NCBI GenBank assembly: GCA_030390025.1
Contig: CM059435.1
Span: forward strand, 89,652,001 to 89,716,000
Origin: Squalus acanthias
Taxonomy: Eukaryota
Direction of reading: 5' to 3'
DNA length: 64,000 nucleotides
Made by a program: the position numbers and the translations under genes. Shown here piece after piece: positions 1 through 64,000 of the stretch (its first letter is position 1; every line of letters starts with the position of its first letter). The notes beneath the pieces were generated by a model that saw only the letters and a program-made list of their open reading frames with translations, ran no database searches and was not told where the DNA came from.

Positions 1-480
1 CCATTTCCATAACACATACACATAACCATGCCAATGGCCATCTGTGGTGTCTGATTAGAATGTAGCATTGCTTAACAACCTGGTGATGCATATTAATTGT
101 TTCTAGCACTTGGGTGATTGAGAAGAATATTTACATCAGTTGGTATTAATAGTATACATTTGACTAGATTCTTTCTGATATACTTCAGGCAGGGCCAGAA
201 GAATAGAAGCCAATTTTGCAGCACACAATTGCAGAAGCCATTTTGAGGGTGGCACCTCTCTTAAAAGTACCTGTTTTATAAGCTAAGTAATGTAGTACAA
301 AAAGAGAGAGCCCATAAATTATGGACAAAAATACTAATTTTTTTGTCTCAGTAACCATACTAAAAAGGACATTCAAAAAGCCCCTGTATCATCTTCTCTG
401 CATACTTAAAAATATAAAGAAATAGCATTAGTTAAATAAAAACTGTAAAAATTTGTTTTGTACGTATTACAAGGCACATT

Positions 481-632
481 GGGGTTGAAATTCATCTCGA
501 GTGGCCGTGCAAAATGGGCGGTATTGCATTGGCTGCCTGTTCAAATGGAATTCAATATCAGGCGGGCACATAATGAGCGGCCGATGTGATACCGCCTATT
601 TTGCTCTACCATCCAAGATGAATTTCTAGCCC
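481..632. mobile_element. Short palindromic Harbinger-type MITE
   Basis: Ends GGGGTTGAAATTCATCT / AGATGAATTTCTAGCCC; inner arms GCAAAATGGGCGGTAT / ATACCGCCTATTTTGC; ATT on both flanks. Confidence 0.6.
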
Positions 633-940
633 ATTGTCTTTTAATTTGTCAAAAGCAAGACTAGGCAGTGTTGTTTTTTTATTGACCATTGCCAAGATCT
701 TGAAATATAATATAAGCAAATCACTAACCAAACAAATTCCACTATTCACACTTTGTTTAGCCCAAATATGACATCCCATTCTGATCAACAGCTGGATGAA
801 CCGGTTATTAATTCTCCTTCTTCTAACTACTGCCAGTAGGAAAGTCCTGCTTGCGGCCCTTTAACACAACAACACCTTTCCTTCTGTTCTCAGTAGTACA
901 GGAACCAATGTACCGCGTGGATTTGATAATCTCAGTCGGT

Positions 941-3409
941 ACTATATGCATATAGATTGGGCTACTCAAACTGGAAGCAATACGGTGGAGGAGGATTTCC
1001 TGGAGTGTTTAAGGGATGGTTTCCTAAACCAATATGTTGAGGAACCAACTCGAGGGGAGGCCATCCTGGACTGGGTGTTGTGTAATGAGGAGGGACTAAT
1101 CAGCAATCTTGTGGTACGAGGCCCCCTGGGGAAGAGTGACCATAGTATGGTGGAGTTCTACATTAGGATGGAGAAGGAAACAGTTAAGTCAGAGACCATG
1201 GTCCAGAACTTAAATAAGGGCAACTTTGAGGGTATGAGGCGTGAATTGGCGAGGTTAAATTGGCAAGCGATATTTAAGGGGCTATCAGTGGAAGGGCAAT
1301 GGCAGACATTTAGAGATCGCATGGATGAACTACAACAATTGTACATCCCGGTCTGGCATAAAAATAAAAAAGGGAAGGTGGCTCAACCATGGCTAACAAG
1401 GGAAATCAGGGATAGTATTAAAACCAAGGAAGTTGCATACAAATTGGCCAGAAGTAGCAGCAAACCCGGGGACTGGGAGAACTTCAAAACTCAGCAGAGG
1501 AGGACGAAGGGTTTGATTAGGGCAGGGAAAATAAAATATGAAAGGAAGCTTGCAGAGAACATTAAAATGGACTGCAAAAGCTTCTATAAATATGTAAAAA
1601 GAAAGAGGTTAGTAAAAACAAACGTAGGTCCCCTGCAGTCGGAAACAGGGGAAGTCGTAATGGGGAACAAGGAAATGGCAGATCAATTGAACAAGTACTT
1701 TGGTTCGGTGTTTACTGTGGAGGACACACACAACCTGCCGGAAATAAAAGGGGTCAGAGGATCTGGGAAGAGGGAGGAGCTGAGGGAAATCCTTATTAGT
1801 CGGGAAAAGGTATTGGGGAAATTGATGGGACTGAAGGCTGAAAAATCCCCGGGGCCTGATGGTCTGCATCCCAGAGTACTTAAGGAGGTGGCCTTGGAAG
1901 TAGTGGATGCATTGACGATCATTTTCCAACATTCCTTAGACTCTGGATCAGTTCCGATGGAGTGGAGGGTGGCCAATGTAACCCCTCTTTTTAAAAAAGG
2001 AGGGAGGGAGAAAGCAGGGAATTATAGCCTGACATCGGTCGTGGGTAAAATGATGGAAGCAATTATTAAAGATGTCATAACAGACCATTTGGAAAGTGGC
2101 GACATGATAGGTCCAAGTCAGCAAGGATTTGTGAAAGGGAAATCATGCTTGACAAATCTTCTGGAATTTTTTGAGGATGTTTCCAATAGGGTGGACAGGG
2201 GGGAACCAGTAGATGTGGTGTATTTGGACTTTCAGAAGGCCTTCGACAAGGTCCCACACAAGAGATTGGTGAGCAAAGTTAAAGCACATGGGATTGGGGG
2301 TAATGTGTTGACGTGGATTGAGAACTGGTTGGCACACAGGAAACAAAGAGTAGGAGTAAATGGGTACTTTTCAGAATGGCAGGCAGTGACCAGCGGGGTA
2401 CCGCAGGGTTCGGTGCTGGGACCCCAGCTGTTTACATTATATATTAATGATTTGGACGAAGGGATTAAATGTAATATCTCCAAATTTGCGGATGACACTA
2501 AATTGGGAGGCAGTGTGAACAATGAGGAGGATGCTAGGAGGCTACAGAGTGACTTGGACAGGTTGGGTGAATGGGCAAATGTATGGCAGATGAAGTACAA
2601 TGTGGATAAATGTGAGGTTATCCACTTTGGTGGTAAAAATAGAGAGGCGGACTATTACCTGAATGGTGGCAGATTAGGGAAAGGGGACGTGCAACGAGAC
2701 CTGGGCGTCATGGTACATCAGTCACTGAAGGTGGGAATGCAAGTGCAGCAGGCAGTCAAGAAAGCAAACGGAATGATGGCCTTCATAGCAAGGGGATTTG
2801 AGTACAGGAGTAGGGAGGTGATGCTACAGTTGTACAGGGCCTTGGTGAGGCCACACCTGGAGTATTGTGCGCAGTTTTGGTCTCCTAACTTAAGGAAGGA
2901 CATTCTTGCTATTGAGGGAGTGCAGCGAAGGTTCACTAGATTGATTCCTGGGATGGCCGGACTGACATATCAAGAAAGATTGGGTCAACTGAACTTGTAT
3001 CCTCTGGAGTTCAGAAGAATGAGGGGGGATCTTATAGAGACATTTAAAATCCTGACTGGTTTAGACAAATTAGATGCGGGCAGAATGTTCCCAATGGTAG
3101 GGAAAACTAGAACCAGGGGTCACAGTCTAAGGATTAAGGGGAAGCCATTTAGGACTGAGCTGAGGAGGAACTTCTTCACCCAGAGAGTGGTGAATCTATG
3201 GAATTCTCTTCCACAGAAGGTTGTTGAGGCCAGTTCGCTAAATATATTCAAAAGGGAGTTAGATATAACACTCACAACTAAGGGGATCAAGGGGTATGGC
3301 GAGAAAGCAGGAATGGGGTATTGAGGTAGCATGTTCAGCCATGAACGCATTGAATGGCGGTGCAGGCTCGAAGGACCGAATGGTCTACTCCTGTACCTAT
3401 TTTCTATGT
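941..3409 (+). mobile_element. CR1-clade LINE, 5'-truncated, with an uninterrupted 792-aa ORF2 fragment (end of APE endonuclease plus RT)
   Basis: ORF 946..3324 contains [38 protein letters not shown] and FADD; CR1 3' UTR ends in TTCTATGT. Confidence 0.93.
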
Positions 3410-3739
3410 TACCCCAACTAGTCCCATTTCCAACCAGATATCTCCCTAGCGTCTTTTTGAAGGTCATCAACTACTTTTACCCTTTTAAAATAATAGCCGG
3501 CCCATCTGTCCAGCATCATTACAAACCAGAGCACTTCCGCCAATTCCATGTTTGTTTGAGATCACTTCTTTGATCTTTAAAAATTATTTTCTAGTCAGCT
3601 GGTTCTTCCAACCTGCTCCCCCACCTCCCTGCCACCCCACAACCTTGATTAATGATGTTATACATTGTGAAGTTTGGATTTCCCTATAATAAGGAGAGCC
3701 TGCACATATTGCCTATGCACAAGAGATGCCTGACATTCA

Positions 3740-3898
<159 letters not shown>

Positions 3899-4769
3899 CT
3901 AAGAAAAAAAAGCAAGGATCAGTGAAATTACAAAATGTAGTTAGCAGTATGCTTTAAATTAGCAATCTTTAAAAGAGAGACAGTGACAGGCCTACAGTTT
4001 CTAAGGTTTTTGTTGACTTCTGGATACTGTTGAATGGATAAGGAACAAATCTGAGTTTTCAAGAGTTGTCATTGTTTACAGAGAAAATATTTTTTGTTCA
4101 AAATGCTTCCCCATTTTATATTTTTATAAATAAATATATATATTCCTTTAAAAAACATCAGTTTCCTAAGCTGAAGTGAGGTATGTTAGGTTTGCATCTT
4201 TAATGATGTGAAAAGTAAGTCTGGAGGAGTACTTTTTATTCAAAGTTTATCCTGACTAAAGATACACTGTACATACAAAAGCTTTGTTTAACTTTTCTTA
4301 AAAATTTAATTTTTTCTGCTGCAGGGAGGTATGCAAGGTCAGGTCTTCGTTTCTGCTCAGGCACTCCATGACATCACAAACAGAAATGAGTTCTCATGTG
4401 CCCTGGATTGATTCCATTGCAAACAGTAGAGGCCATGGCATTGGACTAGCCCGAGAGCTGATCGAGAGTTTTATGACACCAAGAAAAGCATTCTGTCATC
4501 TACATACTCTTCATTACATGGCAAGATTTGTATTGCTGCTCCATTTACTTTACAACACTGCAGCAAATTGTGTGGCAATACAGCATAGTAAAAAGAGAGC
4601 ATTTTTGGTAATTATCAATTCAAAAATGTGTCCTGTGGATTTTGGTGCATTTTAAAAAAATATATAGAAAAATACTAACCCTAACGCGCAAAATGAGAGC
4701 ACGTTGAACTAATCTTACTCTCGTGTGAAAATATCATTGACAGTATAATATCAAATACAAAAAGCTCAC

Positions 4770-4910
4770 CACGCCCCACCATAAGGCATCAGCATAACTT
4801 CCAAAGCCAGTCTTCCCTCTCTCATCAACTGCATCTTTCTCAGCCAGATACACGAAATAGGAAGAAAAGATCAGACCCAGAAAACCAATGTATAGTGTTG
4901 TTATGAGTTC
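4770..4910 (-). CDS. KCNQ1: KCNQ1 coding exon (exon 6 equivalent; S5, turret, pore helix)
   Basis: ttttgcag|[47 protein letters not shown]|gtgag; 141 bp; lies inside ORF 4734..4997. Confidence 0.97.
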
Positions 4911-5948
4911 CTGCAAAACAAAACATTTCATCATCAATAAGGCATCACCTGATCTCAGGTAATAGGCTACTGTATACTTTTGCAGCTTGTAAACCACATC
5001 TTACAGGTGGATGAGACTTACACAGCTGCTGCACAAAGAACAAGATTCTGTATTTCTGTGCATTACTCCCTTGCAGGGAATATTTGCTGACAAATCGATC
5101 GGAGTGCCCATCATCGTTCAGCAGCAGTTCTACCTTCTGATTGCAATAACTCAGAAACGACGTGTCAGTCAAAGATTTACTAAAATCCTCCCAAACAAAG
5201 ACAAGCACTCGTTAATCTGGGTCCAAATAGAGAAATGAATAAATGGATGCCAGTACAAAAGATCTATGCTACCAACGGTCGTTTCACCTCTGACACTTAG
5301 TTAAAACTAGCTTTCCCACTCTGATGGATCTAAAATGTGGGGTCGATTGTAACCCTAGCCACCTGGCACAGACTTGAAATTTCTAATGATCACAATGACT
5401 TATAAAATATTTGGTTGATGATTCTAAAATTTTAAGAGTTGACTTTCAAATCGGAAAAGCCTCCTTCTCCCTGAAATTAGGCACAAACTGTTAGATCCAG
5501 CATGGTCATAAGTAATATATTTTTTTTTTTTTAAACGTTATTGTGACTGCAAAAGTCAACAAACTATCTCCAAATGGCAAAATACTGCGGATGCTGGAAA
5601 TCAGAAATATAAACAGAAAATGTTGGAAATACTCAGCAGGCCTGGCAGCATCTGTGGAAAGAGAAAGAGAGTTAACGGCCCCGATTTTAATTTTGCGACG
5701 TGCTTGGAGCGTGGGTGGTGGGGGGTGGTGAGCAGGTATGAGAAACCTGGAAGTAAGTGCAAGCATGTCTGCCAGTGGTTTTTTAACCCAGCCACCTCAT
5801 TATAATTTTACTTCCGGGTTTCCCATCCAATCAGCGGCAGCGGGTGTGATGTGGACCCGCCTGATGCAATCTCAACTCCAGTATTTAAAGGGACGCTCCA
5901 AACATGCAATTTGAAAAAGTCTGAAGTTGGGAACAATAGAGAAGAAAA

Positions 5949-7636
5949 TGTTAGAATTGAGTCCAGACGAGCAAAGGCTGTGCCTCGTTCCAGTGACTCC
6001 TCCCTGGATGTGCTGCTGGGGGCTGTGAGGAGTCAGAGAGAGATACTCTTCTCTACCAACGGGAGGAAGAAGCCTGCAGCGGAGACCACGAAGCAGTGGT
6101 TGGAGGTAGCTTAAGAAGTCAGCAGCAGGAGCGTGGTGACATGCTCCTGGATTCAGTGCAGAAAGCGCTTTAATGACCTAACCAGGTCATGAAAGGTGAG
6201 TACAGAGGCACATTAACCTACATCCTGCTGTGCGCAACACCCCACCCCCTCACTCTGCCTTGTCAAGCCTACTCTAGCACATCAGTCCTCACACCCACTT
6301 ACCTTGTAGGTCCACCCCTCCTCCTCTTTCTATGCACTTCCTCACATCCCCATCTATCCATCTACCACTCTCACTCACCCGCATTCCTTATGCAATGTCA
6401 TGCCTCTCCCTCATAGTCACCCTCACCAAATGCACTCCATCCATCGGCTGAACACATGCCATTACATTCACTCATACATCTCTTCTTTCCCTCCTTGCAG
6501 TAGAACAGATCACAGAGCACCAGGTAGAGGGAGAGAACCGGAAGGGGCCCTCCAAACATCTAGCAGCTGACAAGCGCAGAGGAGGCGGCACTGGAGATCA
6601 GTGGAATTTCGGCGTCCCTGGCCGCTGGAGACGGGACGACCTGGTCATCAGCTACCTGGTGACAATTAAATCAAAGCCACCCACATGTCATACCGCATTC
6701 AGTCAAGTTGACTTGATTTCAACAGCGAGTGAAATATGATCAGCTTCATAATGATAACTTGCAACATATTCTTACCTTGCCAGGACTAATTCATCTTTTA
6801 TCTCCCACAGGGCCTTCACGTGTGCAGCAACAGTCGGTGGAGATCGCGGACGACGATTCCTCAGAGGAGCTGAGTTCTTCTGAGGGTGCACCGTCACAGG
6901 GCTCATGCAGACCATGCACCAGCTCAGATAGTCACATTTCAGAGGCACCAGTAAGGCAGATAATTGGGTTTTCACCTGGTGACTCACATTTCACAAGTGA
7001 GCAAGAGCAGATGGTGGAGACAGGGAAAGCAGCGGAGAGGCCATATCAGAGGGACCAGCCCTCTCCAAGCTCTGCTCAGCTGGATACAGGATGTACCTCC
7101 AGGGCCATCGATGAAGAGGGGGATCATTAAGCAGCAGCAGACAATGTGCAGTGCACTGACAGGCCTTCAAAGTGGAATCACCACGACAGCAGAGAGATTG
7201 GAGGAATCCACCTCATGCATGGGGGGGGGGTAATGCCACCTGTCACTGAGATGATGTGTTCTTCCATGGATAAAGTGGCCAGCGCCATGAACCGTCATAC
7301 GCACCAATCAAATGAGTCCATGCACGCCGTGCAGACTCTAGATGCCAACATGTCTGTCACCTTAAATACATTGACAGGTACCTTAGCCTCGGCCTTACAG
7401 GGCCGCACTGATCTGCACCAACGTGTTCTCCAACACAGAAGTAGCAGTGAAGTGCGGCTGGGCCATGAGAGGGATTATGGTGAAAGGGGTCATGGAAGTG
7501 GGGACTCCATTCAAATCGCTTCGACTTCTCACCTACAGCCCACCTCTCAATCAGTAGCCCACATGCTGCCTCATCTCCGGATGGCCGAGTCTGCCCCTGC
7601 ACAGGTGCAGGTGGAGCAGTCTTTGGCGAGGCTCTC
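5949..7636 (+). pseudogene. Harbinger Myb/SANT-like DNA-binding protein gene remnant (3 exons)
   Basis: AVPRSSDSSLDVLLGAV...QWLEVA*EVSSRSVVTCSWIQCRKRFNDL; donor gtgagt at 6196; acceptors near 6500 and 6810; contains stops and frameshifts. Confidence 0.75.
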
Positions 7637-8115
7637 ACAGACTCATTCTGACAGGCATCATCGGCGGAAAAGTTGTCATAATTGCAGCCTTGGCAAACAA
7701 GCCATCAGTCACCTGTCTTATGCATTTCTGCGTGGCCGACTGGGAGATCCTGCATATGCATGCAGCAGAGCCCTGGAAGGATCCGGAGGCAAAAAAGTTG
7801 AGGGTGGTGGTGACTTTGACAGCCAGAGGTAACACGTGGCCACCAGGTCGTCTTCTAGCCACCACCTGACACGACAACCTGAGCCTCCTGAGACACAGGT
7901 GTTCAGACATGTCAAGGAAACTGATCCTCTGCCAGTAGACCCTGATTTGTGGGTGGTGCCTCCTGCGAGCTGCACCTCTCTGCTGATCCCCTCTCTGATG
8001 GTCCTCTCTCAGTTGTGCAGCTACAGGTCTGTGAGCAGCAGGCTGCTGCGGGTGCTGTTGCTGGTCACCTTGGCCCTCATGAGGTCCAATCTAAGGCAGC
8101 ATAAGCAGCACCCAT
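7637..8115 (-). pseudogene. Harbinger (HARBI1-like) transposase N-terminal remnant
   Basis: ORF 7635..7910 reads [20 protein letters not shown]...[17 protein letters not shown]; the DDE region is deleted. Confidence 0.8.
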
Positions 8116-8906
8116 CCTGATATGATAGACCAGACCTCTGAAGTGTAAAAAGTAACCTCTAAATTGTACAACGTAACATCTCAGCAAAAGTACGATGAAC
8201 AAACCCTTTCCCACTAGCAGGTAAGAAAGCAGCTCGGAGTATTTATTGGCATCTTTGCCAGAGATTGCTTCAGCCCCCTCAATTGCCACTGTGTACTCAC
8301 CCTTAGTTTCACTGGCGAGTGTCAGGAAGCCTGGGAAACCCATGGACCCGATGTTAAAGTGAAAACAGTGGCCATGATTTCCCCTACCTTGGCAGGTCCA
8401 GTGCGTCCAGGGTCGGTGGCGGGTTCAGACCTCGCTGCTGTCTCCAGCCCGCTGTCCAAAGTGATTTTACATTGATTGGACTTGTTAAGCCCGCCCAGCG
8501 TGTTTGCCGGCCAATTGAAGGAAGTGGGTCTGATGACGCGTCATCAGCCAGTTTCCTTAAAGAGACTAAGAGGGTTCACTACCCGGTCAAAAAAACATTT
8601 TCCCACCCGACCCATCACCAAACTCGCCCGCTGACCCCCCAAAAAATTCCCCTCAGTGTGTCAATATCGCTCTAATTGAGCGATTGGCATATGGAAACTG
8701 TCAATACGCATCTCCCAAGGAGGTTGCACGCAGGCAGCCTAACACATTGAAGACAAATGCTGGCTTCCCGATGTGCTGTCAATTTCGCCGGTTTTAACCC
8801 CCCACCTGCACCCAAACCCAAACTCACGTGTTCTTCCACATTAAAATTCAGCCCAACGTTTCAGGCAGGTGACCTTTTGTCAGCCCTGGAAAATGTTACA
8901 GATGTA

Positions 8907-11067
8907 GAATCATAGGGGGGGAAATTTGGTTGGTTAGCGCCTCCGGGGGGCGCCAACAACTTAGCGCTCAAGCGCAGCGATTTTAGCGCTGCTCGTGAAA
9001 TTGACCTGTCATTTTGCGCTGGCACTAAACACTACTGCCATGATCTCCTGCGCCCACAGATTGTGATGTCATGCAAGTGTGCAACGCCCCGGTAGCACCC
9101 CGGACCGGAAATTGAGTTGCGCCCCCGCCTTAGCGCCTGCCGCTAGGAACAACAGGTAGAGGAGAATGTTTTCAAGTCAGGAAGGGGCTGGGGGAGTGCT
9201 ATTTAAAGGCGTGCGCTTCCTGCTTTTTCTTGTCGGCAAAATTTTTGTTACACGCAGGTTGAGAGGGAGAGAGACATCTAGAGATTTAACGCTGTCCTAA
9301 GGAGTTTTGGTCCTTAGCACCACTTTTGAGGTTCCTAAGCGCCGAGCTCTTTCCCTGGGCCTATCCATTAGTGCTTCCAACACAATTGCTTTAGAGGTCT
9401 CTCCAGGCCGAGATTCAAGGCTGCAATGAGCAGGGTGTGGCTGGCCAGCAAGATGGCCCCTCCCCTTTAAGAACTGGACAGCGCCAGTCTGTCTGGCTTC
9501 CATGGTAACGGACATCGCCTGAGCTTCGATAGCGTTCTGAGGTAGCGCCTCGCTCCCCAACATTAGTGCCTTAAGAGAGGTGTGTAGCGCTTGATTTAGC
9601 GCTCAAATCACCTCCAGGGGCGATAGAGGCGAATTCTGCAGTCGGAGGCGATAATTAGCGCTGGGCGATACCCAATTTTTCCCCCATAGAATAGTACTGC
9701 ACAGAGGGAGGCCATTTGGCCCATCGAATCTGCACCGGCTCTTTCGAAGAGCAATCCAGTTAGTTCCACTCCCCCGCACTTTCCCCATATCCCTGCAATT
9801 TTTTCCTCCTCCAAGTATTTATCCAATTCCCTTTTGAAGGCTACTATTGAATCAGTATCCACCATCCTATCAGGCAGTGCATTCCAAATCCTAACCACTC
9901 ATTGCGTAAAAATGTTTTCCCTCATGTCGCCTCTGGTTCTTTTGCCAATCACCTGAAATTTGTGCCCTCTGGTTATCGACCCTTCAGCCATTGGAAACAG
10001 TTTCTCTTTATTTACTCTATCTAAACCCTTTATGATTTCAAACAGCTCTATCAAATCTCCTCTTAGCTTTCTCTGCTCTAAGGAGAACAACCCCAGCTTC
10101 TCTAGTCTATCCACGTAACTGTATTCCCTCATCCATGGAATCATTCTAGTAAATTTTTTCTGTACCCTTTCCAAAGCCTTCACGTCCTTCCTAAAGTGTG
10201 GTGCCCAGAATTGGACACAATACTCCAGCTGGGGCCGAACTAGTGTTTTATATAGGTTTAGCATAACTTCCTGGCTTTTGTACTCTATGCCTCTAATAAT
10301 AAAGCCTAGGATCCCATATGCTTTATTAACTACTTTGTTAACCTGTCCTGCCACCTTAAAGAATTGTGCACAAGCTCCCCCAGGTCTCTCTGTTCTTGCA
10401 CCAGCTTTAAAATTGTACCATTTAGTGTGTACCGTCTCTCCTCATTCTTCCTACCAAAATATATCACCTCACACTTTTCTACATTGAATTTCATCTGCCA
10501 CGTGTCGTCCATTCCACCAGCCTGTCTATGTCTTCTTGAAGTCTATCACCATCTTCCTCACTGTTTACAACACTTCCAAGTTTCATGTCATCTGCAAATT
10601 TCGAAATTGTGCCCTGTTCCCCCCAAGTCCAAGTCATTAATGTATATCAAAAACAGCAGTGGTCCTAGTACTGAACCTTGAGGACCTATACGTCCCTCCA
10701 GTCCGAAAAATAGCCATTCACGACAACTCTCTATTTTCTATCCCTTAGCCAATTTTGTATCCATGCTTCTACTACCCCTTTTATCCCACGGGCTTCAATT
10801 TTGCTAACAAATCTAGTATGTGGTACTTTATCAAATGCCTTTTGAAAGTCCATACAGGCAACATCAATTGCACTGCCCTCATCTACCATCTCTGTTACCT
10901 CATCAAAAAACTCATCAAGTTAATCAAACACGATTTGCCCTTAACAACTCTGTGCTGGTTCGCTTTTATTAATCCATGCTTGTCCAAGTGGCTGTTAATT
11001 TTCTCCTGGATTATTGTTTCTAAAAGCTTCCCCACTACAGACGTTAAACTGACTGGCCTGTAATTGA
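8907..11067 (-). mobile_element. CR1 LINE fragment inserted in the PLE and itself interrupted by a MITE
   Basis: ORFs 9899..10354 (LVRPQLEYCVQFW), 10330..10512 and 9608..9898; TAGAATCATAGAA tail is split at 8914/9686. Confidence 0.88.
8915..9685. mobile_element. GC-rich Harbinger-type MITE (GCGC-motif family)
   Basis: TIRs GGGGGGGAAATTTGGT / ACCCAATTTTTCCCCC; TSD ATA; internal homology, in inverse orientation, to 20024-20916. Confidence 0.8.
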
Positions 11068-13029
11068 GTAACAGGTTTTAAGCAAGCACAGAGGCAGGGA
11101 AAGGGGGCAAGGGCGGGGAGGGAAAGGGGGCAAGGGCGGGGGAGGAAAGAACAAAAGGGAAGGTCTGTGATAGGGTGGAAGGCAGGAGTAATTAAATGAA
11201 CAGCAGAATCATTACCAGCACTTGCTCGCCAAACAAATGGGAACAGAGGTCATGATCTGAAATTGTTGAACTCTATGTTGAGTCCGGAAGGTTGTAAAGT
11301 GACGATTCAAAAGAGGAGGTGCTGTTCCTCGAGCTTCCGTTGAGCTTCATTGGAACATTGGAGGAGTCCGAGGACAGAGAGGTCAGAGTGGGAGTGGGAT
11401 GGAGAATTAAAATGGCAAGTAACCAGAAGCTCAGGGTCACGCTTGCAGACTGAATGGAGGTGTTCAGCAAAGCGATCACCCAATCTGCTTTTGGTCTCCC
11501 CAATGTAGAGTAGACCGCATAGTGAGCAGCAAATATAGTATATTAAATCAAAGAAGTACAAGTAAATCGGTGTTTCACCTGGAAGGAGTGTTTGGGGGCC
11601 TGGATGGTGGGAAGGGAGGAGGTAAAAGGGCAGGTGTTGCATCTCCTGCACTTGCATGGGAAGGTGTGATGGAAATGGGATGCAGGTGTTGGATGTGATG
11701 GAAGAGTGGACCAGAGTGTCTCAGAGGGAACGGTCCCACGGAATGCTGAATGGGGAAGATGTCTTTGGTGGTGTCATCGCGCTGGAGGTGGCAGAAATGG
11801 CGGAAGATAATCCATTGAATATGGAGGTTGGTGGAATGGAAGGTGAGGACAAGGGGAACCCTATCTTGGTTCTGGGAGGGAGAGGAAAGGGTAAGGGAAG
11901 AAGTGCAGGAAATGGGACGGACACGGTTGAGGGCCCTGTCAACCACGGTGGAGGGGAATCCTTGGTTGAGGAAAAAGAAAGATATATCGGAAGCACTGAT
12001 GTGGAAGGTGGCATCATCAGAACAGATGCGTCGGAGACAGAGAAACTGGGAGAATGGAATAGAGTCCTTACAGGAAGTGGGGTGGGAGGAAGTGTAATCA
12101 AGGTAGCTGTGGGTGTCAGTGGGCTTATTGGTTGACAGCCGATCCCCAGAAATGGAGATAGAGAAGTCGAGGAAGGGAATAGAAGAGTCAGAGATGGACC
12201 GTGTGAAGGCCAGAGACGGGTGGAAATTTGAAGCAAAGTTGACGCAATTTTCCAGTTCAGGGCGAGAGCAGGAAGCGGCACCAATACAGTCATCAATGTA
12301 CTGGAAAAAGAGGAGGGAAAGAGGGGACCCAAGTAGGACTGGAACAAAGAATATTCCACGTATCCCACAAATAGCCAGGACCCATACATGGAGGAAATGA
12401 GAGGTATCAACGGAGAAGTTGTTCAATGCAAGAACAAGTTCAGCCAGGCAGACGAGGGTGGTGGTGGTGGATGGGACTGGTTGGCCCACTGTTCAAGGAA
12501 GAAGCAGAGGGCCCGCTAACCGTCCTGGTGGTCCAAATGTAACACATTGCTTCCTACTATCAAAACCTCATCTTTTTAATTCAGGCTTTAAGTAATAAAG
12601 CCCAAGTCTCTGGCCACTCTAACTCTTTAGTTTTACGAATGCAGTAGTGTTTAAATTATTCAAACTAATCAGAACTGAATTTGTATGTAGCTTTCTAAAT
12701 TAGTACCATCTGAAACAAAAGTTAAAATTGTTACTACTTTGCTGTTAATTATGTCAGAATCCTTTTAAAGAAAGAAACACACAGGACAGTTTGGAAATGT
12801 AGTATATGCAAGATACATATCAAAATTATTCTGTAGTTCTTATTGAATATTAAAATATAAAACTTGAAATATGATTGAGCTTGCAATACATACTGACGTA
12901 AATAAATGTTACTATTAGGATCAAATATTGCAAAAAAATCTTCAAAGTGTGCTGCCCACATACTAAAAATATTCCTGTACAACTCCTGTTTAAACATGAT
13001 ATTTTGGACAATCCCATCTGGTTCTAGAA

Positions 13030-13395
13030 CTTACATAGGAACAGGAGTAGGCCATTCAGCCCCTTGAGTCTGTTCTGCCATTCAATGACATCATGGCTGA
13101 TCTGTATCCTAACTCCGTCCACCTGCCTTAACTCCATATCCCTTAATACCCTTGGCTCGTGTTTCCTAACTTCTCTCCTGGATGGCCTGGCTCTGATTTT
13201 AAGATTACATCCCCTTATCCTAGACTCTGCCCATCAGTGGAAAATGTTTCTCTCTATCTACCCTATCAATTCCTTTCAATATCCTAAAAGCCTCCATCAA
13301 ATTACCCCTTAACCTTTTATATTCCAGAGAATACAATCCTAGTTTATGTAAACTCTCCTCATAATTTAACCCTTGGAGCCCTGGTAACATTCCTA
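13030..13395 (-). mobile_element. Degraded CR1 3' fragment
   Basis: CATAGGAACAGGAGTAGGCCATTCAGCCC is the reverse complement of the CR1 3' UTR; decayed ORF2 C-terminus follows. Confidence 0.75.
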
Positions 13396-14681
13396 CTAAG
13401 TTTTTGGGAAATCTAATGGGGTGGCAGTTTCATTTATAAGCAGATATCTTTAATAAGTCTATAATAGAACAATGAACCTGAGGAATGAAAATAAAGAAAA
13501 AAATCTCTTATACTAACTCCAACTTATTACTCCAACCATACATTTTGTTTACAGTCTTTATATTATAGTTTTTAAACTTTTAAAACCCACATCTTTAAAA
13601 TTAGTTCCAGTTCTGGAGTAACAGTACATTGCAAAAGTTTACTTTTAAGAAATTAAACCTTGATGTTCCAAAGCAAATGAGCTAACATACATGCACAACT
13701 GTGCTTCTAAAGGGTTTTTCAATTATGGTTGGAATAATGTGACCCCTGCATTCTTCATTTAAAGTCAACTGAACCTTGAAGCCACTGTTGCTGTTTCTGA
13801 AATGACAGCTGTGAGTAATCAGCATTTTCTGAGTTCAAACGCTCCAGCAATTTTGTCCTATAACTTTTTTAGGGTTAAACAAACAGAAAACAGCAATCTT
13901 GTCAGTTTAAATGTCCTACATAATTATATGAGACTTTTAACATATTTAACTAATCAGCAAATGCCAAGATAGCAGGTCATTAGTCCCTTATAACCATATA
14001 TAATGACATCTCCATGAAATATTCTTCATATTTCATCAAGATGACATTTTAACCGAGAACAGATGAGAAAAGATTTCAAAGCAATCTCACTGGAATTAGT
14101 CTACAAACTACACATACGTATAATTCTCATTTAGTGTCAATGGCCCAGATTTCCTTTTGATATTTGCTGTGTAACTAAAACATTAATTTTGAGATCAAAT
14201 CTATGAGAAAACCCAAGTCCAGAAATTGGGATGCACTGTGGAAATGAAATTGTTCCACTTATCAGCTCCCTGTTGCATAAAGGGGAAGTAAAACCTTATT
14301 AACTTCCAAAATGGAGTTCCAGTATTTAATTCACAAAGAACACTACTAAAAATCCCATTAAACATAATAAAAATGTAATTTTAATTATTCAGTACCATTA
14401 ATTGGTAGTCCTGATAACATACTGTACATTACATGGCATAACACCCCTACTAATATAAAATAACGTATCCTCCAATTCACCATGAGCAATGCCATAGGAA
14501 ATCTACTAGCATTTCCATAAAATTATAAATGCATTCTGAACTTTATCAAAAATTAAGCCTCTTTTTCCCTTTGGGTCTCTAAATGCTTCCAGTTTTACTT
14601 TATCTCCACTCCTTTGGCATTTTACCCTGTACCTCTTTTCTCAATGTTTTTGGAGGTAAAGCATTTCTCCCCAGTTACATT

Positions 14682-15525
14682 GGGGGCGATTTTGCCAATG
14701 GGGTTGGCCAGAAGTCGATGGAGGCGGGACTGCTGCTTGTCGGGTTTTAGTCCCGCCTCCATCGACTTCTGGCCAACCCACGCTACTTTCCCTTGATTGA
14801 CCTTGTTAAGCCCGCCCAGCAGGCTTAGCAGGCCAATTAAGGGGAAGCAGGTTACAGAGAATGTCAGCGTATGACGTTTCATCTGTCAAAAATTTTTGAT
14901 AGATGAATTGTCATCATTTTGACAGCTCTGTGAAGCTGTCAAACACTGACATTCTATGTTGTTTGATGAGTCCTTGTATTCAAAACTCATCAAACCTCTT
15001 TTGTTAGCAGAAATTAGATGGTTGTTGCACCGGAGAATGCAGCAACCATCTGTCATCTCTGCCGGTGAGATACGAGACTCTCCACATCCTCAACTGCTGA
15101 AGCCTGCAGGAAGAAACAAAGGTAAGTAAACATTTTCTATCACTTTACACTCACCTCACACACTTACCTCTCCACACTTGCACCCATCACTTACCTTCAC
15201 AGCGCACTTTTGCACGCCTCCGACCCCCGCAGACCCACTGCTCGCTTCGGTGATGCTGGCGGGGTTTCCCGATGTCGGGCAGCCCGCGCCTCTGTTGGAA
15301 AAATGTGGATAATCCTCTTAACTGCCTGTTAACAACCTGTTAACAGACAGTTAAGTGGCTGTAATACCCTTCCCGCCTCCAGGAGACGGGACCCGGCACG
15401 GGTCGACTACCCATCTCCTGGGAAGATGGCACGGTGACGGGTTGGGCACCCGCCCCCAGATTCTGCCATTTTCCCAGCAGTCTCGCCTCCATACCCGCCT
15501 CCCCAGGGCTGGCAAGATCGCGCCC
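14682..15525. mobile_element. Harbinger-type MITE
   Basis: TIRs GGGGGCGATTTTGCCA / TGGCAAGATCGCGCCC; TSD ATT; shares TTGTTAAGCCCGCCCAGC...GGCCAATT with the subterminal region of Harbinger 1 (~8482). Confidence 0.8.
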
Positions 15526-15739
15526 ATTATTTGTGTAATAAGCTGTGGTGAAAAACATTAGAGATTTGAAGTTATTCAGATGCCAAGCAATTTTATTTTA
15601 TAAAACTGTTCTATTAGCAGGTAAATTGGATTAATGTCTCTCACCCAGAGTGTTGCACTACCATCTCCAAGTTCCCAACCAAATCACACACCATTTTGAC
15701 TTTCATCTATATTACTATTCCTGCATCATCACCAGCCCA

Positions 15740-15890
15740 ATATCCGAGAGCACCCTACCCAACACCTGTATGGGAGCATCAACACCACAAGGACTGCAAT
15801 AGTTCCAAGGTGGCGGCTTAAAACCATCTTCTCAGGGCAACTAGAGATGGACAATAAATAGATGAACTTGTCCTGAGAACAAATAAAAGA
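15740..15890 (+). mobile_element. 3' end fragment of the LINE family seen at 59370-60440
   Basis: CACCACAAGGACTGCA...CATCTTCTCAGGGCAACTAGAGATGGACAATAAAT matches 60313-60390. Confidence 0.65.
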
Positions 15891-15897
15891 AACAAAT

Positions 15898-16016
15898 TGT
15901 TGAGGCTGCCGCCCCCTTCTGCATTAAAGGTAAGGTGCCTTAAAGGGGAAGGTGCTGGAAATTTGTCCACAGACGGAAGAGTGGATTATGCCCATTTTAG
16001 GTGGCGATCCGCCACA
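15898..16016 (-). repeat. Gypsy 3' LTR with ~119-bp internal deletion
   Basis: TGTTGAGGCTGCCG...GATCCGCCACA is near-identical to the ends of 19868-21001. Confidence 0.9.
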
Positions 16017-16036
16017 CAGCTCCCCCCAGAATCCGC

Positions 16037-19000
16037 TTAGGAGGTGTGGACGAGACGGTGCGGCGGTCTGATGGGCCGGCCGGAGCGGCTCTTGTAGGAC
16101 GCCGGTGGACGTGCAGCAGCCGGGTGAACCGGCTTGAGGGCAGGTCGGCCGCGTGGAGGTGGACGAGCTACAGGGACCTGCTCACCGGGCTCCGAGTGTG
16201 CTGGCTTGAGTCGGTCAACCGACACTTTTTCGGTCCTGTCGCCCACTTGCAGGGTGAAAAATTTGTCCCCAGCCTGTAGCACCTTGTAGGGCCCGTCGTA
16301 CGGGGGTTGAAGGGGTCCGCGGTGGGCGTCGTGCCGGACGAAAACAAACCGTGCCTGGTACAGGCTTAGTGGGACGTGTGAGGTGGATTCGCCGTGTCGG
16401 GCAATGGGCACCGGGGCGAACTGCAGCGCCGGTGAAGCGAAGTCGTGGCGCTGCTGGTCGGCTGACCAGGGTGTCGTGGCGGTGGACAGGAACTCGCCAG
16501 GTACGCGCAGCAACCGACCGTACACGAGCTCTGCTGCCGATGCGTGGAGGTCTTCTTTAACTGCGGTGCGCAGGCCGAGGAGGACCCACGGAAGTCAGTC
16601 GGTCCAGGCGCCGTCTTGGAGGCTGGCTCGAAGAGATGCCTTCAAGGATCTGTGGAACCGCTCACACAGTCCGTTGGCTTGGGGGTGGTACGCTGTGGTG
16701 TGATGAATGGTCACCCCGAGATTGCGTGCGACGGCGGTCCAGAGTTCAGAGGTAAATTGCGGACCTCTGTTCGACGTCATGTCGGAGGGGACGCCGAACC
16801 GTGCGACCCAGGTGCTGATGAAGGCTCTGGCGATGTCGGCGGTGGCGGTAGAGGTCAGTGGAATTGCCTCAGGCCAGCGTGTGGTGCGGTCAACGATGGT
16901 CAGCAAGTGCGTGTGGCCTTGCGACGGCGGCAGGGGCCCGACGATGTCCACGTGGATGTGGTCGAATCTACGCGAGGGGACGGTAAACTCCTCGAGGGGT
17001 GCTTTCGTGTGTTGCTGTACCTTGGCCCGTTGGCAGGCTAGGCAGGAGTTGGCCCAAGTACGCACATCCTTGCGAAGGCCGCGCCAGACAAAGCGGTTGG
17101 CTGCCAATTTGATGGATGCGCGGGCGCCGGGGTGGGAGAGGTTGTGGAGAATGTCGAATACCCGGCGGCGCCAGGACGACGGGCCGAGGTTGACATAGGG
17201 ATATGTCGCACTTGACCATGACTGCGGTCGGGCCACAGGCGACGTCGGCCAGGCGTAGCCCTGGTAGGTTGGTGGGTGCGGAGAGCAGATCAGGGTCGGT
17301 GATCTGGTCTGCTGCGAGTTGAGCGTAGTCGACTGCTAGGTGTGCGGCGTGGATGGCGGGGCGGGAGAGGCAGTCGGCTACCACATTGTCTCGGCCGGAG
17401 ACGTGTTGGATGTCCGTGGTGAACTCGGACACAGCCGCGAGCTGGCGCTGCTGCCTGGCGGACCAGGGGTCGGTTGTCTTTGCCATTGCGAATGTCAGGG
17501 GCTTGTGGTCGACAAACGCAGTGAAGGGGTGGCCCTCAAGCAAAAACCGGAAATGGCGGACCGCCAGGAACAGCGCGAGGAGCTCGCGGTCGAAGGTGCT
17601 GTACTTGACCTCCGGGGGGGCGTAGTTGGCGGCTGAAGAAGGCAAGTGGTTGCCAGGCGCAGTCGACCCACTGCTCATACACGGCGCCGACCGCGTGGTC
17701 GGAGGCGTCTGTGCTGAGCGCTACCCTGGCATTGGGCCATGGGTGCGCGAGCAGGGTGGCGTTGGTGAGCGCGGTCTTGGTGGAATCGAAGGCGGCGGAT
17801 GCGTCTGCCGTCCATTCGACCGCCATCTTGCCGCTCCTGCCCCGGAGGGCTTCATACAGGGGCCTCATGAGGGACGCCGCTTTGGGGATGAAGCGGTTAT
17901 AGAAATTCACCATCCCGAGGAACTCCTGGAGGCCTTTGAGGGTGGTGGGCCAGGGAAATTGTTGGACGGCCTGCACCTTGGTGGGCAGGGGAATGGCCCC
18001 AGCATGGGTGATGTGGTGGCCGAGGAAGTCGATCTTGTCCAGGCCGAACTGGCATTTGGCTGGGCTGAGGATGAGCCCGTGGTCGCTGAGGCGCCCGAAC
18101 AGGATGCGAAGGTGTTCGAGGTGTTCCTGCTTGGAGGAACTGGCTACCAGGATGTCGTTCAGGTAGACGAACAGGAACTTCAGGTCCTGAAGGACTGAGT
18201 CCATGAGCCGTTGGAATGCCTGGCCCGCGTTTTTGAGGCCGAAGGGCATCCGCAGAAACTCGAACAGGCCGAAGGGGCTGATTACGGCCGTCTTGGGGAC
18301 GTCTGCGGGGTGGACGGGGACTTAGTGGTAGCCGGGCACCAGGTCGACCTTGGAAAAGACTGAGCGGCCGGCCAGTCTAGCCGAGAAGTCCTGAATGTGC
18401 GGCACGGGGTACCGATCAGGGGTGGTGGCGTCATTGAGGCGGCGATAATCCCCGCAGGGGCGCCAACCTCCGCCTGGTTTGGGGGCGATGTGGAGTGGGG
18501 AGGCCCAGGGACTGTTGGAGCGGCGGATGATGCCGAGCTGTTCCATGGTGGCAAACTCGGTCCGCGCAATCTCCAGTTTGGCCGGGTCCAGCCTGCGGGC
18601 GTGGGCGTACACTGGGGGGCCTGTGGTGGGGATGAAGTGTTCCACCCAGTGTTTGGCGGCCTCCGCAGAGAAGGTCGGATTGGTAAGGGCTGGGAATTCG
18701 GCCAGGAGTGCCGAGTAGTCATCCGTGGCCCGGGCGTGGCACTGTGACGCCATGTCGGCGGGTTGACGGGGGGCCATGGTGCCCAGGATGGGGGACATGG
18801 TGTTCATGTCCACGAGGCGGTGACGAGGGATGTCTACCAGTAGGCCGTGGGCGCACAGGAAATCTGCGCCGATGAGGGGGGAGAGCACCTTGGCAGTGAT
18901 GAACTCCCATCGGTAGCGGTGACCAGCGAGGTCGAGGGTGACTGTCCGGGTGCCATACGTCCGGATTTCCGAGCCGTTAGCAGCAGCCAGCGCCGGTCCT

Positions 19001-19827
19001 CGTTCGCCCTTTTGGATGTCGAGGGAGGAGGCCGGGATGATGCTGTGCTGAGCCCCAGTGTCGCACAGGAACCGGCGGCCGGTTTTGTCATCCGTGATGT
19101 ACAGCAGGGAGCCCGCGTGGCCCACGGCCATCGCGGGGGCTGGAACGGGGGCGGACTTGAAAGAGCAGGGAGGTGTGCACCGTTGTGCCCTGGCGCCAAA
19201 CCGTGAGTGGTAGTAACAGTGGCCCGGGTTAGTGGGGCGTGACGGCCCTGTGGGCCTGGTGACAGGCCCTTGTGGCCGCGTGCTGGATGGTGAGGGGCGC
19301 GCCCAGGCATTGGCTGCCAGGTCCGGAGTGACGTCGCGGCTGGAGTGAGCGGACAGCAGCTTGTCGGCCTCATCGGCCAGGGCTTCCAGGTTCGTGGGGC
19401 CGGACGCCACGATCGCTGGGCGGATGCTGAGAGGGAGCTGGCGGATGAACAGCGTGCGGAAGAGGGATCTGGGTGGGCTCTCGTCGGTGAGGGAGAGCAT
19501 GTGGGAGAGGAGGTCTGACGGTGAGGCATCACCGAGGCCTGGAAGGTTGAGGAGGTGGCAGTTTCGCTGATATGCCGAGGCCGTAAATTTTTTAAGGAGC
19601 GCTGTCCTGAGATGCGTGTACTTGCCTTCCTCTGGTGGGTTCTGCAGCGTTGTCCAAACCTTGGAAACTGCGGCGCTACCGAGTGATGTGATGAGATAGT
19701 CGTACTTCGTCCCATCTGTGGTGATATTTCGCAGCCGGAAGCGAGATTCAGCTTGGAGAAACCAGGCTTCGGGCTGGTTTTCCCAAAGCTCCGGCAGTTT
19801 CATGGAAACTGCGTTCGTGTCCGCCAT
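16037..19827 (-). pseudogene. Gypsy gag-pol polyprotein (Gag CHCC, protease DTGA, RT, RNase H, integrase with GPY/F)
   Basis: ORFs 18322..19827, 17536..18249, 16968..17678, 16595..17236 and 16037..16525; stop in RT at 18322-18324; YLND replaces YLDD; several frameshifts. Confidence 0.92.
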
Positions 19828-19852
19828 TGCAGTGCTCGGAATACGTTCTGAG

Positions 19853-19866
19853 CGTCGGTGTCACCA
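19853..19866 (-). promoter_or_regulatory. Primer-binding site complementary to the tRNA-Trp 3' end
   Basis: Minus strand reads TGGTGACACCGACG versus the tRNA-Trp PBS TGGTGACCCCGACG (1 mismatch), 1 nt after the LTR. Confidence 0.85.
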
Positions 19867-19867
19867 A

Positions 19868-21001
19868 TGTTGAGGCTGCCGCGAAACACGAATTAAGGCT
19901 GAATCCATTTGTGTTAAACAGGAGACATTTTAATCACAGCATGGTCAAAATGGCAGAAAGAAAAGCTCCCAGAATTCTCTGGGTAAAACCTGAGGCCTCG
20001 CCCCCTTCTGCCTTAAAGGTAAGGGGGTAGAAATTAGGTCGCGCCCCATTTGGGGCGCAAATATCGTCTGGACGCAAATATTAGCGCCTGGCGCTAATTA
20101 TCGGCACTGACTGGAAACTTCACTTTTACCGCCCCGGGAGGTGAGTGGAGCGCTAAAGCAGGCGCTGCACACCTGTCTTAAGGCGCAAATGCCGAGGAGC
20201 GAGGCGCTAACTCAGAGCGCTGGCGACGCTCATGTAATGTCAGTCAGCAATGGAACACACACACAATGGCACGGGCCAGTTCTTAAAGGGGATGGTTAAT
20301 CTTGCTTTCCATCCACATCCTGTTCATTGCAGCCTTGAATCTCGGCCTGGAGAGACTTGCACATCAAATGTGCTGGAAAGAACAATGGAGAGTACCAGGC
20401 AAAGAGCTCAGAGTGCAGCTCCCACAGTCTCTGCTAAATCGATACAAGGAATGGCAAATCAAAATGAACCTGCAAAGTGCTGCTCAGTACCCAAAACTCC
20501 TTCACACAACGTTGAATCTCTCCAGAAGTCTCTCCCTCGCTCTCTCAATGCGTAGTTCAAAAATGCCACCAACAATAAAAGACAGGAAGAGGCCCCCTTT
20601 AAATAGCGCCCCCCCCCCAGCCCCACAGCGATTGATAGCGTTCCAGTCTTCTGGTCATTGGAAGCGCCAGGCGGTAAGGCAGGGGGCGCCACTCAATTTC
20701 CGCTCCGGGGCGCCACAAGGGCGTTGCACCATGGAATGACGTCACAATCTGCGCGCGCAGGTGGTCGCAGCGGTAAGTTTTAGCGCCGCCGCACAATGTC
20801 AAGTTAAGTTCCCGAGTGGCGCAAACATCACTGCGCCCAGGCGTTAGCAGCTTTGCGCCCCATTAGCGCCCTCTTAAGGCGCTAACGGGAGGCGCAACCA
20901 ACTGAATTTTTACCCCGAGGTGCCTTAAAGGGGAAGATGCTGGAAATTTGTCCACAGACGGAAGAGTGGATTATGCCCATTTTAGGTGGCGATCTGCCAC
21001 G
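19868..21001 (-). repeat. Gypsy 5' LTR interrupted by a MITE
   Basis: Segments 19868-20023 and 20917-21001 match the other LTR; adjacent to the PBS. Confidence 0.9.
20024..20916. mobile_element. GC-rich Harbinger-type MITE inserted in the Gypsy 5' LTR
   Basis: TIRs GGGGTAGAAATT / AATTTTTACCCC; TSD AAG/GAG; the empty site AAGGTAAGGTGCC is present in the 3' LTR. Confidence 0.88.
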
Positions 21002-21214
21002 AAATCATATAATCAGGGATGAAATGTTTACCTCCAACATTAGCAAGTTGATTAGAATAAAGTGCTAAATAACCTGGGCAAAGACAAAATATGAAGCGAC
21101 CAAAAGGGAGAAAGAAGCTTGATATTTTGACTAGAAAGAGTTCTTTATGTATTTGCAAGGTTTATAAAACTTTGTTCAGTTGCTCTTTCTAAAAAAAAAA
21201 TTAGGATTCAAAAT

Positions 21215-21722
21215 ATTATAAAAAGGATATAGAGGCACTGGAGAGGGTGCAGAGAAGATTTACAAGGATGATACCAGAAATGCGAGGGTATACCTATCAG
21301 GAAAGGATGAACAGGCTGGGTCTCTTTTCTCTTGAAAAAAGAAGGCTGAGTGGTGACCTGAGGTCGTTAAAATCACGAAAGGTTTTGATAGAGTAGATAG
21401 AGAGTGTGGAAGAGCATAACTAGAGGCCATCAATATAAGATAGTTACCAAGAAATCAAATAGGGAATTCAGAAGAAACTTCTTTACCCAGAGAGTGGTGA
21501 GAACATGGAACTCGCTATCACAGGGGGTGGTTGAAGCGAATAGTATAGATGCATTTAAGGGGAGGCTAGATAAGCATGAGGGAGAAGGGAATTGAGGGTT
21601 ATGCTGATAGAGATAGATGAGGAAAGACGGGAGGAGGCTCGAGTGGAGCATAAACGCCGGCATGGACTGGTTAGGCCAAATGGCCTGTTTCTGTGCCGTA
21701 TACCTTATGTAATCCTATGTAA
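21215..21722 (+). mobile_element. CR1 3' fragment
   Basis: ORF 21404..21595 (TRGH...RRNFFTQRVV...WNSL); 3' UTR GGCCAAATGGCCTGTTTCTGTGC with a TATGTAA tail. Confidence 0.85.
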
Positions 21723-22673
21723 AATGTTGTAGAAACTACATATAGTTAGGGTATCAGAAATGACTATTACCTGTATTTCACTGGATGAAGCAGCTGTGGC
21801 AACCCCTTCCAATATTAGAGGCTGAATTAATCCAGAATACAGGATTTGATTACGAACATGTGATAAAAGTTTGTTCTCCAATAAATTATTGAAATTTAAT
21901 GTAAGGTTCACCTGATTACTCATTTACTTAAGACAGTGAGTAGCTGAGTCATTGAGACCAGTAAGATCCTAGTTTTGAGCTCTAATCAGTTCTAAGCTAC
22001 CTGCTCTCAGCCAAAGAGAATGCATGGGAGCTATAATTGGCCCTTGTTGGGGAGGGATTTCCTGTTCCTGATCCTTATCCAGCAGTTCCTATTGCAAATA
22101 TATCCGTGTTGTCAGAATGAGGATGGAATCAGATTAGACTGCAATACCCCAAAGGTTGACTAACTTCCCAATACTCATTGGGGGAGAAATTGAGCTCTGT
22201 AGCACCCATTTTTTAGGCGCTACGCAGCATCAGAGATGCAAGCACACACTTCCGACAGGAAGTGCACTAAACACTAACTTGGTAAAGGGGTTTGCACGTG
22301 TGCACCTAACGACCGCCAGCAGCATGCAGATCAGGCAGATTGTGTCGTCCGTGTGCAACGCTGATTTGATGCTAGCACTGCCATTTTCAAACGCCAGGCT
22401 CCAGCCTGCGCCCGGTCTTAACCTCGCACAGCTGAACATTATGTTAAATGGCAGAAAGGATCCCTACCAACGCTACTTAAAGGGATCATGAATTAATTAC
22501 AGGTTAGTTGCTGGATTATTTCTTCTGGCTGCTGGTGCAATTTTACACATTTTTGGAGCTTTCCTACAGTTGCCTAAAGTTTTAATAGTCTGCAGGGAGT
22601 GGCCTGGCTGGTGCTGAAGTACTTTTTTGTTCATTTAAAAGCTTGTAGCTGAAACAAGTTGCTTCCAGACATG

Positions 22674-24107
22674 AAAGCTAAAGCAAAATACTGCAGATGC
22701 TGGAAATCTGACATAAAAACAGAAAATGCTGGAAATACTCAGCAGGTCAGGCAGCAGTAAGCAGGTTGGGAGGAAGTGTAGTCCAGGTAGCTGTGGGAGT
22801 CAGCGGGCTTATAGTGGATGTTTGTCGATAGCATTTTCCACCCTTCCTTCACCTTTACGTGGTCCATCTCCGACTCTTCCCTTCCCTTCCTCGACATCTG
22901 TCTCTCCATTTCTGGGGATAGGCTATCGATAAACATCCACTATAAGCCCAGACTCCCACAGCTACCTAGACTACACTTCTTCCCACTCCGCTTACTATAA
23001 CGACTCTATCCCATTCTCGCTGTTTCTCTGTCACCGTCGCATTTGTTCGGATGATGCCACCTTCCATACTAGTGCTTCTGATATATCTTCCTTTTTCCTC
23101 AACCGAGGATTCCATTCTACCGTGGTTGACATGGCCCTCGACGGTGTCCGTTCCATTCACCTCCCTCCCAGAACCACGACAGGGTTCCCCTTGTCCTCAC
23201 CGCTCACCTCACTAGCCTCCACATTGTAAGGATCTTCCTCTACCATTTCCGCCACCTCCAGCGTGATCCCACCACCAAACACATCTTCCCCTCCCCTTTC
23301 AGCATTCCAAAGGGACCGCTCCCTCTGTGACACCCTGGTCCACTCCTCAATCACCCCCAACACCCCCTTCTCTTCCCATGGCACCTTCCCGTGCAAGCGC
23401 AAGAGATGCAACATCTGCCCTTTTACCTCCTCCCTTCCCACTGTCCTGAGCTCCAAACACCCTTTCCAGGTGAAACAGCGATTTGCTTGTACTTCTTGCA
23501 ATTTAGTATACTGTATTCGCTGCTCACGATGCTGTCTCCTCTGCACTGGGGAGACCAAACGCAGATTGGGTGACCGCTTTGCGGAATACCTCCGTTCAGT
23601 CCGCAAGTGTGACCTCGAGCTTCTGGTCGCCTGTCACTTTAATTCTCCGCTCCAATCCCACTCTGACCTTGGCCTCTTACACTGTTCCAACGAAGCTCAA
23701 TGTAAACTCGAGGAACAGCACTGCATCTTTCGATTAGGCACTTTACAACCTTCTGGACTCAACATCGAGTTCAACAATTTCAGACCATAACCTCGGCCCT
23801 TAATTTTTAATATGGCAGCTGTTGATGATTCTGCTGTTCCCATTTACTCCTCTTCTAGACCCATCTTTTGTTTCTTTACCTGTTCCATTACCATCTCCTT
23901 TTGCTTTGTACAATCATACCGTTTGTCATTTAATCACAGACCTTCCCTTTTGTTCTTTCCTCCCCTCCCCCTTTCCCTGCCCCTGCATTTGCATTTGCTT
24001 AAAATCTGTTACATCTCTAACTTTTTCCAGTTCTAACGAAAGGTCATCGACCTGAAACGTTAACTCTGTTTCTGACCTTTGAGTATTTCCAGCATTTTCT
24101 GTTTTTA
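22674..24107 (+). mobile_element. Penelope-like element, family A, with inverted 5' segment
   Basis: ORF 23263..23790 GIY-YIG (NLVYCIRCSRCCLLCTGETKRRLGDRFAEYL); flanked by TGCTTCCAGA(C/T)ATG duplication at 22660-22673 and 24108-24121. Confidence 0.85.
24029..24065 (+). ncRNA. Minimal hammerhead ribozyme motif, core mutated (PLE family A)
   Basis: AGTT-CTAACGA-A-AGGTC-ATC-GACCT-GAAA-CG-TT-AACT; CTAA replaces CTGA. Confidence 0.65.
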
Positions 24108-25330
24108 TGCTTCCAGATATGGATGGCCTGGTAGGCCTTCCTCTTGGAATTGAGTATGACTGGGAGAATGAAAAGAGGCCATGCAGCTAGAAGAGGCTGG
24201 AGGAGGAGGAGGGGGAGAAAGGCTCTCAGCAAGACGCCATATCAGCAAAGGGTTTTAAGAGAGCAATTCTCTTACCTCAACTTTAGTGATGATCAATGCT
24301 GGAGATGTCTTTGATTCACTAAAGAGGTCATGTCAGAAATCTGCCAACTGCTGCGACCACAACTGCAACCTCAAAGAAGGGCAAGGACAGCACTGCCTTT
24401 GGCTGGAAAGGGGATGGTGGCTCTTCACTTTTATGCATCTGGCTCCTTCTAGGCTGCTGTTGTAGATATAAGCAACATCTCGCAGTTTGCAATACACTGC
24501 TGCATAAGGGAGGTCACTGAAGCTCTCTGTACACAGAGAGACAGCTTTATCTCATTCCCTCTAGCAAGAGACAGGCAGGTGGAGCCAGCAGGAGGTTTTG
24601 CACAGATTGCAAGCTTCCCCATGGTGCAGGGTGCCATTGACTACACGCACATTGCCTTGCGTGCGCCTCATGTGAACTCTGCCATTTTCATGAACAGAAA
24701 GGGATTCCACTCCCTCAATCATAGAATCATAGAAATTTACAGCACAGAAGGAGGCCAGTCAGCCCATTTTGTCCACGCCAGCCGACAAAGAGCTATCCAC
24801 CCTAATCCCACTTTCCAGCACTTGGTCCATAGCCTTGTAGGATATGGCACTTCAAGTGAATATCCAAGTACTTTTTAAATGTGAATAAGGGTCTCTGCCT
24901 CTACCACCCTTTCAGGCAGTGCGTTCCAAACCCCCACCACCCTCTGGGTGAAAAGATTTCTCCTCAACTCCCCTCACAACCTCCGACCAATTACTTTAAA
25001 TCTATGCCCCCTGGTTATTGACCATTCTGCTACGGGAAATATGTCCTTCCTATCCACTCTATCTAGGCCCCTCATGATTATATGCACCTCAATTAGGTCT
25101 CCCCTCAGCCTCCTCTGTTCCAAAGAAAACAACCCCAGCCTATCCAATCTTTCCTCATAGCTAAAATTCCCCAGCCCAGAAAACATCCTTGTAAATCTCC
25201 TCTGCACCCCTTCTAGTGCAATCACATCCTTCCTGTAGTGTGGTGACCAGAACTGCATGCAGTACTCTAGCTGCGGCCTAACTAGTGTTTTATACAGTTC
25301 AAGCATAACCTCCCTGCTCTTATATTCTAT

Positions 25331-25772
25331 TGAGAGGTCGCACAACACCAGGTTATAGTCCAACAGTTTTATTTGAAATCACAAGCTTTCGGAGCTATCG
25401 ATTGCCCCTTCCTCAGGTGAAGTAAATAGATACAGAATCGCCAAAGCATATATAGATAGAGAACAAAGCATGTGTACCTTACAATTGCAGACCACTAAAT
25501 TAAATCATCCTGACTATCTGCCGAGGTGTGATAAAGTTAATCAGGTCAGCCAGGAAGGTACCACATCAAAGACATAGCAAGATACAACTGAGACAATGAG
25601 GTGTAGTCGCTGGGGTTCTAACGTGTCAAAAGCTGCCGTCTGTATGTAAAACGAAAAGCTTTAAAATTTTTACTTTTTTACTGGGAAAATTTTTACTTTT
25701 TTTTTACTGGGAATCACATCTGTGAACAAGCCAACGACGACTCGAGTCCGGATCACGTCATGTATCGTGACA
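25331..25772 (-). mobile_element. Penelope-like family B terminal-repeat insertion (nearly non-coding)
   Basis: TSD TATATTCTAT at 25321-25330 and 25773-25782; begins at SRYM (ORF end) and its 3' end matches 56430-56515. Confidence 0.85.
25379..25420 (-). ncRNA. Minimal type-I hammerhead ribozyme (PLE family B)
   Basis: Reverse complement: TCAC-CTGAGGA-A-GGGGC-AATCGATA-GCTCC-GAAA-GC-TT-GTGA. Confidence 0.75.
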
Positions 25773-27149
25773 TATATTCTATGCCTCGGCTAATAAAGGT
25801 AAATATCCCATATGCCTTCTTAACCACATTATCTACCTGTCCTGCTACCTTCAGGGATCTGTGGACATGCACTCCAAGGTCCCTCTGATCTTCTGTACTT
25901 CTCACTGTCCTACCATTTATCGTGTATTCCCTTGCCTTGTTAGCCCTCCCCAAATGCATTACCTCACACTGCTCCAGATTGAATTCCATTTGCCACTGTT
26001 CTGCCCACCTGACGAGTCCATTGATATCTTCCTGCAGTCTGCAGCCTTCTTCTTCATTATCAACCACACGGCCAATTTTTGTATCATCTGCAAACTTCTT
26101 AATCATACTTCCTACATTCAAGTCCAAATCATTGATATAGACCACAAAAAGCAGAGGACCCAGTACTGAGCCCTGCGGAACCCCACTGGAAATAGCCTTC
26201 CAGTCACAAAAACACCCTTCGACCATAACCCTTTGTTTCCTGCCTCTGAGCCAATTTTCGATCCAACTTGCCACTTTGCCTTGGACCCCATGGGCTTTTA
26301 CTTTCGTGACCAGTCTGTCATGCGGGACCTTATCAAAAGCCTTGCTAAAATCCAATAGACTACATCAAACGCACTACCCACATCCACCCTCCTTGTTGCC
26401 TCCTCAAAAAATTCAATCAAATTCAATGTGCAGCTGGTGTGCGACCACAGGCAGCGCATCATGAAGATGAATGCCCGTTATTCTGGTAGTAGTCACAATT
26501 CCTTCATTCTGTGCAGTCCTTTGTGCCACTTACATCTGAACCACCACGCCAAGTCAAAGGCTGGCTACTGGGCGACAAGGGTTAGCCACTCATGACATGG
26601 CTCTTGACTCTGGTCCAGAACCCACGCACACGTGCACAGCAGGCATACAATGAGAGTCGTGCTGCCACAAAGAGTATTATAGAGCACACCATTAGCATCC
26701 TCAAGCAATGCTTTGCTGCCTGGACCACTCTGGAGGGCCCTGCAGTACTCAACTGAGCAGGCATCAAGATTTGGGTAGTATGCTGCATGCTGCACAACCT
26801 GCACATTATGAAGGAACAGCCTTTGTAGCCCACCTATCAGGTGAGAAGCTGAGGAACAGGAGGAAGAAGAGGAAGAGGAGGAGGAGGACCTGGAGGAAGA
26901 GGAAAGGAGGCTACAACATAGACAGCCCCTTTCTGCCCGGGCTCTATGTGATGAAATAATTCATGAGCGATGCCAGTAACCTCAACCACAACTCCCCATT
27001 CACCAACAGCCCCACACTCCTTATCTTTCCTCCATCACTGACCATCGCCTCATCCTCTTTACGACAACACAAAAATAAAACCACCAGAAAATGCACATTC
27101 CAATCCAAATTTATGAATTCAATTATGACATAATGCATACAAAAATAAA

Positions 27150-29000
27150 CTAATCACCCTTGTGCATTCCCTTAGTACCTGTCTTCCATGTGTCTTTGCC
27201 TCTCCTAGTGTTCCTACGAGATAATGCTCCAGTGGCTGCAGCATGGGTGGGGGAAGGTTGCTGACCTCCAATTGAGGAGACTGCAGATGGCCTTGGAGGG
27301 TGACCTCGAGCAGCTCTAGGCCTAGAAGCCCTGGCTTCAGACTGCACCGTTTTGGCTTGTGCTGCAGCAGTCTCGGCTGGTTGGCTGACCGGCAACAGCA
27401 AGGGCACTGGCAGAGTGGCAACGGTGGGAGCAGGAATGCTGTCATCCTGAGAGGAAAGCAGATTTGTGCTACATGGAGCCACTACCACTTTCCCGGGGCA
27501 GCGCCTCAGCAATCCTACTGATCTGTTGGACAACAGATTGATGGACTGCTGTGATGTCTTGGAAGCCCCTTTGAACAGTGGTATCCAGAGCCATGATGGC
27601 AGTCGTCTGAGCTTTCACTGCAGCACTCCGACCTTTGATGAAAGCTGTTTGTGCTGCAATGGAAGCTGCAACATTGGCCATCAGATGCTGCATCATGGTG
27701 GGTTCCACAGGTGTACTGATGAAGATGACCACCTGTTCCATGTTGGAAAGGATGGGCTTCAAGCTCTGCACAAAGCCCTGTGCCAAGTTAGTGCTGGGTT
27801 CCTCCATGCTCCTTGACATTGAGCATAGACTTTCTGACAGGCTTTCCAGTAAACCAAGCATTTGGTTATGTACACCCATCAGCCTTCTGTAGCCTGGCAC
27901 ATCAAAGTCCTTATCCGAGTCCTCTGCAGCAGAACTAGTAGGCGACTTCGCCCTCTGGCGAGCTGGCACCTGCGCTATCCTTTCCCCCACCCTGGCTCCT
28001 GCGCACTTGTGCTTGGTGTCTCGCCACGTGCAGATCCCTCCTCTATCCTAGCCTCTAAAATAAGTGCAGTGTCAGTCTCCGAGCTGGTGGCTGGGTGTGT
28101 AAGATCAGGTGATGGTGTGTCTTCATTTTCACTGTCTTCTTCCTCTTCCTCCATTGACTGGGAAGGCTCCAGTTCTTGGGTATCTGAATTGAAAAAGGGA
28201 CGAGGGTTGGGTTGTGCTGAGGGGAAAGGAGAAAGTAAGAAGTGCGTGTTTACACCATCTGCAGCTTCGAAGTCAGAAGAGATTGAGGGATGAGGGAAGA
28301 GAGGAGGAAGATTAGGTATGCAGATACCCTCATCATCAATTGCTTCAGCCCCGCCAGTGGCCATGGCCTCAGTGATGCCCCTTCCCATGATGACCAGCAC
28401 CGTCTCCTCCATGGAGATTAAAACTTGCAGGCACGCTTGTTCTCTTCCAGTTCTTTGCTGCTGCCTGCAGTTATGCACCACTTTCTCCTGCAAGAAAGAG
28501 GGGAGTGTGTAAGTGAGTGTCCTGCAAAACGCTTGGGTGATGTGGCTGTGTGTGTGAGTTGTGGGTGTGAAGCTTGCATCAGTGCTAAGTGTGTGAGGGT
28601 GAGGTAAAGCATATGAATTTTAGGGTTGAGTACTGATTGATGGAGATTGTTGGTAGATGGGTGATGGGGGTGTAGTGAAAATTGAGCACTGGATGAAGCT
28701 AGTGGTGCAGTTGGTATGATATGCCATTTGAAGATGAACTCACTCAGCTTGACAACTCGTGTGAGATCGTTAAACTTCTTCCTGCACTGCATCCATGTTC
28801 TTGGAGCAACACAACTGGCACTGACCTCCGCCGCTACTTCTTCCCACTGCCTGCTGAACATCTGTCTACAGGGTCTCCTGCCCTCCTGCCACCCTTCCCC
28901 CCCACCGATACAGGACTCTCCTCCTTTCCACCCATTTCACCCAGACCTCCAGTGCAGTATCTGAAAACCTTGGTGCACGCTCTCTCGCATATTCAGCCAT
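27150..29000 (-). pseudogene. Harbinger Myb/SANT-like protein gene remnant (3 exons)
   Basis: Starts MAEYARERAPRFSD; ORF 28418..28861 reads QWEEVAAEVSASCVAPRTWMQCRKKFNDLTR; later exons lie in ORFs 27975..28493, 27469..27990 and 27150..27533. Confidence 0.85.
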
Positions 29001-30352
29001 TGCTCAACGTATCCGAGCACAGAATCAATTTTCAAATGACTCCCACCACATCTTGCAGCCACAATGCACCTCCCCTTTAAGAGGTGCAAGCTGCCTTTAA
29101 GTAGCGCTAGTCACTCGCAATATCGGGCCCCCTGCTGATGTGTGCAGTCAATGAACAACGTGGGTAGTGCTGACTGCACGCAGCAATCATGTAAAACAGC
29201 GGACAGCACGAATTTACGTTTCGGAAGAGAAGGGGAAGAGAAAATTGGTGGAATAAAGGAAGGAAAATGATTTAAGAATAATAGGATTGCTTGCCCATTT
29301 GAAGAAGATGCATCAGTGCAGATAGATTTTTAAATCCACTGTGAATCAGTTAGTTCCCCAGTACATGCACTAATTAAAGAATGCCCACTGTCGCATTGTA
29401 TTGAAGATTAATTAAATCATGTTATTCATTACAAATTAGATAATGTTACTGTTCAAAAATATATATTTAAAGAAAAAGTGAAACCTAATGTTCCTACATT
29501 TGCCAACATAAGAACAATTAATGCATTTTCAAGTCATTGGTTGTAGGTTAAATGCTTTGGGATGTTTTTGAGAGATGTAATGCATGTAAATGCAAGTCTT
29601 TCTTGGTGCTATGCCTGATAGTTGTACACGGGTGACTTTGAAAATAAAAGTATTATTCGGTATTGCAGGCAAGGATTGATGATTAGAAAGGCATTGAGTT
29701 TTGAACTGCCTAAATTGGACAATAAAGTTGGATTATTTAAAATTAAAAGAATACTGTAAGACGTTGTGCTTCTGTATATGGTATCTCAGGAAAAAGTTCT
29801 TTATTTTACTAATTTATCTAAACTGTGTGAAAATTGCTGTTTATGCAATTCTGTACATGCAGCTTAACATGAACATTCTTATAATGGGCAAAATATCTCC
29901 TTTACTCAAACGCAATTGGTCTATATTAGAACTTATGTTTCCCTTTAAATAAAAATTCTGAGTGACAAGATGGCCATCAAACTATTTTAACACTGGAGCA
30001 AGAAAACCCTTTGGATCTACCAAATGACAGCAACTAAATCCGCACTTTTAACTGGGCAGAAATCGGGCGGGCAGGGGCCGAGGCCGGCGGCAAACTGTCC
30101 TGACCTCGGCAGTACGAGGCTGGGAGATTTTAACTTCCTGACTTCATCTGAATGCCCCTGGTCACTTTCCTGCTCAAAATTGGTGGGAAGCAGCATCTGA
30201 TGGGCAGTAGGGCAATGTTGGGAGCAGAAAGATGCCATTGAGGAACGAAGGAGTGGTCCCCGGCACACAGGTAAGTTGCACGGAGAGGATTTTGGGAGGG
30301 CCTCAAGATTGGGGGCAGGAGCCCAGGTCAGGAGAGGCCTAAACTTTTCTTA

Positions 30353-30697
<345 letters not shown>

Positions 30698-30939
30698 TTA
30701 CATTAAAAAACTAAACACTTAAAAATGTTGTACTTTAGTAAATAGTATAATTAAACTTCTGATTTTTTTTAATTATGTCCTTCATCTCAAAGTGCATTCC
30801 AATTTAGTTGTTACTTTCTAATATTTTACCGTTTCATTAATGTAGGTGAGATATTCCAGTTAGCATCAGACTCAGCCTCTTCAAACATTTATAGTATGAA
30901 AAAGAAATGCAAAATGGTACAGCATTCCAAATACAATCT

Positions 30940-32693
30940 TGACAATTAAATGCATATTTTGGTTCTGTCTTCACAAAGGAGGACACAAATAACCTCCCAG
31001 AGATATTGGAGAACATACGGTCTGATGAAAGGGAGGAACTGAAAGAAATCAGTATTTGCAGGGAAATGGTGTTAGGGAAATTGACGGGATTGAAGGCCGA
31101 TAAATCCCCAGGGCCTGATAATCTACATCCTAGGGTACTTAAGGAAGTGGCCCTAGAAATAGTAGATGCATTGCTGATCATCTTCCAACATTCGATGGAA
31201 TCTGGAACTGTACCCATGGATTGGAGGGTAGCTAATGTTACCCCACTATTCAAAAAGGGTGGTAGAGAGAAAGCGGAGAATTACAGACCGGTAAGCCGGA
31301 CATCGGTATTAGGGAAAATGCTCGAGTCCATTATAAAGGATGTAATAGCTGAGCACTTGAAAAACAGTGACAGGATCGGACAAAGTCAACATGGATTTAC
31401 AAAAGGTAAATCGTGCTTGACTAATCTACTGGAATTTTTTTTGAGGATGTAACTGGGAAAATAGATAAGGGAGAACCAGTAGATGTGGTGTATTTGGACT
31501 TTCAAAAGGCTTTCGATAAGGTCCCGCATAAGAGATTAGCGTGTAAAGTTAAGGCACATGGGATTGGGGGCAAGGTATTGACTTGGATAGAGAACTGGTT
31601 GGCGGACAGAAAGCAGAGAGTAGGAATTAATGGGTCTTTTTCCGAGTGGCAAGCAGTGACTAGTGGGGTACCACAGGGATCGGTCCTGGGACCCCAGCTA
31701 TTCACAATATACATTAATGATCTAGATAAGGGAACTAAATGTAATATCTCCAAGTTTGCAGATGACACAAAGCTGGGTGGGAGTGTGTGCTGCGAGGAGG
31801 ATACCGAGAAACTCCAGGATGATTTGGACAGGTTGGGTGAGTGGGCAGAAGCGTGGCAGATGCAATATAACGTGGATAAGTGCGAGGTTATCCACTTTGG
31901 TGTCAAAAACAGAAAGGCAGACTATTATCTGAATGGCAATAGATTGGGAGAAGGGGAAGTGCAACGAGACCTGGGTGTCCTTGTGCACCAGTCGCTGAAA
32001 GTAAGCATGCAGGTGCAGCAGGCGGTGAAGAAGGCAAATGGTATGTTGGCCTTCATAGCGAAAGGGTTTGAGTATAGGAACAGGGATGTCCTGCTGCAGT
32101 TGTACAGGGCCTTGGTGAGACCACACCTTGAGTACTGTGTGCAGTTTTGGTCGCCTTATCTGAGGAAGGATGTTCTTGTCATGGAAGGAGTTCAGCGAAG
32201 ATTCACAAGGCTGATACCTGGGATGGCAGGAATGACATATGAGGAGAGATTGGGTCGATTGGGCTTATACTCACTGGAGTATAGAAGAATGAGAGGGGAT
32301 CTCATCGAAACATATAAAATTCTGTCAGGTCTGGACAAACTAGATGCAAGAAGAATGTTCCTGATGGTCGGAGAGTCCAGAACCAGGGGTCATCATCTAA
32401 GGATAAGGGGTAAGCCATTTAGGACAGAAATGAGGAAGAATTTCTTCACCCAGAGAGTGGTGAACCTGTGGAATTATCTACCACAGAAGGTAGTTGAGGC
32501 CAAGTCATTAAATATATTCAAGAATGAGTTAGATATATTTCTTAAAGCTAAAGGTATCAAGGGATATGGGGAGAAGGCAGGTACAGGGTACTGAGTTTGG
32601 ATGATCAGCCATGATCTCATCGAATGGCGGAGCAGGCTCGAGGGGCCGAATGGCCTACTCCTGCTCCTATCTTCTATGTTTCTATGTTTCTAT
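30940..32693 (+). mobile_element. CR1 LINE, 5'-truncated, one frameshift
   Basis: ORFs 31006..31452 and 31485..32594 (RT FADD); (TTCTATGT)n tail; same subfamily as 941-3409. Confidence 0.93.
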
Positions 32694-34360
32694 AGTACAG
32701 TTCATACAATGCAATTCGCACTTTCTAGCCTCTACTTCAAATCCTTAATTCTTTACAAACTCAAATTATGAAATTTGCCTTTTCCTATCATATTGCATAC
32801 TAGTTCTTCCCCCTACATGCTCCTACAGAAAAAACTTAATTGAAATATTTTTAACATACAGTCTACTTGAAAGTGCATTAAAAACACAAGGTAACAAGGG
32901 GTGCATAAAATTACTGTCTTCAGGAAATAATTTCTACCTAAATTCCTTTGCTAGACATTTTCTTCCATGCCATAGTATCATGCCATATTATTCTATGGCC
33001 AAATTACAGTTTTAAAAAAAAGCCATTTAATTTGTCCACTCAGGTTTTCCAACATTTGCATTTTAATTCCTTCCCCATCTCAAATTTGCAATTGTGTTTC
33101 TATCCTCAATGCACCTGGTTCCATTTTGGTGAGAGATGAAACCAAATGCTAAAATGGATATCAGTGCTTTCAAACTCAGGTAAGCAAAAAACTTTGAGTT
33201 CATTGCTATCAACAGATTATGGGCTTGTATGATTACTGCTTATTTTGTATTTGTTCCCCCCAAGTCCAAAGCATTAGGTCTGACAAGCAAGGAAATATTT
33301 GGAGGCCGGGAACTGTGCATCCATCCTAGATTTTATAAAGGTTGTCATCCAGTCTAAAAGTAGTCTACATTTGCATACAATAACAACCATTTATTAAAGT
33401 TGAATTAGTTACTAAGGAGTACTCAACACTCTCCCTTCCACACCCCTCCTCCCTTCCTAGCCAGTTTTATTCCCACCCGTGTCAGAATTTTACATCAGTA
33501 AATCTGCCATTGCTGGAGGAAAAGAAGTTTTATAAGTGCAACAAAAAATTAATCCTTAGATATTTTTTTTAATCTCCTAATGCCATTCAATTGGTTATTA
33601 ATGGAGGATAAACTTTTAAAATATTACTGCTTAAAACTTTCTTCCCCAACAGTCAGTCACTTAAGTGGAAATGGGGTTAAAATTTAATTTAAAAAAATGC
33701 TAGTTGATTGTCCAATGCATTGCTATCAAACATATATATCTATAGGCTCTTATCTTTCTCCAGTGCCGCTAGTGGATGATATTACGTACTTTAGCACAGC
33801 AAAACCAGTAAGTTAGAACTCTGCAGCAGCAGAATGGGACAGAAGAAACAGTGTAAGGAAAAAATATAAGCTGGTAATTTTTGGATGTGAAACTCTTTTG
33901 CAATTCTAAGTTAACCTATAGTAACTAGTGCTGCACACGGAGAACACGCATACAAAAAAGGGCAAACTGAGCAAGTTTGGAGGTTTTAATTGGTCAAAAA
34001 TTCAAGATTTTGACCTACTTGCAGAAAATCACGAATGATCAAAAATGGCTGAATTTACAAAATTTCACAAAAAGAGAATTGGAACTAAATAATGGGAAGT
34101 TAAGGACTAGAAAGCTGCGCTAGAGCATTCCGTCCATATTAACCACTGATACTAACATTGCCTCAGACTGTCCCTATTCTAATTAAGCAGTGAGGAATAT
34201 CGAGACGTACATTCAACAGCAACTTAATTAGCAGATGCTGTAAAATAATGCATATCTCCAAATTCTATGCCATTGGATCCGAGTGAAACAATGTTCTCAA
34301 AAATAAATCAAAATATTTAATGAAAAATCATATTCAAAATTAGGCTGCAAATGCAGTATT

Positions 34361-35116
34361 GGGCCAGAAATTCGGCTTTCCGGCTTCCTGCGGGTGTAAG
34401 TATCGCGCGCGTACTTGCCTACCGCGCCTGCAGTTGTGCTTTGGGCCCACGAGGACTTCGGGTCCTGGGCCCCCTCCAGCTGCCGGTGTGCAGTGCTTGC
34501 GTATCCCAGGGGCGCAGTTAGTTCGAAGCGTCCCCTGGGATCACGTGGGCCATGGAGAGCCAATCCTAGCAGGGCATTTTCATTCACAGATTTGACAGGA
34601 AGACCTGTCAAATCTAATAGAGATCGGCCCCAAAACCACACTTAAATTTCAAATAAATTGAAAAAAATCACATTTTTAAAATAACTATAAGTTAAATAAA
34701 TTAACTATTTTAAACAAAATTTAAATTTTTGAAAAAATTAATTATACTTTTTAACGGTGCTAAAAATAAACTTACCTTTCTTTAAAGTATCTAAAAAAGA
34801 TAAACCTGTTGAAAAAATGTTTAAATTGTAATTAATTAACCACTTACCTTGTTAAAAACAGGCCTTGCGCCTCCTTTTTAAAAGTGCAGCTTCTTCATAC
34901 TTACCTTCCCGGAGAAACCTGAAAAAAAAACGAAGTTCGCTGCATGCGCGCAGCCTCTCCCGCGCATGCGTTCGACTTCTGAACCCCTCCCTTCAAGGGA
35001 ACGGAAGTTCCAGTTTCCTGCGCATGCGCAGTGCATGCAGGAAACTGGCACTTCAGGTGGCCTTACGGGTGAGTACACAGCGCGTACTCACCTGACAACA
35101 GCCGAATTTCTGGCCC
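34361..35116. mobile_element. Harbinger-type MITE with perfect 17-bp TIRs
   Basis: GGGCCAGAAATTCGGCT / AGCCGAATTTCTGGCCC; TSD ATT; GC-rich ends around an AT-rich core. Confidence 0.88.
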
Positions 35117-35327
35117 ATTATATTTAAGTATATCAAAGATTTTACAATGTTGACCAACATTGATATGGATCTCACCATAAAGTATTGCAAGTTTTACAAC
35201 AGCTCTCAGCCAATCAGAACTCTGCTCTGCAGCTACTGAATCCCACAATCTAATTGGTCCAATGGACAGAAATGATTTGTGTCTGTTGTCCCAGTTCAGT
35301 TTAATTTATAAAACTGTAGAGAAATAC

Positions 35328-35406
35328 CTGATGGCAGATGTGGCAAACACCTGGCCATTTGATCCGACACTGAGCACTATAATGGATGCAACCACGACGA
35401 TCAGAT
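35328..35406 (-). CDS. KCNQ1: KCNQ1 coding exon (exon 4 equivalent; S3)
   Basis: gcag|(D)LIVVVASIIVLSVGSNGQVFATSAI(R)|gtatt; 79 bp; phase is compatible with both neighbouring exons. Confidence 0.96.
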
Positions 35407-36048
35407 CTGCAAATCAAAATCAGACATGCCAATTAGTTCCAAATATAACAAAAGAAATTATTTTAATCTTTTCAAGATAATGTCCCAAAAATTCATTACA
35501 TTGGTAGTAAACATTCAAAAACTACACTTGGAACAATTTTCAAATAACAAATTCAAGACCATTGTAAACTTTAGTTTCTACTTCATTTCAATCTCAATGA
35601 AAATTACAACTTATGAATAGTAAAAACATGCCCAGAACTTCATCCAAGTTATACTTTTCCCCCACATCAGTTGAAAAAGCAATCAAGGGGTCTGCTCCCA
35701 CGTTCTTCTGTGACTCAGGAGTGGCCTGGGTTGACGCTCTTCCTGATTTTCTCTCTTCCTCTGTTCACCAAGATGATGTTACTGTAAGAGCACTTAGTGT
35801 ATTCAAAACTTTATTCTATATGTCATTCAACTATTCCATATCCATCCCTGAACCAAATTTTTATAATGCAATAGTAACTGTGTTGCAGTTTTTTTAAAAT
35901 ATTTTGGTAATTGTCACAAAGTCAGATACTTATCCAGAACCTCAGGATGTTCTGCTTGACAGTTACCTCAAGAAAGCATAGTTGGCAATGATTTAAACAT
36001 AGGTGGTTAAAGTTAAGATATTTGAGAGAAACTCCATTAAATCCTCAC

Positions 36049-36175
36049 CTATAATTGAAATAGGTTTTCTGGCAAACCGAATTCTTCCTTTAACACCAAC
36101 ATATTTACTTCTGCAGCCTGCAGACCACAGCCGTACCATATATTCAGCACCGAAAAAAACCACTAATACAATTTC
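36049..36175 (-). CDS. KCNQ1: KCNQ1 coding exon (human exon 3 equivalent; S2 and S2-S3 linker)
   Basis: Reverse complement reads cttag|[43 protein letters not shown]|gtgag; 127 bp; closely matches Kv7.1 as recalled. Confidence 0.96.
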
Positions 36176-36986
36176 CTAAGTAGAGAAAGAAAGAACTGTT
36201 GAGAGCGGATTAATTTTTGTGCACTCAAAGCTAGAAATTACTGCTTATGGTATTAATGGACAAACACTTAAAACATTCTCAGGACATTTTAACAGAGATA
36301 TAACTATTTACAACTTCAAACTGCCGACAGAGGAGTGTCATGAGAATAAATTACTCCACTAATATTGCCAAGAGCAATTTCCAGGTTTAACTCTAGGGGC
36401 AACCTTTATGCAGTTCCACATTCCAATGTGTACCGTTTTGGGTGATTCATTCTATTTGAAGCACACACCAAGGAAGAAATTTCTATTCTTTTTTCGTTCT
36501 GCTGATCTTTTAATCTGCTGTTTGCTTTTCATATTCATCAGTCTTTACTTTCCTTCGAATCCACTTATATCTTCCATGTGTGTTAAATACCCTTTTGTGA
36601 TACTTTCTCTTTTTTGGTTCAATCACGCTTTCAATTTGTTCAGCACTTTCACTTAATTATCATAATCTTTAACTACTCCATTCTTTTTGTTTTGCAACCT
36701 CTTTCATTCTCTTCTCTTATATTGTCTCCCTTCCTTCCACTAGAAATGGGTGTAGAGGGCCAAAGCTCATCTTCAGTACTCATTAATATGTTTAAAGTTA
36801 ATGGCACTAACTATAAAATATGTAAATTTTGATTCCACACTTGCATTCATAAAAATTACTAGTACTTAAGCCACATCTCTGCAAATCTAGGCTAGCTGAA
36901 TTTTACTAGATATATTCTAGTAGTTGGTGTACAAAATAAGAAATCTCTGTTCTAATCCCTGGGTCTCACTATCACTTATCTAGATA

Positions 36987-38518
36987 TAAGAACATAAGAA
37001 ATAGGAGCAGGAGTAGGCCATTCAATAAGATCATGACTGATCTGGTCTTGGCCTCAACTCCACTTTCCTGCCCGCTCCCCATAACCCTAGATTCTCTTAT
37101 CGTTCAAAAATCTGTCTATCTCTACCTTAAATATATTCAATGACCCAGCCTCCACAGCTCTCTGGGGTAGAGAATTCCAAAGATTCACGACCCTCAGAGA
37201 GAAGAAATTCCTCCTCATCTCTGTTTTAAATGGGCGACCCCTTATTCTGAAACTATGCCCTCTAGTTCTAGATTCCCCCACGAGGGGAAACATCCTCTCT
37301 GCATCTACCCGGTCAAGCCCCCTCAGAATCTTATAAGTTTCAATAACATCACCTCTCATTCTTCTAAACTCCAAAGAGTATAGGCCCAACCTTTCTTCAT
37401 AAGACAACCCCTTCAGCTCAGGAATTAACCTAGTGAACCTTCTCTGAACTTCCTTCAATGCAAGTATATCCCTCCTTAAATAAGGAGACCAAAACTGTAT
37501 GCAGTACTCCAGGTGTGGTCTCACCAACGCCCTGTACAGTTGTAGTAAGACTTCCCTACTTTTATACTCCATCCCCCTTGCAATAAAGGCCGACATTCCA
37601 TTTGCCTTCCTAATTACTTGCTGTACCTGCATGCTAACTTTTTGTGTTTCATGTACGAGGACACCCAGATCCCTCTGTACCGCAGCATTCTGTAGTCCCT
37701 CTCCATTTAAATAATAATTTGCTTTTTTATTTTTCCTACCAAAGTGGATAACCTCACATTTTCCCACATTATACTCCATCTGCCAAATGTTTGCCCACTC
37801 ACTTAACCTATCTATATCCCTTTGCAGATTCCTTCACAACTTGCTTTCCCACCTATCTTTGGATCATAAGCAAATTTGGCTACAATACACTCGGTTCCTT
37901 CATCCAAGTCATTAATATAGATTGTAAACAGCTGAGGTCCCAGCACTGATCCCTGTGGCACCCCACTAGTTACAGTTTGCCAGCCTGAAAATGACCCATT
38001 TATCCCGACTCTCTGTTTCCTGTTAGTTAGCCAATTCTCTATCTATGCTAGTATATTACCCCCAACCCAGTGAGCTCTCATCTTGTGCAGAAACCTTTGA
38101 TGTGGCACCTTATCAAATGCCTTCTGGAAATCCAAATACACATCATCTACTGGTTCCCCTTTATCCACCCTGCTCGTTACATCAAAGAACTCTAGCAAAT
38201 TTGTCAAACATGATTTCCCTTTCATAAAACCATGCTGACTCTGCTTAACTGTATTATGATTTTCTAAATGTCTTGCTACTACTTCCTTAATAATGGACTC
38301 CAGCATTTTCCCAATGACAGATGTTAGGCTAACTGGTCTATAGTTTCCTGCTTGTTGTCTCCCTCCTTTCTTGAATAGGGGTGTTACATTTACGGTTTTC
38401 CAATCCGCTGGGACCTCTCCAGAATCCAGGGAATTTTGGTAGATTACAACCAATGCATCTACTATCTCTGCAGCCACTTCTTTTTAAGACCCTAGGATGC
38501 AGGCCATCAGGTCCAGGG
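36987..38518 (-). mobile_element. CR1 LINE fragment
   Basis: ORFs 37087..37779 and 38043..38477; TAAGAACATAAGAA tail. Confidence 0.92.
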
Positions 38519-41029
38519 TACTTGGGCAGGATATTGGGCAAGAAGAAGTGCATTCCAGATTGTAGGGTACATGAGGCCCGCTTACTGGTGACACTGAACT
38601 CAAAAATAAATATCTAGCCCAAAAAATGACAGCTCATGCAGAGTAGGGCAACAATTTTTTTTCTATCGATGCTATACTGATACAAAGCCATTTTTCTCAT
38701 AGCGCCGAGAGGAAGTTTTAACATATCCATCTTTTTCTATGGCTTGTGCTGTTGGCAGCTGGAAGGAGCGCTGGGCAGACTTTCGTTATATGTATTTTCT
38801 TCTACTTGGTGCCTTTACAATAAATTTATTGCATGTATTCAATATATCCTCAGAGGAGTATTCAGCTAATGCATCCAAATTTTCCTAGCAGTCTAGTGGC
38901 TGTATTTGTCAAGAGCATCCAATTTTCCTCGTGGGCTGAGAGGATCAGCTCATTTATCGGTGACATCTGAATTACCAGCCAGAGCAAAGATGTATTTTGT
39001 AGAGTCCCTCCATACTAGAAATTCTTATTGTAACTCTGAATTCTGGTAATTAAAATTTATGATGTAGGGCTTGACTGTGACTCTCAAGTCTGCATGTATC
39101 TAAATGTTCATCCCCAATTTCAGTAACCATTTACTTCCAGTGAAAGCACATGTGTAATTCAAGTACAGCAAGATGATTTGATTTCAGAATTTCATGACAA
39201 AGATTTACAATTATTGATTGAACTGCTCACTCTTCCATGTCTTAAATGTGTCATTCTACTTCTGTTGCCAGTGATTGTGGTCCACATCATGCTGTGCATG
39301 TGCAACTGGTGACATTTATAACTAAACCTTCCAGCTCACCCCTATTGCAAAGGTGGCACCTTCATCTCTGCTCACCTGGATTATTTTATAAACTTAGCTC
39401 AAGCTTTAGTTTCCTCATAAAAGTTATTTCAAACATAGACCCAAATCTTCTAGAGGTTTCCCATAACTTTCCAGCAAATTTGATTAAACCTCGCATCTTT
39501 GGTACTTCGCTGAGCTTTCACCCTCATAAAATTTTCCTCAGGTTGGAATGTCTGACTGTAACCCGCATGGCTTAACAAACACTAATGTGCATCTGGTGTA
39601 CTAGTAAAACAGTGTTAGTTCTTACTCTCCTTTTTACAGAGGATACTGTTGAATATCTTACAGCAACTTCATATTTGCTATTACTAGAGTAACCACTGCC
39701 ACAATTAAGGGTTTTAAATAATAGAGAGCGAGATAGAAGGAATGAATAACATAATTGAAGAAAAAGAGAGAATTCAAGATTCAAGGGATAAATTTGTGGC
39801 AATTGAGTGTGGTTTTATATTTTGCTCACAAAGAAAAAGAACACAGGACCATCAGAACTCATGTTAACCTGTCCCAATTCTGACAAACAACAATGGGCAC
39901 AGTATTGTATATAGGCCAGTAACTCAGGTGGCAAAATGAATTAATCTTACCCCAGTAATCCTTCTCGATGAAAATAAACTTTTGACTCCTATTTCCCACA
40001 ATGGCTCACTTTTGGAGAAATATGCTCATCGCTATTTGCACCCAATCAGGTTCATTATTGCATTTTTCTGAAGGATTCTTTACCTCAGCTGCCTGAGAAA
40101 GTTTGTGTTGTGTCTGAAGAATCTGGCAGATATATACCAAAACAGAGACAACACAATAAATTGTAAGCTAATTAATGTTATAGTGAGCTTTATCTAAAAG
40201 CTTTGTAGATCTAGCTCAAAACCTTCAGGAAAATAAAATTGGTTTGGAAATTTTGAGTTTTACATATTCAGATCACAAAATAGCTTATTAAATGTTTTGA
40301 ACATTTGCAGCTTTCCCTTAATGAAGGAAGGATACAGCACATCATTCTTACTGCACGTAGCAAAAACTAGAGTGGGGCCATAAGAAGCAAACCAGCTCTG
40401 GACTTGACATCAAGCCAGGAAGCAAAAAGTGAAAGCTATTTCAAGTAATTGGTTGAGACACAAACCATCGCTGACAATAAATGCATGACTTACTCCAATC
40501 TAAGATCAGGAATGAACAATTTCACACAGTCCTTGTTTTTTTTGCTTTTGATTTTAATTTTATTTTGTAGCTTAAGGATTTTAAAAAAAAAATCAAACAT
40601 CACCACACCAATGTTATCAAGTTCATTTTATTTTAGATTTATGTCCATTTTATAAGCCACACTTCCCTATTTTTCATGATCTCATTTATTATATCAAAGA
40701 CAAAATCTATTATTAGTTATAAATAATCTGTTTTCAGGTATATTAATAAAATGTCGACAAAGTTTCTTGACTTTTTCCCCTACCAGCTGGTTGGCTAGCT
40801 AGATGAGGTATCAACATTAATCCTTGCCACACATTTTACAGTTCAACCAATAACTTAATGGGTGAAACTTTGTAACAATTAAGCCGTTGCCAAGACTAAT
40901 AGTAAAACAGAGCATAGCCAGGCTAAAGAAAAAGCACAAAAATGGAAAGATGGAATTTCAAAATTAGTCATAGGCCATCACTTTATTACACAATTATTTC
41001 ATCAAGAGAACATTGTTTCCAAGTCACCA

Positions 41030-41365
41030 CCACCAGCACACTGTGGCTGCTGTATGTACGATCTACATGATGCACTGCAGCAACTCGCCAAAGTTACTTT
41101 AACAGTACCTACACTTCTATCACCTATAAGAGTAGCAATGTTTTGGGAGCCATTACCTCCAGACTTCCCTCCACATACCATCGTGACTTGGACATATATC
41201 ACCAGTCCTTCATCATCACTGGGTCAAAATCATGGAACAATTTTGGGAGCACCATCACAAGGACTTCAGCAGTTTAAGGAGAAGTGCCACCACCATCACC
41301 TCAGGGAACTAGGGATTGGCAAAAATGCAACCTTGGCTGCATCGCCCACATCACAAGAATAAACA
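41030..41365 (+). mobile_element. Degraded 3' fragment of the 59370-60440 LINE family
   Basis: CACTGCAGCAACTCGCCAA, CTGGGTCAAAATC and CACCACCA...GGGAACTAGGGAT match the longer copy. Confidence 0.75.
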
Positions 41366-41844
41366 AAAAAAACTAATTGTTATTTCAGGTATAATTGATC
41401 CTTTTATTGCATTATTTCACAAAAAATCCAAAGTATTTTGGATCCCCAAAACGATCTTTTCTCATTGAATTAAATCAACTCAGTTTGACTGATCACACAA
41501 TTGAAAAATAAATTATCAATATGGACCTTCGGACCTTGCTGAATTACTTAAGTTGAAAGAAATGAATTGGCTTTCAAATTGAAGATCAGCTTCTAGCTGC
41601 ACAGGTGCAAATAGCGAGGCTTCAAAATTTAATTGATCAGGCCTTTGGCCCAACTGACTATATTTGGGGCATTCTTTGATGCCGTTTCCAATCCTGAATT
41701 GTTCATTATTTTCTAAGTATGATTGTCTTATGTACATTTTTCTTGGTGTGGATAGGGAGGAAGTTGTTCTGTCTAAAAGTTCAAAAATTATCAATTGGCG
41801 TCTCATGGAAGCAGTAAAATTGATTTGACTAGATTTAAAGGAAC

Positions 41845-42640
41845 TACAATAGAATCATATAATATAGAAGGAGGTCATTCGGCCTATTGTGCCTGTGCTG
41901 GCTCTTTGAAAGGGCTATTCAATCAGTCCCCTGCTCGTTCACCACAGCCCTGCAAATTTCTCCAATTCCCTTTTGAAAGTTATTATTGAAGCAGCTTCGA
42001 CCACCCTGTCAAGCAGTGCATTCCGGATCATAACTCGCTGCGTAACAAAAATTCTCATCTCTCCTCCGGTTCTTTTGCCAATCAGCTTAAACCTGTGTCC
42101 TCTGGTTACTGACCCTCCTGCCAGTAGAAGCAGTTTCTCCCTCTGTACTCTAACAAAACCCATCATAATTTTGAACACCTATTAGATCACCCCTTAACCA
42201 TCTCTCCTCTAAAGAAACAATCCCAGCTTCTCTGGTCTTTTCACATAACTGAAATCCCTTATCCCAGGCACTATTCTACTATATCTCCTCTGCATCCTCT
42301 TCAACGCCTTGACATCCTTCCTAAAGTGTGGTGCCCAGAATTGGACAGAATACTCCAGCTGAGGGCTAACCAGTGTTTTATAGCATAACGTCTTTGCTTT
42401 TATACTCTATGCCTCTATTTATAAAGCCAAGAATATATATGCTTTTTTTAACAGCCTTATCAGCTTGTCCTGCCACCTTCAAAGATGTGTGTACATAAAC
42501 TCCCAGCTCTGTGTTCCTGCATCCCCTTTAAAATTGTATCATTTAGTTTATATTGCTTCTCCTCATTCTTCCTTCCAAAATAGGTCACTTCTCTGCATTA
42601 AATTTAATCTGCCATGTGTCTACCCATTTCACCAGTCTGA
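41845..42640 (-). mobile_element. CR1 3' fragment
   Basis: ORF 41939..42178 (TRGHRFKLIGKRT); similar to 9686-10520; TAGAATCATA tail. Confidence 0.82.
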
Positions 42641-42784
42641 TTTAATACGTGAATGATATGCTAGCAACACATAACTGCAAAATCTGGCGCACATTGATAC
42701 ATGGCACACCCGTTATGCTTGTGCTTTCAATAGGATCCCCGATTTATATGTTACACTGGTATATTTAGTGAACATATAAAAGAT

Positions 42785-43175
42785 TGAGGGGCAATCTGAT
42801 CAAGATGTTTAAAATGTTAAAAGGATTTGGTAGGGTAGATATAGAGAAACTATTTCCTCTGGTGGAGGAATAAAGAGCAAGGGGACAATCTTAAAATTAG
42901 AGCGAGGCCATTTAGGAGGGAACTCAGGAAGCAATTCTTCACAAAAAATTGCAGAAGAAATCTGGAATTCCCTTCCCCCAAAAGGCTGTGGTTGATGGGG
43001 CAAATGGAGCTTTCAAGACTGAGATTGATAGATTTTTGTTAGCTAAGGGTATCATGGGATATGGAGCATGGCAGGTAAATGAGGTTGAGGTACAGATCAG
43101 CCATGATCTAATTGAATGGTAGAGCAGGCTCAAGGGGCTGAATGGCCTACTCCTGTTCTTAAGTTCCTATGTCCT
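42785..43175 (+). mobile_element. CR1 3' fragment
   Basis: GATCAGCCATGATCTAATTGAATGG...GAATGGCCTACTCCTGTT 3' UTR. Confidence 0.82.
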
Positions 43176-44618
43176 AAGACGTGATTTGTATCCCAGCTTT
43201 TACAAGCAGCAGGTTTATGTAAGTAGTGTCAGTGTAGGACTCTCTATATATCTTATATAACATGATAATTTTAGGTACTATAAAATCATACATTTTATAA
43301 AAAAGCTAGAGAAATTTATTTGAGTGTAAAACCAATTTATCTAATCTGATGCATTATTATCCAAATTCTTACTGGTTTCATTTTAATTATTAAAATGCTA
43401 AAATTAAAGTTATAACAGTATGTTAAAACAGTCTTCCACTGTGTCCTAATGACATCAATCTTTTCATTCCAAAAATTGTATCTGTTATGCAAGTTATATT
43501 TAGTTTCTGGAATAATAAAACTAACTAAGAAGTTTAATTAGCTGGTTTATTTATTAAATATTTATAGAGATCTTTTCCATCAGTGCCTTTTTGTAACAAT
43601 ATACTACTAAAATAAGAAACTAAATACACCCTTTTCATATTTTGGAAGTATTCTACACAAGTGATTAAAAAACACATAAAATAGCTGTATTTGTTCAGCT
43701 GCAGTTGTGGTGAAGTGAAAAACATACACCAACTTTTCTCCCTCACTGATCACTATGTATTCTGCTGTAAGAAGGAAGTCGTGTGACCTAATGAATCATG
43801 TGTTCATGAAGATTCTCTTAGAGAATGCCAACTTTGAACAATCAGGCCTAAGAGCATGTCACGGAAGTTTGGAAGCCTCACTATTTGCACATGTGTGCAG
43901 CTAGAAGCCGATATTCAATCTGACAGCTTGACTTCACCCTTCTTATTAGCTGCCATAGTCCACTATATCTAAACATCTTGCTCCACTAGCCACAATCCTT
44001 GATTCTAAATTATTTAAGTATTGCCAGTTTAAAAAAAAACTTATGATGGTTATTCATTACAACTTCTCCTTGAATTTGCCACAAAATCAAGATCAAGAGT
44101 TCAATGGTTACTTCCTTCAAAAAAAATGGAATATTCTATTGAAATGAAATAGGATAACAGAGAAAGAAAATTACGCAATTCATGAGTCACATCGCAATTT
44201 TTTATTTAACACGTCAACCTCTTTTGTAATGTCTTCCAGTTGATAAATGCAATGCTTATAGCTGCCTAACTGAGAAATTGTACGACAACTTTCTTATAAC
44301 TTATTTCTAACCCTAGCTTAATTTTTGTACAGCTCCCAAACACAGCCTTATACAGAAGGTATTAAATATTTTCCTGATTGAACAGAAAACATGTTAAATT
44401 GGTATAACATTAAAAACACAATCTGAGCTTGTAATTTTAAAATTTCTGAAGCAATGCATAAGTTTTGAATGTTGATTGCATTGTTGGGCCATTTTGTATT
44501 CCGAAATACATGAAATGCCGTCTTACCAAATTCTCTGTTTTCAATGGAATTGTTCAAATTTAAAAATGCTGGTAAGCTTAACCACAAAATCAAATGTTAT
44601 CTCCAAGTATTACATAAT

Positions 44619-45225
44619 GGGGCCGATTTTCGGTTTCGGCAGACATCGGGCGGGCATGCCTGCCTTCTGCCCAATCTCAATGGCGAGAGGTCCAACGAAT
44701 TTTCATGGTTGGGTTGTCATTACTGTTCCATCGATGCACTGCTTGCACGCTTGGAGTGTAGACAGGCAGCTCGCCGTTGGGGAGGTGGGAAATCTGGCAG
44801 AGTTGGATCAGCAGAATTTGGTTAAGGGAGGGGGCAGATGATTGTGGGGGGGGGAGGGGAAGCATCAGCAGATGGTAACATTTTTGTGAGGCCAGAAGGA
44901 GCATTAATTCTTGGCCCCACAAAAAACATTACAGGACCTTTAAGGACCTCTAGGTTGGCCGCTCAGTGCCAAGTACCAATGGGCGGAGTATGTGCCGCAC
45001 ATGTTCTGTCCAATAGTACCTGAAAATTGCATCGACGTCCTGTTGACATCATAGAACCCGTATTTGCATGGGCTAATGATGCACCCACCTGAGGCACCCA
45101 TTTCAAGGACACCACCAAAATGGCTGCAGCCCGGAACTTGGCGGGAATGAGACGGTAACTGCTGCGCCATGTTTTTCAGCGCAGCACTGCCCCATTCCCA
45201 CCCAATGATAACAAAATTCGGTTCA
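44619..45225. mobile_element. Probable degraded Harbinger-type MITE
   Basis: GC-rich island starting GGGGCCGATTTT and ending AAAATTCGGTTC; shares GGCCCCACAA with ~30385. Confidence 0.5.
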
Positions 45226-45994
45226 AATAAATTAATTAGTAGTTTAAATTGTACTTTAGGTCCATGAGCTGGCAAATATGCATTCTGTGCCAAATTGATG
45301 TAATTTGCTGCTCAGTATGCTTACATTTCATAGGTGCGTAAACTCATGTGTATTATATTGCAAAAAAAAAAAATCAGCAATTCTATGATAATTTGGTTGT
45401 TAAGAAACTACGAAACATTTGTGATTGGCAGTACACCATATGGTATGTTTTTAGTCTTTGTGTGGCCCCTTGTGGTGAAGTACATTACTGCAGCAATATA
45501 CCAGATGGGGAACCTGTCAATCAAAACTAGGGGGAAATGGGCTTTTGCACAGAAATGTGTGTATTAATTTAAGCTACACCAGCTTGCATCATCCACCTAA
45601 CTATCAGTTATTAGGGCTCCAGTTTACTTGAAACTTGGCTCAATCATTACATGACAGGTACATTTTTGCACAATAAACTTGTGAATATTGACACTCATGT
45701 TATATGAAGATGTATTTGTGAAATAGGTCACATGCTACACTGATACGTAAATGAAGATAGGACCAACAGGATGGTCACATGCAACTGGTGATTCCAGAAA
45801 TTTTCAAAACCACTGTTTGCTCTGTTTTAGTGAGGCCTCAATGCAACATATATCGGAAATGTAACAGCACATCCATTATCGACAAGAAGAGGAAGGCAAG
45901 GCAAGGATGTGGGAAATATTGGACTTTTAATAGTAAATGTAAAAAATAATAGCTTTAAGTCTTGAAAGCATTTTTCATGGCGAGTCGGAGATCA

Positions 45995-46370
45995 TACGTT
46001 GCAAATTGTGCCAGATTGGAAGGCTGCCAATATAACATTTCTGTTCAAAAAGGGAGAAAGGGATAAACCAGCCAACTACAGACCAGCCAGCCTAATATCA
46101 ATGATGGGTAGGCTTCTAGAAGCCACAATATGGGATTAAATTAACACTCACAAAGAAAGCCATGAGTTAATTAAGGATAGCCAGCATGGACTTGTAAAAG
46201 GCAAGTCATGTCTGACTACTTAGTTCTTTGAAGAAATAATGGGGTTTATTGATAAAAGAAGCACAGTGGTTATTGTGCACCTGGATTTTCAAAAGGTACT
46301 TGATAAGGTGCCACATAGGAGACTTGCAGCTAACATTAAGGAACTTGGTATTAGAGAATGTGGCAGCATC
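45995..46370 (+). mobile_element. Old CR1 RT fragment
   Basis: ORF 46239..46550 has HLDFQKVLDKVPHRRL; upstream NYRPASL-like sequence. Confidence 0.75.
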
Positions 46371-46899
46371 AACAGGAAGTTGGTACACTCTACAAATGGC
46401 CAGTCTTTCTGTCAATCAAAAAATTCTGGGCGTGGTAAACACAGGTGCTTACGAGGATTTCTCACATGCTACTTTGCTGAGCTTCTACAAGCTGACAGTG
46501 AGAAGTCTGTGAAGCCCCGTGAACTCAAGATCCAGGATTCTCAGAGATGAACAGGTTCCAAAGTAAAACATTGCTAGAGATGTTTCAGCTACAGAAGACA
46601 TCATTGCACATCTAGTTTTGATAATTTCCATGTAATTGTTATAACGTGTACCCTTTTTCAGCCCCACTTCCTTCTATATTGACACCTGGAAAAATACTCA
46701 CCTCCAAGTTGCTTATAACTGCATTCCTTACCACCCAACTGTTTAGTCATTGGCCCTTCATTTGCCATAATACCTCTGCAGTTGTTGCTACTGTCATACA
46801 AGCTCCTCATCTCCACCTTCGATGCTCCTCCCAGCATAACCTTCACTGTTATCCATATCGGTTATTCCTGTGGTATGGCCCCAGATATGCTCACTCAAG

Positions 46900-48625
46900 T
46901 CTAAAGGGTCCAGACTTCAGTGTACAACTGGCTCAGGTAGCCATCACCAGATCTGGCACTACCACATCAAGATCTACCTTGCTCTCTTTTGCCAAAACCA
47001 CCCACTACTCTTGGATCATCCTGAAAGGCAAAGGTGACCCCTAGTTAATTTTTTCTACTACCATCCATCTCCTTAAACCCTCTTTCTTGCCATCTCTACA
47101 CTCACCTCCAATAAAAAGTGCAAGGAGCTCATGGATTTCATTGTCACCAAGGTAGAGACCATCCATTCAGGTGCCTCTGCTGCTTCCCCTCCTTCTCTTT
47201 TCCGAAAATGTTAAACCTCTCCCCAAACCATCTCCTATGCCAACTCTAAACCTCCATTTCTTCCCAATGTTCTCTGCATGCCAATCTCATCCATGAGACA
47301 CACTTCATGCTCCCTTGATCCCATTCTTACAAACCTCCTGCCACCCAACTTCGCTTCCCTGCCCTTCCTGGTCCCCATGCTAGCTGACATGTAAGTAGTC
47401 CCTTTCCACAGGCACTGTCCCTCTCCCTTTCTTAACCACCATCATCCCCTTTATCAAAAAATCCACCTTGACCCCTCTGTCCTTAATTACTGCCAGATCC
47501 ATGCCCATCAATCACGCAACTTCACGTTTGAATGCCTCCAATTCGGTTTCCGCCCCTCCTGTAGTGCCAAAACATCCCTAACCAAAGTCACAAATGACAT
47601 TCTCTGTGAAAGTGACCACGATATATGATCCCTCTATGCCACCTTTAATACAGTTGACCTCTTCTAACATCTCTTCTCAATTATCCAACCTAGTGGGATA
47701 ACAGTTATTTGCTTTCACTCATATTTATCCAAAACATTCAGAGCCTATCCAGCAATGGGTTCTCTGCCTACTCCATACCGTCACCTTGTGATTCCCCTAG
47801 CCACATTCACACTGATAACACCAGCTCGATCTCTCCACCATTTCTCTTGATCCCTCCACTGCCTTAGTTTTGTCAGACTGCTCCAGTCTTGGATAATCCA
47901 CAATTTCCTCCAGCTAGATAGTTTGAAGACTGAAGTCAATGCCTTTGGCCCCCACCACAAAGTCCGTACCCTCACCAGAGTCCATTGCCCTTTATCAGCC
48001 ATCATCTTGGGCAAAACCAGACTGTTGGCAACCTTGGCATCCGGTTTGACTCCAAGCTGAATTTCCAATCCTATATCTTCTTTATCACAAAGATCACCTC
48101 CTAAATCCACCTCCAAAATATCATCTACCTCTGTTCCACTTCAGCCCATCTGCTTTCTCAACCCACATTTATGCCTTTGTCACCTCCAGACATAATTACT
48201 CCAATAGTCTCATCGCCAGCCTCCCATCCTCCACCCTCCATAAATATTAACACATCCAAAACTCTGCTGCCCTTTCCTATCCCACACCAATTCCTGCTTA
48301 TCCACCATCCTCACTGATCTACATTGGCTCCTGGTCCCCCTGGTCCCCCAACATCTGAAACATAAAATTCTCATCCACAAGTTTAAATCCCTCTTCAGCC
48401 TCACCCCTCCCTATCCCTGTAACCTCCACCAGCCCTATAAAGAATCCCCAGAATTCTTAGTTCCTCTGACTCTGGCCTTTTGTGAAATATCCCGCCCTTT
48501 GCTCTACATTTGCCAGCCGTGTCTTCAAAGGCATAGAACCCATTCTCTGGAATTCTCTCCTTCAATCCCTACACTTCTTTACCTCCCTCTATTCCCCTTA
48601 AGACCTTCCTTAAAACTCATTTGTC
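46900..48625 (+). mobile_element. Degraded L2-clade LINE
   Basis: Pyrimidine-rich; matches 63280-64000 (GAGCTCATGGATTTC, GAGACCATC, AAAGTCACAAATGACAT). Confidence 0.72.
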
Positions 48626-49289
48626 TGACCAGACTTTCCTGTTTTCATGTTATCCCTCTCACAACTTTGTCTCCTTTTTCCTCGGTAGGTCTCTGCCCAC
48701 TCAAACCATCTTTCTCTCTCTCCCACCCTACTTACAAAGGCAGTCAGTTTCTCTCCATCTCTCTCTCTCTTGCTTGCTTACAGACACGGTGTTTGTCTAT
48801 GGCTCTCTGCCTGCCTACCTGTCAAAATTTACCTCAAAAAATTTTTCAAGTTTATGCTTGAGCATCTTTTGAAGAAATTTGGAAAATGAAACTCAATTAC
48901 ACTTATAACCTGAAAAAAGGTACACATCGAGCTGTTACACAGATTACCCGAGAGAACGTACTAGTGCATGCTCAGAAATTTCTCCACACTACACACTAAA
49001 ATCGCACATGTTGGGAATTGTAGCCACAGTTGTCTTCTCAGAGCGGTAGCCTGCTACTTTGTTAAGTGAAGGCTTTGGGGAAAATGTCAACTCAAATGTT
49101 AAGCATTTGAGTGTTATAAAGACTGAGGCCCCAAAGTTCCATTGGGTTCTACTCAACGTTCCCTCTAATTTTTGTTTGTACTGAGCAGGCCATGAACTCC
49201 TTTGAGCACAACCTTTTCATCCGTGGGCAAATTTTAGAACAATAACTTTTACAACAAACACTTAAAAAGCATATACAGAGTAATGCCAT

Positions 49290-49610
49290 ATTGCCACCCC
49301 ACAGTCTCAAATCATGAGACAATCAGACAAGGTTCGGTACAGGTTTAACATAACTTCACTGCTTTTGAATTCTATTCCTCCAGAAATGAACCCCAGTGCC
49401 TTATTTGCACTTATGGCTTTTTTAACCTGTGTTGCTACTTTTAATGATTTGTGAAGCTATATCCCGGGATCCTTTTGCACATATTCCCCACTTAGATTCT
49501 TATTTTCCAAGGAGCAGATAGCCTTTTTATTCCTCCTACCAAAATGAACCACCTCACACTTATCTCTATTGAAATTCATTTGTCATTTACATACCCATTC
49601 TGCAAGTTTG
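49290..49610 (-). mobile_element. Old CR1 fragment
   Basis: TACAGGTTTAACATAACTTC and TTCCTACCAAAAT-like segments resemble 10250-10500. Confidence 0.6.
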
Positions 49611-50152
49611 TTTATGGAAGAATTAATTAAAAGCTTTTAGTTCGTCATATACAAACTCTATTTTTTTTTTTAATTACTTGTCAGAAATGACTGGGCTATA
49701 AAAGAACTGCATAATAATGCATTAACACTTCAGAAACGTTACTCAGTTACACGGTTATGCATCGACAAACAATCCAAAAACCCAAGGTGAGCTGAAAGAG
49801 GCATATCTATTTGTGCAATTAGTATTAATTGTAAAGTTTTCAATGTATTAGCCCATCCCTCATGTCACTATAGCAATGACTGCACAAGCAGCAGCTTTCC
49901 TATGGTGCGGACGTCCTGTCCGTCCACATAAGTGATTAGAATATTACAATATCATTGTACTCTCAATTTTTAATCTCCAATTTCAAACATTTATACCAAA
50001 TCAAAATTGTACATTATCAGTTTAATCAAAGTATTTTCTGTGTCTTTCTCAATAAACAAATAGTGGTTTCTTCTAAAGTAGCTCCCTGCAATTTTTATAC
50101 ATCATTACATAACACTCCATTAAATGTTTAAGAGGAAATTTATATTCACATT

Positions 50153-50660
50153 GGCCCAGACATTCCGATCGCAGGCCTCCCGCGGGCGGAGAACTGCGAT
50201 CTGGAAAAATTTGCGCCCTTACCGGAGGGTTCCCGGGATGCACACAATTCCAATGCTGGGCTTCTCCAAACTGCAGGTGCGCAGGGCCCACGTATCCCAG
50301 AGGCGCAGGTAGTTCGCAGCGTCCCTGGGGTCACATGGGCCATGGGGAGCCAATCACAGAAGGGAATCTCCCTTCATACACTTGACAGGAAGACCTGTCA
50401 AATATATGAATGGAGATCACCCCCAAAACATAGTAAAACTTTAAATAAATTTTATAAAATCACATTTTTAAAATGACTTGAAATTACAATAAATTAACTA
50501 TTTTAAACAAAAATTTAAATTTTTGAAAAAAATAATGAAAGTTTTTTTTTTTTACAGGGCTAAAAATAAACTTACCTTTTTTTAAAAAGTATTTTTAAAT
50601 GATAAATCAGTTTACTTTTTCAACTCTTATCCTGGTAAAAACAGGCCTTACGCCTTTTGA
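50153..50660. mobile_element. Truncated relative of the 34361-35116 MITE
   Basis: Shares TCAC.TGGGCCATGG.GAGCCAATC, GACAGGAAGACCTGTCAAAT, CTAAAAATAAACTTACCTTT and AAAAACAGGCCTT; one TIR only. Confidence 0.75.
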
Positions 50661-51418
50661 GAGTTTCCTTAATGTCTTGTAAGGGGTGAGAACTCTGATT
50701 AGCTCCTTGTTAGACATCTTAGAGTTAAGGGTTAATAATCAAACTTCTTTGTATCTTGGAACAACAAACTTTCCAAGATAAACAAGATTGCTTTGGGATG
50801 CCACAGGAGAAAGCATAGCTTATCTTCTTTTAATGTCTGAGAATTATCTAATGAGAAATGCTTGTGCAAGGAAATAAGTCACTGGGAAGACATCAAGCAT
50901 GAGTGATTAAAGTATGATTTCGGTGGCTTGTGTAATAAACATTGGTAGAGGGATCCATTAAATATAGTATGGAAAGATAAATGGTTAATAAACTTAGTCC
51001 TCAAAGGATTTGAGAACAGTTAAGTCGGGCAGTCTTGTTTGAGAGAAGTATCTTTGAAATAAACAACTACGACTGTTTTCAAAAGAATTCAGGAACAGAT
51101 ATGTCATGAGGTCTTGTCTGTGACATGTACCTTTGATGTAGACCAAATAAGGTGTATAAAGGAGCATGGTTTTCAACAGTTCTTTGGAGAGCTTGAAAGA
51201 TAGAAACAGAAACCGAACACCACTCTGTACAGATAGATTGATCATCTATGCTGTACATGAATAAAGTCTGTTCCATATACTCCGCCATCAAGTATCTCAT
51301 GCTTACTCGAAGCGTGTCGTTGTGAACCATAGAAGGAAGGAGATTGACTAACAGTGGAATGTGAACACTCCTGTTAAGCCAAATCATGGGCTGGGCAAGT
51401 GGGCAGGCAGCGCGGTTT

Positions 51419-52034
51419 GGGGGAAAATTGGGTTGCTTTGCGCCTCCAATAAACGCCCCAGGGGGGCGCTAATGGGATGCAAATCCCCTAGCGCCTGGGC
51501 ACGGCGCCGCCAACACCTCCCGCGAAATTCAGCGGGAAGTTAGCGGCGGCGGTAGCCAGTCGCGCCCCCTGCACCTCCGGTGATGACGTCATCACCGTGC
51601 GCAGCGCCCCGGCCGCAAACTTCAGTTGCGCCCCCTGACCTACTTCCGGACGATATGTCCAACAGGGTATGGGTGGCATTTTTGCGGCCGCGGAAATTAA
51701 AGGGCAGGTGCCAGGCGGCCTTTTTTTTGGGCCGCCTGCCAACACCTGCCCCCTTGCACTTCCTCATGCTGGGTGCCGGCCGCGATCGGTCAGCCCGTCA
51801 CTCCTCGAGTAGTCCAGCAGGGCCCCGGCGCGCATGGCGCTGTTGCACGTAGCCGCGATATTGAATGATAGCACCCCAGGAAGGAGGGGGAGCACCTCCA
51901 GTAGCGCCCCGCCTCCTGCTTGGGGTGCTACCACTCAATTTACAGCGCAGGGTTGCTAACATTTTCGGGGCGCTACTTTTAGCACCCCGGCGAAGTTAGC
52001 GCCCCCAAAGGGGGCGTGACTGAATTTTTCCCCC
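51419..52034. mobile_element. GC-rich Harbinger-type MITE (GCGC-motif family)
   Basis: TIRs GGGGGAAAATT / AATTTTTCCCCC; TSD TTT; repeated TAGCGCC motifs. Confidence 0.8.
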
Positions 52035-52600
52035 TTTAAGTTTATGGTCAGTAGTGTTCACAGGGTCCCAGGCAAGGGGTCCATATCTGGCTTGGCTTGG
52101 ACCAGTGCAGGAATGCGGCACTGGTTCCTTCTCTATGTCATTGCCTATACAGACAGGAGAGAAAAAAAAAACTCACGTGCCTCATTTTCAGTAGTTAAGC
52201 CGACTGAATCTATTTATTGACAGTCTGTTTGACTAGATAGTTTATTTTCCTTTCTGCTGATCTGCAATTTTTAAGTATTTTTACCTTTGACAAAGCAAAT
52301 AGAGGGTCGAATATTTTCCTCAAAATCAAAATCTTTACAATTTGCTTGCACAGCAACTACTTGGGAGGTTTCCACTTAATATTCAAATAGGCAAAGTACT
52401 TTCAGGTATATTCTTTTGCCCGTTTTTTTTTTTAAAGTTAATGTACTTCTCCCAAATTATTTATTTTTCTACAAAGGTTCTCGATGCAATCTTAATTAGT
52501 CAGCCCCGTGGGACAGCTCAAGCCAAGGATTTTGTGCATGGCTCACACTATATTACTCCAATCAGTCAATAAAAGGCACAACTGCATGAAAATAGAAACA

Positions 52601-52786
52601 GGGGAGTGGATTTTTAAATTTACTGCCTTGGCATAAATCTGGCATTGTGGATCAACCGCCTGTTATAGAATCAGCTGGATTTACACTTCCATTCAAATTG
52701 GAAATGAAAATCAGGTGGTTTCTATAATAGGTGGTCAGCCTGCAACACCAATTTTGAGACCGGGCAGCAAGTTCCAAATCTACCTC
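52601..52786. repeat. Degenerate palindromic MITE-like element
   Basis: Inverted arms CCGCCTGTTATAGAA...GATTT / AAATC...TTCTATAATAGGTGG around a central TTCCATTCAAATTGGAA. Confidence 0.55.
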
Positions 52787-55700
52787 AATGTTATTCTACC
52801 ATCCCAACCCTACCATCACCACTATCTATTCAATTACTTATGCTGAATACATTTGCTTTACCTGTCCTACTTTTTTGGCTGCAAAGTTCAGTTCAGCGTT
52901 TACAACACATATTCCACTACTGTCTTTTAAGAATGCGAAAAACATGATAAGGCCCAAGGACTGTGCAAGGAACAGACTTTAAAAATAGAATTGACTGGTT
53001 TTAGAAAAGGAGGAGTGGCAGAGTGGTGCTACCATGTGCACAGTTGCAGTTGTCCCTTGGAGCCCCAATAGAAATCCCTTTTATAAGTAAATGGACCAGA
53101 TTTGCAAATGTTTGTAGTGAACTACTAATAAGGAGCCAAGTGCTAATTATCCCACACTCAGTGTCTGAATCTTGTTTGGAGGTACACATTCCAATAGTCA
53201 GAAGAGTAAATCACTCTTGTATACCAAGTGAAATCATATTTGGACTTAAAGGGGTCAGTGTTTGGCTGCCAACCACCCCATTTCCTGGTGTGAATAAAAT
53301 GGTGGCAGATCGAAAATTGGAAGAGAGAAATTGCCAACTTACTGTTGAAGGTCAGCCCATTATCAGCTGGACCTCAATTTCAGTGGTCAGCACACCTGCC
53401 AGAAACAGGCAGGGGTCTAATAAAAATATTCAAAATAGTCAAATGGTGTTCGGACCTAAAAGCCATTTTCGTGTTAATTAGCACTGCCACCGCCACTTCC
53501 TCAAACCATCCACAAATTGTTGATAGTACAGGGTGGGATGCGGCCATTTGCATCACTACTTAAAGGGGTCCTGACCTGCTCTCATTTAAATCACTCAAAG
53601 ACTTGTATAAAAATGAGAAGCTATAAAAGAAAATGAGGCGCAAATTACAGAAAATATCAATAGGATCAGAAAAGACAAAATTATAAGATGAGCTTACTGG
53701 TTGGAGCTATTCACATACTGCTAGTTTCAATAGGATATTCAGAAGCCCATTCATATACCTGATCACAAGCAGAGTAGGTTTAAAAGCTAAAATACTTGAA
53801 GTCTCATCATCAGTGTCCATTTTAAGAATTATGCTGGGACTAACTTTTTTTTTAAATCTTGTTGGCCTGTTTCTGTTGACTTTTTAAATATATTTAAGAA
53901 AACAGCAAGAGTCAAAGTCATAGTCGAAGGCATTATTGTTAATCCCAACAATGCAAAGAAACAGTATTAACCTTTGCTTAATCATGCATGAGTTATCTCA
54001 GTCAAGCATGACTGCTCTGTCAGTACCACATCCAAGAAGGCTCACTCTGCAGTACCGGTTCTCTGGTTAACCCTTTAAAATGTGTCAAAGATTAACCTAG
54101 GTTTGCCACCTGTCCGTCCAGCTTTTGAGGCACAAATTTCTAAAAAGTAAACCAGATGCTAAAAATCTATACTGTATATCTTTCTAAATAAGTCAACTTT
54201 TCCACTTAATTCTGTCTCTTAAAACATGACGGCATTAGTTTTTAAAGTTACTAAGATTTTCAATGCAAGGCAAACATCAATACTCAAGCTACGATCTCAC
54301 CCACTGCCCTGCCCCTATTCTGCCCATATTTTGCTATTGTATCAATCTTTACAGGCACTGGCCAAAAAGAAAATTACCTTTGGACCTGGTTTTCAGCCAG
54401 AGGGCAATTTTTTCCAAAAAAATCTAACTATTGAAACCTATTTTGAGTTATTTTGCAGAGACGATTATTACCATGATTATGCAGATGACCTTAGAACGTG
54501 GGAAAATTAATAAGGGTGGGCAGTGTACAGTCATATTTGTATCAATTCACTAATAGTATAAATGAAGTACAATAAATTTGATTTATTGAGCTTATGTTTT
54601 CTATTTCTATAAAGCCAAAGCTCAATATAATTAATTTTGATAATTAAATTGTCACCTTTCATTTATTTTAAGCAGCTTTTTCATATAACAATACATTGGT
54701 TGAAATATTATAAAATGATAAAGGTGAAATCTGAGACAACTTATTGCAGACCTGCAAATAGAACAATATATTCAAAGCTCTGAAAGCATGTAGGTCATTT
54801 AAAGTTCAAGAATGTAGTGTGGGAGGTATGATTGGCAGGGAGATAATTGAAAGCCACCCACTACCTGTTTATTAACTCACTTATTTTAATCGCTAAAGGC
54901 AAAAAGTATCAACTAGAACCTTTCAATAAATGTACTGTTTGTTACTATTTCTGCAGGGGCACACTGTTCAAGATTTGAAAGACTAACCTTTATTTGAGCT
55001 AATTATGACCTGACATTTGAACATGGACAAATTCATTTTGCAATTTAAGTCACATTAAACTGTGATATGCTTTTTCACAACTATGTGAATAAACCAAGTA
55101 TAACATACTATGTTCTCCCAATAGGTTTATCTAATAAATATAAGGCATGTGTGTTTTCTAGTACACGTGCACTGCCAGCTTGTCACAGAAGTAACCCCAT
55201 CTTCAACATCAAGGCATTTATACGGATTGTAAATCTTTAACCATTGAATTACAAAATATTCTTCACAAAATTCTCAATTTTCAATGATAATTTGTAATTG
55301 GTATACAATAATGCCACAGATGTAGTTATGAATTAATACAGATTTGTTTTGTTTCCTTTCTGTTTTAGCATCAATGTTAAATACCAATCACTTGGAGTCC
55401 CACATGTTGATACTTGAATGTAGCTCTGGGATGAGTCTCTTACCAACTCCTCCAGGCAACCATTGCTCTTGTCCCGCCCACCTCCCACCAGTTTCCCATT
55501 GGGATATGAAAATTGACCCCTATTAATCTCATAACCGAACAAAGGTACAAAAGATATTACTTCATAAAATGAATCAAATGACTCACCCCACCTAATTGCT
55601 GAATAATTGTCACCTATCTGCAAGCACATTTAGGAACACAAGCAAGCTACGAAGAACAAACTTACTAATTATATGTGCGTGCTCCATCAATACCCATACG

Positions 55701-55895
55701 GACAACATATCCATTTTATGTGCTCTTGTGTATTGAAAAGATGGCCATTTCTGTATCAAACTAGATTTTTAACATGGATAATAAAGATAACAAGGAAACC
55801 AAATCAATAATCTATCAAAGATGAAAGTGCTACTTTTTGTCACAATGATCCTGAATGGCAGATGAGCTCAAAGGACTGTATTTTTACTCATGTTT

Positions 55896-56515
55896 ATGAA
55901 CGGACACCGCGCAACAATTGCCAGGCAGGAGTGTTCCCTCCCAGTCGGGGAACACTTCAGCAGTCAAGGACATTCAGCCTCCGATCTTCGGGTAAGCGTT
56001 CTCCAAGGCGGCCTTCGAGACACACGACAACGCAAAATCGTCGAGCAGAAACTGATAGCCAAGTTCCGCACCCATGAGGACGGCCTCAACCGGGATCTTG
56101 GGTTCATTTCACGCTACATGTAACCCCACCTGACGTAGAGTCATCCAGACTCGAATCGTCGTTGGCTTGTTCTCTCTACACAGATGCGGCCGGACCTGCT
56201 GTGATTTCCAGCAAAAATAGTTTTTTGTTTTCCATACAGACCCCAGCATCTGCCACATTGTCTTTGATGTAATGTTTTCCTGACTGACCTGTTTGGACAC
56301 CATCCACACCTTTGATTGCCGTGATTATCTCTCTGCCGAGGTGTGATAAAGGGCAGTTGGAAAGATTAACTGTAATCACTTGGCTGTGTTCTCTGACTAT
56401 ATATGCTGTGCCTATATGTATCTCTTCACTTCACCTGACGAAGGAGCAGCGCTCCGAAAGCTTGTGATTTCAAATAAACCTGTTGGACTATAACCTGGTG
56501 TTGTGCGACTTCTCA
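55896..56515 (+). mobile_element. Penelope-like family B 3' fragment
   Basis: ORF 55890..56123 is a GIY-YIG C-terminus (RMNGHR..VGEHF..EQKLIAKF..GLNRD); TSD CATGTTT at 55889-55895 and 56516-56522. Confidence 0.85.
56431..56467 (+). ncRNA. Minimal type-I hammerhead ribozyme (PLE family B)
   Basis: TCAC-CTGACGA-A-GGAGC-AGC-GCTCC-GAAA-GC-TT-GTGA; intact core and perfect stems I and II. Confidence 0.8.
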
Positions 56516-56827
56516 CATGTTTTTATTTACCACTAATAATACCATGTGCCATCAGACTACAGTAGAAATTTTCTACTACTTAGGTGAAAGATTCCAAAAG
56601 GAGGGAAAAAAATTACCTTTTGCATTGATACCATCGCAAAGCAATTCTCAAAATTTGTGCATGCAACTAAAACAGTAGGACCTGGATTCTCTCCCCGTTG
56701 GCAGGTTTGAAGTGGAGTGATCCCAATGGCTGCTAATGTGAAATTGCCACTAACCTGCTGCAATTTCCTTCCAGAATCCTTATTAACCATGGAGAGCAGT
56801 TTGGAGGCTAGAAAACTACCCTTCAAT

Positions 56828-57466
56828 GCACCACGGCATGGTACATCGGCGAGACCATGCAGACACTGAGACAACGTATGAACGGACACCGCGCAACAAT
56901 CACCAGGCAGGATTGTTCCTTCCCAGTCGGGGAACACTTCAGCAGTCAAGGACATTCAGCCTCGGATCTGCGGGTTAGCGTTTGCCAAGGCGGCCTTCGA
57001 GACACATGACAATGCAAAATCATCGAGCAGAAACTGATAGCCAAGTTCCGCACCCATGAGAACGGCCTCAACCGGGATCTCGGTTTCATGTCACGCTACA
57101 GAACGTGACTCGACATTGTTGTCTGGTTCACAGGTGTGATTTCCAGTTTTTAAAAAAAAGTTAAAAGCTTAACTGCAGACTGCAGCATTTGACACGTTGG
57201 ACCCCCTGTGACCCACCTCATTGTCTTAGCTGTACTCTGCTGTGTCTTTGATGTAATGCCTCCCTGACGGATTGTATCTCTGCAGACACATTGTTCTCTG
57301 TCTATATATACTTTGTAATCGATTTGTATTCCCTCACTGTACCTGACGAAGGAGCAGAGCGCCGAAAGCTCGTAATTTCAAATAAAACTGTTGGACTATA
57401 ACCTGGTGTTGCGCGACTTCTCATTTTTGTCCACCCCAGTCCAACACCGGCATCTCCGCATCATGA
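56828..57466 (+). mobile_element. Penelope-like family B 3' fragment (second subfamily)
   Basis: Encodes AWYIGETMQTLRQRMNGHRATI; TSD CTTCAAT at 56821-56827 and 57467-57473. Confidence 0.85.
57340..57374 (+). ncRNA. Minimal type-I hammerhead ribozyme (PLE family B)
   Basis: TAC-CTGACGA-A-GGAGC-AGA-GCGCC-GAAA-GC-TC-GTA; compensatory change in stem I; one mismatch in stem II. Confidence 0.72.
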
Positions 57467-57539
57467 CTTCAATTGTTTGCCACTGCTGGGGAGGGGAGAG
57501 AGAAATACATTTCCGTGCAGCATTTAAAAGCTACAGTCA

Positions 57540-57840
57540 GTTAAAGGGCAACATCACTCTTAAGCAAGATGGCAAAAGGAACAGCAGCTTTGTGGGCGCC
57601 AGCAGCTGAAGGGCCCCAAATTTTTCGAATGTGTCCATTGAGTTGCCGCTAATAGAAGTATGAGCCAGAAGAGATTGTCTGATGGGCTTGAGGACAGGAG
57701 GCCCCATTAGAGAATGTTGCAGGCTGTTTGGAAGGAGGTGGCAGAGGCAGTCAGTACAAACTCCATCACCCCAAGAACTGCCACACAGTGCAGGAAGAGG
57801 GTCAATGACCTTGCAAGGCAAGTCAAGGCTCTGGTGCCAA
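57540..57840 (+). pseudogene. Isolated Harbinger Myb/SANT exon-1 remnant
   Basis: ORF 57714..57995 begins LQAVWKEVAEAVSTNSITPRTATQCRKRVNDLAR. Confidence 0.7.
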
Positions 57841-58099
57841 TTCGCATCCTCTACCAATCATACAGATTCACTCACCTCCTTACCTACCACACTTTTTCTC
57901 ACTCAGCACTTGGGTGTCAGGGAAACTCACTACTGCAAAGAGCATTATTTTTAGTTTTTGTCATGACAGTCGATATGGCAGAAAATGCCTGCTGAATTTT
58001 CTTTTCATCAAAATGTCTAAAATTTAGCCAAACGCTTTTATTTTCCAACACCTTGAAAATAGATTCTTCAGTATTTTTGAACTTTGAATTGATAGTAAA

Positions 58100-58205
58100 A
58101 TGTGTGTGCGTCTGAGAGACAACACAGAACGACAGAGACACACACACACACAGAAAAAGAGGAAGAGAGTGACAGAAAAAGGAGAGAGAGAGACACACAC
58201 AGAAG
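58100..58205. repeat. Imperfect CA/GA microsatellite region
   Basis: (CA)n and (GA)n runs. Confidence 0.6.
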
Positions 58206-59369
58206 AATACAAAAATAATTTTAGGCAGAGAAGAGTATGATTGTAAGTAGGAAGTCAATTGCCCACTTGTGACTTAAAGCCTTTGGGCGATGACTGAACA
58301 ATGATCTATTGTGTTGAGACCATTGGATAAAATCAGACTGTAATAGTAAGTGATGGTTCAACTCTGTCATGATGGGTTGGAAGGTGTTAGTCCCTTTAAA
58401 GCTCTAAATGAAATCAAAGCAAATCCTTTGTCAACCAAAAAATAAACTGTTTGATACTCAACACAGTTCTGTGTCTTACCACTTGCACAATCTATTACTT
58501 TATTGCAGGGAAGTCCACCTCTATGCTTGGCAGCTTTCCATAAAGTGCAGCATAGATCGTCCACTCAGTGGAGTGAAAGATCAAGGCCACCACCCCATTT
58601 TTGTACATTAATTAGAAATGGATAGACAGTAATCACCACCTGCTCCAGATTTTCTGGTATTAGAACTCAAGCAGTTAGAAAGACAACTCAGATTTGGTCT
58701 TAACACAACTTTGGCCACTACAGCTGGAGTTTTGTCCCTCATCAGAGCAGGATACCAGCTTTGTGTATTACGTATTACAGCAATACTTCAAGACACAGTA
58801 CTGCAGTATAAAGGCAACAAAATGTGAAATTTACACCAACAACCACTGATGACTCATCCATGCGGGGAAATCACAGAAGGGCAATGGGCAGAGTGTCAAG
58901 TTAATTCTACTGCTGTGACAGGAGAGCCTTGGGGGAGAATTCTCCTTCATGATACAGAAATTTGGTAGGATCGGGGCAGAGAATGAGAAAATATTTGGGC
59001 AGTGAAGCCCATCGCCACCTCACCGCCCAGATTGGACTTCCCTTCCCACACACCTGCCAGGATTGCCACTAGTCTTTCCTTCCCCACTCATCACATGCAA
59101 TTGGTGGTGGAAAGCAGAGTCTGAGTCAACAGAGGATTTGATTTCCCTCCTGTCCGCCCCACTTACTGCCACTTCCTAGGGCCGCCAAATGGAAGATTGC
59201 GATACGTCCTGGAAAGCAGTGGTAAAGGCCTTGAGATTCCCCCATGGAAGTAGAGATCCTTATAACAACCTCCTCTCCCTCCAGTTGGCCCAGATACCTG
59301 CTGAAGGCCTCGATCTTTGTCAAGGCCTTCTGCGGAAGTGTTGATCGATATTCAGGCGCTTCTCTCCCT

Positions 59370-60440
59370 TTGGGAATCGGGGAAAACACTTCACTGGCTG
59401 GAGTCATACCTAGCACAAAGGAAGATGGTTGTGGTGGTTGAAAGTCAATCATCACAGCCACAGGACATCGCTGCAGGAGTTCCTCAGGGCCGTGTCCTAG
59501 GACCAACTATCTTCAGCTGCTTCATCAATGACCTTCCCTCCAACATAAGGTCAGAAATGGGGATGTTCGCTGATGACTGCACAGTGTTCAGTGCCATTCA
59601 CAACTCCACAGACAATGAAGCTGTCCATGCCCGCATGCAACAAGACCTGGACGATGTTCAGGCTTGGGCTGATAAGTGGCAGGTAACATTCGCGCCACAG
59701 AAGTGCCAGGCAATGACTATCTCCAACAAGCGAGAGTCTAACCACCTCCCCTTGACATTCAATGGCATTACCATCGCTGAATCCCCCACTATTAACCAGA
59801 AACTTAACTGGACCAGCCACATAAATACTGTGGCAACAAGAGCAGGTCAGAGGCTAGGTATTCTGCGGCGAGTGTCTCACCTCCTGACTCCCCAAAGCGT
59901 TTCCACCATTGACAAGTTACAAGTCAGGGGTGTGATGGAATACTCTCCACTTGCCTGGATGAGTGCAGCGCCAACAACATTCAAGAAGCTCGACACCATC
60001 CAGGACAAAGCAGCCCGCTTGATTGGCACCCCATCCACCACCTTAAACATTCACTCCCTGCACCACCGGCGTACCGTAGCTGCAGTGTGTACCATCTACA
60101 AGATGCACTGCAGCAACTCGCCAAGGCTTCTTCGGCAGCACCTCCCAAACCCGCGACCTCTTCCACCTAGAAGGACAAGGGCAGCAGGCGCATGGGAACA
60201 CCACCACCTCCAAGTCACACACCATCCTGACTTGGAAGTATATTGCCGATCCTTCATCGTCGCTGGGTCAAAATCCTGGAACTCCCTACCTAACAGCACT
60301 GTGGGAGTACCATCACCACACGGACTGCAGCGGTTCAAGAAGGTGGCTCACCACCACCTTCTCAAGGGCAACTAGGGATGGGCAATAAATGCTGGCATTG
60401 CCAGCGACGCCCACATCCCATAAAAGAATTTTTTTTTAAA
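59370..60440 (+). mobile_element. CR1-group non-LTR retrotransposon 3' part (distinct from the main CR1 family; clade uncertain)
   Basis: ORF 59317..60375 has GVPQGRVLGP, FADD and WNSLP; short 3' UTR with AATAAA. Confidence 0.88.
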
Positions 60441-61899
60441 AAGGTCCCTCGCCGCATTTTTAGATGTTGCAGTTTCCACCCTGGCACTGGCTGACTCCCT
60501 CTTGGCAGTAGGATTCACACCAGCAGCCCACCATGCACACAGGATAATCTGAAAGGCAGGAACTATGCCCCGAAGAGGAAAATCTTGACATTTATACAGA
60601 GAGTACTGCTAGCTGGGCAGCAAAGACAGCAGCTGTTAGAAACATGCCAGCTAAAAGCGTGCTTCTAGGACAACAAAACTGAGACACAGAAGGATTTGAG
60701 ATTGGAAGAGGGGAATGTGGGTGGTGAGGGATATAAGGAAGTAATCATAGACCACAGGAAGAGAGATGGCAAAGTCAAGGGAATGGCCGGGATGAGTTTA
60801 TGTGAAGGGAAAGTTTTGGGAGGACAGAAGGGCAGTGAATTCAGAGGAGAGAGGGCAATGAGAGCAGAGATGCAGATTAAAATCACTGAGATTGAAGAGT
60901 TACTCAGTGTAGCAGCTAAGGGAGGAAAGAGGAAGAACAATTGGGCAGGGAGGATCTTGCACCCACCAGAAATAAATGGGAAATGAGTGTCTAAACCCAT
61001 CCACGCAACTTTCCTCCATTCACTGTGCCCAGGAACAGGAAAATCAACACAAGGTCTTCTTCTAAACTACATTTGATCTCCTGCGAGTCTCAGATGGGCC
61101 TTGGGTTCCTCTAGGACATCAATCTTCTATCTGCTCCTTACATCCCTCTCCCCTGCAGACTCATCTCTAATAATGAGTGTGAAACTTATGGATTTATTGT
61201 CACCAAGGAAGAGACCATCCATTCAGCTGCCTCTACAGCTTCCCTCTCCATCATGCCCACCAAGCCAAATGCCAACCCTCCCCCACTCCCAGCCCATATC
61301 TACTTTGATTTGTCCAAAACCAACTCCTATGCCTGCTCTCTGCTTCTCACACAGCTGCTGGCTCTCCTCAAATTTGGCTTCTGAATTCCTGGATTTCTCT
61401 GGATATCAAGACGATGCTTCTGCACTGGATTACACCGCAAGACTCATCTGCTGGGACTCTTATTTGCTGTTCTGCTGCTGAAATTTTGAAGTAACTTTGG
61501 TCAGCTACAGCCCTTCCCCATCGCTGCTGTTCTCTGCTGAGCCTGTGACTGGCTGACTCGTTCTACTGGGTTTTTCAGCTCTGTTGGTTTCTGGCTAGTG
61601 GGTTTACATTTCTCCGTCGCTTCTGACCTCCAACGTCACCATCATCTTTTAGCCCCACAACCGATTCTCCACATCTCCTGGATCCTTATTTCCACGACTA
61701 CCATCCTCCTTCAAATAGCTTCTGGATTTCACTCGGCTGCTACCCCGGTCTTCGAAGTTGGACAACAGTTCGCCGATGCCCCATGCTGACTCCATCCGAC
61801 CTAAGTCAACTTTAGCCCTCCACGGGACCTCTGGCTTTAACTCCGGACTCCCTCCTATTGTTTCCTCTCTATTCCCTTTTACTATCAGGAAATAAGTAT

Positions 61900-64000
61900 C
61901 CTAATAATTGCTACATAACCAGGCCTATGTAACTTGAGTTTTCGCTGTGCCCATTCGTGCGCGCATTTTGGCTGCCCCAAGCCGATCACTTCTTTTCTCC
62001 CTTCTTTTCTCTCTACCCCTCCTTGACTGCTCTCTCCTGTCATTTTGCCTCCTTTCATTTTCCCTCTCTCAGGTACTCTGCCCTCCCAAATCCATACCCC
62101 AACCCTTGACTCCCTCTTGGATAAGCCTGTAGCTTCCCTCGGTCCCTCTCTTGGCATCCTCCGAAGGGCTCATCGAGGCACTCGTCACTGCCTCCTCACG
62201 AGCAGCAACCCCAATTGTTCCATCCTACTCTCTCGCTGACATTCTTGCCAATCTCCTCCCTGTCCAACTCACCCTTCCCAGCGCTGATACTGTGGACTCT
62301 GCCAGCAGATCAGCCATCACCACCCCTCTCCACATCTCCCTCCAGAATGTCTGTTCACTTGTGAACAAGTCCCTTGCCATCCATGAGCTTATTATGGATG
62401 ATTGCATCGACATCATGGCCTTGATGGAAACCTGGCTGAGGGGTGATGACACCTTACTCCTAAATGAAGCCTGCCTGCCTGGCTAGAATTTCCAACACTT
62501 GCCCCGCCTAGATCGTTGTAGTGGTGGTGTGGCTCTCGTCACCAAATCACACCTTGGTCTGTCCCCCTACTCCTCTGGCACTTTCTCCACCTTTGAGCAT
62601 CTCACCTTGTTCCACCCCCTCATCTCATTTAAAATTCTCGTTCTCTACTGTTCACCCAAGTACCCTAAAATTTTTCTCACCGAGATATGTTCACTGCTTT
62701 CCTCCCTCAGCCTCTGCACCGAGCGACTTCTCATCCTCAGTGATTTCAACCTCCATCTCAATTCATCATGCTCTCTCTCCTCCGGGTTCACTGCCCTCCT
62801 ATCCTCCCATAATCTCTCCCTCCATGTAAAGTCCCCTCCCCATATTCACGGTCACCCCCTTGACCTCGCCATCTCACGTGGCCTCTCTACTCCCATCGTG
62901 TCAATCACAGATACGGCCATCTCTGACCACTTCCTTGTATCTCTCTCCGTCCACATCCCCCTTCCCCTATCCACACCCCCACCCCAAACCTACTTCGTTC
63001 TGTGTCCGCCCCTAGAAAATCTTCTCTCCCCTCACTTACAACTGCATTTATGAAATCCCAATTGTCCAGCCTTAGATCCTCCATTTACCACTTTTCTGCA
63101 GCTACCGCTCTGCTCAACCACACCCTCACCACCACCTTTAATGCCTTAGTCCCTATTAAAACCATTACTCTCTCTCACCCTGGCCATTCCCCCTGGTAGG
63201 GAACTCATCTTCGCTCCCTTAAGTCCAAGGGACGCAGACTTGAACAGATATGGCAGACAATTGGTTTAGCCATTCACAGCCAGATCTGGCTGGACCACAA
63301 AGCATTATCGGGTCCTGCTTTCGTCTGCCAAAACTGCTCACTATTCCAGGATCATTCTGGAATGCAAAGATATCGCCCGGCTTCTTTTCTCTACTGCAAA
63401 CCATCATTTTAAACCCCTCTCCCCTGTCTCCTCCACCCTCACCTCCAACAACAAATGCGAGGATCTCATGGATTTCTTTGTCTCGAAGATTGAGACCATC
63501 TGGTCAGCTGCCTCTGCCACTTCCCGCCCACCAGGCCAAACTCCCTCTAAGGTTCCCCCCTGCCCTAGCCCTGAACTCGCATCTTTCTCCAGTTTCTCTC
63601 CGATTTCCCCTCATGCCCTCTCCGCGCTCATCTTGTCCACAAGACCCACTTCCTGCTCCCTCGACCCTATTTCCACTAAACTGCTGACCACCCAACTTCT
63701 TTTTCTGGCTCCCATGTTAGCTGGGTTCTCTCTCCTCAGGTACTGTGCCCTTCTCCTTCAAATCTGCCAGCATCACCCCTCTCAAAAAAAAAAAACCCTT
63801 GGCCGGCCTGTCCTTGCAAACTACTGCCCCATCTGCAATCTCCCTTTCCTCTCAAGTCCTAGAATGTGTTGTCACCTCCCAAATCCATGCCCATCTTTCC
63901 CGGAACTCCATGTTTGAATCCCTCCAATCAGGTTTCCGGCTCTGCCACAGTACCGAAACGGCTCTCATCAAAGTCACAAGTGATATCCTTTGTGACTATA
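61900..64000 (+). mobile_element. L2-clade LINE ORF2 (APE endonuclease and start of RT), frameshifted, runs off the window end
   Basis: LQNVCSL, DIMALMETWL, GGVA, SDFN, GHPLDL and ISDH in ORFs 62151..62486 and 62499..63053; SCSLDPI and QSGFR..HSTETAL near the end; 5' boundary approximate. Confidence 0.85.

Follow-up and report, generated by a model that had tools for sequence, protein, structure and literature searches.

Minimal hammerhead ribozymes (min-HHRs) are known from the end repeats of metazoan Penelope-like elements (PLEs), among them the Neptune elements of fishes (Cervera and De la Pena 2014, PMC4209133). The motifs described below share with them the type I core, a bulge between positions 9 and 10.1, the G10.1-C11.1 pair, a palindromic 15.2-16.2 without loop 3 and a stem I of 4 bp, as well as a location in the pseudo-LTR (pLTR), a division into many subfamilies and the occurrence of most copies singly or on opposite strands. 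Stem II of the present family is 5 bp long, unlike that of the published min-HHRs, and copies number in the tens of thousands, as compared to 4,000-9,000 for coelacanth and Xenopus. Here 5' ends were mapped across many copies, whereas neither these nor the transcription start figure in the available parts of the 2014 account.

The Poseidon element PAc of the green anole (Frangieh et al. 2024, PMC11167929) resembles the present family in having alternative 3' ends separated by a tail, a hammerhead near the ORF start and uncut RNA as the template. Protein-assisted cleavage and the use of uncut RNA were demonstrated for it in vitro, and its RNA-seq data gave no ends at the cut site. The ATG of PAc lies inside the hammerhead, whereas it is found 91 nt after the cut site here; the present ORF, unlike that of PAc, carries a Neptune-type cysteine linker, and the evidence given here is genomic while that for PAc is biochemical. 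The EN+ PLEs of the Neptune clade (Craig et al., bioRxiv 2021.04.23.441226) have in common with the present element an RT with a C-terminal GIY-YIG domain, a CX4CxxC linker, a CCHH motif, partial tandems, an inverted arm and a tail at one end. In Adineta Penelope (PMC3846280), a TATA box is located in the pLTR about 20 nt before TCACT, and the arrangement here is similar. In both of these accounts, as far as their available text goes, the promoter was deduced from motifs only and inversions were attributed to self-priming; here the start is marked by 5' ends and an extra G, and some of the inverted pairs have unlike arms.

Full-length LINE-1 insertions carry an extra 5' G derived from a copied cap (PMC11702581). 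The present family likewise shows such a G at 5' junctions of copies extending to the start of the RNA, but LINE-1 copies are full-length and poly(A)-primed, whereas the arms here are 90-135 nt long and primed inside the RNA near its 5' end. Non-LTR retrozymes (bioRxiv 10.64898/2026.07.22.740005), for which one cartilaginous fish has already been screened, are PLE-related and likewise have two hammerheads less than 1 kb apart. A literature search, beyond the reach of which lay most subscription papers, returned no report of such hammerheads in a shark by title. Hammerheads in PLE end repeats are already known; the family-wide evidence from 5' ends and the extra G is the more useful result of the present analysis.

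The window, a stretch of 64,000 nt of Squalus acanthias DNA (GCA_030390025.1, contig CM059435.1, positions 89,652,001 to 89,716,000), holds three insertions of the family (Table 1). Copies 1 and 2 are independent insertions of different subfamilies and not a tandem unit, because each is flanked by a separate 7-bp target duplication (55889 and 56516 for copy 1, 56821 and 57467 for copy 2) and has near-identical relatives of its own, at least 40 for either copy. Copy 1 differs from four of its relatives by 1.6-2.6 % over 624 nt. The ORF pieces of the two copies are 93 % alike and their 3' UTRs are unlike; with copy 1 ending at the short 3' end and copy 2 carrying the tail, they represent the two end points of the family. 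Copy 3 is flanked by a 10-bp duplication (25321 and 25773) and sits inside a piece of a CR1-like LINE. A Pfam search of the ORF piece of copy 1 gave no match, and the GIY-YIG match of copy 2 was weak (E 0.023, below the cut-off). The spacer between copies 1 and 2 had no match among the fetched loci, and within it positions 56571-56704 are without cover by contigs of four related organisms. A reading of copies 1 and 2 as a non-LTR retrozyme composed of tandem non-coding units was rejected: they are two insertions with their own duplications and an unrelated spacer, and the 908 nt between their predicted cut sites form no repeated unit, unlike in those elements.

Table 1 Features of the window (positions of the whole stretch)
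Feature	Position	Strand	Remarks
Copy 3, third subfamily	25331..25772	-	3' UTR and pLTR; hammerhead at 25379-25420; short 3' end
Copy 1, 5'-truncated Penelope-like insertion	55895..56518	+	End of GIY-YIG ORF, 3' UTR, pLTR; the family's short 3' end
GIY-YIG endonuclease ORF, C-terminal piece, copy 1	55895..56123	+	From the ORF list; the peptide also ends the 891-aa ORF of locus L215
TATA-like box, copy 1	56398..56404	+	From the sequence; 30 nt before the putative start; candidate promoter element
Initiator-like TCACTTC, copy 1	56426..56432	+	A at 56428 is the putative capped start, 3 nt before stem I
Hammerhead motif 1	56431..56467	+	Predicted pairs all intact; predicted cut after 56463
AATAAA	56473..56478	+	9 nt after the predicted cut site; opens the conserved 3' module
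Spacer between copies 1 and 2	56519..56820	.	Outside the element
Copy 2, other subfamily	56825..57466	+	Different 3' UTR; tail of about 40 nt
TATA-like box (57303-57310) and initiator-like site (A at 57336), copy 2	57303..57342	+	From the sequence; position equivalent to 56428
Hammerhead motif 2	57339..57375	+	Stem I of 3 bp (U-A variant); predicted cut after 57371
Tail of copy 2	57425..57466	+	Separates the two alternative 3' ends of the family; in full-length elements the ATG at 57463-57465 opens the ORF of the following unit

As a locus, this one is unremarkable. The remainder of the window is rich in repeats and no host exon was recognised near copies 1 and 2. Long CR1-like LINE frames of 819 and 389 aa are present at 865-3321 and 31425-32591, both on the plus strand, and frames that by eye resemble an LTR retrotransposon gag-pol in pieces lie at 16040-19860 on the minus strand, with a G+C content of about 62 %.

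The initial annotation had described two intact minimal hammerheads in Penelope-like 3' repeats, and re-reading of the sequence located their parts where it had placed them, with predicted cut sites 908 nt apart on the same strand; the motifs do lie in pLTRs of an RT/GIY-YIG element. In motif 1, stem I (56431-34/56464-67) is followed by the core (56435-41), a bulged A, stem II (56443-47/56451-55), GAAA, GC and UH. The core of motif 2 occupies 57343-49, and its stem I has three pairs rather than four, the outer pair being G-A. The variation of H17 between U (56463) and C (57371) was correctly noted, as were the G-U pair and the different loop II of the third copy (25379-25420, minus strand), in which the G-U pair is in stem II, loop II is 8 nt long and N7 is G. 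Stem III is indeed reduced to the palindrome AGCU in all three motifs. Of copies 1 and 2, only copy 1 is intact, since a T>G change at 57361 creates an A-G mismatch that breaks the middle pair of stem II in copy 2. Among the 30 loci fetched for the subfamily of copy 2, this G is present only in the window and in L032 (C16:56946789), a locus 1.5 % divergent from window copy 2 over 586 nt; either a small sub-lineage or a duplication would account for the shared base. A change resembling it was seen in L291.

The core CUGANGA / GAAA / UH is present in all three copies. A search of the window with a loose core pattern gave 10 matches, and the three motifs, which are copies of one repeat family, are not chance matches. 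The detection by covariance model that had been envisaged did not succeed: an Rfam search of the window found no hammerhead up to E=1, with two weak miRNA matches as its only output.

It had also been proposed that copies 1 and 2 could pair when present together on a plus-strand RNA, with excision of the intervening 908 nt. The two lie on the same strand and the promoter-like site of copy 1 could yield an RNA containing both, yet either stem I of a double hammerhead is made of strands from both partners (PMC4209133) and the C-G/U-A difference between the subfamilies therefore leaves this particular pair mismatched. The heterodimer has a C-A in the outer stem I and G-U and A-G in the inner stem I, in addition to the broken stem II of copy 2. 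A homodimer of copy 1 is predicted at -20.7 kcal/mol and a typical one of subfamily 2 at -14.9, whereas the heterodimer has -6.7; forcing the latter on a 953-nt RNA carries a predicted penalty of 24 kcal/mol. In the folding of that RNA the AGCU:AGCU helix reached a pairing probability of about 5 %, whereas the mismatched stem I helices and the broken stem II remained at 0.0005 or less. Folding energies are not decisive in this matter, as the anole hammerhead needed its protein (PMC11167929). Against excision also stand the independence of the two insertions, the AATAAA between them and the number of same-strand neighbours within 1 kb expected by chance, about 1,200 in the genome; the closest arms in 74 sampled 10-kb stretches (96 arms) were 1,424 nt apart. 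Excision between copies 1 and 2 is thus unlikely, and we regard the proposal as a whole as highly improbable. The partner of each hammerhead is likely to be the other pLTR of its own element, 3.1 kb away. As a pLTR is present at each end, an intact element has two matching hammerheads. In our judgement the two motifs probably represent the minimal hammerhead usual for a Neptune-type PLE, left here by two insertions, and would cut only with a matching copy and not with each other.

Exact matches to the 32-nt module downstream of the hammerhead number 94,762 in the 3.7-Gb genome. Their density is uneven, with one copy in 140 kb of evenly spaced stretches as compared to 100 in the first 3.1 Mb of contig C1. 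A full unit of 3.1 kb consists of a pLTR, an RT/GIY-YIG ORF of 891 aa, a 3' UTR and a second pLTR, and two same-strand pLTR modules about 3.1 kb apart were present in 11 of 20 fetched loci. In L215 the ATG lies 127 nt after the putative start, and the ORF matches RVT_1 (E 1e-8) and has a CX4CxxC linker between RT and EN; the C-terminal GIY-YIG domain with two Cys and two His was recognised by eye, the Pfam match being weak, as mentioned above. A CX2-5CxxC linker is part of the Neptune-clade definition and also occurs in Nematis (bioRxiv 2021.04.23.441226). Partial tandems, an inverted arm and a tail of 30-40 nt at one end are all found in the family, and in layout and motifs the element fits the published definition of a Neptune-type Penelope-like retrotransposon.

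Variation in the hammerhead was studied in arms picked by means of the module past the cut site (194 sampled, 192 analysed); the bulk came from the initial 3.7 Mb of contig C1 and two variant searches, and 30 loci fetched with a CR1 LINE query were included. The motif is spanned by 146 arms, 145 of which could be parsed; after misparsed rows had been dropped, 141 rows from 96 loci were kept. Conservation of the 32-nt module would be an unfair control, the copies having been chosen by it. Among the 141 rows, N7 takes all four bases and H17 only U or C, and 14 types of loop II each occur in two or more loci, while C3, G5, A6, G8, A9, A13, A14, A15.1, U16.1 and the GC palindrome are free of recurrent change. 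Nine of the 11 core bases thus show no recurrent change, the exceptions being U4C in one lineage, where it is fixed (5 loci), and G12A at a CpG. CpG decay affects G12, and the outer pair of stem I is often broken. The bulged A between 9 and 10.1 was present in 143 of the 145 parsed rows, G10.1-C11.1 was G-C in 140 and the palindromic 15.2-16.2 was GC in 143; a stable stem III is absent. Reads of four other organisms had the same positions unchanged at the 3 % level, and in one of them, organism C, U4C was seen at 16 % depth. In L111, L113 and L129, U4C is accompanied by a compensatory change of the stem II closing pair to U-A.

The stem I change from C-G to U-A, which had been put forward as compensatory, is a true difference between subfamilies: pair 1.3 is C-G in 113 rows, U-A in 27, U-G in 4 and C-A in 1 (n=145). 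In stem II, 6 rows have U-A as the closing pair, and G-U wobbles occur at two other pairs. In 20 haplotypes, 97 % of cells are paired and a two-sided change was found in two of nine pairs; two covarying pairs were also reached in 27 of 500 shuffles, and the rows are related to one another. A rough ORF-based tree (73 of 98 rows kept, some with junction DNA; bootstrap unsettled) suggests about two origins of the U-A pair. The covariation is consequently weak and amounts to about two independent compensatory events in stem I and one in stem II. As to the claim of a selected self-cleaving module, the pattern of variation across subfamilies fits selection on the source lineages, and the covariation is modest. 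The pattern gives no support for selection on the two window copies themselves, and these appear to be decaying descendants of lineages on which selection acted.

The 5' ends of the arms do not mark the cut site. Just 3 of 192 arms begin at most 2 nt away from it, whereas 187 extend across it, as do 77,858 exact matches genome-wide. Cut RNA is therefore not the usual template, because copies would then start at the cut site, and the cut site was rejected as the 5' boundary of copies. Instead, 36 of the 192 arms start at C3-9..-4, at a density of 6.0 per nt compared to 0.27 upstream. The mode, -7, is the A of the initiator-like TCACTTC; it follows the TATA-like box by 30 nt and precedes stem I by 3 nt, and the positions suggest that transcription starts at this A from a TATA/initiator promoter. 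The start site is run through by 110 of the 192 arms and by 8 of 11 full units. A pyrimidine precedes the start A in the element; genome-wide, a purine was found there in 4,434 of 37,520 matches. The corresponding purine-preceded matches amount to 578 at the cut site and 366 two nt downstream, and samples contained true truncations in 14 of 20 and 9 of 20 cases, respectively, which gives an estimate of about 405 ends at the cut site versus 165 two nt away. A GTGA match in the partner arm accounts for four of the 14 cut-site truncations. There is, then, a small excess of 5' ends at the cut site, due in part to microhomology and about tenfold below the count at the start site; ends at the cut site account for roughly 1 % of copies or less.

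Copies that begin at the start site tend to carry a G beyond it. The base preceding the start was G in 82 of the first 100 purine-preceded starts versus 43 of 100 at the cut site (hand counts; p=2e-8), a comparison in which the cut site served as the only control. Among 60 fetched junctions, inserted bases ended in G in 15 of 18 cases (p=0.004) and joins without a shared A ended in G in 18 of 19 (p=0.0008); 21 junctions share an A with the partner arm and 2 are unexplained. All seven arms starting at -4 are preceded by G, and partner microhomology can also favour G, as at that position. By analogy with LINE-1, the extra G is likely to be a copied cap, many copies having been made from capped, uncut RNA; the short copies, at any rate, come from uncut and likely capped RNA. 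No paper on an untemplated G in PLEs or on this 5' boundary was found by the literature search, with most subscription papers outside its range.

The peak of 5' ends might alternatively reflect stalling of the RT or microhomology joining at the hammerhead, with no transcription start involved. Short matches with the partner arm at many junctions are in keeping with this, but the peak comes only after the RT has passed the hammerhead structure, it falls on an initiator 30-33 nt from a TATA-like box, and the solo copies L311 and L354 have a single G outside their target duplications. We therefore think it improbable, and prefer a capped transcription start, which gives a prediction of the RNA start of the element at the level of the single base.

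Inverted pairs of arms offer a second view of the template. Exactly one arm carries the tail in 64 of 67 head-to-head pairs, a pattern already published for inverted PLE pairs (bioRxiv 2021.04.23.441226). The target duplications are mostly 11-14 bp around inverted pairs, and 7, 7 and 10 bp around the three solo copies of the window. In seven of 52 comparable pairs the arms differ in the length of loop II, and six of these seven have the one-tail pattern (L128, L133, L146, L248, L259 and L298 are one-tail head-to-head insertions with unlike loop-II types). Such pairs raise the possibility that the hammerhead dimer forms in trans, from two RNAs held on one dimeric RT-endonuclease complex, and not end to end on one RNA. 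The inverted pairs are single events, as their one tail shows, and in some of the unlike pairs both arms end near the start. In L365 (C1:43394124-43394165), both arms reach the putative start with an extra G and are joined as a perfect palindrome, which reads as two capped ends joined, and the anole protein is predicted to be a dimer (PMC11167929). However, 45 of the 52 pairs agree in loop length, compared to about 33 % for random arms, and discordant arms would also arise from unlike 5' and 3' pLTRs of the source or from gene conversion. We consider dimer formation in trans rather unlikely. At C1:80769884-80769927, two further arms each lie at the putative start and each have an extra G. In L343, the initial portion of the ORF and a G stand, in direct orientation, ahead of a short arm at the putative start, an arrangement that resembles a jump or a small circle.

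The mechanism that we tentatively put forward, in its full form somewhat less likely than not, treats the genome as a fossil record. A capped RNA would start 3 nt before stem I, so that both of its termini carry a complete hammerhead. Priming by the RT would take place 55 or 95 nt beyond the cut site, and in many cases uncut RNA would be copied up to the cap, giving the short arms; a dimeric enzyme could use two RNAs in one insertion. In a branch of the pathway, end-to-end dimer cleavage of some transcripts would produce a unit-length RNA that is ligated into a circle, for which the chances seem to us about equal either way. The circle would template long copies extending past the start site and so regenerate the pLTR with its promoter. 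Long copies need a circle, a template jump or read-through, and the circle is favoured, with a similarly balanced judgement, for part of the RNA. Dimer cleavage followed by ligation has been proposed for PLE hammerheads (PMC4209133), and dimer cleavage by Lunse, Weinberg and Breaker is summarised in PMC6765202. Hammerhead cleavage of these elements is a prediction from their sequence. Help by the protein would be likely, by analogy with the anole element, because the homodimer is not the best fold (that of copy 1 lies about 10 kcal/mol above its own best alternative) and the anole motif cut only with its protein. The spread of Naiad elements without hammerheads (bioRxiv 2021.04.23.441226) counts against this mechanism.

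A rival that we consider on balance unlikely is a hammerhead that never cuts usefully in vivo and is kept as a structural or promoter/5'-UTR element. Long copies would then arise by read-through or when the RT jumps, in the manner of an LTR element, between the capped 5' end of the template and the pLTR at the 3' end. The span of the cut site by nearly all arms and by the exact matches counted above agrees with this, catalytic mutants had no effect on insertion in vitro (PMC11167929), the motif overlaps the initiator, and a jump explains the full units that pass the start site as well as a circle does. Against it, the free N7, the H17 without recurrent G and the fixed core follow catalytic rules that a promoter would not need. 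The small excess of 5' ends at the cut site also speaks against it, as does a second repeat family of this genome that has retained the core with a different stem I and the palindrome ACGU.

The family-wide data bear on the role of the hammerhead in endonuclease-bearing PLEs and on the regeneration of the pseudo-LTR, both of which have been called open (bioRxiv 2021.04.23.441226; PMC2377424). The C-G and U-A stem I subfamilies provide a natural test of specificity, in which matched dimers should cleave and mixed ones should not. The second family, which has a minimal hammerhead with the same core and other stems I and II, has 18 distinct matches, and its loci include L077:-, L111, L147, L219 and L236.
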